Below, piece by piece: positions 1 through 64,000 of a DNA stretch of 64,000 bases. The notes beneath the pieces were generated by a model, which saw only the letters and a list, made by a program, of their open reading frames with translations, searched no databases and was not told the origin of the DNA. The first letter of the stretch is position 1; each line of letters opens with the position of its first letter. Source of the DNA: Cyanophora paradoxa CCMP329 (taxonomy: Eukaryota > Plantae > Glaucophyta); the NCBI GenBank assembly GCA_004431415.1, contig QPMI01000225.1:62001-126000 (forward strand), read 5' to 3'. The position numbers and the translations under genes were made by a program.

Positions 1-3000
1 ACCTCGCGCGGTACCCTCCCGAGCTCACCCCCCCCTCCCCCCCAGGCGAACGAGCTGGTGCACGCGCTGTACCCCGGGGCGATCACGGTGGCGGAGGACG
101 TGTCGGGGATGCCGACGCTCTGCCGCCCCGTCCGCTGCGGCGGCCTCGGCTTCGACTACCGCCTCGGCGAGCCCGCAAGCTCGAGCTCGCCCGCGAACGC
201 CTGAGCCCCGAGCCCCTCATCTGAGCCCGGGCGCAGGGATGGGGATCCCGGACAAGGTGTTCGGCCTGGTCAAGGCCGTCAGGGTGCCCGGCCACCCCTC
301 GCAGAGAGCTCTAGGAGTGGGGCCCTCTTCGCCAGCGCTGGCGCGAATCATGACGCCGGCCTGCGTGCGCAGGACGAGCACTGGGACATGGGGGACCTGT
401 GCGGCGCGCTGGGGAACCGGCGCCGCTGGGAGCCCACCATCGCCTACCTCGAGTGCCACGACCAGGCGCGCCCCCGCCTACCCAGCCCCTTCTAGCCTGA
501 GTTGCCCTTGTTTTTCGCTTCCGGCTCGTTCTCACGGGATCGCGGCTGCCAGGCGATGGTGGGCGACGTCACGCTCTCCTGGCGGCTCATGGGCGACCAG
601 CTGCACAAGCGCGTGCCCCTCCCTAGCACCTCACGGCCCCTCTTCTCACAGCGGGGTACAGGTCCTTCACGGTGGGGCAGGAGCCGCCCGTGGGGGTCGA
701 GCGGGGGATGTGCCTCCACAAGCTCTGCAGGCGCGTACCCCCTTCCCCCCTCCCCAGCCCCCTCCCCCCTCCCCCTTCCTCCCCCTTCCCTTCCCTTTTT
801 TTCTTAGCCGCGGCAGGCTTGTCTGCCTGGCCTTGGGGGGAGAGGCGTGGCTGACCTTCATGGGGAACGAATTCGGGCACCCCGTTCGCGTCCCCCCCTC
901 CCTCCCCTGCCCTTTCTTTCTGACGTACCCCCGGCAGGAGTGGATCGACTTCCCGCGCGCGGGCAACGGAGACAGCTTCGAGCGCGCGCGGCGCCGCTGG
1001 AGCCTCGCCCGCGATCCGAACCTGCGCTACCGCTTCCTAGAGGACTTCGACGTCGTGCGCCGTACCCCTTTCCTCTCCCCGGGTAGTGAGCGCTGAACGG
1101 CGTACCCTCCTTCCGAATCGAAGGCCATGATGCGCCTCGAGGACGAGTACCGTTTCATGGACGCCCCGAAGCGCGTCGTTCTCGCGGACAACTGTGCGCC
1201 GCACCCCTTTTGAGTTCGTGTACCCCCCGAAGTCGATCCGCCCCGCCCCCGCAGCGGACAAGGTTATCGTCGTGGCCGTCAATCCCCCCCCGGAGGCCCT
1301 GCAAGGCTGGATCGTCGGGCGGCCGGTACACGTACCCCCACACGAGCTGCAGGGGCCCGCTTCAGCTGATCGGTACCCGTCGCCCTTTTACAGCCGGAGC
1401 GGGCGGTGGAGGGCGGGCCCGACCCCCCTGCGCGCCTCCTGCTCGTCTTCAATTTCCACCCCGTGCGGGCCCACTTCGACCTCCGCGTCGGCGTACCCTG
1501 GGCCGGCCGGTGCCCCTTTCTTTAACGCTCCAATTGCGTACCGCGTCCGCGCGCCGAACGCCGTACCCCCCAGGTACCGCGTGGTGCTGGATACGGACGC
1601 CCCCGAGTTCGGCACCGCCCAGCGCCGGTTCGGCCCCAGATTCGCTCGCTTTCGATTGTTTTAATTCGGATTCGAACCAGGCACGTGGAGCGGCATCTGG
1701 ACGCGGTGAAGGCGGCAGCCCGGCGGGAGCAGGGGGTACAGAGCTTCCCGGAACCCTGCCATGTACACGCTTTCAAGTTTCCTCCTACTTCCCCACTCTC
1801 CTTCGAATTCGAGCTAAAAAGCGCCCATCAGGGCCTGCCGCACTGCGTGAAGATCGACCTGCAAAGCCGCTCGGCCGCGGTGCTGCGCTGCGAGCCCGAG
1901 GGGCCTCCGCCGGCCGCCGCCCACGCCGCGCCGCGCCACCGTACCCGCGAGCGCGACCACCGTACCCCCACCTCCGCCGAGCGCGCCGCGCGGGCCGCTG
2001 TCGCCGCCTGCGCCTCCGCCGCGGTCGAAGAAGCAAGCAGCCTCCCGGTGCGAGCGCGGGGCGCCCACTCGGCCAGGGCCGAACTCAAGCGCCGCTGAGC
2101 GCTGGGGCAGGAGGGGGCGCTGGACCTGGAGCACCTGGAGCGGGTGGAGGGGGCGGCGCAGGGCGAGCTCGCGCGGGCGCGCCGCCGGCTCGCCTCCGCG
2201 GAGGCCGAGATCGCCCTCCTCCGCTCCGAGCTCGAGGCGCGCCCAGGCCGGCCACCTGGCTCCGGGGGCTTGCCGGCCCCCCTCCGTTTGTTTCGAGCGA
2301 CTCGTTCCTCCCCGCCGCAGGGCGCGAGGTCCAAGGCGAAGGCCTCCGGGGACGCCCTCCAGGCAAGCGCGCGCTCCGGGGGGCCAGACGCGGACCCCCT
2401 CCGTGCTGACTCGCAGCGCCCTCGGGGGCACGCGTGCAGGCGGCGCTGGCGGGGGCGGAGGCGGCGCGGGCCGAGGCGGCGGTCGCCTCACGGGAGGCGA
2501 GGGCCCTCCGCGACGCCCTCGAGGCGAGCCACGCGCGCACCGCCGCGCGTGCCCCCCTGATCGCCTCTTCGTTCGCGGCAGGACTTGCAGGCGGACCGCG
2601 GGTCCCTCGCCGAGCGCAACTGCGCCCTCAGCCTCGAGATGCGGGTCCGTGCCCCTCCGCTCTTACCCCGGGGGAGCGAGTAGTCTGACGCGGTGCCCGA
2701 CCCGCCCCTCGCAGCGCATGCAGGAGGAGCTGAGCGCGCGGCGGTCGCTGCCGAGGCCTGCGCCCCGCGTGCGCCCCGCCGCCTGCCCCCCCGCAGCCGG
2801 CGGGGGACCCACGTACCGCCCGCGGCAGTCGGCGACGGGGGAGAGGGGCCAGCAGACGAGCCCGCCAGGGGCGGCGGACGGGGCCTCCCAGACGGACGCC
2901 GAGGCCCCCGCGGCGGCGCGCGCCGTGCGGGACTCGGAGGCGCAGACGGACGGGGAGGCGAGCTGCGGCGAGCTCGAGGAGGGCGGGGGCGGGCGGGGGG

Positions 3001-3411
3001 GCCCGGGGGCCGCGCGGCGGGAGCTGGCGGCCGTGAAGGCGGCCCTCGCCCGCCTCGAGGCCGCCCTGCAGCTGGACCGCGAGGAGCAGGCGACGCCTCC
3101 GGATCCCCCGAGGGATCCGGACCCCGCGTCGAGCTCGGCCGCGAAGGTGCGCGCCCTGAACCAGCTCCAGACCGTTTTAATTTGGCTGCAAATGGACCGA
3201 CGTCAACCGCCCTGCGCAGCAAGGGGCTCCGGGCGTGATCTCGAAGAGCAAGCGCCGGGGCCGCGGGCCGCTGGGAGCCCCGGCCGGCACCGCTGCAGCT
3301 GCCGGATCCGGAGCCTCGAGCGGGGACGGAGCCGGCTCGAGCGGGGCGGCGTCCGTCCTGCAGGGGGTGGCCAGCGGCCTCCTGCAGCTCGTCCAGCGCG
3401 ACGCGCGCTAG
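1..3411 (+). CDS. GBE1: 1,4-alpha-glucan branching enzyme (GH13), 3' part, multi-exon, with a long coiled-coil C-terminal extension
   Basis: Spliced translation gives [80 protein letters not shown] and [18 protein letters not shown]. The frame continues through further exons to TAG at 3409-3411. The 5' end lies outside the window. Confidence 0.93.
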
Positions 3412-3623
3412 TTTTGCGATCTGTCTGCACCGATCGAAGCGAGCAGCTACATTACCCACGTACGTACGCGAACGAACTGGAGCCCCAAAGTTGAGATCCG
3501 TCTAGCTTGTAGACGTTCTGTCTGCACACGTACGTACGCGTGTACTAGGGGGTACACCCAGATCGGGCAAACGAGCAATCCGCGCCCTGAAGATTCCGCG
3601 GTCTTAGTCGGCGGCACCCCATT

Positions 3624-6145
3624 ATGCCGATGCCGTTCGGGAAGAAGGGCGGGTCGGCGAGGCCGTCCGTCGTACTCGGGGCCAACGGCGTGGACATTGC
3701 CGAGCGAGCGCCCCGCGAGGACCGCGGGGACCGTAGCTGGAGGGACCCAGGCGGCCAGGACATGCGATCGGTGGAGCGGAAACCGACAAGCCAAGGTCTG
3801 CCCGCCCGCTCCTTCCTCACTCGCCCCATCCGATGCCTCCACGGCGCAGTGCCGGACAGTACGATGCTGAGGATCGCTGGCACGCTCTACATGCAGCTGT
3901 TGGGAGCGGAGAAGTACCGCAACGTCTCCAACAAGGTGCGCGGCACACGCCCACTTTCCTCTGAACATGGTCCGACGACATCGCGCAGTCCAAGTTCATG
4001 CACCAAGTCAGCGCCGCATCCGCAACGCTCCTTCTCGGCCGCCGGAAGCTGTGCTGCGCCGTGAAGTGCGCTCCAAGGATTGCTGTTGCGGAGCGCGGTG
4101 GCTGACGCGCCGCTCCAGATTCGGCAAGCAGGTAGAGCAGACGAAGAAGTACCGCACGCTTGACAATCGCAGCGAGAACTGGAATGAGAGCGTCCGCCAC
4201 TTCGCCCGCTCGCCCTCGCTGCTCCCGCACATTCCGACGCTTCCCCGCCCGCGCCGCTGCGCAGTTCCAGTTCGAGGTCACGAAGGACGACCTGCCGACC
4301 GTCGAGGTGCATGCCGCGCGGCCGCCGCCGCCCGCGCCGCGCCGCCAGCTGAGCGCTCCTGCGCGCAGGTCTTCCTCATGGACTACAACCGGGGCAAGAT
4401 CGTCGGCAGCGTCCGGTGCGCAGCGCCCGGCGCGCACCGCGCCCGGACGCCGTCCTCGCGGCTGAGCGCGCGGGCGCGCGCAGGATCCGCTTCGACAAGA
4501 TGGCTATGGAGCGCCGTACTGTGGATCAAAAGCTCGTGATCAGCCGCAAGAGCCCGGGCCGCCCAATCGACACCGGTGCGCATTGCGCACGCAGAGCAGG
4601 AAGCGCCGGCGCCGGCGCTCGCCGAGGCGCGGGGCGGCGCAGGGACGGTCCACGTGCGCCTCAAGTTCGAGTTCTCGAGCGACCCGGACGCGCGGCCGCG
4701 GCGCGGGGCCGGCCGCCGGCGCGGCAGCGACGATGAGGAGGACGAGGAAGCCGACAAGAAGGGCAAGGGCAAGGGCAAGGCCAAAGGTGCCGGCGCCGGC
4801 CGGGCCGGCGGGGCGCTGGCCCCGCCGCCGCCGCCGCCGCCGCTGACTGGCGGGCGGGCGCGCGGCAGGCAAGGGGAAGAAGAAGGGGAGCGACGACGAG
4901 GAGGAGGAGACGAGCGAGGGGAAGAGCGAGGGGGAGGGGAGCGAGGGGAGCCTGGACAGCGACGGGGAGCCCAAGAAGAAGGGCGGCAAACGCCGCCTCA
5001 AGCAGATGATCGAGGAGATCAAGCAGGCGCGCAATACCCCGCAGAGGCTCCCCGCCGGGGCCCCCTCAGCGCGGCTGAGACGAGCCTCTCGGCAGAACGA
5101 GGAGGCGGGGGAGGCGGCGCTGGTGCCGACGCCCTCGATGCGGGCCCCCGGGGCCGGCGGCGCCATGCCCGCCATGCAGGCCCTCCAGCCGCTGCAGCCC
5201 CTCCAGGTCCGAGCGCTCCCCCCGCCGCCCCGCCCGCCGCCCCCGCCAGCCCCCGACGCCCCTCTTCCTCCCTCCCCGCAGCCGCTCCAGCCCGGCCAGT
5301 GGCCGCCCGCGGCGCAGGGACAGTGGCCGGGCATGGCGCCGGCCGGCCCTCGCCCTGGGCCCCGCCCGGGCCCTTCGGTCGCCGCCCCGTGGTCGGACCC
5401 CGCCCCGCCCCCGTCCCCGGCGGCCCTCCCCGTGGGGCGACGCGCCCGGCGCCCCGCGGCGGCCCCCTTCCCGCCGGCCTCCTCCGCCCCCTCCGACCCC
5501 TTCTCGGCCCCGCCCGCGTCCGCGTACCCCTACGGCGACCCCTCCGCCGCCCAGAACTTCTTCCCCCCAGCTGCCTCCAGCAGCTCGGACCCCTTCTCGG
5601 CCCCCGCCCCCCAGAACCCCTTCCCCTCCGCCCAACAGCCGTACGGGGCCCCCGCCCCCGGCCCCCAGCAGCCCTTCGGCGCGCCGCCGGCCGCCCAGCA
5701 GCCCTTCGAATTCGGAGCGCCGCCCGCCCAGCAGCCGTTCGGGGCCTCGCCGGCCGCGCAGCAGCAGCCTTTCGGGGCCGCCCCGCAGTCGGCCTTCCCT
5801 CAGCAGCAGCAGGCGGCCCCCGGGCAGCAGCAGCCGTACGGCTTCCCCGCCGCTATGTCCAACCCGGCCGCCCCCGGGATGCAGCAGATGCAGGCCATGC
5901 AGCAGCAGGCGATGCAGGCGATGCAGGCGATGCCGGCGCAGGCGCAGCAGCAGCAGCAGCAGGCGTTCGGAGGCGCCTTCCCCGGCCAGCAGCAGCTGCC
6001 GACGCCGCAGCAGCAGCCCTTCGGGGCGGCCCCGGCGGCCCCCGCCCCCGAGTTCGACTTCTTTGCGACCCCGGCGACGAGCGCCCCGCCGCAGGCCGCC
6101 CCGCCCGCCGCCAACGGGCAGCCGACCTGGAGCCCCTTCGGCTAG
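3624..6145 (+). CDS. C2-domain protein with an acidic/Lys linker and a Pro/Gln-rich tail carrying DPF/NPF motifs (endocytic-adaptor-like)
   Basis: Spliced exons read QTKK..NWNESFQFEV..VEVFLMDYN..KIVGSVRIRF..GTVHVRLKF, a C2 pattern. The tail has SDPF twice, QNPF and FDFF, and ends WSPFG*. Confidence 0.7.
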
Positions 6146-6467
6146 CCGCGCCCTCTGTTCGCGCCCAGTAACTGTCAGGCACGCGCGCGAGACGGCTCGC
6201 AATACTAATGGATCGATCGATGACGCGAAGGCGAGCCTTGTGGACACATGCGAGTTGGGGCGGGTCCAGCCGCTGACCTGCATGATGACGCTGTGCGCAT
6301 GCTGGCCGCTAGCCGAGGCCAATCCGCTCAGGAATAGCTAAATAGCAAGTGACTAGCGCTCATCATGATGTGTCACGGCGGGATGGACGTCGACGTAAAG
6401 CTTAGCTGTACATATATATACGTAGCCCAGCGGGGATCTGCCGCTATCCGGATGCGCGGGGGCGCGC

Positions 6468-9400
6468 CTAGGCAGCCGGGGGACAGCGGGCGGTGGGGAG
6501 GCGGCCCAGGGGCTCCTCCCCGCGCAGGAGCCGCTCGACGGTCTCCGCGCCGGCGCGCCGCGCGAAGGCCGCAGCGTCCCACACGGCGCCCCCGCCCCCG
6601 CCCCGCCCCGCCCCGCCCCCGCCCCGCCCCGAGCTCGGGCTGCGGCGGGGCCGGCGCCGCCACCGGCGGGCTCTCGCTCTGCCCCCTCCGATGCTCCTCC
6701 GGGGCGGCTCCGGGGGCGCAAAGCGCGGCAGGAGCTGCGCGGCGGGCAGCTGCAGGTCGACCAGGATGGCCGCCGTGGGGAGCCGTGCGGCGAGCGCGGC
6801 GAGGCAGAGCCTGCACACGACCGAGTTCGAGGGCGGCGAGCGAGCAGGGGGGGGGGGGGGGGGGGGGGGGAGGGGGGAGGGGGGGGGGGGGGGAGGGGGG
6901 CGTGTCTTCGGCCGCGCACGCGTCGAGGCCGTCCGCGCGGCGGGCGGCGGGGTCGGCGCCCTTGGAGAGCAGGAAGCGGCAGATCGACTCCCGCCCGTTG
7001 TACGCAGCGTACCTGCGCCCCAGAGGCGGCCGGTTTGGTCGGGAACGAAACGCAGCGGAACGATAGGGCTGCGCGGGGTCGCCAACATGAGCGCCGTGGT
7101 GCCGTCCGCGCGCCGCGCGTTGACGTCAGCCTGCAGAGCGATGCCGACCGATGTCGGCCCTCGAGAAGGCTAAATATAGCTAGAAATGAAAGAGCTCGAG
7201 CCCGGGAACGTAGACCTGGCAGTTGTCGGCGAGCCAGCGCACGACGTGCTCGTGGCCGCCCTGGACCCTGCCGACGCTTCAGGCCGGCCCCCCAGATTCC
7301 AAGGAGGGCCGCGGCGCTCGCGCCGGCGACTGCGCACGAAGCGATGAGGGGCGTCACTCCGTCCTGCGGGGCGGCGTGGATTCGGGCTCAGCGGCGCGGG
7401 TAGGGAGCGCGGGCCTGACCTCCGCCGCCTCCTCGACGCCGAGCCCGCAACCGACGGCGTACTGGGCAACCTGGGGAGGTCCGAGGGGCGCAGGTGGGCT
7501 CGAGGAGAGCGCGCATACACAGCCCGAGCTCGAGGTGGACCACAAGAGTGCACCGGAAGCTCTCCGCTGAGAGCGGCCGCGTGAAGAAAGGTCTGGCCAT
7601 CCTTGGTGCGGGCGCGACAGTTGGCGCCTGTGCAGGATATAGGCCGGATTAATATTGCGTCGACAGATTTCGCGAACTGTGGCAAGTGGCGCAAGCGCAC
7701 CGCGCTCAACCAGCAGCGTCGCGATCTCGAGGTACCCTTTGAACGCGGCGCAGTGCAGCTGCGCGCGCGACGGCTTGCTTGCTTGGGGGCCTGGGTCCGC
7801 TGCACGGCCCGGGGCGACGCACAGCGGTGACTCCATCCTCGCTGGCAGCGTCGAGCACAGCGCCGCCGTCGCAGAGCGCACGAACGACCTGCGGGGCCGG
7901 CGCCGTTCGGCTTCCGAAAAGGACGAAAGCCGCGCCGTTGCTTGCGACGCACGCCAATGTGTCCGAAGTTCGAAGCGAACATGAGCGGTGTGTTCCCAAT
8001 GGCTGCGGCCCGAAACGGGGCACATAAACTCAGTTGGGGCGGCGGGGGAGAGATCCAGCCGAGTGAGGTGGCAGCGGACTGCTTGCAGCATTTGGGTTGG
8101 CTCCCTGCGCACCCACACCGCAGCTGCAGTGAGCGGCGCAGGCGACGACAGGTCCTCGCTGACGGTGAGCTCGAGCGGGGCGGACCAGGCGCAGGAGGGT
8201 GGCAACGAGCTCTTGGTTCCCGTTGACCGCCGCGATGTGTAGCTGCCGAAGCGCACACGTGCATCGGTTAACGTTTGCACACTTAGAGAACAGCGCCAGG
8301 TCATGGGCTCGTCTGGGAAGGACGGCGCACAGCGGTGTTTCCGTTCTCGCTGGCCGCGTCGACAACAGCGCCGCCTTCGCAGAGCGCACGGACGACCTGC
8401 GGGGCCGTGGGGTCACAGAAGATTTCGGATGGAAGCGCGCCGGTGCGCATGCAACGCGGCGCACGCCAATGTGCCCTTCTTCCGCGGCACTCATGAGGGC
8501 CGTGATCCCTTTTCCTGCGGCCCGACCGGAAGCAAAACGAGTGAGTTTCATTGGAGTGGCTGAGGGGCAGATCTGAATGAATGCGGGGGCAGCGGACTTT
8601 TGGCAGCATTGGGGTTGGCTCCCTTCGCGCACATACATATCACAGTGAGCGGCGCAGGCGAGGGCGGACCTCCCGGCGCGGGTGGTAAGGGATCACGAGG
8701 GGACGACATCGAAGCAGACCAGGCGCAGGAGGGTGGCAACGAGCTCTTGGTTCCCTAGGACGGCCGCGACGTGCAGCTGCCGCGGTGCAGGCGTGCACAT
8801 ATCAATACACTTCATTAAGAAACCAGAGCCAAGTCTTGGGCGCGTATATGAAGGGCGACGCACAGCGGTGACTCCATCCTCGCTGGCAGCGTCGAGAACA
8901 GCGCCGCCGTCGCAGAGCGCACGAACGACCTGAAGGGCCGAGGGGTCGACGTGCCAGAAAGGTTCAGATGAGAGGCACGCTGCTGCGCATGCACGCGGCG
9001 CACGCTAAGGTGCCCTCGTCGAGCGGCAGATATGAGGGCCGTGATCCCTTCACCTGTGGCCCAACCCGTAGCGGAACGAGTGAGTTCCATCGGCGTGGCG
9101 GGGGCAGGTCTAGACGAGTGAGGTGGCAGCGGACTGTTTAAGTTCACAGCATTGGGGTCGGCTCCCTGTACGTCCACACCCAAGTGAGTGGCGCAGGCGA
9201 CGACAGGTCCTCGCTGACGGTGAGCTCGAGCGGGGCGTACCAGGCGGAGGAGGGTGGCAACGAGCTCTTGGTTCCCGTTGACCGCCGCGATGTGTAGCTG
9301 CCGAAGCGCACACGTGCATCGATTCACATTGAACCAGCGCCAAGGCATGGGCGCGTCTAGGATGGGCGGCTCACAGCGGTGATTCCGTTCTCGCTGGCCG

Positions 9401-11489
9401 CGTCGACAACAGCGCCGCCTTCGCAGAGCGCGCGGACGACCTGCGGGGCCGTGGGGTCACAGAAGAGTTCGGATGGAAGCGCGCCGGTGCGCATGCGCGC
9501 GGCGCACGCCAATGTGCCCTTCTTCCGCTGCGGCTATGAGGGCCGTGATCCCTTTTCCTGTGACCGCGGCACAGCGGGTGTGCATCAGCGTGGCTGTGGG
9601 TAGATCTAGACGAGTGAGGTGGCAGCGGACCGGTTCGAGCATTTGGGTTGGCTCCCTGCGCCCCCATGCCGCATGCGCAGTGAGCGGCGCAGGCGAGGGC
9701 GGCCCTCACGAGCGGTAAGTGAGGGGACGACGCAGACCAGGCGCAGGAGGATCTCAACGACCTCTTGGTTCCCTCGGACCGCGGCTGTGAGCAGCTGCCG
9801 CAGCGCAAACATGCGCCGGTTAACATTTGCACACTTTGATCAGGGCCAGCGCCAGGTCATGGGCTCGTCTGGGAAGGACGGCGCACAGCGGTGATTCCGT
9901 TCTCGCTGGCCGCGTCGACAACAGCGCCGCCTTCGCAGAGCGCGCGGACGACCTGCGGGGCCGTGGGGTCACAGAAGAGTTCGGATGGAAGCGCGCCGGT
10001 GCGCATGCAACGCGGCGCACGTCAATGTGCCCTTCTTCCGCAGCACTCATGAGGGCCGTGATCCCTTTTCCTGCGGCATATGATACAGCGGGGGATCGGA
10101 GGTTATCAGTACGGCGGGGATACTGTAAGAAGCTAAGTGTGATATGGCGGCGGACCCGTTCGAGCATTGGGGTTGGCTCCCTGCGCGCGCCCATGTCGCA
10201 GTGAGCGGCACAGGCGAAGTTGGATCCTAGCGGAAGGTGAGTGAGAGGCCGTCGCAGACGTGGCGCAGGAGGATCTCAACGAGCTCTTGGTTCCCTCTGA
10301 CCGCCGCGATGTGCAGCTGCCGAAGCGCACACGTGCATCGGTTAATTTTTGCGCACTTAGAGACCATGGCCAGCGCCAGGTCATGGCCATGGGCTCGTCT
10401 GGGAAGGACGGCGCACAGCGGAAATTTCATTCTCGCTGGCCGCGTCGACAACAGCGCCGCCTTCGCAGAGCGCGCGGACGACCTGCGGGGCCGTGGGATC
10501 ACAGAAGAGTTTGGATGGAGGCGCGCCGGTGCGCATGCAACGCGGCGCACGCCAATGTGCCCTTCTTCCGCTGCGCCTAGGAGGGCCGTCATCCCTTTTC
10601 CTGTGACCGCGGCACAGCGGGTGTGCATCAGCGTGGCTGTGGGTAGATCTAGACGAGTGAGGTGGCAGCGGACCGGTTCGAGCATTTGGGTTGGCTCCCT
10701 GCGCGCCCACACCGCAGCTGCAGTGAGCGGCGCAGGCGAGGGCGGACCTCCGGGGATCCCGGCGCGGGTGGTAAGTGATCATGAGGGGACAACGCAGACC
10801 AGATGCAGGAGGGTGGCAACGAGCTCTTGGTTCCCGTTGACCGCCGCGATGTGCAGCTGCCGAAGCGCACACGTGCACCGGTTCACATTGAACCAGCGCC
10901 AAGACATGGGCGCGTCTGGGAAGCTTAAGGGCGGCTCACAGCGGTGACTCCGTTCTCGCTGGCCGCGTCGACAACAGCGCCGCCTTCGCAGAGCGCACGG
11001 ACGACCTGCGGGGCCGTGGGGTCACAGAAGAGTTCGGATGGAAGCGCGCCGGTGCGCATGCACGCGGCGCACGCCAATGTGCCCTTCTTCCGCGGCACTC
11101 ATGAGGGCCGTGATCCCTTTTCCTGCGGCCCGACCGGAAGCAAAACGAGTGAGTTTCATCGGCGTGGCGGAGGGGCAGACCTAAACGGGGAAGGTGGCCT
11201 GGCAGCGGACCGGTTCGAGCATTGGGGTTGGCTCCCTGCGAGTCCATACCGCGCGCATGTGCAGTGAGAAGCGCAGGAAAAGGCCGCTCCGCGCGGGATG
11301 AGTAAAGGGCGACGCGGACCAGGCGCAGGAGGGCCATGACGGTGCCGTGCTCGCCTTTCGTTGCGGCTCTGAATTACAGGGGTCAGGCGCCGGCGCCGGC
11401 GCGGGGTCCAAAGGCAGCTGGTGGGCGCACTCGATGAGAGATCTTCCATGCATTCCCAACATGAGCATCGCTGCACTGAGAACTTCCAT
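6468..11489 (-). CDS. Ankyrin-repeat protein (about 15-18 repeats), very many small exons
   Basis: Repeating LHIAAVNGNQELVATLLRL-GANPNA / GITALMSAAEEGHIG-VVRALCEGGAVVDAASENG. C-terminal repeats ADVNARRADGTTALM and YAAYNGRESICRFLLSKGADP. ATG at 11489. Confidence 0.88.
7800..11340. repeat. Tandem array of 7 cassettes (about 510-530 bp, 4 exons and 4 introns each) inside the ankyrin gene
   Basis: The VVRALCEGG exon recurs near 7823, 8330, 8863, 9374, 9886, 10415 and 10940, and the intervening introns are alignable between copies. Confidence 0.92.
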
Positions 11490-11765
11490 TTGCGCCCGGG
11501 AGCTGAAGGATCCGCGTGCAAAGCTTTAAAAGCGACGCGCGCGCGCGTTGAAAGCCCCAGGAAGACCGGAGGGCGCTTCTGGGCCGCTTGAGAGCCGTAA
11601 GAGGCAGCTTAGAGCCTAGCCGTAATGGGTACACTATTTCGGGGCGACGCTCATTGCGTGACCCAGTTAGACTCAGAATCCGAGCAGATCCAGAGGCCCG
11701 AGCTCGAGGCCGCTCCCTTCCGCGCGTGCTCTTCACGCCGCGCACTTGCCTGCGGGAATAGGAGA

Positions 11766-13964
11766 ATGCCGACACCGCTCGACGGCAATCTCCTCGCCCT
11801 CACGGCCATCATTACCGTGGGCCAGCAGGTTCTCTTCTTTGCGATTGCGTGGACTTTCAAGGTGCCCCCCGCTCCTTGCACGTGCTTCTCCTTGCCGCGC
11901 GCTGCGGGCGGCGCACGCTGATCATGATCGCTGCAATCGCATATGCAGTTCGATACGGTGCCCACCCTCGCAGCGCGCTCGGGAACTATATGGGCGGCCA
12001 AGCTGCCAGCCGCGCGGGCATTCTGGGCTGCGGGCGGGCGCGGAAGCTTGCTGCACGTAGCTATCGGCAGCTCACCAGATCCCGCTAGCGGCCCCCGCAC
12101 TCGCTCTATGCCCCTTGGCCTGCATCCCGCGGCTCCGCCCCTAACCCCCGCGCGCCCTCCCCGCGACGATTGCAGGTCACAGATTTCGCGGTTCGCCGGC
12201 GATCCTCTAAATTTATCGCGGCGCAGCGGCCGCTGAGCGGCGGCGCAGGGCGGCACCAACTTTCTCGTCCTTGCCCTCGTCACCTTCTTCGTCGGCGGGT
12301 CCTACCTGCCCCGCCAGATCGTCGTGACATGCCTCGTTTGCTTATGGTGCTCTTACTCTTCTAGAGCCGCGGCGCGGCGCGGCGCCCAGCAGATCATCCA
12401 CCTCTGAATTTGAATTCGTTTCGCAGGAGCATACGGCTTGCCGGCTTCCTGCTCATGCGCATCCTCATGTGGTACTCCCCGATAGCTTTCTTGCGGCCTG
12501 CCGCATCTAAACCAGCGAGCGCCGCGCACAGGGGCCATGACAACCGCTTTGACGAAACGCGCAACAACTTCGGCAAGTTCGCCACGTTCTGGTACCCCCC
12601 ACCCCAGCTCTTCCGCGCCATTCTCGGCGCCTAGGAGAGCCGCGCCGCAGGATATTCCAGGCGCTCTGGGTGTGGACGGTCTCCCTGCCCGTGACCCTCC
12701 TCAACGCGTCGCTGGACAACCCCGAGATCGCCGGTCGCGACATCGCCGGGTGCGCCTTCGCTCGCCCCTCGCACCCTCCCCCGTCTCCCCTCATCTCCGT
12801 TCCCCTAAGCTGGGTCATGTTCGGCGTCGGTCTCGCCATCGAGGCCGTTGCGGACGTCCAGGTACCCCGGCCCTCCCCCCCCTCCACCCCTCCCCCCCTC
12901 CCTCCCCCCCCTCCCTCCCTCCCCCCCCCCTCCCCGCCCCCCGGCCTCGGCCCTCTCCGCTGCAGCGATCGCAAGTAACTCCACGCGGCGGCGAGCAGAA
13001 GCTGCGCTTCAAACAGGACCCCGCCAACAAGGGCAAGTGGTGCTCCGTCGGCGTCTGGTGCCCCCGCTGATCTGTTTCGCGTACCCCCCGCCGCTTCTCA
13101 CCTCGCCACCAGGTACTGGACCCGCCACCCGAACTACTTTGGCGAGATGCTCCTCTGGTGCGGAACCGCGTACTCCCCTCGTTCCCGCCCCCACCTCCTT
13201 TGTAACCGGTACCCGGGGCAGGTGGGGGATCTTCACGAGCTGCTCCTCCGTGTTCATCGGGGACCAGGCCTTCAAGTACTTCTCGGTCATCGGCCCCGCC
13301 TTCGTCATGGCGCGATACCCCCCCCCCCCCCCCCTCCCAAGCCCCCTCTCCCCCCCGCTTTCCGCTTTCCCTCTGCTGATCGAGAGTACCCGAGAGCAGG
13401 TCATCCTGCTGCTCCTCTCCGGCATGCCCCTTGTGCGTTTCTGTACCCCTGCGCCGCACGATTCTGTACCCCCGCAGCCCCTTACTCTTCCCGCAGCTCG
13501 AGAAGAGCTCAGATGAGAAGGCAGGCGCCGGAAGCGATGGTACCCCGCCTCCTGCAGCTGACTGTACCCCGGCCAGTTCGGCCACATGGACGCGTACAAG
13601 GAGTACAAGAACTCGACCTCGCCCATCATACCCCTCCCCCGGACCGTCTACAGGCCCGCCCCCGCCCCCGCCCTGCACCCCTCCCGCCGCTCCGCTGGCG
13701 CCCTGAACCGGTACCCCCGCGGCGGGCAGGGCGCTGCCCCGCTTCGTCAAGGCGCTCTTCCTCTTCGAGTGGCCCATGTATCAGCACCCGCCCAAGGCGG
13801 CGGCGGGGGGGGCCGGCCCGCAGGCCGAGCAGTACAGCACCTTCGTGCACACCACGGGGTACCCGACTTCCCGCGCGGCTCGCTCGAGTCAGCCCCACCC
13901 CTCTCATTCCCTCACCGGTAGGAAGCAGGCGCACCAACCGGCGGGGGAAGTCCGAGTGAGCTGA
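11766..13964 (+). CDS. DUF1295 / steroid 5-alpha-reductase-like membrane protein
   Basis: Spliced FKFDTVTDFAGGTNF, WSIRLAGFLLMRI..GHDNRFD, FQALWVWTVSLPV, EAVADVQKLRFK, WYWTRHPNYFGEMLLWWG and LLSGMPLLEK. Confidence 0.9.
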
Positions 13965-14389
13965 GGCGGGGGCGGCTCTGCCCGCGGTCCGACCCTGGTA
14001 CTAGGCTGGTAGCCGCTGAGCCGGCGCCTCCCAGGCTCGTTCAGCGGCGGCTGCACCTCATGCACGGCATGCTAGCTATAACTGACTTCCGGTATTTATG
14101 GTTTCCAATTTCGAGCAGATTTGATAGTACGTATGCATATTCGAACTGGCCATGGGAATTCGAACTTAGGAATGATCGGGCGTCGGGCGTACGTGTAACG
14201 TGCACGTGCATGCATGCAGGGGGTACGCCCGACGTAGGCGCCTGGCGAGCCCCTATAGCAAGCGTCGAATTCGAAGCGGCCCGGTACGGCGCAGCCGCCG
14301 CCGGAGCCGCGCGCATGCTCCCCGCGGCTGCGCGCTGACTCCGGATTCGCGCGCGCCGCAGCGAGCGAGCGTAGGATCCGGAGGTGCCA

Positions 14390-16097
14390 ATGCCGCTCTT
14401 TGAGACGATTCCGATCGACCAGGAGGAGGTCAAGCGCATCGCTAAGGTGCCCCTAAGCGTGGATTCGAATCAAAGCGCACCGCGCGGCCGCCGGCGACCC
14501 TCGCGCAGGAGCACTGGGGTCTGGAGCTTGGCGCGTGCCTGAAGGCATCTCAGAACCACACGTTCAAGTGCACGGGCGAGGATGGCGAGCCGCGCGCCCT
14601 ACGAGTCACGCCCGACCCAAGCATGAAGCGCGACGCGAGCTTCGAGGTCGAGGCCTCGCTACTCTCGTACGTCTCCAGGCACGGCCTTCCGGTGCGCTCG
14701 CCTGCTCGCTCTGCCGCTCCCGCCCGCTTCCGATTGCGCCTCGCACGCGCGCGGGCAGGTCTGCGCGCCCATTCCGAGCAGGAAGAGCGGGGCGAGCTTC
14801 GTGCGCGAGGGGTCGCTGCTCCTCTGCGCCTTCCCGTGGGCCCGCGGCGACGCCGTCAACTACTTCGAGTGGAAGTGGCTCACCGAGCAGGCGCGCCCGG
14901 CCTGCGCCCGCGCCCCTCCTGGCCTCACCCGTCTGTCTTTCCAGAACCAAGTGGAGGCTGTTGGCAGCTGGTTCGCCGCCCATCCCCCGACCCGCTGGCT
15001 GCTGTGCGCCAGCCAACCCGGCGGCCGCGAGATCGATATCGCCGCAGGCTCGCGCGCTTCCACGTCCTCTCGCGCCGGTTCGCGCGGGAGCACCCGGAGA
15101 TCGCGTCCAAGGCCCGCGCGCTCTCCTTCCCTTTGACTTCTCTGGCGCTCTCAGCCGACAGGACAGCCGCGCGCAGGCGCGGGACTACACGGAGCTGCAC
15201 GAGGGCTGCCTCGCCGGGGCGCCCGTCTCGCCGGAGGACGCGGCGGCGCGGGGCGACGCGGCGGCGTACGGCGTGCTGCACGGGGACGTTAACCCCTCGA
15301 ACTTCCACTGGGACGCGGCCGCCGGCGAGGTCGTCGTCTTCGACTGGGACCAGGTCGAGCGCGCCTGGTTCCTCTACGACCTCGTGACCCCTCCCCCGCG
15401 GCCTCGCGCGCCCCCTCGCCGCCGCCCTCGCGCCGACGCGGCCCGGGGCGCAGGCGCAGCCGATCTGGGGCGTGGTGATGCTGGCGGGGGCCGGCTCCCC
15501 CCTCGACCACTCCAAGGTCCCCGAGGCCGACGTCGCCCGCTACACCGGTGCCCCCGCCCCGCCCTCCCCGCACCCCATCCGGGGCGGGCCCGCCCCTGCC
15601 GCGCTGCGCTCACTTAAGCTTGGTGCCCCCCCGTCCCAGATCAAATCGTGGCTGCGTACGAGCGCGGCCTCGCGGCGGCGGGCGAGCCGGCCGCAGTCGA
15701 CCGGTCCGCCCGCTCCCCGGGGCCGCCCGCCCCTCGAGCTCGGGGCCGAGCGGGGGCGGCAGGGGGGCGCTGGGGCGGATGGTGGAGCTGCGCCGCGAGT
15801 TCTACTACCGCTTCTGCAGGTGCCGAGTGCGTCCCCCGCCCCAGCCCGGCTGACGTGCGCTCACCGCGGCCCCCGCGCGCAGGCGGGCCGTCGGGGAGCT
15901 CGACGCGGACTCCTTCATGGGTGCGCCCGCCGCCGCTCCAAGCTTAAGGCCCCGAGGCGCTCTCCGAAGGAGACGTCGAGCTGGCCTCCTCCTGAGCGGG
16001 GGCGGGGCGGGGCGCGCTCCGGCACGCAGGCAAGTTCTGCAACTACATCGTCCGCTGGATCGAAGGGGAGCGGGCGGGGGGCCCCCGCGCGCAGTGA
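14390..16097 (+). CDS. Aminoglycoside-phosphotransferase / type II homoserine kinase-like phosphotransferase
   Basis: LKASQNHTF..ALRV, LARFH, catalytic GVLHGDVNPSNF and VFDWD..AWFLYDLA. TGA at 16095-16097. Confidence 0.85.
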
Positions 16098-17111
16098 CCG
16101 CTAGCGCTCGAGGGCGGGCCCAGCGCTCGAGGCCGCGAGCTCCGAGGCTCGAGGCCGGGCCCTCGCCGGGCGGGGCACGGCGGAGCGCTCGTGAAGCCCG
16201 AGCTCGAGGAGACGGCGCCGGCTGCACGTGCCCCGCGCGCAGCGCTGTCGGCTCTGGCCCTGCATGCTATATTGAATTTAACCAGATAGCTACGATATAT
16301 ACGTGTACTGATTTGCTCTATATCTATGACCCGTGACCCGTTACGGCGTGGCTTGAGTCGGGATCATCGGATCACTTCAACTTGCAATTGGCAATGAAAA
16401 TTGTGGCCATAACGCTGGCACCGATCATTGTTCACACATGCCGTACAAATATCGGATCGAAGCTCTGAGGCTTGTAGGCCTTAATCAAGCTAGCCTAGTA
16501 GGCTAAGCTTCAAGGATGCCATCACTGAGTCATGGCATGATGAAGAATTCGAACGTATACGTAAAGCACAAATTTAAACTCGAGATCGTGCAAGCCCGAC
16601 GGCGAAATTTCGAAGTTCAAAATGGCTGCTTCAAAGAACTGTGATGCAGTTGTCGGGCAATGCTTATGCATATGTTAACTTAGCTTGGAAGTCAAAGAAT
16701 CTGCATGATCATGGTGCATGGGAGGCAGCGGCCGGATTGCGGCTGACTGCGGCTTTCGATGTGGATGAGCAATACTGAAAGCCACTTGCTGCGGCGGACA
16801 AATGCATTCATATCGGGCTCGGCAGCTCGAGAACAAGCGGCTCAGAGCCGGGATAAAGACAATGTTGATGAACAAAACAGACTACAATTATAAAAGCTAC
16901 GGCCCTCATCACACGAGCTTAATTACGAAACGAGGGCAGCTAGGGTCACTCGGGGGATCTACGACTCTGCACGAGCTACGAACGCCTCGCGATGGGACGA
17001 GGAGACCTTCTCGCAAGGGCAAGCACAACCACACCGACTCTACAAAAAATCTACACGGACGGCGCGACGTGTATCACACGGGCGCCCCCGGGCGGCTCGG
17101 GGGCCGCGGCC

Positions 17112-19014
17112 TTAGAGGGAGCCGACGAGGCGGGCAGTGCGGAAGGTGCCGAGCAGGTTGTGGGCGGCGTTGGAGTGGTCGTAGACGCCGCCGTTGAAGG
17201 CGGCGCCGACGTCCTTGCCGATGAAGGGTTCCATGATGGCGCGGCCGCCGGGGTGCGTGGGGACGAAGTCGGTGACGTCGTGCACGATGCCCTCGACGAC
17301 GACGAGCGCCTTCTTGCCCTCCTTGTTCTCCGACGAGCGCGAGAGCTTCTTGAACTCGGCGACGCTCATCTCGGGGAGGTGGGCGGGGTCGACGGCCCAC
17401 TTGACGTGCGCCTTGATCGCGTCGAGGCGCTTCTGCTCCATCTGGATGCGGCCCTTGACGACCTCGTTTTGAGGGAAGGTGTGCAGGTTGTACGTGAGGC
17501 CGACCCACGAGCAGATGCGGATGAGCCACTTGGTCGGGTCGTACTGGAAGAACTTGATCGCGTTGCGGTAGTCGCCGGGGAACTCGTGGTGGAAGTTGTG
17601 GTACCCCTCGCCCATGGTCGCGAGCGCGGTAATCCACGAGTCGCGCGGGGTGTGCGTGTCGGCGAAGGGCTGGTCGCCGATCATGTGCGCGATCGAGTTG
17701 ATGCAGAAGGTCGACTGGTGCACCATCACCTGCCGCAGCACGCCGGCGATGAGGAACCCGCCCTTCCAGTCGCCCCAGAAGTAGCTGCCCGGCCGCGATT
17801 CTCAGCGGGGGCGCGCGGCTCGGAGCGAGAGGCGCTGGCGCACCCGGCGACGAAGGTGGGGATGCCGAAGGAGCAGAGGGGGCCGAACCAGGAGTAGTGC
17901 TTGTGCTGCCAGCGGACGAGGAGGTCGGCGTTGAGGTCGGAGATGTCGCAGCGGCCGATCTTCTTCGTGTCCTGCTTGAGCAGCATCCAGCCCATGTGCG
18001 AGTAGAAGAAGCCCTTCTTCGCCGAGTAGGGGTCCTGCGCGGCGCCCCGTCAGCGGCGGATCCGCCCGCGCCGGCGAGCCGGTCGCGCGAGCCTTCTCAG
18101 TGTCAACGAAGCGGTGGTGGGCGCGGTGGTCGCGGCTCCACCAGCGGATCGAGCTGCGGGCGCGCGACGCGAATCGGCGGCGGCGGCGGCGGCTGCTCGC
18201 GCGTCGGGACTCGGGGCTACGCACCCCTCGAGAGCGCCGGTCCCCATGATCAAAAGCATGAGCTGCATCGGCAGGCGAGCGTCGTACGAGCGGTGGGCCC
18301 AGTAGCGGTGGTAGCCTGGGGCCAGAGGTCAGACGTCACGCGCGTCACGGGTGTGGGCGGCGGGTTGCGGGCGCACCAGCAGTGATGCCGAGGCCAGTCA
18401 GGTAGTACCAGACGAAGGCCCACGTATACGTCTTGACGTTGAAGTCGCAAGTGAAGACGCCATACGCGGCAAGGACAGGGGTGCCGAGCAGGAGAGGCAC
18501 ATGGAGCCAGTTAAGAGTAGCAAGGAAGGCCTGCGCGACGGTCTGGTTAGATCTCCGACGAGCGAGATGGCGGGAAAGGGTCCCGCGTCACGTATGCAAA
18601 TCGCCGACGCGCCTTCAGCGACTCGAGGATGGGGGTCGCGTTGGGATCCTGCTGACCGAAGAAGAGCTGCATGAATGACGTCAGAGAAGCGTGGGACTGG
18701 GTCCGAGAGCCGGAGCGGGGCGCACCGCGATGCCGGCGGCGAGCACAACCCAAACGCACGCCGAATAGTAATAGGGGAGAAACGAGGAAGCCACGCCTGC
18801 GGCAATGGCAGCCCCGGCGAACGCAGCAGGAACGCCGAGCTCCTCGAGCTGCCGAGTGGATAACGTCAGTCTCCCGCGCATGTGAACTGCGCGCGCGAGG
18901 GCCAACCGGCGTGGGCTTCTCGTTCACGGCCTCGACGGCAGCCTTCTGCTCATAGATCGGAGTGTAGTGGGCCTCGCGGAGGTCGATCTGGTCGACCTGG
19001 CAGTTCGGAGCCAT
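17112..19014 (-). CDS. OLE1: Delta-9 acyl-CoA desaturase with C-terminal cytochrome b5 (OLE1 type)
   Basis: His boxes GYHRYWAH, DHRAHH and YHNFHH; DPYSAKKGFFYSHMGW; YDPTKWLI; C-terminal HPGG b5 motif. Confidence 0.95.
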
Positions 19015-19323
19015 CGCTGGGTCGGCGGGCTGCGCGCGGACAACGTCAGGGCGACAGAGGAGAGGCCCCCGAGCGTTCAGGATGCACCAGAAGAGATCTT
19101 GTGAGGATGAGAAATGGACGCGCAGCCTGACGCGCAGGATCTCACCACCCGCGTGACTAATGCCCTGCACGTGTTGCAACTAGCCCAACTTGGTACCCCT
19201 GCTAGACATCGCTGAGGATCGCTCAGGAGTCAGGATCGCTGAGGATCGCTTAGGATTGCTGACGCTTAATGCTGAGCGCTGCGCGGCTGCTTCTTCGCAA
19301 CTTTCGACTGGCGTGCGCAATAG

Positions 19324-20100
19324 ATGCCGCGTGCGGTCTCAGCGGTATCATCGGGAGTGCTCGGCAGCTGGCTCGAACGGCTACCTTCGGCCTGTGCAGA
19401 CTGTACCGGATACCAGCGCGCCGCTTTCGCAGAGGCGACAGAGCGCGCGCCGCGCGTCGCGCGCTCGGCTGCCGAGGCAGGCCGGCGCCTAGGCCTAGCT
19501 ATAGGCATGCGAGGGCGCGGTTTTCGTCCGCGGACGTGGGCGCAATCGAGGAACGATGTTCCGCGCGAACCGTTGAACTTTTGTGAATCGAATTAGGTGC
19601 TGATTCACAGCCTGCCTTCCTCGACGCTTGAGCGGGTCCCCCTCGACGATCGGACGCTGCAGCTGGGCGTGCTGGCGGCGCGCGATGCGTGCGCGCGGGG
19701 CTCCGCCCCCTCCACCCCCCTCCCCCCCTCCCGCCCCCCCTCCCCCCCCCTTCCCCCCCCCCCTCTCCCGCGCCCGCCCCCACGCCACCCTGTAGCCCAA
19801 CTCCGAGTTGACGCCGCGGGGTATGCGCAGTTCCAGTGACGCATGCATGGCCTCCTCGCGAACGCCGGGCCTGGCGCCGGCGCCGCTGTGCTACCCGACG
19901 TCAGCTTTTCGCAACGAACCCTCCCGCCCCGGCCGGCGCCCCCTCCCCCCCTAGGCCTCCCCTCCCGCCCCCCCCCCCCCCCCCTGCCCCAATCCCCCTC
20001 CTCCCGAACCATATATACCCCCCTCCCCCCTTCCCGAACCATACCAAACCCACTCCGCGGCTTTAACTCCCCAAGCAGGTACGAACCTTCACGCTCAGGT
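19324..20100 (+). CDS. Possible small spliced gene, unknown function
   Basis: Two C-rich intron-like tracts ending in YAG (about 19690-19795 and 19920-20078) separate short open segments. No recognisable domain, and the model is ambiguous. Confidence 0.22.
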
Positions 20101-20691
20101 GAGCTTTCTCGCATGCGCTCAGATGCTATCCGGTCCGCTTGGATCTAAGCTGAGCGCAGGCCGCTCCGTCACACGGCGTGTGGCCGCCGGGCGACGTCGA
20201 CGTCGACCGCAGCGTACGCGGGGATCATAATTTTTATAATCAAGTATACATACGTACGCTAACTAGTAAGATGTACTTAGTCTTCACAAAGTATATCGAA
20301 ACTTTGAAACTACATACACAACTGAGTCACTGAATCATTATGAAATTACTGTACATGTGTAGAATACTAGTACTCCGATAAGCGCAACTCTATCTATCTG
20401 TATCATAGTATGGACGTAAAACGCAACTGCCCCACGAAATTAAATCTCATCGATCAGGATCGTGCCAGCGTACACAGCGACAACTACTCTAGAAACAATC
20501 TAGATCCACTAGGTCAATGGCCAGCCTGGCAAGACTGAAATGAAAGCTCGCGTGCATGAGATGCGGCAACGTGGCAGGCTAGAGTACGGCTAAGCGGCTA
20601 GGCGGGAGCTCGGAAGCCTGAAAAAGAAAGACTGGCGTGCCAAGGTGAACCGCTTAACAAATAGCGATAGCTAAGATCAAAATGCAGAGGT

Positions 20692-22630
20692 TCAGCAGGG
20701 GACGACCTGGACGGGGCCGTTCTCGGAGTCGCCGCCGGCGGCGGCCGCGGCGGAGCGCATGCGCGCCGTGCTCGCGAGCCTCGACGCCAGCTGCCGATCC
20801 GCTTCTCAGGCCAACGAACTCGAAAGGGGACGGCTCACTGGGCCGTGGGGGCGGACCTGGCGGAGGGTCTCGCGCTGCGCCTCGCATACCTGCCCCGGAA
20901 ATTGTGAGCAAACAAGGTGAAGACATGTACAGGCCTTGAAAGCAGCCCCCGAAGGGGGGCGGGGGGGGGGGGGGGGGGGGCGAAGAGGGGAGGGGGGGGG
21001 TACCTGCTGGCGGGCGGCGGCGACGAAGCGGTCGAAGGCGGCGGGGGAGATGTTCCGGTAGTGCATCTCGCGGGGGGAGAGCTCCACCTGCCCGCCCCGG
21101 CTCAGCCGGCGGGCCCCGGAGGGGATGAGGGCGGGGCCGGGGCGGGCTCGGGCCTGGAAGCGGAGGAACTCGACGTTCTCGGGGCGCTCGGCGCCGCCCT
21201 CGGCCCCCGCGCTCATCGCCTCCAGCAGCATGCTCGGCACGCTCTCCTGCGACCTCCACAGGTACGAGATGATCGGGAAGAGCCACCTGCCCGCCAGCCG
21301 CGCGCCCCCGTGAGGCCCCGATCCGGGGAGGGCGGCGCGCCGGCCGGGGGAGTTCGAGGGCGCACCCGATGGCGCTGCGGTTGCGGAGGGCGCGGCGGCG
21401 CTCGGGGCGGGGGCGGCGGGCCTCGCCGGTGCCGATGGAGACGACGAGGATCTTGGCGGTGGGGTAGAGCCGCCGGGCCTCGTTGTACGCCAGCAGCGCC
21501 GGGTTCGCCGCCCACAGGCCCCTGCCGCACCGCCTTCAGCGCCCCGCCCCCGGCCCCGCCCACGAGGCGGCCGGGCCGGGGCGCGGACCCGTCCACGAAG
21601 ACGTGGCCGGCGGGGGCGCGGCGTTGGGGCCGTGGGCGCGGGGCGCCGCGCGGGCGCCAGGGCGACGGGCGGGTGCACCGTCGGCGCCCTGCGCGCCGCC
21701 CTCGAACCGGCGGGGGCCGAGGGCGAGCGTGGGGCGGGCCACGACCACCGCAGCACGTCGCCGTGGCGGTAGTCGTCGGCGGCCTCCTCGCGGGCGGCGC
21801 GGCTGCGGAAGACGAAGGGGGCGTCCGCCTCGAGGTCGCAGGCGGGGACGACGAGGGCCCCGCGGACGTCGCTGAGGTGGAAGTCCCCCGTGAGGGCGTC
21901 GAAGGTCGCGTGCACGCGCCCGTGGTCCAGCGTCGGGGCCCAGCACGGCAGCACCGCCCGCGCCAAGCCCTCCACCACCCGCGCCCCCAGCGACGTCCAC
22001 ATCCCCGTGATCTCCCGGTACCCGTCCCTCATGTACTGCAGCTGCGGGGCCGGGAGGGGGCGTGTCAGTCTCCCATGGCGGCGGGGGAGGGGGAGGGGGG
22101 AAGGGGGGCACCGCGTCGGCGGCGCTCCAGCCCTTGCCGCGATGGTGGCCGGTGGCGAGCTCGGGGGGGAGGAGGAGGGCGCCGAGGCCGATGGCGCCGG
22201 CCGAGGTGCCGGCGAAGACGTCGAAGAGGTCGGCGACGCGGCGCCCCGCGAGGGCCTCCAGCTCGGCGAGGACCGCCATGCTGATGACCCCGCGGTAGCC
22301 GCCCGCGTCGAGCGAGAGCACCGTCACCAGCCGCGCCTCGGCCGCCGAGCCCCGCCGCGACGCCACGGCCGAGGAGGCGGCGCTGGGCGCCCCCAGGAGC
22401 GCCGCGGCGGAGGACGGGGCGCTGAGGAGCGCCTCCGCCTCCTCTTCCAGGTCATGGGCCTCGACCGCGCCGCGGCCTCGGCCCGCTGCAGCGGCAGCCC
22501 ACGGCGCGGCCGGCGCGGCCTCAGGTGGGTCGGAGGGTCCAGATGTGGATCCGGGTTCGGCCGCTTCGTTGGCTGGGCTGGGGTCTACTCGCACAGCTGG
22601 GCGCACTTGGACGAGAGACCCCTTCCGCAT
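20692..22630 (-). CDS. Patatin-like phospholipase
   Basis: VLSLDAGGYRG (glycine-rich loop), FDVFAGTSAG (GxSxG), spliced FVDG-GLWANPA and ILVVSIGTG. Confidence 0.92.
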
Positions 22631-23040
22631 CGACCCGCTGACGCCGCTGCTGCAAAGCTCCTGTCAACGTCAACGGTGTGGTGTTCAATAGGATCGCACA
22701 GCGGTAGCCGCAGCCCGGAGCCGCCGAGGCAGCTTATAACTTCTGCTGGTCGAAATGATAATCTTTGAGGAGCACAAGGACCGGACGAGCGCGGAGTCCG
22801 GGATGCGATCGGGGTCAAAGAGGCAAAATCGGCCCGCCGGCCGGCCACGTGGAACTCGTGACGCGAGATCTACAGTCCTGACGAGTTGCGCATGCTTTGC
22901 GGGCCTAGGGTGCGAAGGAACTCTGAGGACGCTTTTTTTTACGCTCGAGCTCGCGGGTACTTGAATCTTCGCGTGGCAGTTACAGCAGGCCGCGACAGCA
23001 GGCGTGGGGCGAGCAGGAACCCGGCCGTGCCGGTGGGCGA

Positions 23041-24740
23041 ATGCAAGGCTCGATCGATTTCGACCAGGTCCAGCGCTTCGCGGAGGCAGACCGATGTGTG
23101 CTGGTGGTCGATGGCGATGTGCTCGACGTAACTGACTGGTTTGAACCTGCGCTACAGCACCGCCCGGCGCCGCGTGCACGTGAGAGCTCATTCGAATTCA
23201 CCCGTAGGGCCGCGAGCCACCCGGGCGGTCCAGAGCTGCTGCATTCGCTCTCCGGCAAGGATGCGACCTGCGCGTTTCATTCCTATCATCCCCCGGACAG
23301 CAAGGCCGTGCGGTGCGCCCTCAAGGCTTGCCGGATCGGGCGCGTCGCTCCAGCTCCGCCTGCAAGGCCACGCGAGGCGCTCGCGGAGGCTAACGGAGGT
23401 TCATTGGATCGCAAAGCCATCAGAGGCTTCTACACCACGCTCCAGAGGCGCGTGGATGCGTACTTCAAAGAGAACAAGCTCGCGAGGCGCGGGCACACGC
23501 TCCTGTACGCCAAGACGGTCGCCATCCTCGCCCTCGCGAGCCTCAGCTACCGCGTCGCGCTGTTCCCGAACGTTCCACGCCCCGTGCAATTCCTGTCAGC
23601 CGCCTTGCTCGGCGTCTGCATGGGGTGGATCGGCATCTGCATCCAGCACGACGGCAATCACGGCTCATACTCGTCCAGCCAGCTTGTGCGTCGTGCGGCT
23701 GGCATCACTCTCGACCTGGGTGGATGCTCAAGCTACATCTGGACACGCACCCACAACATGAGCCATCATATTTACACAAACACTAGCAAAGACCCAGACA
23801 TTTGCGTGTCACAGGTACGCTGTGCATTGATTACTGGCATCATTGCTGTCCCTGATCGACTGCAAGCAGAAGGACATCAGACGATTCAGCACGTACCATC
23901 CACTCCACTGGTTTCATAGATTCCAGTACATCTACCTTCCTGTATTGTACGGGATATTATCCTTTAAGAGCCATTTGGTTGAGGACTTCCGTGTTCTTCT
24001 AACTGGTGAATTCGGAGGGTGAGCAGTTCGCATGTTTCATTCCAGTGCTTCTTTTGTGTCGTCTAAATCCTCTGTCAGAGTGCAGATCGGTCGCCCCAAA
24101 GGCTTCGAGCTTGCTCTTTTTATTTCTGGCAAGGTGCAATTTGAATTCCAAACATAAGCCGGCAAAGCTGCAGCTGCAACTGCCTGTTTGCAGATTTACT
24201 TCTTCGGAATCTTCTTTGCTGTACCATACCTCCTCGGAGTTGAGGCTCGGCGTATCGCCCTGTGCTTCATAACTGCAGAGGTGCACATCTTAAAGTTTCT
24301 ACTGTAAAGAGCGGTTTCTTATACGTGCCTTCACTGTGCAGGTTTTCTCTGGCTACATGCTTGCTTTTATCTTTCAGGTGGCTCACGTTGCGGATGGCGT
24401 GCACTTTTGGCCTGAAGAAGAAGAAGAGGGGAAGCCATTCGACAAGGACGTCTGGGCGGTGAGGCAGCTCATGTCCACGTCGAACTTCGCGCCCGGGTCG
24501 GCTCTGTGGACGCACATCACGGGTGGCCTCAACCACCAAGTCGAGCACCACCTCTTCCCCGGGATTTCCCACACCCACTACCCAGCTATCTCGCGCATCG
24601 TGCGAGACGCGTGCCTCGAGCACGGCGTGCCGTACCTCGCGTTCCCGTCCTTCTGGGAGGCGGTCAAGGCCCACATCCGCTGGCTGAAGAAGCTCGGCAC
24701 CGCCAAAGCTTCTTGCAGCATGTCCCTGTACTCTATGTAA
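23041..24740 (+). CDS. Front-end (delta-5-like) fatty acid desaturase with N-terminal cytochrome b5
   Basis: HPGG, QHDGNHG, HNMSHHIYTN and GGLNHQVEHHLFP (Q-substituted third box). Confidence 0.93.
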
Positions 24741-25348
24741 TTTATTAGTTTACAGTTCACAGTTCGCATGTACATGTTTCTCTCCTGTCCCTGTCCTTTG
24801 CGGGTACCTCGCTCCAGATCTGAATCTCACTGTCTGCATTCTAATTACCAGACTAGTACTCCATTTCTGGTTTAGGCCTAGAGTTGACGTTGTAGCTAGA
24901 TGTAGGTCGCATCTTGGTACTACGGTACCGGTAGGCCTAATGGAGCTAGATATAATGTAGCCATGAAAATTCGCTCATTTTGTACTAGCTACTATGGTGT
25001 GCATGCGCAGATCTAGATCTAGATTCATGATTATTGACGCCGAGTCGACGGTCCGTCTCAACATTGGGAACCAATCACGGCTGGCAACAACCCGCATCGA
25101 TCCGACGATCGATATCATATAATGACATGAAATGGCGTGAGCGGCGGAAGGGGGGAAGCGGAAGAGTTCAAAAGGGCTGGGTTGAATCAGGAAGGAGGGC
25201 CGGGAGCTCGAGTCGGAGCCCGCTAGGCCCGGACAAGCGGGGCGCGCAAGCTCGGGAGGACACGGGAGACGCGGGGAGATGTAAGGGTACACGCCCGTAT
25301 GGGGGCCGGGGGAGAATCCAGGGAGAGGGGTACGCAAAGCTCGAGGGC

Positions 25349-28047
25349 CTACTCGAAAGTGGAGAGAGACGCGTCGAGCTCCCTGAACTGCTCGTGGAAG
25401 ACCTGGCCGGGATGCTTAGTTGGGGGGGGGGGGGGGGGGGGAAAGTGGGGCAGGGGCAGGGTGGTGGGGGGAGGGGGGTGGGGGGTGGGTTGCGGAACCT
25501 TCAGGAGCGCTATCATGTGGTCCACGTCATCTGTCCCGCAGACCTCGCGAACGCTGCCCGTCCGGCGTGAGGACGAGCGCGCGGGGTGCGAGGCGCAGCT
25601 AATCACTGATTCGAGGTAGGGCGGGAGGTCTGGGCGCGATGCAAGTTTGCGGGGCACCTGTGCATGGAGAGCTGCCCGTTGCCGATGTCGACGGTGCGCA
25701 CGCCGCAGTTCGTCGCGATGATCGGCCCGATCGTCGACCCGCACGGCATGTCGTTCCGCACCACGAAGTCCTGCCCCGAGGCCCCGCCGTGTGGGCGGGG
25801 CGGCACGCTCTCCACAGAATGTAGTGGCTGGGGGTACCTGGATCGGGATATTGTTGCGCTGCGCGAGGGTACGGATGATGAACGAGGAGACCGAGTTTGT
25901 CGCGTAGCGCTGCGGGGGCGGGCGTTAGCCGAGACGCGGGCGGGGCGGCGGGGGCGGGTCGGGGCGGGGGCGGGTGCCGTAGCGCGCCTGGTTGCCGTTG
26001 GTCTTGATGACGGGCCCGCGGTGGAGGAGCGGCCTGTGCTTGTCCTCGTGCTTGTCCGCGTAGTTCGGGTGGCACGCGTGCGCGTTGTCCGCTGCGAGGC
26101 GCAAAGCGAGGGTCATGACGGGCGGGCGGGAGGCTGCGCTGCGCGGGCGGGCGGGCGGGGGCGGGGGAGGAGGACCGGAGACGAGGAAGGAGCGGCGGCA
26201 GACGCGCTCGAAGACATCGGCCTGGGCGAGCGGGCTCGAGGAGTCGCCTAGGGTGAGCGCGAGGCGCCGGAGCGTCTCCTGGAGCAGCGAGCTCCCGGCC
26301 CCGTGCGTCGAGCAGGAGCCGACCTCCTCGTGGTCGAAGAGCGCGATCAGGCGCACGTCCTCGTCCTCCGGCACCGTCGGCAGCGTCTCCACGAAGCTCT
26401 CCAGCGCGCAGAAGCACGAGAGCAGGTTGTCGATGCGCGCCGAAAAGATGAACTCGCGGAAGACGCCTCCGATGACCGCCGGCTGCGTGTCGCACACCGA
26501 CAGTTCAAAGTCCATGATGTCCGCCGCTGCGGGCCGGCGGGGCGGGTCGGCCGGGGCGGGAGGGGGGGCGCGGCGGCGCAGGGGGCGGCGCGGAGGGCGG
26601 CGCGGGGGGCCGGCGGGAGGGCGGTGTAACGCACGCTCGCACTTGAGCTCGTCGGCGAGGAGCCGGAGCAGCGCGGGATGGTGCCGCGACTCGTCCGCGT
26701 CCTTCTCCAGCTGCCTGCGGCGGCGCTCGGCGCTGCCCCGGGCCGGCGCCAGCGCGCACGGGCGGACGCGGCGTACCCCTTGATCGCCGTGGAGAGGATA
26801 GGCAGGAGGTGCGTCTGCTTGTTCACCTGCGGGGGGCGTGAGAGGCGCGCCGCCGGCGGCGGCAGCAGCTGAAGAGAGAGACAGACCTTAAAGCCCTCGT
26901 TGACCTCGCGGTCAAGGTGGATCGCAAGCGACGAGATGCGCATGATCGGACGCTCGATGTGCACCAGCCTACCGGCAGCCGGTCGGCAGGGCGTAGGGCG
27001 CTGCGCGGGCGCGGGCACACCTGTGCTCAAAGCGGTCCGGTCCGCCTTCCGGGGTGCGGGTGCTGACGATAACGCGGCCGGCGACGGTGAGATCGCTGCG
27101 AGCACGGTCAAAAAAGAGGAGAAAGGAAGGAACAGGAAGAGCGCACCGGTCGAACCAGGTGTACCAGAGGCCGCCGCCGTACGTCTCAACGCCGACCTGC
27201 ATGTAGCCGTTCTTCGATACCGCCGAAATGGGCTTGACCTGCGGGCGCGTGGTCGTCGGGCCGCCATGAGCGCGTGCGGAGGGGGCGTTGAGCTACCTTG
27301 AGGTTCGGACTGTCGGTGTGCGCGGCGACCATCTTCACGCCGTTGCCCGGCTTCTGCAAAGGGACACGCAGCTTAGGGAGCGCGTGGCCAGCTCGCACTC
27401 GCGCGCACATATTTGCCGCCAACTGTGAAGGCGCAGATGGTGCTCTGATTGCGTGTGAAGAAGTAGCGGCCGCCGGGCTGCAGATTCCAGTGGTCCGCCT
27501 CCGAAATGGGCTCGAAACCGTTCTCGAGCAATCTCCTGCGGCACAGGTCTGCGCCCGATCGTGTCACGGCCAAGCGGTGATTCGCGCAAGGGAGACAGGA
27601 CGAATCGCACCGACGGCGTGGAAGGGAGAGGGACAAGCGTTGACGAAGTTCACGAAATCGACGGCTCGCTGCGGGTCGGCGTCCCGCTGCACGTCCCAAT
27701 CAATCAAAGTCACGAGTCCGCGGGAGGAGCGGCACGCGCGAGCGCACGACAGGTTTGGGTGCCGGCGGGGCCGTCGGCGTGTCCAGCGGCGTGCTGGGGG
27801 CCGGGGCCGGCTCGCTAGAGTTGAAAAGTCGGAAGGCGCCCCTTTGCGGCGGCGCTCGCCTCGCCGCTGCTCCGGATAACTCAGGGACGGCTTCGCCGAA
27901 GAAATGGCGCCGATGTGCAGTAAGCTGCGAGCGCGCCGCCCGTGGAGCGCAGCATGCTCGTGCCTGGCGCAACGCTGATCTGAAGATCGGCGCGCTGATT
28001 CGGCCAGTCACGTTGATGATAGAAGAGGCAAACGCCGCAGGCTCCAT
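25349..28047 (-). CDS. DNPEP: Aspartyl aminopeptidase (peptidase M18) with N-terminal extension
   Basis: [67 protein letters not shown] and [10 protein letters not shown]. Confidence 0.95.
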
Positions 28048-28266
28048 CCCTGCAGAGACCACGGCGCTCCTTTTTTTCACGAGCCTGGGTACGGCAGGCT
28101 ATTTTTCTTTTGCGCCTCGCACTACGGACAGGCGAGGCTTGGAGGAGTTAGCAGCGCATTGTCAAGGACTCAGCGCATCGCCGCTGGTCGCGCGTCGGGA
28201 CAGCACCCGCCGCCGCCCACGGCGCCGCCGGAAGCGGCACAGTTGTTAAAGACAGGCGGGCCTGGT

Positions 28267-31074
28267 ATGGCCAGGCAACCAACGCCTGGTCATGGCGACG
28301 AGCACGGCGGGCAGCTCGACCCCATTCGCTCCTCGCCGACTGGGCCCGTCGGCAAATGCGGAGTGTGCACGAAGAAGAAGAGCATGCGCGAGCTTTCTTC
28401 ATTGGATTCCGGAATTGGTAAGCAAGCACCGTGGCGCTCTGCGATTGCACTGCCGCTGATTATGAACCCTTCAGAGCAAAATCTTAGGCGTCGCTGGGGC
28501 GCGCTGTACAAGTCGCGAGGCTCGAAGATCTGCACTGTCTGCAAGGCCGACATCTGCGCGTGGGCCGTGTCTGCGAAGGCGAACGTGCGCGAAGCTTCCA
28601 ATCGCGAGCGTCTTCGGTGCTGCTGCACCGTCATCCGCTTATTCACGCCTGCTCGCAGTCCCCATTCAAAGATGTTAACGAGCGGGCGCGAGCGGGTCAA
28701 GCGCGGCGCGAACGGGACAAGCGCTTCGCCAATACAATCGATGAAGACCTGGAAACCTTTAGAAACGGCCTAGACATCGGGTCTCCCCCGGTGCGCAGCC
28801 TGCTTTCTTTCCTTGTAATTGTAGCTAACGAGTGCGCCTCTGGAAGAACCCGGAGGCGCTTCCGGAGGCGCACGACCGGAGGCGGCGTGAGCCGGCACCC
28901 TCGCAGCCGGCCCAAGTGCGGCTGCCTGAAGGTGCGCCGAACTTCGCGACAGCAGTATCGCCTTCACGAGTTCCAGAGCCACACGGCGTGGAGGGGCCGC
29001 GAATTTTCACTCATCCCCGCCGCGCAGATGTGCGGAGCTGGAGCCAGGAGGATGTCGCCGCCTTCTTGAACAACCTGCGGTTGACGCAGTACCGCGACAA
29101 GTTCGCGGAGCAGGCCATCGACGGAGATCTTCTCCTGGAGATCCGGTTCGCTCGGCCGGCTCGCTGCGCCGCTCCCGGTCCGCCGGCTGACACAGACCGG
29201 CCGCTCGCTCGCAGGGAGAAGCACTTAAAGGAGGAGTTCCAAATACGGGACAGCTTCCACGTAAAGAAGCTCGTGAAGGCGATCGAGAACCTGCGGGACA
29301 AGTGCCCGCCCGCGCCGCCACCGGCGAACGGGCAGATCTTCAGGTTCGACGAGGACCACGACGTCGTCCAACGCCCGACGGACCGGCCCACGGACAAGCT
29401 AATCGGCGCGAACGCGATGTGGTGCGCCGGGCCGCTTCTCTCCTCGTCTTTCTCCGAGCGGGGGCCGACGCGGGGGCGCCGCAGGAAGATAAACTTCAAG
29501 GAGATCGCGCTGGGTGAGCGCATCGGCAGCGGGAGCTTCGGGGAGGTGCGGGTGGGGACGTGGAAGGGCCTCGAGGTCGCCGTCCCCACCCGCACCTCCC
29601 CGAAGCTCCCGCTGCCTGGTCCTTAAGCCACACGCCTGGTCCTCAGGTCGCCGTCAAGATCCTTAAAGACCAGGATCTCAACGAGGAGATGACGAACACG
29701 TTCAGCTCCGAGGTCTCCTTGATGCGCAAGCTCAGCCACCCCAATGTCGTCCAGCTCCTCGGCGCCTGCTGCGAGCCGCCCAACCTCGCCATCGGTGCGC
29801 CGCCTCCGCTCTGCTCTGCCGCGCTCCGCTCCGGGCCGGCCCGCTGAGCTTCGGCCGGAACGCGCAGTGACGCCGCTGCACCGGAAGGGATCCCTCTTCC
29901 GCGTGCTGCACCGCGTGCGCATCGACCTCTCGTGGCACAGGCGGGTCTGCATGGCCATTGACGGTAACTCTTGCTTGCTCCCCCCTTCTCCCCTCTTTTC
30001 CTTTCCGTGCGGTCTGACGCGCCGCTCCCCGCGCCGGCAGTCGCCCTCGGGATGACCTACCTGCATTCCATGCGCGTCTGCCACCGCGACCTCAAGTCGG
30101 CGAACTGCCTCGTGGACGTGCGCCTTTCCTCTCTCCTCTCTCTGTTCTTCCCCCCGCCCACCCGCCCGCCCGCCCGCCGGCCCACGCCGCGCCGCCTCCG
30201 CAGAAGCACAACGCGGTGCGCGTGGGGGACTTCGGCTTCTCTCGCGTCAAGACAACCACCATGGACAAGTTCCAGACGCAGGCCGGTGCGCCGCCAGCGA
30301 GGATCGGAACAGTTGGAGGGGGCGGGCCCTCTGACCTCGCGCGACCCACGCAGGCACTTACGCGTACATGGCGCCGGAGGTGCTGAGGAACGAGCCCTAC
30401 AACGAGTCGGCCGACGTCTTCAGGTAAAGCTTGCTTATCAGCCTTGTCCCTTGGCAGCGAAGTAACCAAAAGAAAACAGCTTCGGCGTGGTGCTATGGGA
30501 ACTGCTAAAACGGGAGGAGCCCTTCCACTGTGCGGCCCGCCCGCCCCCCGCCCGCGCGCCCAGGTCGGCGGCGGTCCCCCGTCCTCCCCTCACGGGCGCC
30601 CCTGCAGGGATGTCGCCCTACGCGATCCCCTTCTTCATCTCCTCGGGAAACCGGCTGCCGGTGCCGGACGAGAACCCCGAGCAGCTCGCGGCCTTCGGCT
30701 CCTACCGCGAGCTGCTGCTCTCGTGCTGGCACGAGGAGCCCGCGGCGCGCCCCTCCTTCGAGGTCATCCTCGAGCGCCTCAAGCAGATCGCCTCGGAGAT
30801 CAAGCGCGCCGCCGCGGCCGCCGCCGGGGGGCCCCCTTCCCCGGCCGCCGCCGCCGCCATCCCCGCCCAGCACCCGGCCGTCGCCCACGGGCGCACGCCC
30901 TCCTCGGCCGCCCTCAACGGCCTGCAGCCGGCCATCCCCGGCGCCGGCTTCGAGTTCCCCGCCCCGCCCGCCGACGCCCCGGCCGCGGCAGCGGCGGCGC
31001 TCGCGCCCCACGCCAACGGGGCCAACGGGGCCCGGAGCGTGCGGGCGGCGCCTCAGGAGGGCGGGGCGGGGTGA
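28267..31074 (+). CDS. Tyrosine-kinase-like (Raf-like) kinase with a SAM domain and N-terminal CxxC/CxxC pairs
   Basis: SAM: WSQEDVAAFL..LTQYRDKFAEQAIDGDLLL. Kinase: GSGSFG, VAVK, HRDLKSAN, DFG, GTYAYMAPE, DVFSFGVVLWE. N-terminal CGVC...CTVC. Confidence 0.93.
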
Positions 31075-31595
31075 GCGCGGCCGCCCCGCGCGATCGACAG
31101 GCCGTTCGTCTTTCGCCTTTCGCTTTCGGCGGTTTGGATCTGTTTCGGCACAGCTTGGGCCTCGGCGGCAGCATGCCAGGCCGCGGTGGCACGCACCAGG
31201 CGGCCCCGCGAAATACAACAGTCAGGGCGGCGCGCCCGCCGCCCCTCGGGCGGCGGTGCGTGCCGCCGGTGGCGCTCCGCGGCGGCGGACAGGGCCCGGG
31301 CGGGGCCGCGAGCTCCGCGGCTAGCCGCCCGCAGGCCCCCTGCCTCCCCCGCGGCGCGCGTGTGCTCCACTGAGTCCATCCAATTTTGCGTCACATCACT
31401 CTCTCCCGCTCTATATCCACCTCCCTTGGAGTCCTTGTCGTTGTTCTTTAGGTTCTGGTTACTATTCTTTGCAGACAGCTCTTTCAAATTAAATGTTTCA
31501 TCAGTACGAGGATGCACTCACTACGCGCAATACTTTACGCAAAGAACGAAACATATAGAGCGACAGGAAAAAGCGGCGCCGAGGGCTAGACCTTT

Positions 31596-34063
31596 CTAGA
31601 GGTTGTAGGACCTGCGGAGCTGCAGGGGCTGCGCCTGCGGCTGCAGGAGCTTGGACTTGTTCGCGGCGTCGCCCTCCTTCTCCTTCTCCCGCAGCTTCGC
31701 GGCGGCGGCGGCGGCGGCGTTCTCCTTGTCGGCGCCGCGGGCGGAGACGGGCTCCATGGAGCTCGTGCGGTGCAGGGCGAAGGGCCACTCGCGGTGCGGC
31801 ACGGCGACGCTCTCCGGGGGGGCCCCCGCCGGCCCCGGGCCCCTCTCCATCTGCTTCACCTGCGCCCCCGTCAGAAGGAGCCGCCCCGGCGGGAGGGCGG
31901 AGGGAGGCGGGAAGGGCGCTCGCCCGGGCGCGGACGGCGCTGGTGGGGCGCGAGGGCCGCGGCGGGGCGGGGACCTCGATCTCGCGGGGCAGCGGCGGGG
32001 GCGGCGAGGCGCTGCGGGAGCCCGGAAGGGAGCGCGCGGTGGAGGGGCCCGAGGAGGCGACCAGGCCCGCCTGCGGGGCACGCTCGCCCCCCAAGCGAAC
32101 GGCGCGGGGGAGGGGCGCACGGAGAGGGCGATCTCGAAGAGGGGCAGGTGGACGCTGCTCAGGCGCTGGCTGAGGGAGCGGTTCTCGGCCTCGAGGGCGA
32201 CGACGCGGGCGCGGAGCAGGTCGAGCTCCGAGGCCGCCGCCGCCTCCGCCTCCTCCGCCACCTCCAGCAGCGAGCGCCGCATCTCCCGGCAGTCCGCCGC
32301 CAGCGCGTCCACCTTGCGCACGCAGCGAGCTCGGCGCGGGGCGAGGGGGTTGCGGGGCTGGGGGGCGGGCCACCTGGGCGCGGATGTCGCCGGCGGGGGC
32401 GGCGTCCTTGAGGGGCGAGGCGGAGGGCGAGGGGGCCTGCATGGAGACCTGCGCCGGCGTCGGCGGGGGCGGCGCGGGGCGCCCGGGGGGCACAGGCGGA
32501 CGTCGCGGGTCTCGGCGGCCCCGCGGCCGCTCTGCCCGCCAGCCGCCGCGAGCGCCGCGTCCGAGCTGACGTTGAGGCTGTCGATCTGCACCCGCAGCTC
32601 CTCTGCGGGGGACCGTCCGCCGCGCAGAGGCGGAGCGAGGGGCCGGCCCCGCGCACCGATCTTCCGGTCGCTGGCGGCGAGCTTCTCCTTGAGCTCGCGG
32701 AGCTGGCGGGCCTGGGAGGCCTCCTTGCCAGGCGAGGCGGCGGCGGGGGCGGCGGCGAGGGCGGCGGCGGCGGAGAGGCGGGCCCTGAGGAGCTCGGCCT
32801 CGCGCCGCGCGGCGTCGCGCTCCTCCTCGAGCGCCCCGCACGCCTCCGCCAGCTCCTGTACGACTGTCTGCACGTAACCCAGCGAGCGCAGCAGCCGCCC
32901 CGGCGACGGCGTCCGCTCCGCCCCGGCCGGGCTCAGCTCCAGCAGGAGGGCCGGCGGCGCCGCCGCCGGCGTGCTCTCGCAGCCGGCCACGGCGCCGGGG
33001 AGGGGTCGGCCCGGGCTGACGCAGATGGGGCAGGGCTCGCCGGGGGGCGGGGGCGAGGCGGAGCAGTAGGAGCAGGAGGGGGAGGGGGGAGGGGGCGCCC
33101 CCGAGCGCGCGCTGGGCGAGAGGAGCACGTGCGTCGTCTGCGCGCTGCTGGCGCTGCCGGGCGGCCCCGCGGAGAGGGGCGAGCTCGCCCGGATCGAGTC
33201 GACCAGCTCCGAGAGGCGCGCGATGGCGGCCTGGGCCCGCGCGGCGCTCGAGCCCGGCCGCGGGGGCGTGCGCGGCGCCTGCTCGCCCCCGGTCGCGCTC
33301 TCCCCCGCGCGCTTGGAGAGCTCCTCGTTCTCCTGCACGACGACCTGCGCGGCGGTGGGCGGGAGCCGGGCGCGGCGGGGCGCGGCGCCGAGGCGGACGG
33401 CGAGGGCGTCCTTGGCGGCGTCGGCCTGGTCGCGCTGCTGCCTCAGCGCGGCCTGCAGCTGCGCCTGCGCCTCCTCCAGCTGCGTGATGCGCTGCGTGAG
33501 CTCCGCGTTGTGGTCCGCCAGCCGGTTGCGCGAGGTCCGCAGGTCGCTCCACATCTGGAAGAGCGCCAGCATCTCGCTCGATTGCTCGCTGGCGCGGCGA
33601 AGCCCGCGCGGTCAGGAGAAGGCGGCAGGGACGCGCGATGGGCGTGCATACCTCCGCGCCTCGTCCAGCTGCTCGCCGACCTGGGTCTGCTGGTTGTCCC
33701 GCAGGCAAGTGCGCGGCGTGAAGAGCACGCGCGACAGGGACTGGCCCCTCTTCGACTTCCTGCAGAGATCTGCAGCGTTCGGCGGTCACGCCTCTGCGAG
33801 GGAGCGAGCGGGGGCGAACGAGGCTCGCCCTGATAGGTCTCATGCAGCACGAGAAGAATATCCTCGCGGGAGATGAGCCGCAGGATTTTCAGAGCGAAGT
33901 CCGCGTCGTCGGGGTGGTTGACCTGCGCCCGCCGGCGCGCGGTCAGCTGCGGCGCGCCATCCAAGTGCGGCAGCACATGCAGACGCACCCAGCTCATGTT
34001 CGGGACGCGCATGTTGGGCCGGAGGCGCGAGCGGCGGTCGCTCGCTGCTGCCGATTCTGTCAT
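31596..34063 (-). CDS. Uncharacterised coiled-coil protein
   Basis: In-frame splicing from ATG 34063 (..VPNMSW-VNHPDDADFALKIL..-DLCRKSKRGQSLSRVLFTPRTCLRDNQ..) into the 658-aa ORF, which has heptad-rich segments. Confidence 0.7.
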
Positions 34064-35153
34064 CGGGCGCACACGCTATGGCTTTGCAACGCTAGCTGAT
34101 TTGTGTACTATTCGGACGCGCTGGCGCTGGGCGCGGCTTGCGAAAACTGATGAGCACCCGTTGTGGTTTGAACCCGATTGAGCATTGTACCCGTCAGCTA
34201 GTTGCGGCTAGCGTCGGCTTGCCTTGCTTTCTCGCGACGAGCTCCGCGAGGCAGGTGAGCAGGGCGCTCGGGGTTCGCGATCTCGCATCTAGGTGCCGCG
34301 TTTGGCCGGTTTCCATGCTGACGTTCGGTCCGAGGCATCCGACCGCCGCCAACCGCCGTAGCAAGGCAAGCGGGCGCGCGGAGGCGTTGGGGTGCGTGAT
34401 CCTGCACCTTGGTGTTGTGTTTGGCCGATCAGGGCGCAGTTCAAAAGGAGATCTAGATTCGTGCTGAACGCCGTGCGTGGGACCCGAGCGTTCCGCGGCA
34501 GATCCACCGTAGGAAAGAGCTATAGAAGGCCACGAAAGCGCTAAAAAGCGTCCGGTGCGCTTTCTCGCCCCGGCCCCCTGTGTCAAAACCGGCCGCGGCC
34601 GCGGCCGGCCCGGCCCGCGCGGCCGCGCGGCCGCGGCCAACGTTAACCCGACCGTGTACATTTTCAGTGCACGTGGCGCGCAAGCTTAAGCCAGCTAGCG
34701 TGCTCCGGAGTTCGGATCCAAGCTCGAGCATCCGGGCCCGCGTCTAGATCTGCATGCGCAGCTGCATGTACATGTACATATGCATGTGCATGCATGTGAT
34801 CATGAGCTTGCAATTGCCCGCCGCTAGCTGTAGCGGACCAGCATCTCCGAATATGCATACAGCTGCAGCCAGAGGCCGCTTGCACGACATGTACAGCTGC
34901 AGCCCGTCGCCATTTGCATTCAAGGCCTAGATCGATGTCTAGATCCGCAGTTGCAGCTGCAGCTTGCTGCACAGATATGCCGCGTTGGCCACGCGCTCGG
35001 CCACTGAGGCCGCACGCGTATACGTAATCTCCGCTGATCATGACAAGCGTGCATGCGGTACGCGTACACATACGTATACATGCAACCGGACGCTGGCTAA
35101 TCATTTGAATTTTAACGGTTTACGCGCATCAAAATAACAGCTGGCAGAGTGCC

Positions 35154-35224
35154 CTCTGCGAACATGTACGTGTTACGCGGTTTAGCGGTTTACGCGCACC
35201 AGTAACACGTACATGTTCGCAGAG
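35154..35224. repeat. Perfect 23-bp inverted repeat with a 25-nt spacer
   Basis: CTCTGCGAACATGTACGTGTTAC (35154-35176) pairs with GTAACACGTACATGTTCGCAGAG (35202-35224). Confidence 0.95.
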
Positions 35225-35434
35225 TGCATGATCAACGTTAACGCCGCCGTGCTCCAGCGCTACCCCCCCTTCTCATGCGCTACCCCCCGAGGAAGCTCCC
35301 GAGAAAATGACAAATCTTGAGGTATCTTATCTCTGGATATGCTAGAGATACGTATACGAGCGCGCCGTTAAAGCAGACGACGCGTTTCTCAGCGAATTCG
35401 CACACGACTGCGGCCAACGCGCAACTCTTCTGGA

Positions 35435-38230
35435 ATGATCACCAGATTATCTTTCCTCCTGCAGCTGGTTGCAGCTGCATTACTGGTCATGACATCGACA
35501 ATCTTTGTCATTTTTATTGCATTTTGTGCTGCCGCTTCGGAGCCATTGTCACAGGTGCGTGTACATGTACAAGCATTTTACATGTACATGAACGTGCAAG
35601 TAGCATAAACATATGCATCTTGCTCGATGGATACTCACAGGCCAGCCAGCGCAGGAACTTGAGGCCCCCGAAGAACTTCCTTCTCTCAGTGGAATCGGCG
35701 CCAATGTCAACTCCGAGTCTGCTTCAAATTTACTCAACTCCAGCTTGCAATTGGTTACGGGCAGCAATGAAACTTGTTCTGTTGCTCGGATGAAACTCGC
35801 ACATGGCAGATATCGTTGGTTGCTGGCCAATCCCAGCAGGATTCCTCGGGGGGTCAGCTGCAGTCTTCTATCTGCTCAATAAATATTATAGAACAATTGC
35901 AAGTTCAAGACAATCTGCTGAATGTCTCTTTTGACTCGCAGCTGTCGCATATGTGGCCTCGTTTCTTCGGTGGATCGATCCCGAAAGTCGAAACGGAATT
36001 TCTTCTGTCCGATTCTTTTGCATATCGTGGGGATGTCGGTCCTTTGTTCGATGTCCTGACTGATTCTGCTCGAGCAAGTCTACTCAGACGCCTTTTCATC
36101 AGAATACCGTGCGTGCCTTTGTCTAGATCTGCTTTAACGTCGACGTCCAGCAACAGTAACATTTTGTGTCTGTGTACATATGCATAGGAGGACGTCTGAC
36201 TCCGTCATTATTTTGGAAACCCGCATCCCGTCTGTGAAATTGCCCCCGCCGCATGAGCTTCCCTCGCGGTGGAGCGCGCTTGTATCTCTTCTCGACCGCT
36301 TGGATCCGCATGAAGACCACGAGTCCATTTTCGTTCTGCCACCTTCACTCTTGCTGCTTTCCAGTTGGGTGGCTGCCATGGAGAACTTCACCGTCGATTC
36401 ATCTGACACATTCGGTTATAAGACCCGGACATGGCCGAGCAGGCTCCAGCCTTACGCAGACTTCGTCGGCAGCTCCATCCAAGTGGTCAGCATATCTGAT
36501 CAGGGCCATGTGGTCGCATCGGCAGCCATCAATCCGAGACCAGCTGCAGCTGCAGCTCGCAAACGGAGCTCCACCGATACGCCCACGCACGACCTCGTTT
36601 TCCTTCTGGACTACCCCGACGTGTCTAAATCTGGGTTCTGCACAAAGCTGTTGCAAGGCGGCGCTCAATGTTCTCGTCGCCGCATTGAGGTCCTTATCCC
36701 CCGACCTGGCGCGCATCTGGATGAATTTGCTACGTCTCTTTTATCGCCTCTGTTCGCGTACTCGGTCCGGACCTGATATTCGAATATCTCTACATCTATT
36801 TCATGCTCAAGCAATCGTTATACAGTGATCATTGGCTGACTCTCTCAATGCTTCGAACTTTCTTTTGCGCAGGATGAAATTTCTAAGCAGGCACACCTGT
36901 ATGCAACAGCGTCAGCAACCGCCCTAGCGAGCCACATGTACACAAACAGCTCGAGCGCCAATCGTCAAGCCGACCTTGATCTCGACATCGATGATTATGA
37001 CTACGTATACGTCGCCTGCAACCTGAACGCTCTTTGGGTGATGAGTTGTTCGATTCCTAATTCACAAGCTTGTTTTACTGACGTGATCACGCTTTTGATC
37101 GCATGTGCATGACCCTCGCGATCGGAATCGTGTGCAGAGGTCTATGCAATTGAAGACCACGTCTAGGGACCTCAAGGTCGCCTTGCAGTTGGAGTTCCTG
37201 CCGATCGACTCGGAGCCGAACGGCACTCCCCTTTCCTCGATAACAGCTGCGAAACAGGCCGAAGAGATTAAGAAGAGATTTATTCGCGTGCCGTGAGTGT
37301 TTTTGATTTTGGCCTGTTAACGTTTGAATTAATCCTTCAGCTTCTGAAGCTGAGATTAATCACAGGGAACATGTTGGCTTAAAAGGCGAACTCTTTGTTG
37401 ATTGCGAGGAAACCTCGAAATCCTCTCTGGCCATGGGCTGTACCTGGCCCCTGCTACTGCCACCGCACATCTTCTCTGCGCAACTCTGGATCGCTCATAC
37501 ATCGTTCTTCCGGGACATGAACGCTTTCGTGCTCTCAAACTGGTTACAGACAATGGCGACGACTCTGTGCGTTTCAATACAGCCGATAATCATCAAGGCG
37601 GACGGCAAGGTGCACAAAGAGCTGAGCTCGAGCTGCTCATGATCGGGTTCATGATGATCATAAACGATGAGCTGCTCATCTTCTTGATCAGGTTATTGCT
37701 CAAAAAGTGGTCGACAGCACGGACGTCGGTGTCTCCGGATCCAGAACCGAGGAGCCGCGACCGCTGGTATTCATCCTGGCCTACGCGAGCATCGGATCCA
37801 GATCTCTAGCTAGTCGGGTATCGCTGGAGCTACTAGTCCCTCGAGCGTCTCCGAAGTCGCACATCGTCGTCGATCCTCATCTCGAGATGGATGGTCATAA
37901 TCATGATTATAATTTCCTTTTCCCCCTCCACCCCGATTTCGACGACCTTCCACTCGAATCCGACTTCGCGTACCCTGTTCGTACCCTAGGCCTCCCTCAG
38001 GTCCTGATCCGTAATAGCGTGGATTTATAACTTCAGATACGCATACGTGCAGGTTAACGTTGACGTTGTGGATCAGGGAACAGATGTTTTATCTATGGCT
38101 CGTAAATCAGATTTCATGATTGTAATTTTCAGTCTGGCTGCTCTATGCTGCGTATACTTATTCGTCAACGTCAATGGTGCTCGTTATTGCTCGGACTTTG
38201 AACTTTCAAAATCGCTCCGATTGCTTTGAA
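35435..38230 (+). CDS. Uncharacterised spliced gene with an N-terminal signal/anchor (possible type II membrane protein), lower GC than its neighbours
   Basis: MITRLSFLLQLVAAALLVMTSTIFVIFIAFCAAA followed by several open exons bounded by GT-AG introns. The 3' end and any link to the RING gene are unresolved. Confidence 0.45.
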
Positions 38231-38321
38231 ATGAATTTGCGCAGTCTCGTGCGCAGACAACTCGACACCCGCCTATTCCACTGATCATGATAATCTGGAT
38301 CATGATCATCCGAGAGCGCAC

Positions 38322-39840
38322 ATGTACAGTGGCGAGACCGTCGCCGAGGTGGAGCGTAAACCCAAGCACATACGTATACTCGCACACACACCGTTGACGT
38401 TGGCAAGACTGTCATCGGTAGAAAAAGTGGATCGCGAGGTCTCTTGCAACCGGTACCTGGAGCAAGCGGAACTGCTCGCGGCACAGCAAGAGGCGGCCGC
38501 GGCCCGGGGCGCCCTCGAGGAAGCACGTCGGGAGCTGGCAGCAGCCTCGTCCGAGCTGAGCCGCCGGGCAGTCGAGGTCGAGGGCCTGCGGAGTACGCTC
38601 TGTCACCAGCGCGACACGATGCGGAGCGCAGCCGAGGCGGCCAAGCGGGACCTGGAGGTCGCACGGCGGGAAGCAGAGGCACTCGTCATGGGAGCGCGGG
38701 CCACGGCAGACGCTGCGAAGGACGAGGCCGAGGCGCGATGCAAGGAGCTGGAGGTGGCGAGGCAAGAAGGGGAGGCGCTCAGGCGCGATGCGGACGCTTT
38801 TCGCGCTAAACAAGCGGAGTGGCGGGGCGAGCTGTACCGTCTGAGGGCCGATCTGGCGGTGGGCCCCTGATCACGACCTGTTGATTTTCGCCAGTGCTTT
38901 CAATTGAAACCTACGCTTCTGCAGAGGGAGCGGGAGGCGGCGCGGGCAGCGTTGGAGGCGGGGGCGGCCGCGGAAGCGCTGCGGGCGGAGCTGCAGGCTG
39001 CTCGGGACGACGCGGAGGCGGCGAGGGGGCAGCTGGAGGAGGGGCGGGGGCAGCTGGAGGCGGCGAGGGCGGCCGCCGAGGTGGCGGAGAGGGAGGCGCA
39101 GGCGGCCGCCGAGGAGGCGAGGGCCGCCAGGCAGGAGGTGCCCCCGATCCCCATCAGCTAATCCGCCGAACTTGGAGGGGGCTGTGCTTCTCACACGCGG
39201 CCAGGTCGCTTTTCTGCAGGGCCAGATCGCCATCGCTTCCCTCGAGCATCAACTCGAGATCCAAGGGAGAGCAAGGGACGCCTCGGCGCCAGCCCTCGGA
39301 CGGCAGGACTCCGATCGGTCTCGGGACTCCGGATCCGTCCAGGCGCTGGAGGCGGCGCTGCAGGAGGCGCGTGCGGAGGCGGACCGACTCCGTTCGGCGT
39401 CGCTGGACGCCATCGAGGGGCGGCTGGGCGGGATGGGCACGGCAGAGCTGGAGGCGCTGCAGACGCGCTTGGCGGAGGCGACGGTGGCGGTGGCGGCGGC
39501 CCGCGTGCGCGCGGCGCTGCACGAGGCGGTGCTGCGCGACCGCGATCGCGACCGGGAGTCCGTCGCGACATGCGTAGTGTGCGTTAATTAGTCCTGGCGG
39601 CGCCGGCCGGTCCAGCGCTAGCTGCCGGACAGGAGCCTCGCGCTTAAGCTTGACCTTGCATTCCCATTTGCCATCGATCCTGCTAACTTCGTGTGCACTG
39701 GCAGGTGCTTCGAGAGGGTGGTGGGGGTGACGCTCGCGCCCTGCGGGCACACGCGACTCTGCAGCTTCTGCGCGGCCAGCGTCGCCGAGTGCCCCGACTG
39801 CCGCGCACCCATCGAGGGCCGCGTGCGCGCCATCCTGTAG
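38322..39840 (+). CDS. Coiled-coil protein with C-terminal C3HC4 RING finger (putative E3 ligase)
   Basis: Long Ala/Glu/Arg heptads, then spliced CVVC-FERVVGVTLAPCGHTRLCSFCAASVAECPDCRAPI*. The start is uncertain. Confidence 0.82.
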
Positions 39841-40249
39841 CCGCCAGCTGCAGGCCTGAAGCTAGCTAGCGCCACTATATATACAGGTCAGCCATCGCCC
39901 AATTTACATGTACAGGCCTAGGAGGCCGCGCGCGGGGTACAGCTGATTACATGCCGGGGCTTGGCCATTGGCCCCCGCGGCCGGGGGCTGCTGATTACAG
40001 GCCAGCGGCCGGTGCCAGCGCCGGGCCGGGGTTTGAGGGGGGCCGCGCGCGCGCGAGGAGGGCCGCCTCGCCGAGTCGGGGGGTGGGCGCGCGCCGTGCA
40101 CGTACGCGTGGCGCGGCCGCGCCAGGCCGCGCACCGCCGCCGCGCACCTCCTCGTCCAACGCCTCCCGCGCGTCAGCCGCAGGGAGGTCCGCCCCCGCTC
40201 CGCCCGCGCTCTCGCCCCGCCCCGCCTCGCGGGGCCGACCGCGGCGCAG

Positions 40250-41339
40250 GTGGAGCTCCGCGCGCGCACGTACGCGGAGGCCGCGCCCCTCGGCGCCCTC
40301 GGCGCCCTGGAGCGCGCGAAGGTGGAGAGCGAGGAGATGGATGAGCCGCGCGGGGTGGAGCCGCTGCTCGCCGCGCTGGCCGCCGGGCCCAGCGCCCCAG
40401 CCCTCCGCGAGTGGGGCCCCCTCGCCCGCCGCCCCGGTCCCATCCCCCGTGATCGCCCCGGCCCGCGCCAGGTACCGGTTCGTCTAGATCTGGGACTCCG
40501 ACGCCACCCTCTCCGGCGGCGCCCTCCGCGCCCTACCCCGCCTCTCCGCCCTCAGAAGGCCACGGGGGGCTGGCTGGTGGTACCCCCCCGCCCTCACGTG
40601 CGCCCTCGAGCTCCCGGCCCGTCCCGACTCGCACCCCCCGCAGCTCGAGCACGACGTCTCCTGGGAGGACCTGGCGCTCCTGGGGGCGTGCCCCGCGCTC
40701 GAGCTCTTCGGGCCCATCCGCCTCTACTCGCTCCTCCTCACCCCCGAGCTCCTCGCCTCCCTCACCGCCGCACTCCGGCGCTCGCGCCGCCTCGTCCTCC
40801 ACATCAGCCTTGGCGCGTTGGCCAACGCCCGCACGGCGCGACCCCTGACGCGGCACTAGTACTAGTACTGGCAGGCTCGGTGCTGACGCCCGAAATTCTC
40901 GCGTGGGTCGCGTCGCTGGCGCTGGACGCCGGCGAGGGGCGCCTGGAACTCTCCATCCTCGCCGACGACTCCCGCGGCTGCCTACCCGTCGCCGCCGCCG
41001 CGCTCGCCGCCGCCGCCGCGCCCCTCCGCCGCCTCGAGATCACCCTGGGGTGCGACGGCCGATCCGTCGTCGACTCGGCCGAGAGCGACGCCGGCGTGGG
41101 GGTCCTCCGCCTCGCTGCCCTCGCGCCCTTTGCCGACTGCCGCATCCAAGAGCTCGTCGTGCGTCCCCGAGGCCGCATCCGCCGCCGCCGCCGGCCGCGG
41201 GGCGGGGCCTGCCTGCCTGGGTGACGCGCGCGGCAGGTGGCTCTCAGGGGCGGCAGGCCCGGGGTGCAGGCGAACGTGCGGGCCCTGCTCGCGGGAGTGC
41301 TCCCCACCGCCCGCGTCATCTCGAAGCGCCGCTTCTGAA
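40250..41339 (+). pseudogene. C-terminal fragment of a Leu-rich (F-box/LRR-like) family gene
   Basis: Exons WEDLALLGACPAL..LAS LTAALRRSRRLVLHISL and LRRLEITL resemble the segment at 47.8 kb. No clear 5' end. Confidence 0.4.
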
Positions 41340-41528
41340 TTCGAAGCCGGCCGAGCTCGCGGCGCCTCATGGAGGCCAGCGCCCGGGGCCGCTCTATGAC
41401 TGGATCTTCAGTGATTAAAGTTTAGACTTGCAATTGTACATGTTCCGAAATGTGTGCGGGGTGCAGCTGATTACTCTCCTCTTCTGTTTATAATTAATTA
41501 AGTTCTCACAACATCGAATATTATTTCC

Positions 41529-42098
41529 TTTTTTTTGGTGAATTACCGGCCACAGTCTCTAGACACCAGCACTGCCAGGCTGCGGGGGCTGCCCAGGGGG
41601 CATAAAGACAAAAAAGCAAAATAACTAAGACAAGAGCACGAAGAAAGATAAGACAAAGAGCCAAAATCGACAACAAAAAAGAAAAGACACAGAGCTCGAG
41701 ACAGATCGAGAGGAGACGATATCGATAGATCGAGTGACTGATAGGAGACGAGAGGGACAGAGGATGACTGACACGAAGAAGCTTAAGAGCCAGAGCTAGA
41801 AATACCATCAATATCGGAAGGAATTACATCACTAAGAAGCGGAGGACAAAATTGAGAAAGATAAATAACAGGAAGCAGACAAGTAAGAGGAACAACAAGA
41901 CGACGCGGAGGCGGAGGCGAAGCAGGACGACGCGAAAGGGCAGAACTACGGCACGAGGTCGAGGAAGACACACTGTGACAGGAGGCGGAGCAGGCGGATT
42001 AAGAGCAGGCAAAAGGACAGTCATAGGAATCACTAAAGCAGGCCGGGCCGGGGTCGAGGCGGGCAGTCGAACTGCAAACGACGGCGAATATGTACAAC
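41529..42098 (-). mobile_element. Possible 3' end of a non-LTR retroelement (T/C-rich 3' UTR, structured end, A8 tail), interrupted by the LTR element
   Basis: Strongly purine-biased + strand at 41600-42040. The minus strand ends ..CCGGTAATTCACC-AAAAAAAA. No RT sequence seen. Confidence 0.25.
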
Positions 42099-42102
42099 AG
42101 GT

Positions 42103-42540
42103 TGTCGCGGGCGAAATCTTAGGCGGCTGCAGCCTTAGAGAATTTGCCGTTCGTAGAGACCCGGGTTCAATTCCGGCAGTTCGCTTCGGCGTACTTAGAG
42201 ACTCGGGTTCGAATCCAGCGGCTCGCTTTTCATATGTCTGAGCCGTCTGACCGGATCATATGATCTGATCATGAGAGCTTCGGACGACAGCGTGAGGGCT
42301 TCAAGAGCCCGGCGCGTGCGTGTTGAGAGGGATTTTGTCATTCCCGGAGATCGGCCTAGTAGAGAGACTAGAGTAGTGAAACTCTGTCGGATCAAATCTA
42401 CGAGTACTGTTATACTGCTGAACCTGCATCACGCTGGGGCCGGTCTTGCACTCACTGCAGGTCAGAGTCACTCTATAACCTGTTGTCTAGAATCCCGTGC
42501 CACCCCTAGGGCACCGGAATGGGGGATTTCTAGCTCAACA
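42103..42540 (+). repeat. 5' LTR (438 bp)
   Basis: TGTCGCGG...CTCAACA, identical to the 3' LTR except for two indels. Confidence 0.96.
42154..42230 (+). promoter_or_regulatory. Two tandem tRNA-3'-half-like units, each with a Pol III B-box, followed by TTTT (also at 46790-46866)
   Basis: GGTTCAATTCC at 42164-42174 and GGTTCGAATCC at 42206-42216, 42-bp period, T4 at 42227-42230. Confidence 0.7.
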
Positions 42541-42543
42541 TCT

Positions 42544-42555
42544 TGGGGGCTGCTC
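42544..42555 (+). promoter_or_regulatory. Primer-binding site, tRNA-Pro-like
   Basis: TGGGGGCTGCTC, 3 nt after the LTR. The first 8 nt match the classic tRNA-Pro PBS TGGGGGCT. Confidence 0.7.
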
Positions 42556-43573
42556 AAACGCGAACGCTGGCTCTGCGAGCTAGCCGAGCGAGCTTCGCCT
42601 CGCGTTCATTTCATGCGCATAGTCGCTGTGCCTGCAGAAGTCGCCGTGCGCTGACCAGAACCGTTTCGCGCATTCGTCCAACCCCTTCCCGCTCGGCGCA
42701 ACCTATCGCGGGTGAGCGGACGCTGCCGCCAGCGCCATCGCGCCTACGCGTTGCTTAAAGATGCGTATACATCCCTTTGCAATCCGTCCTGGGTCGCGAC
42801 TGGGACTAGCGCTGGGCCCCGGACCCGGCGTCCGACGGTCGCTAGCGCGCGCGGCGCGTACGCGCGCATGCCGGCCGCCGGGCGCCACTAGCGACGACGT
42901 CGACGTCGCGGCTAGCCGGGCTAGCTCCGAGGCTCTAGATCTAGGCGCCACGCGCGCGTCGCAGGGCTGATCGCCGCTCGCTCGTCGCAGCGTCTGCACT
43001 GCAGACCGGGCTGTAGATCGGCGGCTCGTCCGACGGTCGGCGCGGCGCGGCGCTGCACCTCGCGCGAGACCCGGATCCGCGGAGCGCCGCGGGCCGGATC
43101 CGGAGCGCCGGATCCGGAACCAGGGCGCGCGCCGGCATCCCGGCTGCGCGCCGGCGGACCTGCGGCCGGGAGCTCGAGCCTGCGAGCGCGTGCGCGCCGG
43201 TCGCGGGCGCGCGGCGCATCGGCGGGCGCGCTATCGGGGCCGGGGTCGCGGCGCGCTGGGCGTGTCGCGGCGCGCGCGGCGGCGCACCGGCGGGGAGGCT
43301 GCGCGCGGCGCGGTCGACCGTGAGCGGCTCTCGGCAAGAGCAGCCGGCGCTTCGCTGCGAGGCCGAGCGCACTTAAGCTTCTGTACTAGTGGAGCTAGTG
43401 CTGTCGCAAGTGAACTCGCAACTCTCAAGCCTCGTCTGCGACTGGGCGTGCACGTGCACACGAGTCGACGTCTGAATTCGAACTCAAGCTCAAGGGGCGC
43501 GCGGGCCTGCACTAGTACTGCGCGCGACGCGCGGTATCGAGCGGCGGGCGGACGTGTCTAGCTCAAGTTCTCC

Positions 43574-44749
43574 ATGGCTCCGAGTACACGGGGCAGGGGC
43601 GGCGGCCAGCGCGGCGGTCACGGGGCGGCTGGCCATGGAGCGCAAGTGCCTGCTCCTGCGCCTGCGCCAGCTCCGCCTCCGGCTCCAGTTGCACCACCGG
43701 TACCAGCTCCGGCGCCTGTTGCGGCCCCGGCAGCGGTAGCTGCTGCTGCAGTCGAGAACACGTTGAAGAACGCACTGGACGCGTTAACTGGCAACCTGGA
43801 CATGCAAGCACGTCACCACGAGCTGCGAGAATTCAAGGAGAAAATTCCTCCTTTGACTAATACGGGTGTACTGTCGTGGGTCGAGTCGCTGGAACGTTTA
43901 ACAATTTGTATCGATATCCGGCCTCCGACATACACAGAACCCGACAAGACGTTGGCAGAGCTTGCACTGTCTTCGCTGCAGCGCTCGACAAGTGACCCGT
44001 TGCATGGATCCTTCTCGACGGCTGTGCTGGGTGTCATGACTACGAAGTCGGGCAACGGCGACTTGGACATGACGTCGTGGGCACAAATTCGTGAGCACCT
44101 GCTCGGCTTGGTGCCTGGCAACAAATTCGAGCTTCTGAAGAACACTATCAAGACGGCGGGACGTCGCTTCTCTGCGCTGGAAAATCCATCTGAGCTGGAT
44201 GCGCAAGCCTTTATAAATAATGTTGATATTCTTCGTCGTCTACTGCATCTTCAAGATTCGTTCTCCGACGAGATGTTGATCGCGGAAATCATGTCGTCGG
44301 ATTCGATCACTTCACCGTCAATGATCAAGCTCACGAGTAAAATTCCGGAGGGCTCCAGAAATAATCTGGCGGAGTGGAGTCGCGAATTCTTCAGTCGAGT
44401 TCGGTCGCGCAACGCGCTCGAGATTCGATTGCAGCAAGCAAGCACTGGCAATCCATTTTCTACTGCAGCGGCAAGAGCTCCTGTTGCTCAACTTTCCGCC
44501 TTCCCTGATCGTCATCGCCTCGAGGAGGACGACGTCGACAAGCCCGACAGCAAGAAGCTGAAGTTAAATTCAAGTCAGGGCGTTGGACAACCTCGTTGGT
44601 GCGATGAATGCAAGAGCGGCTCGCACAACACTGCCGTCTGCAGCAAGCGACTTCAACGGGAGTTGAACCAGCTGCAAATGCAATATTCAGCCTGTCAGCA
44701 GGAGCTCGAGAAATATCGGAGCTCCGGCAGTCTGGCGGGCGCGAAGTGA
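43574..44749 (+). CDS. gag: Gag-like protein with CCHC zinc knuckle
   Basis: Intronless 391-aa ORF inside the element. CDECKSGSHNTAVC is CX2CX4HX4C. Confidence 0.88.
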   Translation: MAPSTRGRGGGQRGGHGAAGHGAQVPAPAPAPAPPPAPVAPPVPAPAPVAAPAAVAAAAVENTLKNALDALTGNLDMQARHHELREFKEKIPPLTNTGVLSWVESLERLTICIDIRPPTYTEPDKTLAELALSSLQRSTSDPLHGSFSTAVLGVMTTKSGNGDLDMTSWAQIREHLLGLVPGNKFELLKNTIKTAGRRFSALENPSELDAQAFINNVDILRRLLHLQDSFSDEMLIAEIMSSDSITSPSMIKLTSKIPEGSRNNLAEWSREFFSRVRSRNALEIRLQQASTGNPFSTAAARAPVAQLSAFPDRHRLEEDDVDKPDSKKLKLNSSQGVGQPRWCDECKSGSHNTAVCSKRLQRELNQLQMQYSACQQELEKYRSSGSLAGAK

Positions 44750-46738
44750 AAGTATACGCCATGGCGGTTCGGTCTCCGCCTGTGAAGCGAATTAAAAGAC
44801 CAGCGGAGGAGGAATGAGGATTTATATCGTCGCGAAGAGGGGTGTGGTCCCTGCGACGTGGTGGCGGATACTTGTAATTTTCAGCTGCACTTCTCAAGTT
44901 GTGGGTGGAGCGGTGGCAGCTGCAGCTTCGCGGTGCTGGACTGCGCGCACCTGCGACAGCGACGGCCTTTCTTCTGACATTGAAGGTCTGGATTGACCGT
45001 GACTTGATTATGATCATGACCAGGAGCTTGGTCTGGTCGGACTTCGAATTCGTGAATTTGTACAATTTGGAGAAGGCGTCGCTCCGATCCGGTGAACCGG
45101 CGTTCACGACCGAGGCGCGGACCTGCCCATGCCCTGGCCAGGATGGGAAGAACCCAGGAGGGCGCTGTGGACAGTCGTGAGCGGGACTCCGGGAGGACAA
45201 CCGTGGAGGGCGGGATGCCCGAAGTCTCGCTCGAGGCGCGGACCTGCTCGTGACAGGAGGCCTAGGGCGCTCAGGACAGCATTGGACCGGTTGACACCCA
45301 ACCGACGAGACCGGAATCGGCCCTGCATCAGACGGACGCGAGCTCAGCGTTATCGTCGCCGCGGGGTTACTACACTCAAGTCAAGCGTGTCTCGACGCGG
45401 CGTCGTCGAGATGCAGTCCGTCTCGGGAGGAGCGGGCTTGACTGACAAGAAATTTAAACAGGACGACAAGGCATGCATATGCGCACCTCCCATGGTCGGA
45501 TGGAACCGGCCTTTGTCGTTCTCGGAATCAAGGAGGGGACTTGGTTGAGACTGGACACCGTCTCGCCTCAGGTGGAGCGGGGGACGCCCTTAACCATCTG
45601 TTGGCTATGGAGACTGGACACCGTCTCCCTCGTGCTCCTGACCCGGCGGAGGATAGAGCATCCCCGGCGGACCTTCTGGGTCTTCGGACTCGACGTGCAA
45701 CTGCACCTACCGCCGGCGGGCACACAGCAACCGTCACCTTAGCTGTGCGTCCGGCCGCAATTTAATGCTCGGGTCGAACGGCGGAGGATCTTGTCAGGCG
45801 GTTCGGAAATTACGAGCGGAAATTTTGGAAGTACTCATCGCGGCGGCGCCCGCGTTTGGATGTACAGGGCTTCCTCGTTTTTTTCGCCGTCTACAGATTC
45901 AGACGCAGGCCGGAGGGGCCAGACTTCGCCGACGTTGAAGGAGCAGCGGCGTCTGCAAGGCCAACGTCCACGGCAAGTCCACGAGGGCGCTGTCATTCCC
46001 AAATCAAGACTGCCCCTCGTCGAGAGAGTCGTGCTGGCGATGCTGGTTCAAGCATGGCCGCACCTTGCAGCGACCTCTCATTATACATACTTGCGTTTCT
46101 CGCATTTGCAACGCGTATGTATGCAGCTGTCGGCGTTCTTCATGGCACCCGCTGCTGGAGCTCGAAGCATTTGTACAAATCGTGTACATATCAGCCGCAG
46201 CGCGCGGCGAGTAAGCCAAGCAGCAGTACGCAGCTTGAGCTGTTCGATTTCCGATCGATACATCGATATTCTTATTTTAGAATATTGATCGTGATCGCGA
46301 TTTCATATCGTTGAGTTTAGCTTGTACATGAGCTTCGAAAATATTTTCTGAGCTCTAGATGTGAAGCTTTAGTTATATTCTGCCAGTTTCTGATTTTCTC
46401 TGATTTAGGTAGTGCAGCCTTCGCGCTGCTAGATTTAGTGCAGCCTTCGTGCTGCTAGGGCCGTCAGGGCGTTAGAACGCCTCGGCCACTTTTCATTATA
46501 TATACACGTCTTCTGAATTTCGCACGCAGGCATTTCCGAGGTTCTCAGAGGGCTTTACTTTTGCAGCCTTCAGTGTCGGATTTCGTATCCATATATATTT
46601 TCTGGCCTGACCTCTTCGTGGTACTGAGGTTTCAGGACCTGATTTACGTTTACATATGCTAGGCCTCGCATTTTGCTGCGACGAACGTCACGGGCGGGGT
46701 AGCAGGCGCCGAGGACGGCTTTTCTCTGCTGCGACGAA

Positions 46739-47190
46739 TGTCGCGGGCGAAATCTTAGGCGGCTGCAGCCTTAGAGAATTTGCCGTTCGTAGAGACCCGG
46801 GTTCAATTCCGGCAGTTCGCTTCGGCGTACTTAGAGACTCGGGTTCGAATCCAGCGGCTCGCTTTTCATATGTCTGAGCCGTCTGACCGGATCATATGAT
46901 CTGATCATGAGAGCTTCGGACGACAGCGTGAGGGCTTCAAGAGCCCGGCGCGTGCGTGTCACAGTGTTGAGAGGGATTTTGTCATTCCCGGAGATCGGCC
47001 TAGTAGAGAGACTAGAGTAGTGAAACTCTAGATCTGTCGGATCAAATCTACGAGTACTGTTATACTGCTGAACCTGCATCACGCTGGGGCCGGTCTTGCA
47101 CTCACTGCAGGTCAGAGTCACTCTATAACCTGTTGTCTAGAATCCCGTGCCACCCCTAGGGCACCGGAATGGGGGATTTCTAGCTCAACA
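46739..47190 (+). repeat. 3' LTR (452 bp)
   Basis: Copy of the 5' LTR with an extra 8 bp (46960-46967) and an extra 6 bp (47030-47035). Confidence 0.96.
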
Positions 47191-47489
47191 AGGTCGCGAT
47201 CGAGCACGAGGACTATAGCTAGTATTGAAACTAACTCTAGAATATTATTTCCTAGCTAGCTACAGCTATAATAAAGTAGCTATAGTACAGTATATTGCAT
47301 TTGCTTGCAATTGTATACATGTACATGTACATGTACAGATCAATACGTAATTTCAACAATAACGAAGTTACCGCTCTTTCACATTTCATCTCTCGAGCTC
47401 CCTCTGCCAGGCTACCCTTGCATTTGAGCTTTCGATATTAATCATTGATTTAACGTTAATGTTATAATTAATATTTATAATTAGTGCGT

Positions 47490-48785
47490 ATTCGTTGCGG
47501 GCGGCGGGGGCCTCGACTCAGAGCAAGACTCTGAGAGGGCCGCCCAGGGCATGCGCAGGAGGATGCGGGAGGGCCAGCGCCATGGCGGCGCGCGCGGAGG
47601 CCTCGACCCCCCCCCCCCCCCTCCGCCTCCACTCCGACGTCGCTGTCCACCTCCATGGCCTGCTGCACCTGCCGCCCGCTCGCTTCCCGGCCTCTGCAGG
47701 GCGGTGCGAGCGGCGGGGGCGGACCGGGGAGAGGGGCTCGGGAGCGGGGGGGCGGACCGAGGACGGGGGGGGCGGACCGAGGGCGGGGCGGAGCGTGAGC
47801 TGCGGGGAGCGCTGGAGGGCCTCCTGGAGGGCGGCGATGCGCTCGGGGACGGGGCGGGGCGGCCCCCCGCGGAGCTCGACCACGAGGGGCGCGAGGGCGC
47901 CCAGCGCCGCCAGGCCCTCCACCGCCCGGCCCCCTCCACGCGCCCCCTCGACGCCTTGTCAGGGAAGGGCGGGGTGGGGGAGCCGCAAGAGGATGCTCTG
48001 AAGAGGCAGCACCAGCAGGGGGCGGTGGAGGGCGTGGAGGGAGGGGAAGGGGGAAGCCGCGGAGCGCCGCCAGGGCGCCGCCGCAAAGCCGCGCCGAGGC
48101 GGCGCGGCGCAGGCTCCGCGCTGCCTCGGGCGGGCCGGCGCAATCGAGGGCGGGGCGCACTCGCGGAGGGAGCGGGGCGAGGTCGGGCCCGCCCCGAGGA
48201 CCGCCGCCGCCCCTCGCCCTCGCCCTCCTCGCACCGGTACCGCAACTCGAGGCGCTCGAGGGCGAGGCCGGCGAGCCCCCTCGCCCCCTCGAGCCCCGCA
48301 GCTCGATCCTCAGCTGCCGCCCCTCCCGTGAATACGGAGACAGAGGGCGAAGGGAGGAGGCGGGCGGACCTCTCTGAGGCGCGGGAGGCAACACGCGAGG
48401 GCGCGAGCGGAACTCATTCCGTCATTCAGCTCCGCACGCGGGCGACGACGCTTGCGTCATTCAGCTCCGCACGCGGGCGCTACGCGAATCCAACGCCGGG
48501 CCACGCCAGCAGCTGGCCACGAAGCTTAAGCCGTCGCACCGTCGACGTCCAGGAGCTCGAGCTCGAGCGCTGCGAGCTGCTCCACGCGCCCTTGACGCGA
48601 CACCGCGACCTCCACGCGTACGGTGCTCAACTGCACTGCCTCGCGATCGCGATCGGCCTCCTGGCATGACGCCAGCGGTGGCTCAGCGCGCGCGCCGCCG
48701 TGGCGCCGTGATCATGAAGGTCGAGGTGCTCGAGCACGAGCGAGATGATGCCGTCAGGCAGCTCGTCGAACGGCGCCTCCATCAT
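47490..48785 (-). pseudogene. Degenerate F-box gene
   Basis: MMEAPFDELPDGIISLVLEHLD..ARALSHRWR is an F-box, followed by an in-frame stop and broken frames. There is a 25-bp internal duplication (48420-48444 and 48455-48479). Confidence 0.65.
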
Positions 48786-49105
48786 GAGGCTCATGATCAT
48801 CAGCTGAGATTAATATTCAGCTCACGGCGCCGGCCGCCGCGTCGACGTCGACGGTCGACGTCGGGAATCGGGATTTGAGCCTGCAGTTGCAGAGGCTGCC
48901 GAAGTTTCATATCTGCAAATTGCGTACCCCACGAAGCTTTCTGCTGCAAAATTCTGCAAGCCTCTAGATCTCGACGGGCAGCACTCAGCGAGCGGCTATC
49001 TGGTTTTAAGAATATATAGCTAAGAACGCGTTGTTGCCTCTTCAGCACAGCCCGCTGGCAGCATCTTTCATCAAGTTTCATGCAATATACGGCCCGCAAG
49101 CAGTG

Positions 49106-50191
49106 ATGTCCACTCCGGAAGCAGTAACTGCTTGGCCGGAGGGCGAAGACAGGCATGCACACTCCTCCCTCAAGACCGTCTTCCCCTCCGTGGTTCGGTG
49201 CGCATGATGGACCTCGACCGGCTGCCAAACGCTGAGCCGGCGGCATCAGCCTGAACGTCGGCGGCATCAAGTACACCACCGCGCTCAGCACGCTGCTCTC
49301 CAAACCCGATAGCATGCTCTGCACCATGTTCTCGGGGCGTTTCGAGGTCACGAAGGACCCCGAGGGGTGCGAATGGGCCTCCCCCGGCTGCTCGCGGGGG
49401 TCGCGGCGTATCGCTGAGCACAGCACAGCTTGTACTTCATCGATCGAGACGGGACATACTTCCGTCACATCCTGAACTACCTGCGAGACGGCGTGACCGA
49501 GCTGCCCGAGGACCGCATCGCGCAGCGGGAGATCATGCGGGAGGCCGAGTACTTCCAGCTGCAAGGCAAGCGCACTCTTAAGCGGAGCGCGAGCCGCGCT
49601 AACGCCCCGTTCCAGAGCTCGTGCAGTACATCAAATCCGACCTCTACCCGCGCGTGAAGACGCAGCACCTGGCGCTCTACATGATGCCGACCGAGAACGA
49701 GGGGCCGCACTTGCTTATAGGCCCTGCAGAGTACCAGGCCGTCTGCGATATTAGCGTGAGTCCGCGCCGCAGCGCCAATCGCGGGGAAAGCCGACGTGTC
49801 GCTTGCAGGGGCGAACCGGCCCGGCGGCGCTGGAGGTCCAGCACAGCCACCACAGACCCGTGAACGGGCGCTGCGCTTGCTTTCCAGAGAATTACAACAA
49901 CATCGTCGCGTTCGGCAAGGACGGGCACTGGTGCGGCGCGCCCGTCCCGCGCGGCGTGCGCCGAGCCGAGCGCCGACGCCCGCGCCCGCCGCCCGCCCCA
50001 GGTTCATAAACGGGCACCTGCCGCTTCTGGATATCCTGAGGATTCTGGAGCGGTACGGGTGGTCCATACGGAGCAGCGCCACACACACGGCGATAAACAG
50101 GAGCGACACGTCGTTCACCGAGTACATCCTGACGCGGCTCGCGCCCTTCGTGCGTGCCCCCGTGCCCCCCTCGTTCCCGCCGACGCGATGA
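49106..50191 (+). CDS. KCTD-like BTB/POZ (T1) domain protein
   Basis: VVRLNVGGIKYTTALSTLLSKPDSML..FIDRDGTYFRHILNYLRDG..EAEYFQL. Confidence 0.92.
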
Positions 50192-50970
50192 CGTCTCCCG
50201 CAGTGAACAGAGTTTCCGCGCCGTGGCGCTGCTGTCGACGTGGGAGACGGGCTGCGCTTCGGCCTGTTCGCCTCGCGACGGGGCTTTTGCGGCCGATCAT
50301 GCTTTCCGGACGAAGATGATCTTATCAGCATGCGAGTACTTCAGGCACATTTCATTAGCAGAGCGTTGAGTTGGTAGCCTAGTAGCTAGCTAGCACCCCA
50401 GCGCTAGCAGAGCCCATCAGTATAGGCCATGACGATATGCCATAAGCTGAATGCAGTCGCCGTTGGAAGTTCAGATAAGTAATGAGCTGCAGACGGCGGC
50501 CCAGCGGCGCTCCATCCCTGCTGCGCGTGCATGTGCCACGGTGTCCGAATCCGATCATGCATACGCATATGATGATCAACTTGCAATTGCAATTGGCAAC
50601 CGGTCCGCTCGCGGCCGGGCCGGGCCGGGCCCTCAGGCCTCAGGGACCGTAGCTGTCTGCGCATGCAGCTTAAGCTTGCCCGAGGCCGCGGCCGTCGCGC
50701 CTATCTATAGGCGATCATGCTCATGATCAAGTCGCGTGGGGTGCAAGCTTAAGGATGATGCAGCGCTGGCGCTAGCTGCAGTGCGCCTATGATCAACTTT
50801 TAAATCCCTCGGGGCATGATCACGAACAGGCGTGGCGTGTGTATTCACAAAGAGTCTACGCTACTGAAATTAGTAATAGTGTAAGATTACAGCATATGTT
50901 CGCAGGCAGAGATGCGCCGAGGACGACGACGGGAAGCCCCGCCGCCAAGATCCACTCGCCCCTCAGCGCG

Positions 50971-51541
50971 TCATTGCGGCCCAGCTCTTGTGGCCTCCAT
51001 CGATTTCTGCAAGCAGGAAGCGGGGTTCAGGTCTCAAAACCGCGAACTTCGACAGCAGCATGGCCCGCGCCTTCAGTGCTTCGACGAAATTGATCGGAGT
51101 GAGCGTCAGCGGGGACTTGCCAGCGCCCCACGCCTTGTCCTGGCTCTTGTACACCTCCGGCTTGTCTGAGGCTCAAGCGTAAGCGTGGGGGCCATGGGGA
51201 CGCCGCTCGAGCAGCCATCTCTTGCTGCCGTTGCCCCCGCGGGCCGCGCAAGGTTTGCATGCACCGGCATCACTGCAATTCGGATCTGTCAGCTGGCTCA
51301 CAGTCGCGGCCCATCCTGCGTGACCTCAGCAAAGCGGAGTCCCGCGGTCCGCGTGCGGCGACGCACGATCGTTCAGGAGCTTGCTGGCGCTGATCGAGTC
51401 GAACGCTTCCGGTTCGAAGGCCTGGCTGCTCTGGCTGGAAAACACGTCGCTCAGGTCGTTCCGTGATCCAGGGCCGGAGCCGCCGCTGTAGCTCATGCCG
51501 CCACGTTTCGGCTTGCCTCTCGAACTCCTTCCTTGCTGCAT
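50971..51541 (-). CDS. Small (about 125 aa) four-exon hypothetical protein
   Basis: Three introns splice in frame to give MQQGRSSRGK..FDSISASKLLNDRWAATV..DKPEVYKSQDKAWG..NFVEALKKSMEATRAGPQ*. Confidence 0.6.
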
Positions 51542-51869
51542 TTTGCGGACGATTCAGGTACGTCCCGCTTGGTGCGCGTCCACGGCTGAACCCCTCATAC
51601 CCCCCCGCCGCAACTCGTCGGCGATCGCGGCACCAGCCGCCGACTCAACCAGCCGCTAGCGCTGGATCTAATGCAACAGAAGAGCCCGGTAAGCAATCGG
51701 AAGCCCTTAGAGTCGGTTGCGAGGGTTTTCTATGGAACCTCGTGTGCTCGCCGTGCCGCTGGAAACTTCGCCGCGTGGCCGGCGACGCCATTAGATGTCA
51801 CCTTCATTCAATGTGACGGCCGCGCGATGCAATCGTCGCCGCGGCCGCTGCTGCGTTTCCCGCCGCTTG

Positions 51870-53798
51870 ATGGCCAAGGCGCTCATTCAGTCGTGTGTCC
51901 AGACGCCGGGAGCACCCACGGCAAATGTAGGCGCTGGAAAGCCCAAGTATACTTCCATCAATCTCAATGCGACCTACAAGCCGACTGGCGCCTCGCCCTC
52001 GGCCCTGCGGACCACCGTCCCAGGTCTCCTTTCCCGTCTTCGCTCGCCACTTCTTCTTCGCCGCAGAATCATTTTCGATCTCATATGGATGTTTTCGTTC
52101 GCAGGACCCGGCCACAGCCGCCTGCTCGTTCTTGGAAAAGGACGCGGCCGCGGTATTGTCACCGTGCCGAAAGTTCTTGCGCCGGGACCCGTGAACCTTC
52201 CGAGTTTGAAGAGCGAACACCAAGGCAATGATCCAACGAAACAGCTGGTTCCTTCTGGCGGCCAGGGCTGGGGCGCCGGGCGTCCAGATGGCGAGGCTTC
52301 GCCAATCCCGCCGGGAGGTCCGGCGTCTTCGAGCGGCACTCCCCGCCCTCCTGGAGATGTCCACCTTGGACCTCCCACCGGGCCCGTTGCCATCGGCACG
52401 ACGAGCCCCGTCGGCGGGACGTCGGCTGCGCCCTGGGCCCGCGGCAGCGTCGTCAAGCCAGTCGCAGTGCGCCCTGACCAGCCCGGCTTCGCTCAGGAGC
52501 TCGACCGTCCTCAGAGCGCGCCTGTCACCCGTTCTCCTCAGCCCGAACCCCAGCGCATCAGCCCGGCAGCGATCCCCGCAGCCGGCTCCCCCGCCACCGC
52601 GCGCGCCTCGGGCGGCCGCCCAGAGGATTTCCCGCCCTTGGGAAAGGATGCAGCGAAGCCTGAGCCCGCCCCCGCCCCCGCGTCCAGAAGCCCCTACGGA
52701 ACGGCGGGACCCAGCTCGCGCCCCGCCAGTGCGTCACCTCGTCGCCTCCTTCCGGTCGCTGTTGCATTTCTGACCCCGTGAGCAGACGCTCCCAGCGACG
52801 CGTGGCGCGAGCGCGCAATGGAGGAGAAGGAGCGCATCGAGATGGAGCGTGACATGCGGCGGGCGACGGAAGAGCCCGCAGCGAAGTACGCTCGCCCCTC
52901 ATTCGACGATCGCCGCTTCGACGGTGCGCTCGCGCTCGCGCTCGCTTCGTTCTGCGGCCGGCCCCGCGCTGACGGCCCGCTGCGCAGACCGCCGGCGCTT
53001 CGACGAGTTCGGCGGGCGGGACAGCTGGCGGGACGAGCGGGCCGGCGGCTACGGATACCCTCGGGACGCTCGGGACCGCGAGGCGCGAGAGCGCGAGGCC
53101 GAGCGGGACTTCTTCCGGCAGCGGGACCAGAACCGAGACCGAGACCGCGAGCGCGAGCGCGAGTGGGAGCGCGAGCGCGAGCGGCTCCGCGCCGCTGCCG
53201 GCGCCGGGGGCGGCGGCTGGGTCATTCCCGGCTTCTCGGCGCCCGCCGGGGGGCGGGACTCCGCGCACGGCCCCCCGCCGCGCGTCGCGTGGGACGACCG
53301 GCGGCCGGGCGCGGAGGCGAGCCCTCCGCCGCGTGACGCGGGGCGGCCGCCGATCCCCACCAGCGGCCGGAGCTCCATGGAGGCGCGGCCGGCGGCAGCG
53401 CCCCTGCCCTCGGCCGGCGGCAGCGGCACCTCCTCCCGCTCGCTCGGCAGCGCCTCCGCACCGGGCGGCGCGCAGCGGACTTCGATCCCGCGCACAGCGA
53501 GCGCGCCCGGCGACGCCAAGGTCTCCGACTGGGCCGCCCAGGAGGGCGACGAGGAGATGGACTTCAACAAGCCCCTCATCTTCTCCGATACTGACATGAA
53601 GGCGCGTTATTCGCTCTTTGTGTCCTCCCCGCTCCTTTGTCTTGAGCGCCCTCCGCCGCAGGAGATGGCGTTCGAGCTGGAGCGCAAGCGGAAGGAGGAG
53701 GAGCGGGAGCGGGCGCGGCAGGAGGCGCTCCGGCGGGAGCTCGAGATGAAGGAGCGCGAGCGCAAGCTGAGGGAGCTCGAAGAGCGCGAGAAGTGCGG

Positions 53799-53833
<35 letters not shown>

Positions 53834-56800
53834 GTTGTTCGCGATCGTTCGGCCCCCACGTTCTCTGCTGAGGCGGTCGCTTCTGCGCAGGCGAGAGAAG
53901 GCGCGCAGAGAAGCTGAGGAAAAGGCGCGGCGGGAAGCGGAGGAGAAGGAGCGGGAACGGGAGCGGCGGCGCCAGGAGGCGGAGGAGCGGAACCGCTGGC
54001 TCGAGGAGGAGCGCATGCGCCGCGAGGCCGAGCGTCTGGCATACGAGCGGGACATCGAGATGCGCCAGCGGGTGCGCCCCCTCTCTTTCGCTTCTTTCCC
54101 CTCCTTCCCTCCCTGAGCGCCGGCGGCCAGGCGATGGAGGAGCGCCGGCGGGCCGAGTTCGAGGCGGAGCGCGTGCGGGAGCTGCAGCGGCGCCAGATGC
54201 AGATGGCACAGATGGGCCCGCCCCCCGGCGGGGAGCTCCCCTCCTACGACGACTACCGCGGGACGGCGCCGCCGTACGGGCGGGGCGCGCCGTTCACGCG
54301 GGAGCGGCCAGCGGCCGGCGAGCGGAAGCTCTACGACCCGCGCGAGGAGGACCGCATGCGGGAGCAGCGGGAGCGGGAGGCGCGGGAGGCCCAGATCCGC
54401 GCCGCCCGCGAGCGCCAGCTGCGCGAGGCCTGGGAGCGCCGCCAGCGCGAGGAAGCCGAGCAGGAACGCGAGCAGGCGCCCGCGCCGCAGTACCAGCCGC
54501 GCAAGATCCTGCAGCCGACCCGCCCGCAGCCGCCGCCGGTCGAGGTGCCGGCCGCGGCGGCCGCGCAGCAGCAGCCGTCGCCAGCGGCGCACGGGGAAAT
54601 CGTCTTCGGCGGGCCGGCCATCTTCACGAGCCCCAAGTCGGACGGCCTGCTGCCCATCCCAGCCCCTGGCGAGGAGAGGGGCCCCGCGGCGCCGGCCGCT
54701 GCCCAGACCCAGGCGACTCAGCCTTCGGCGCAGGCGCAGCAGCAGGCGCAGCAGGGCCGCGCCACGCCCCGCGAGCGCGACGCCAAGAAGCGCGGGCGGG
54801 GGAGCCCGGCCGACGAGCCGGCGCACGGCCTGCGCCCTCAGCAGCCGGGCCAGGCCCCGCAGCCGCCGGTCCAGCTGCCCCCGCAGCAGCAGCAGCAGCA
54901 GCAGCAGGCGCGGACCGCCGGGCGCGGTCGCGGGCGCGGGGCGGAGGCCCCTCCGGCCCTCGACTCGAGCGCCAGCCCCTTCGAGAAGCACGCGGCCGGC
55001 CGCGGGCGCGGACGCGGCGTCCTCGCCTCCCCGCAGGTCCCGCGCAGCCGCAGCCGGCCGCAGCCGGCCGCGGGCGCGGCCGGGCGTCCCGGCGCCGCAG
55101 CCCGCCACGCAGCCGGCCGGCCAGGCGCAGGCGCAGGCGGCTCCTCAGGCGGGGCGCGGGCGCGGGCGCGGGGTCGCTGCCCCGCGCCGGCGGGCCGCGG
55201 CGCTGCTACTCCTCCGCAGGGCAAGCAGTGGGCGCCCAAGAGCCCCTCGGACGCCGAGGCCGCCGCAGAGGCGGCGGCAGCCGCGCCCGTCGAGAGCACC
55301 ACCCGCCGGGCGCCGGTCGCGGCCGCGGCCGCGGCGCCGCCAGCGCTGCCAAGGGTGTCGGCCGCGGGGGCGCGGGGTCGCCCGTCCCGCCGGCCGCGGC
55401 GACCTCGTCCTCGCCCACGCAGGCCCCGGCGGGCCGCGGCCGCGGCCGCGGCCTCGCACGCCTCTCCGAGGTCTCCGGCGACGCGGCGCCGCAGCCGCAG
55501 CCGCAGGCGGCCGCCAAGAGCCTCCAGGCCGCCGCCCGCGGCGCGAACGCCAAGGGCGCCGGCCGGGGCGGCTTCCTCGCGAGCCCCGCCGGGCGCGGAC
55601 GCGGCCGCGGGCAGCAGGCGGCGGGGAGCCCCGTGGAGGGCTTGGGCCCGGGCCCCGCCCCGGCGAGGCGGCGGAAGCCGGGGCGGCGCGCGGGAGGAGG
55701 CGGTCTCGGCGAGCGACTCGGCGGGGGCGTCCCGGCGCCGGCGCCGGCTGCCTCGCCGAGCGCGAGCGCCCCGGCAACCGACGCCGGCGACGCCGCCGAC
55801 GGCGACGGCGCCTCGTCAAGCTACGCCTCCCCTTCGCCCTCTCCCCAGCCGCGCGCCGCCGTTCCCGCCGACGGCTCCGCCCCCGCCCCCGCCGCCAAGG
55901 ACAAGAAGAAGAAGAAAAAGAAGAAGGAAAAGAAGGAGGAGCCGGCGGCGGCGCCGCCGAAGGACGCGAAGAAGGAGGAGAAGGGCGAGGAGAAGCACAG
56001 GCAGCAGCGCGGGCCCACCGCCCAGGCGAGCGTTTCCTCTGTCGCCGCACCTCTCCCCGCCCCCCGCCGCTCACTTCTCCCCGGCAGGAGTACGAGGCGC
56101 TGGCGAACTCGCTGCAGAGCGGGGTGGTGATGGTCTCCGAGCAGGTCGGCATCGAGCACGAGCCCGACTTCGACGACTTCGAGGTGCCCTGCACCCCCCT
56201 GCCCCCATCTTCGCCTTCTCCGGCCGACTGGCGTGCCCAGGTGGTCCTGTCCCGCAAGTCGGCCCTGAAGGAGAAGCGCGAGGCGAAGGAGAAGGAGCAC
56301 AAGTCGCCGCCGCCGGCCCCCGCCGTCCCGGCCCCCTCCTCGTCCCCGGCCCAGCAGGCGGCCAAGCCGAAGGCGTCCTCGCCGGGCCCGCAGCCGCCCC
56401 TGCCGCAGCACCCGGCGGCGCCGGCCGCCGCCGTCGCCGCCGTTGCAGGGGAGGGCAAGCGGCAAGAGGGCCCTCGCCGGGCCCGACCCGCCCGGGCCCA
56501 TCCTGACCCCCTCCAAGGGCGTCGCACAGCCAGCGGCGCCCGCCCGGCCCCGACCAAGCGCGTCGCCCCACCGCCGCCGCGCCCCCGCCCCCGGGCCGTC
56601 CCTCAGCTCTCCCCCGTCCCGGCGCCCGCCCCGTCCCCGCCGCCGTCGTTGCGGCGAAGGCCGCCGCCGCGGCCGCCGCCGCAGCGGCTGCCACCGGCGC
56701 CGCGGTCCTCCCGCTGCCCCGCCGACCCTCGCCCCGCCGCTGCCCCGGCTCCGCCTCCCGCGGCGCCCGCGACGCCGCCGGCGCCCGTGTGGGGCAAGGC

Positions 56801-57235
56801 GGAGGCGGCCAAGCCGCCGGGCCTGCAGCAGATCATGCTGGAGGAGAACCTCCAGCAGGCGCTGCCCAAGCCGGCCGCGCTCGCCGTCGCGCAGGACGCG
56901 GAGGTCAAGCCGGGGCGCGCGGCCAAGGCCGGCGCCGCTGCCGGCGCCAAGGGCGGTCGCGGCGATCGCCAGCAGGCGCAGCCGCAGCCGCAGCACCAGG
57001 GCAAGCGGGGCCAGGCGCAGGCCGGCCAGCAGCCGGCGCAGCCGCAGCAGGCCGGCAAGCAGGAGCGTGGCGCTCGCGGCCAACGGGGCCCCAAGCTCCC
57101 CGAGTGGGCCACGGAGCCTGTCTCTTCGATCCTCGGCGCGGCCGGCGCCCCCGCCCCGCCGGCTCTCCGGGGGAGGCATCTCCCGCGAGCGCCTCGCCGC
57201 CCCCGCCGGCGGCCGCTCCGCCCGCTGGCGGCCGC

Positions 57236-57278
<43 letters not shown>

Positions 57279-57877
57279 CGGCCGGTGGCAGGGCCCCAAG
57301 CAGGTCTACGCCCCAAGCGCGGCTCGCCCTCGCCGCCGGCCGACGGCGCCGCCGCCCCGGCCGCCCCGGCCCCTGCCGCGCAGGGCGGTCTTCTCCCGTC
57401 CCCTCCGGCCCCAGCGCTGCCGCCGACCCGCGAGCCCCGGGACCGGCCCGCAAGGCGCCAGCCCCTGGCCAGTCGGCGGCGGGGCGCCGGCGGACTGGAC
57501 GGCCGTTCCGGCGGCGCCGTCGGCGGTCGTGGGCGCTGCGTTCCCCACGAGCGTCGTCGTCGGCACCGTGGCGACTGCGTCGGCCTCGGCGCCCGGTGCC
57601 ACGGCCTCCTCCTCGCCCGCCGTCCCCTCCCCGCCCGCCTCCGCCGCCTTCGCCAGCGCGGAGCCGCCGCGGGCGTCCGCCCCCGCCGCCTCCACCCCCG
57701 TCGAGACCGCCGCCCCGCCCGCCGCTGCCGCAGCGGCGCAGGCCCCGCGGCAGGCGCCTGTGTCGCCACCGCAGCAGCAACAGCAGCTGCTGCTGCTGCA
57801 ACAGCAGCTGCAGCATCAGCAGCTGTCGGCGCCGCGGCAGCAGCAGCGCTCGATCTCGCCGCAGCAGCAGCCACGCC

Positions 57878-57920
<43 letters not shown>

Positions 57921-58374
57921 GTCGATCCAGCAGCAACTGCAGCAGCAGATGCAGGCGGCTGCGCCCGGGTTCATGTTCGTGAGCGCGCCGACCGCGGCGC
58001 CGGGCCGCACAGGCGGCTCGAGCGCCGGGGCAGTGGGCGTGCAGCAGGTCGGCTTCGGGCGGGCAGACCCGGCGACGCGCGCCGTGGGCTCGCGGGCCTC
58101 GTACGGGGGGCAGCAGGGGCAGGCGATCTCGCCGCAGGGCCAGCAGGCGCAGGCCCAGTCCAGCGCCATGCTCTTCGGGGCGGTCGGGAGCCCGCAGCAG
58201 TACGCCATCTTCGGGCCCCCGGCCGGCGTCACGGGGTACCCCTTCGGCTCGGCGAGCGTGGTGCAGGCGGCGCAGGTGCAGCCGCAGGCGGGAGCGCAGC
58301 ACATGCGCCAGATCTTCTTCGGGCCGAGCCAGTTCCTCGTGCCCGCGAGCCAGCCGCAGCTCCAGCCGCAACAG

Positions 58375-58406
<32 letters not shown>

Positions 58407-58427
58407 GCAGATGCAGGCGCACGCCGC

Positions 58428-58483
<56 letters not shown>

Positions 58484-59728
58484 GAAGCTCGGTGCGCCGC
58501 CGAGCCGAGCCCTGCGCGCGATCGCGATCCCCGGCCGCTGATTTCCTTCGCAGGCCGCCGCCGACCTCCTCTCGGGCGCCGCCGGCTGGGCGACGGGTCA
58601 GGGGGCCCTTGCGATGGGCTTCCGGGCGGGGGGGATCTCCCCCCAGAGCGCCCTTGCCGCCGTCGGGAGCTCGCCCCAGTTCGGCGGCTCGTTCCTCACG
58701 GGCAACGCCCAGAGGTGCCGCCGGCCCCGCCCCCCCTTGCTTGCCTTCAAGCTTCCTCCCCTCGCTGACCTTTCTGGCGACAGGCAGCAGATGGTTGGCG
58801 TCATGGTGCCCCAGGTGACCCAGGTGCAGGCCCAGGCGATGCAGCAGCAGCAGCAGCAGGCCCAGGTGCGCCCAGCGCGCACCCCGAGTGTTCGCCGAGC
58901 TCGCGAGGGCGAGGCGGCTGAGCGGGCGGCGGGCGCAGATGCAGCAGGCGGTGATGATGCAGGCCTACATCCAGCAGCAGCAGGCCCAGGTCCAGCAGGC
59001 CCAGGTCCCGCCCCCCACCCCCTCCTCGCCCCGGCCCCCGTTCTGACTGCACCGCACGCGCAGGCGGCGGCGATGGCGCGGCAGCAGCAGCAGGCGCAGC
59101 AGCAGGCGCAGGTCGGGCGCGTCGGGCTCTCCGCCTCGGGCCTCGGCTCCGGCCCCTTCGGCGTCTTTGGGGACCCCTCGGCCGCCCTTGGCGCCCGCCA
59201 GCAGCTTGTCACCCTCGCCGGTACCCCACTTTGATGGTTTCCCCCCCTGTCCTCACTGAGTTTGCGTGCGTCTGCAGGCGGCCCGATGCAGCAGCAGCAG
59301 CAGCAGCAGCAACTGCAGCAGCAGCAGCAAGGCCGTACTGCGCCGCCCTCTGGGCTAGCTCCCGGCCGGGGATCGCGCGCCGTTGGCGGCCCCAGCGCAG
59401 GCTCCCCGGGCAGTCCCCCGAGCGCCCCGTTCGCCTCGGCGCCGGGCCAGCGCACGAGCGGCGGCGGGCTCTCCAGCCGGGGCGCCGCCCAGCGCCCCAC
59501 GCAGCAGAACTACGTGCCCCGCCCGCGCCGCGACTCGTCCCACGAACCCCCCGCCGGGCCTCGCCGGCCGCCGCCGCCGCCGTCGGCGCAGCCTCCGCCT
59601 CGCTGGCGGCGGCCGCGGCCGCGGCGCCGGCCCCGTCCCTCCCGGCCGCAAGCGCCTCCGCCGGCTCAGACGCGGCCTCTGCGGCCCCGGCCGCCGCGTC
59701 GCCGCCCCCCGCCCCCGCCTCGGAGTGA
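51870..59728 (+). CDS. PRRC2/BAT2 (MOS1)-like protein: BAT2_N domain, Arg/Glu coiled coil, poly-Q low-complexity regions
   Basis: KYTSINLNATYK..LLVLGK..PVNLPSLKSEHQGNDPTKQLVPSGGQGW and EDFPPLG match BAT2_N. Several apparent frameshifts occur in GC runs, so the end is approximate. Confidence 0.82.
53800..53831. repeat. (CT)n microsatellite in an intron
   Basis: About 16 CT units read directly. Confidence 0.95.
57239..59330 (+). repeat. Multiple (CAG)n poly-Gln tracts
   Basis: Tracts near 57239-57275, 57880-57918, 58372-58481 and 59289-59330. Confidence 0.92.
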
Positions 59729-60126
59729 GCACGGCCCTTCTTCGGCCGCCCCGCCCTCTCCTCCTTTTTTTCAAACCAGCGCCTGCGGCGAGCAGTCCCG
59801 TGAATAGACGGGCGCTCAGCAGAGTGCGATGCCGTCCGCAGGGAAGCGATTGCAAACACAGGCTCAGGGATAGGTAGATGTAGGGACAGAGCGACGCTGC
59901 GCTTTGCGTGTGTGTGTGTTCTACAGGACCAGCTCATTTTTCAGTCCGCTCGGGGCCCGTCCGGGGCGAGGCGGGAGGGAGCTCGAGCGGGGTGTGCGGA
60001 GCTCGATCGCGAGCGGCTGGGGCGGCGATGGAGGGGCAGGTGCGCATGCGGGGATATCGATGGAGGGAAGGGGCGGGGAGGGGGGGAGGGAGGGCCGGGG
60101 TAGAGGACGTTGAGTCGAAGGGGCGC

Positions 60127-62204
60127 ATGCAACGCATACGTACGCGGGGCCGCAAGCGGGTCTACTTTACGTGCATTTCGTGTGGCAAGCGGGCGAGGGC
60201 TCTCGTGGGCGAGGAGGACGCCGCGCCCTGCGGCGGCTGCGGTTCGCCGACGCGCACGACGCGCGCCCCCTGGAGGCGGCGAGCTCCTGAGCCTCGAGCC
60301 TGTTCTCACTTGTTTCGCAGGAGCGGAGCACCCGTACAGCGGTGCAGAGGCCGGGGGCGCGGCCGCGGGAACGCTGGTCGTGCTGGCGCAGGTGCGCCCG
60401 CGGCGAGCCTGGTTCTATCCTTGAACTGATCAAGGTGCCGAGCAGTGGGGCGAGCCAGAAACGCCAGCTGAGCCGGCGGGCGCCGGCGCTGCAGCTGCGG
60501 CCGCGGCCGATGATCATGATCATGATCATGAGCTCGAGGAGGACGTGAGCGCGGCGGGGAGCGAGGGGGAGGAGGATGGAGGGACGTCCTCGGGCAGCGA
60601 GGACCTTCTCACGAGCGTCCTCGGCATCTGCTGGCGCGCGCACGCGCGTGCGGCGCCCCGGGCCGGGCCGAATGGCTGACCTGCAGCTGCGGCGCAGCCC
60701 GTCGACATGGGACGGGGGATGGGCCTACAAGAAGGGCGAGCGCAAGATGGAGTGCACCGAGCTGTATGGTGTTCTCACCGGTGCGCCCGCCCCGGCCCGC
60801 GCGCAAGCGCTTCGAGGATCCCGGATATTGATATCGCAGTATCGATCGAATGCGAGGGGACGGGGGAGGGGGCGGGCGCTGACGGCTCGCCGGGGCGGGG
60901 CAGACGTGAGCAAGGTGCTGCACTTCTGCAGGGAGCTCGACGTGGACGAGGACGCGCACACGGTGCGCCCGGCCCCGCTGCAGCTGCTCTCCACCTGCTC
61001 GTGGCCCTCATCGATCTCGCGGCGACCTCGGGGGGCCCGCCGCCCGCCGCCCGCCGCCAGATCTACAGCGCGAAGATCTCGAGGAAGGACGCCCTCTGGC
61101 GCATCGAGCGCTTCTTCGCCACCCGCACCGGTGCTCCAGCGCGCCCCACTCAACTCGCCCCACTCGGAACCGAGCGAGCTCGAGCGGGGGGCCCGGGGCG
61201 GGGCAGGGGCGCTGGTGCTGCACTACTCGGGCCACGGGGAGGACGACTCGGGGGACTGGATCCTCGGCCTCTCCGCCCGCGAGGAGTACCTCTCCTTCAA
61301 GGCGCCCCCGCCCCGCCCCCACTCCAGAGCTCCGGACCCACGCTCAGTGCGGGGGGCAGGACGTGGTGGGCCGCTGGGAGGCCTCCCACGCGCGCCAGCG
61401 CGGCTCCGAGCTCCTCCTCCTCCTCGACGCCTGCCACTCAGGGGCCTGGGTCCACGAGCTCAAGGCCCGCCCCACGCGCACCCGCGCCCTCCGGCTGCGG
61501 GCGCCGCGCTGAGCCCCGCCGCGCAGAAGCACGTGGAGAAGAAGGGGGACGTGGCCGTCGCGGTGCAGGCCTCCTGCCAGCGCGAGCAGCGCAGCAGCGA
61601 CGAGGCCCGCCCCGCGCCCCCTCCCCGCCACAGCGATAACTGCAGCCGATTCTGGAATATGAATCGTGGGATTCTGGGGGAAATATAAAGCAAATGCGCG
61701 CCGCGCAGGGCGCTTGGACGAAGGAGTTCATTCGGTACCAGAAGAGCGGCCGCATCTCCGACGGCTTTCTGAGGTCCGCGTATACGCACCCCCTCCCTTC
61801 CCCCAGAGCGCGTACCCCTCACCGCCCGCAGCGCCATCCTCAAAAAGAGCGGGCAACTCCCCATGGGTCCGCCTCCGTCCCCCCCCTCCCCCCCCCCCCC
61901 CCTCTCCCCCGGCCGGCGCGCCTCTCCTCAACACGTACCCCCCAGCGTTCGCGAGCTGGGGCAAGGAGAACTCGATGACGTACGACTTCGGTCCGCCCGA
62001 ATCCATATTTAAGCTTAAGCGCTATGGGATTGTACCCCGGTTCGACCTCGAGCCCGGCTTCGAATTCGGTTCGGCGCAGGGGAGTTCACGCTGCTGAACC
62101 AGAGCTACTTCCTGCGGGAGGCGCGGCGCAGGGAGGCGAGGAAGGGGTTCAAGCGCGCCGGCGCCGCCCAGTCCGTCAAAGTCAAGGGCCTCCAAACAGC
62201 CTAG
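60127..62204 (+). CDS. Divergent metacaspase-like (peptidase C14 fold) protein with N-terminal CxxC/CxxC ribbon
   Basis: Spliced ELYGVLTDV, LVLHYSGHG (catalytic His), LLLLDACHSG (catalytic Cys) and VQASC..SSDE-GAWT. N-terminal CISC-x15-CGGC. The start is uncertain. Confidence 0.8.
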
Positions 62205-62416
62205 GCCCCGCTACAACGCGCCGGCGTTCGCCGTCTAATTCGAGATCTAATTTATCGGTTGGGTTTGAAGGGGTACCAGTATTCGATGTAGAGAGATGTT
62301 TTCAAATTCGGAGAGCTTGAAACCTGGGGAAGCTAGTCTAGATCTCAGAGTCTACCGCTGTTAATTACGTGTACGAGCTGGCAGCCGGGGCGGGGGCGGG
62401 CCGGGGCGCGGGGCGG

Positions 62417-64000
62417 CTAGGGGTGGGAGTACCAGGGGGCGTCGACGGAGAGGCCGATGTGGTCGGGGACGTGGGCGGCGAGCAGGTCGAAGGCGAGGCG
62501 CCCGAAGCAGGACGCGAAGGACCCCGCGAACGCCCCGCACCTGCGCCCCGCCCCGCCCCGCACTCAGCCCCCCCCCCCTCCCCTCTCCCACCACTCGACT
62601 ACAGCCAGCTGCAGACGGCGCTGCTCGCTCGCTCTAGCTGGAGTGCGCCCTGGTCTACATCTAGAGCTCCTGGCAGTGGCGCACGAGCGGGCGGTCCAGA
62701 GGCTCGCGAGCGTCTCGAGCGTCTCCGCGTCGCCGCGCGAGTGCTCCGGCATCCCTGCGCCTCGCGTCTGAGGCCTGGGCGGGGGCAGGGAGGGGGCGGG
62801 GTTGCGCGGGCCCTTGCGCTGGGAGCGTGGCCGGTCGTAGAGGAGGCGGAGGCCGCCCCAGGTCCCGTTCCCGTCCAGCAGCGGCCCGATCTGGCGCCAG
62901 CGGCTCGGCGAGGCCCCCGCCCGAGGCGCTTGCTCGCCCCCCTAGAGGCGGCGGGGGCGGGGCGGGGCACCTCGGGCCACAGGTCGCTGTCGGCCGAGAC
63001 GAAGACGGAGGCCGCCTGCGGGGAGGCGGGTGAGGGGGTGACGGCGCGCGGCCGGCGGGGAGGCAAGGGGCGGGGGCCGACCCCGACGGCCTCGGCGGCG
63101 TCGCGGACGGCCGAGGCGAGCACCGGCATCGGCGCCCTGCGCCACGCGAGGGAGGAGGAGGAGGATGGTGAGGGCAGGGAGGGAATGGGGAGGGCGCGGG
63201 GCCGCACCCGAAGGACCAGCGGGTGACGTGGGGCGCCCACTCGGCGCCCACCGCGCCCCGCAGCGCCGCCGCCTCGCTCGCCACCCGCTGCAGGGCGGCC
63301 AGCGCGCCGCGTCAGAGCCTTCGGAGAGAGGGCGGCGCATCATCTTGGATTGTCCAGGATGTGTGCGCCCTCTGGGGAGGAGGCTGAAGGGGGAAACGGC
63401 ACCTTGTCCGGGGAGCGGCGCGCATGCAGGGTCACGCAAGGCTCGCCGGGGCGCATGCCGAGGCGGCGCTGCGGGGCGGGGGTGGGCGGGGTGAGCGCCG
63501 CTCAGGCCTCGCCCCCGCCTCGCCGGCCTCGGTCGGACCTGGAGGGCCTCGGCGGCGCTGAGGACGCGGGGCCGCGGCCGCAGCAGGAACTTGAGCAGCT
63601 GGCCCTTGTACCACCGCAGGCCCAGCGCCCGGTACGCCTCCGGCACAGCGTTCCGGTACGCGTGCGAGGCCGTCCCCTCCCCGCCCCCCAGCGCGTCCAT
63701 GTGCGACCCCCAGTGCTGCGCGCCTCAGATCAGACCTGATCTGACCCAACCCGGGCGGATCTAGCGAGGGGGGTACGGCCACCTGGGCGACGCGGCCCTC
63801 GCCGGGTCGGCAGGAGGAGACGGGCTCGAAGAAGCACTCGAAGCCCGTCGAGCCGCACTCGTCGTTCTCCGGCCAGTACAGCCACGGCCGCGTGCTCGCA
63901 ACCTGAGGTGGGTACGGTCACTTTAGGGGGAGGGCAGAGGGAGGGGTACGGTGGGTGCACCAGCGTCCAGTTGCGCTCATGCGCGACGCGCAGCGCCACG
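62417..64000 (-). CDS. Alpha-1,6-fucosyltransferase-like (GT23/FUT8-like), 3' part
   Basis: FECFFEPVSSC, WYKGQLLKFLLRP, TLHARRSPDK, VFVSADS and CGAFAGSFASCFGRLAFDL..SVDAPWY. The 5' end lies outside the window. Confidence 0.72.

What the first reader, a model, noticed from the sequence alone, without database searches (positions are those of the whole stretch)
29525..29674. An intron assembled from inverted copies of its own flanking exons
Seen: the 71-nt kinase intron (29576-29646) contains a perfect 36-bp reverse complement (29581-29616) of the upstream exon segment encoding GSGSFGEVRVGT (29525-29560). It also has a 12/13 reverse complement (29615-29627) of downstream exon 29662-29674. Both splice junctions carry the same 11-bp AGGTCGCCGTC. 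Known: junction direct repeats are associated with intron gain by break repair. Inference: a very recent intron born by multi-step template switching. The 36-bp stem would loop out the 5' splice site in the pre-mRNA.
Basis: partly seen in the sequence, partly recalled or inferred. Interest (0 to 1): 0.85.

Follow-up and report, generated by a model that had tools for sequence, protein, structure and literature searches.

The report
Young intron copied from own exons
A 71-base intron in a kinase gene of the alga Cyanophora paradoxa is really spliced out, and 64 of its 71 bases are copies of the coding sequence on either side, most of them backwards, so it looks like an intron caught soon after DNA repair or replication slippage made it.

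Summary
**Observation: confirmed.**
- The 36/36 inverted repeat (29525-29560 / 29581-29616) is the longest clean inverted repeat in the 64-kb window.
- The 11-bp AGGTCGCCGTC sits at both junctions.
- A 12/13 inverted copy of the next exon and a 10-nt internal direct repeat fill most of the rest. In all, 64 of 71 intron bases trace to sequence within 50 nt.

**Splicing and gene.**
- Transcript contigs from three studies skip exactly these 71 nt, along with the other GT-AG introns of the gene. None covers the intron.
- DNA unitigs break exactly where a k=31 graph must break at such arms, and they support the structure.
- The gene is the public Cyanophora paradoxa model tig00000981_g5878, a SAM-domain Raf-like kinase.

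**Signs of a young intron.**
- The donor GTCGCC is atypical; 7 of the 12 introns examined use GTGCGC.
- The one mismatch falls on a synonymous Lys third base.

**Best reading (about 0.7).** This is a young intron made by fold-back or template-switch synthesis, plus an 11-bp junction duplication that supplied both splice sites.

**Not proven.**
- No intron-less relative could be obtained.
- Four green-lineage homologues lack this exact position, but land plants have an intron one codon upstream.

First-stage notes flag similar patchwork introns elsewhere in this genome. I did not check them.

The parts
28267..31071 (+). Coding range of the host gene: a SAM-domain plus Raf-like (TKL) protein kinase of 627 aa in 14 coding exons. 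It is the public model tig00000981_g5878.t1 of Cyanophora paradoxa.
   Evidence: P0001 is 99% identical to the window ORF and is named by EukProt. All of its residues map to window exons. Pfam finds kinase and SAM domains on single exons.
29485..29575 (+). Exon 7 (91 nt), encoding KINFKEIALGERIGSGSFGEVRVGTWKGLE, the kinase glycine-rich loop.
   Evidence: Transcript joints; intron list; mapping to P0001.
29525..29560 (+). Exonic arm, the template: 36 nt encoding GSGSFGEVRVGT.
29561..29580 (+). 20-nt spacer between the arms, the loop of the pre-mRNA hairpin. It contains the 5' splice site GAG|GTCGC (29575|29576).
29574..29584 (+). Junction direct repeat, copy 1: AGGTCGCCGTC. Its GT is the donor.
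   Evidence: junction ambiguity of 11 nt.
29576..29646 (+). The 71-nt GT-AG intron, phase 0, between Glu298 and Val299. The donor GTCGCC is atypical. If the intron were retained, an in-frame TAA at 29624-29626 would end translation.
   Evidence: Skipped in one contig in each of three transcript runs, with no contig covering it. Donor comparison. Read-through translation.
29581..29616 (+). Intronic arm: a perfect reverse complement of 29525-29560. Its first 4 nt (CGTC) are shared with junction repeat copy 1.
29615..29627 (+). 12/13 reverse complement of downstream exon 29662-29674. It overlaps the arm by 2 nt (CC).
   Evidence: (p about 0.007).
29628..29633 (+). CCACAC: six bases with no convincing local template. 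With C29644 these are the only 7 of 71 bases unaccounted for.
29634..29643 (+). Second copy of the internal direct repeat GCCTGGTCCT (first copy 29614-29623).
29645..29655 (+). Junction direct repeat, copy 2: AGGTCGCCGTC. Its AG is the acceptor.
29647..29794 (+). Exon 8, beginning VAVKILKDQDL (VAVK holds the catalytic lysine). It contains the downstream template 29662-29674, with the synonymous mismatch at 29667.

Best explanation
This is a genuine, efficiently spliced and evolutionarily young spliceosomal intron. It was created when 71 nt were added inside a formerly continuous kinase exon at an AG|GT site.

**Inferred sequence of events**
1. A break or a stalled fork occurred at ...AGGTCGCCGTC.
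2. The free 3' end (...CGTC) folded back and paired with GACG 20 nt upstream on its own strand. It was extended for 32 nt, writing an inverted copy of the glycine-loop codons.
3. After dissociation it re-primed through 2 nt (CC) and copied about 11 more nt, inverted, from the exon just downstream.
4. A few untemplated bases and a re-copy of 10 nt followed.
5. Synthesis then resumed on the original template 11 nt behind the point of departure (or an 11-nt stagger was filled in). This duplicated AGGTCGCCGTC.

**Why it splices.** Each copy of that 11-mer contains AG|GT. The first copy therefore supplies the donor GT and the second the acceptor AG, so splicing removes exactly the added 71 nt and restores the reading frame.

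**What is shown and what is inferred.** Shown: the sequence anatomy, its presence in DNA, its removal from mRNA and the restored protein. Inferred: the polarity (a gain), the order of steps and the enzymes. No function is required. The 36-bp exon-intron stem is a by-product that leaves the donor exposed in its loop.
For: - **Anatomy.**
  - 64 of 71 intron bases are direct or inverted copies of sequence within 50 nt.
  - There is 4-nt and 2-nt microhomology at the joins.
  - No leftover 'old intron' sequence remains at either end.
- **Source of the copies.** They come from conserved kinase motifs (GxGxxG, VAVK), so the exon is the source and not the reverse.
- **Junction repeat.** 11 bp here, against 0-3 nt at the gene's other joints.
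- **Donor.** GTCGCC is simply the Val-Ala codons and departs from the GTGCGC used by 7 of the 12 introns examined.
- **Mismatch.** The only mismatch is a synonymous third base. The intron preserves the preferred codon AAG (28:4 in this gene), as expected if the copy records the older state.
- **Splicing.**
  - One contig in each of three transcript runs from three studies skips the 71 nt together with the other GT-AG introns.
  - Depth in the bin spanning the intron equals the exonic share times contig depth, so no unspliced contig exists.
- **Protein.** Public protein P0001 reads GLE|VAVK without an indel, as does the orthologue-like P0002.
- **DNA.** 14 runs hold 0.99-1.00 of the words. Unitigs 27400-29554, 29531-29610, 29581-29616 and 29587-30542 break exactly where a k=31 graph must break at 36-nt arms.
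- **Known mechanism.**
  - Fold-back inverted insertions of 5-34 bp primed by microhomology occur at breaks (PMC11724301).
  - Snap-back synthesis and repeated priming by Pol theta are described (PMC5068794).
  - Daphnia neointrons carry 4-12 bp junction repeats and internal repeats (PMC4202315).
- **Lineage context.** Cyanophora averages 9.2 short introns per gene, and bacteria-derived genes there carry 13-27 introns, so gain is ongoing or recent (PMC6704402).
Against: - No intron-less allele, strain or close orthologue was seen, so the gain is inferred and not observed.
- Selaginella and Marchantia homologues have a phase-0 intron one codon upstream, so an old intron near this site is not excluded.
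- Perfect 36/36 identity could in principle be kept by selection on the stem and not by youth.
- The 13-mer is only moderately significant, and one control intron has a comparable match.
- The DNA runs may be the source of the assembly, so they are not fully independent. Depth over the hairpin unitigs is low (7.9 and 24.5 against 50-60). I read this as hairpin bias in short reads, but did not show it.
- The run type 'RNA' is the tool's guess. It is backed here only by the spliced contigs themselves.
Confidence: 0.7

Rival explanations
1. The intron position is old, and only its content is new. A later template-switch or fold-back event inside a pre-existing intron overwrote its sequence.
For: Land-plant homologues have a phase-0 intron 3 nt upstream in the alignment. 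Notes from this scan, and a six-fold excess of X-rc(X)-X 9-mers in this window, suggest fold-back micro-insertions are common in this genome.
Against: - Nothing of an older intron is left. Base 1 to base 9 of the intron is a copy of the next exon, and only CAG remains at the 3' end.
- The consensus donor GTGCGC is missing.
- The 11-bp repeat that straddles both junctions has no explanation under this reading.
- The plant position is not the same position, and 0 of 8 Cyanophora kinase-domain introns coincide exactly with green homologues. Three near misses is close to the roughly one expected by chance, which I calculated by hand.
Confidence: 0.12
2. A two-step gain through a transposon. An element with a 9-11 bp target duplication (Mutator-like) inserted at AGGTCGCCGTC and later excised, and the gap between the two retained duplications was closed with templated filler.
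For: This explains without a staggered break why both ends keep the 11-mer. Earlier follow-up notes in this scan read the genome's small palindromic scars as excision footprints (unchecked).
Against: - No element remnant or terminal inverted repeat is present.
- The filler has no other copy in the window.
- The 20-nt spacer between the arms argues for microhomology-primed fold-back, not opening of a hairpin-capped end.
- I did not identify any element with an 11-bp duplication.
Confidence: 0.1
3. The segment is not spliced. It is a fresh disabling insertion, and the 'splice' in cDNA is reverse transcriptase jumping between the two 11-nt repeats across a very stable hairpin, or the RNA comes from a culture that lacks the insertion.
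For: Direct repeats flanking strong structure are the classic setting for such artefacts (my own knowledge, not retrieved here). The junction is ambiguous over 11 nt.
Against: - Three runs from three studies give only the skipped form, with no contig over the intron. An artefact would be a minority product.
- The only register allowed is a canonical GT-AG.
- The public gene model, built with RNA evidence, has the same junction.
- All 14 DNA runs of the same organism label hold the sequence.
Confidence: 0.03
4. The exon-intron hairpin is kept by selection as a working element, for example a small-RNA precursor aimed at the kinase's own glycine-loop codons or a splicing throttle.
For: A perfect 36-bp stem of -93.6 kcal/mol. 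Many miRNA-precursor models give sub-threshold hits. This parallels the inverted-duplication model for new plant MIRNA genes (paper listed; I saw only its title and the start of its abstract).
Against: - All Rfam hits lie far below the gathering scores and occur on both strands, the generic response to any long hairpin.
- There is no conservation data.
- There is no small-RNA evidence.
- Youth explains the perfect identity more simply.
Confidence: 0.05

Closest known systems
Neointrons of Daphnia pulex attributed to double-strand-break repair (Li et al. 2009; Li et al. 2014, PMC4202315)
   Same: - Short introns (mean 78 nt there, 71 here) that are cleanly spliced.
- Direct repeats of 4-12 bp of the adjacent exon at the opposite end (11 bp here).
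- Frequent internal direct repeats (10 nt here).
- In-frame stops.
   Different: In Daphnia the inserted DNA is AT-rich and of unknown source, gain is proven by presence/absence polymorphism, and that paper's text never mentions reverse-complement matches to exons. Here nearly every base has a named local template, mostly inverted, but polymorphism is not available.
Fold-back (snap-back) templated inverted insertions at DNA breaks: yeast Pol delta plus end joining (PMC11724301); Pol theta-mediated end joining with repeated priming (PMC5068794)
   Same: - Inverted copy of flank sequence lying tens of bases from the break.
- Priming by a few bases of microhomology through a hairpin loop (41 nt in yeast, 20 nt here).
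- Tracts of 5-34 nt or more than 20 nt.
- Several templated pieces in one insert.
- Error-prone copying.
   Different: Those are experimental repair scars, usually with deletions. None was described as creating a spliced intron. The responsible enzyme in Cyanophora is unknown.
Intron creation by tandem duplication of an AGGT-containing exon segment (Rogers model; reviewed in PMC3443670)
   Same: A duplicated AGGT provides both splice sites, so splicing restores the original message exactly.
   Different: In that model the whole intron is a direct tandem copy of exon sequence. Here only 11 bp are tandemly duplicated, and the interior is inverted filler.
Introners and other transposon-derived introns (PMC9860276, PMC12130899)
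   Same: The insertion carries or creates its own splice sites, and a target duplication can be co-opted.
   Different: Introners are multi-copy families with their own sequence. This intron's sequence is local and single-copy in the window.
Short template-switch mutations in the four-point model (Loytynoja and Goldman 2017; from my own knowledge, not retrieved here)
   Same: One switch to the complementary template and a return upstream of the departure point gives exactly 'duplicate - inverted copy - duplicate'.
   Different: That model was described for mutation clusters and small hairpins in primate genomes, not for the birth of an intron.

Membership tests
U2-type spliceosomal intron | GT...AG boundaries | tested here: met
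   GTCGCC...CTCAG. This is the only GT-AG register within the 11-nt ambiguity.
U2-type spliceosomal intron | Removed from mature RNA with the reading frame restored | tested here: met
   Skipped in one contig in each of three transcript runs from three studies. P0001 reads GLE|VAVK.
U2-type spliceosomal intron | Branch point and pyrimidine tract typical of the host | tested here: inconclusive
   Only CTTAAG or CACAC are candidates, and there is no clear CTRAC such as several neighbouring introns have.
Break-repair neointron (Daphnia type) | Direct repeat of the adjacent exon end at the opposite intron end (4-12 bp) | tested here: met
   11 bp, AGGTCGCCGTC; range taken from PMC4202315.
Break-repair neointron (Daphnia type) | Absent from sister alleles or close relatives | not testable with these tools
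   - All 14 DNA runs are near-identical.
- The ORF search and the metagenome scan found nothing.
- P0002 is a transcript.
- Distant homologues do not share the exact position.
Fold-back / template-switch templated insertion | Insert is the reverse complement of nearby flank, with microhomology at the junctions | tested here: met
   36-nt and 13-nt inverted copies with templates within 50 nt, and 4-nt and 2-nt overlaps.
Fold-back / template-switch templated insertion | Dependence on a given polymerase or pathway (Pol theta, or Pol delta plus end joining) | not testable with these tools
   This needs genetics in Cyanophora.
Tandem-duplication (AGGT) intron | Intron body is a direct tandem copy of exon sequence | tested here: not met
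   Only the first 9 intron bases are a direct copy of the next exon's start (part of the 11-bp junction repeat). The body is inverted.
Introner / transposon-derived intron | Member of a multi-copy sequence family with element ends | tested here: not met
   No second copy of the non-exonic part in 64 kb, and no terminal inverted repeats. The whole genome was not searchable.
microRNA precursor / mirtron | Match to a curated family at its gathering score, or small RNAs from the arms | tested here: not met
   Best hit 53.6 bits against a gathering score of 78, with dozens of unrelated models on both strands. Small-RNA data were not available.

The most novel reading that the evidence does not exclude
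Cyanophora's very high intron density (9.2 per gene, even in bacteria-derived genes) is being built largely by repair- or replication-templated filler inserted at AG|GT sites, not by introner transposons. This kinase intron would be the clearest single example. It would also be the first spliceosomal intron whose birth can be read almost base by base as fold-back copying of its own exons. As a by-product it forms a perfect exon-intron hairpin that could seed a self-targeting small RNA.
Probability: 0.3. Interest if true: 0.85.

Novelty: new variant of a known kind. Interest (0 to 1): 0.62.

Why it matters
How new spliceosomal introns arise is a long-standing open question. Break repair is a leading model, but a 2012 review (PMC3443670) counted only five unambiguous cases and no in vivo demonstration. 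In Daphnia, the best-studied population, the source of the inserted DNA is unknown.

Here a spliced intron keeps a nearly complete record of its own making. It shows a junction duplication that supplies both splice sites, two inverted copies of the flanking exons joined through microhomology, and an unoptimised donor. That links intron birth directly to fold-back or template-switch synthesis, a process so far studied as a mutational scar in yeast, worms and tumours.

It also points to a concrete genome-wide test in an intron-rich, little-studied lineage. And it shows that a 36-bp exon-intron stem around the donor does not prevent splicing.

Tried and rejected
- **Assembly artefact: rejected.** Short-read unitigs reproduce arm, loop and arm with no differences.
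- **Introner or repeat family: rejected within the window.** No second copy of the filler.
- **Known RNA family: rejected.** Rfam gives only generic sub-threshold hairpin hits on both strands.
- **Search for an intron-less allele or relative.**
  - The 264-aa read-through ORF found nothing among 5.8 billion proteins.
  - The exact look-up of P0001 found no contig.
  - The metagenome scan with P0001 found no relative.
  - P0002, the only orthologue-like protein, lies on a 1.9-kb intron-free transcript contig.
- **Paralogue comparison: not possible.** No close Cyanophora paralogue appears among the best 120 homologues.
- **Distant homologues.**
  - The exact position is not shared.
  - None of the 8 kinase-domain introns is shared either, so the test has little power.
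- **Tandem-duplication origin: rejected.** The intron body is inverted.
- **Literature.** I found no paper linking intron gain with inverted copies of flanking exons. The library is not complete.
- **Searching rules.**
  - No exon-joined model of my own was sent to any search tool.
  - Full-length searches used the public protein P0001.
  - Single exons or ORFs were given by reference.
  - Scripts checked only a few codons on either side of each exon junction.
Full report
**What is in the sequence**

- The arms 29525-29560 and 29581-29616 are 36/36 complementary, with 20 nt between them.
- AGGTCGCCGTC stands at 29574-29584 and again at 29645-29655.
- 29615-29627 is a 12/13 reverse complement of 29662-29674.
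- The 36-nt pair is the longest clean inverted repeat within 300 nt in the whole 64-kb window. The other top entries are GC-rich or CAG low-complexity tracts.

I added several details.
- A 10-nt internal direct repeat, GCCTGGTCCT, lies at 29614-23 and 29634-43.
- The intronic arm shares its first four bases (CGTC) with the first junction repeat.
- The two inverted pieces share two bases (CC).

Counted base by base, 64 of the 71 intron bases are direct or inverted copies of sequence lying within 50 nt. Only CCACAC (29628-33) and C29644 have no template.

**Controls**
- The other 11 introns of the same gene have longest exact inverted matches to their flanking 120 nt of 5-9 nt, against 36 here.
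- The 13-mer is weaker evidence. 36 of 5000 shuffles of the remaining intron reach it.
- One control intron (28791-28846) ends in a 14/15 inverted copy of exon 28859-28873. That may be chance, or an older event of the same kind.

**The gene and the organism**
- Single exons hit the kinase and SAM domain families.
- An exhaustive profile search with the read-through ORF returned one protein at 99% identity over four stretches, P0001 of 627 aa.
- Its source names it EP00741_Cyanophora_paradoxa_P006060, model tig00000981_g5878.t1.
- All of its residues map to 14 exons between 28267 and 31071.
- The window's 67.4% G+C and the 56-96-nt introns fit the published genome: 67.6% G+C, 9.2 introns per gene, mean intron 86 bp, probably haploid (PMC6704402).
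- Across the junction P0001 reads GTWKGLE|VAVKILK. P0002, the only orthologue-like protein, reads GSWNGLE|VAIKVLR without any indel.

**Is it spliced, and is it in the DNA?**

*Transcripts.*
- Fourteen DNA-type runs hold 0.99-1.00 of the sampled words. Six transcript-like runs hold 0.27-0.59, as expected for exons only.
- I laid one DNA run and three transcript-like runs from three studies on 27400-32400.
- Each transcript run has one long contig (3162, 3718 and 1859 nt). It joins 29573 to 29645, skipping 71 nt with GT..AG ends and 11 ambiguous bases.
- The same contig also skips the gene's other GT-AG introns of 56-96 nt.
- These consecutive canonical joints show that the runs are transcript-derived, whatever their record says.
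- In all three runs the depth of the bin 29571-29737 equals the contig depth times the exonic share of the bin (15.2, 18.1 and 12.0). No contig therefore covers the intron.

*DNA.*
- The DNA run has no such joint.
- Its unitigs end at 29554, span 29531-29610, cover 29581-29616 and restart at 29587. A k=31 graph must break at exactly these points on 36-nt perfect arms, and all show zero differences.
- Their depth is low (7.9 for the loop, 24.5 for the shared arm) against 50-60 beside them.
- I read this as poor short-read recovery of a strong hairpin. An intron-less allele would have raised the arm depth and produced a joint contig.
- The DNA runs may be the source of the assembly, so this is not fully independent support.

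**Signs of youth**
- The donor is GTCGCC, which is simply the Val-Ala codons. Seven of the 12 introns examined begin GTGCGC, and none of the others has C at position 3.
- The one mismatch between the 13-mer and its exon template is exon base 29667, the third base of Lys AAA. The intron copy implies AAG.
- This gene uses AAG 28 times and AAA 4 times, with a third-position G+C of 0.88.
- The simplest reading is that the intron recorded the older, preferred codon and the exon later took a synonymous G-to-A change. A copying error is the alternative.
- If the intron were retained it would shift the frame and give TAA at 29624-29626.

**RNA structure**
- The hairpin 29525-29616 folds at -93.6 kcal/mol.
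- In 217 nt of context the fold has z = -10.6 against shuffles. The 36-bp stem is intact, and GAG|GUCGC lies in the 20-nt loop.
- A second, weaker stem pairs the intron's CCUGGUCC with the downstream exon around the acceptor.
- Splicing evidently copes with this. The donor is single-stranded in the loop.
- Rfam gives only sub-threshold hits of dozens of unrelated miRNA-precursor models on both strands, the generic answer to any long hairpin.

**How it most likely arose**

The anatomy is 'duplicate - inverted copy of upstream flank - inverted copy of downstream flank - short extras - duplicate'.
- **Replication route.** One switch of a growing 3' end onto its own or the complementary strand, followed by a return 11 nt behind the departure point, yields exactly this.
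- **Break route.** Equally, a 3' tail ending in CGTC can fold back onto GACG 20 nt upstream, be extended, dissociate, re-prime and finally be joined, with an 11-nt stagger filled in.
- **Precedents.**
  - Yeast breaks acquire 5-34-bp (up to 150-bp) inverted copies of the flank through a microhomology-primed hairpin with a 41-nt loop (PMC11724301).
  - Pol theta scars in C. elegans show snap-back copies in reverse-complement orientation, tracts over 20 nt, repeated priming and frequent errors (PMC5068794).
- I cannot tell the replication route from the break route, nor name the enzyme.
- The 20-nt spacer argues against opening of a hairpin-capped end, which would give a spacer-less palindrome.
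- Because AG|GT lies inside the duplicated 11-mer, the insertion came with a donor and an acceptor in the one register that restores the message.

**Gain, or an old intron with replaced content?**

I could not obtain an intron-less relative, and there is no close paralogue.
- None has an intron between the residues aligned with Glu298 and Val299.
- Coccomyxa and Myrmecia have none nearby.
- Selaginella and Marchantia have a phase-0 intron one codon upstream (GT|EVAVK and GS|DVAVK).
- Over the kinase domain, 0 of 8 Cyanophora introns coincide exactly with any green homologue, while the green homologues share positions among themselves.
- Three Cyanophora introns lie 2-5 nt from a plant intron. 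My hand calculation expects about one such near miss by chance (binomial p about 0.09).

The strict refuting condition is therefore not met, but the test has little power.

The stronger argument is internal. An older intron would have had to be erased to its first and last base, lose the consensus donor, and acquire a 9-nt copy of the next exon at its 5' end.

**Comparison with what is known**
- Break-repair neointrons of Daphnia share the size, clean splicing, 4-12-bp junction repeats and internal repeats. Their filler is of unknown origin, and that paper never mentions reverse-complement matches (PMC4202315).
- Reviews list break repair among seven proposed mechanisms, with few unambiguous cases (PMC3443670; PMC3296678).
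- Full-text searches combining intron gain with filler DNA, templated insertion, template switch, fold-back, inverted duplication or inverted repeat found no paper describing an intron made of inverted copies of its own exons. A search for Cyanophora with intron gain found none on how introns are gained there. The library is incomplete.
- I therefore class this as a new variant of a known kind.

**Context from this scan (unchecked leads)**
- First-stage notes, and in places follow-up agents, report on other pieces of this genome a spliced intron made of plastid DNA, a PARP intron described as a patchwork of its flanking exons, twin introns sharing a copied end, and introns with duplicated junctions.
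- They also report genome-wide X-rc(X)-X micro-insertions.
- In my own window such 9-mers number 345, against about 56 in second-order Markov simulations. One of seven private indels between the ankyrin-like cassettes is AAG to AAG-CTT-AAG.
- These fit an active fold-back process but are not evidence for this intron.

- No exon-joined model of mine was sent to any search. Full-length searches used the public protein P0001, and window pieces were given by reference.

**Verdict**

Confidence is about 0.95 that this is a real, spliced intron and about 0.7 that it is a recent gain by templated local synthesis.

Noticed in passing
window 28832-28873 (+): The last 15 nt of intron 28791-28846 (GTGCGCCTCTGGAAG) are a 14/15 reverse complement of exon 28859-28873, 12 nt downstream of the acceptor. 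The exon there also carries CCGGAGGCG three times (28850, 28862, 28876). This may be an older, smaller event of the same kind in the same gene.
   Followed up: partly
window 45111-45247 (-): A 16-nt direct repeat, GCAGGTCCGCGCCTCG, flanks a 121-nt segment that would read GT...AG on the minus strand. It has the same junction-duplication layout as the kinase intron and lies in a region that first-stage notes assign to an LTR element. Splicing was not checked.
   Followed up: no
window 35150-35228: An inverted repeat of 27 nt (96%) with a 25-nt spacer in a low-GC intergenic stretch. It is the next clean inverted repeat in the window after the kinase one.
   Followed up: no
window 8128-11264: Six tandem cassettes of about 520 nt. 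Five of seven private indels between them are exactly 6 nt, and one is AAG to AAG-CTT-AAG. Window-wide, X-rc(X)-X 9-mers number 345 against about 56 in Markov simulations.
   Followed up: partly
window 29531-29616: Short-read DNA unitigs over the hairpin have depth 7.9 (loop) and 24.5 (shared arm), against 50-60 on both sides. This is probably hairpin bias in library preparation or sequencing, but it was not shown.
   Followed up: partly
window 29422-30560 versus L002, L004, L003, L005: None of the 8 kinase-domain introns of the Cyanophora gene is at exactly the same position as any intron of four green-lineage Raf-like homologues. Three of them lie only 2-5 nt from a land-plant intron.
   Followed up: yes
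window 31858-32120 and 27548-27748: The transcript contigs run on from 31858 to 32120, about 0.8 kb past the stop codon, which suggests a 3'-UTR intron or a shared or overlapping transcript. Two CT..AC joints at 27548/27611 and 27686/27748 mark a minus-strand neighbour gene.
   Followed up: no
window 30800-31720: Many loose ends and odd joints in both DNA and transcript contigs (for example 30827 to 31698) fall in GC-rich alanine/proline-coding low-complexity sequence. They look like graph tangles and not biology.
   Followed up: no
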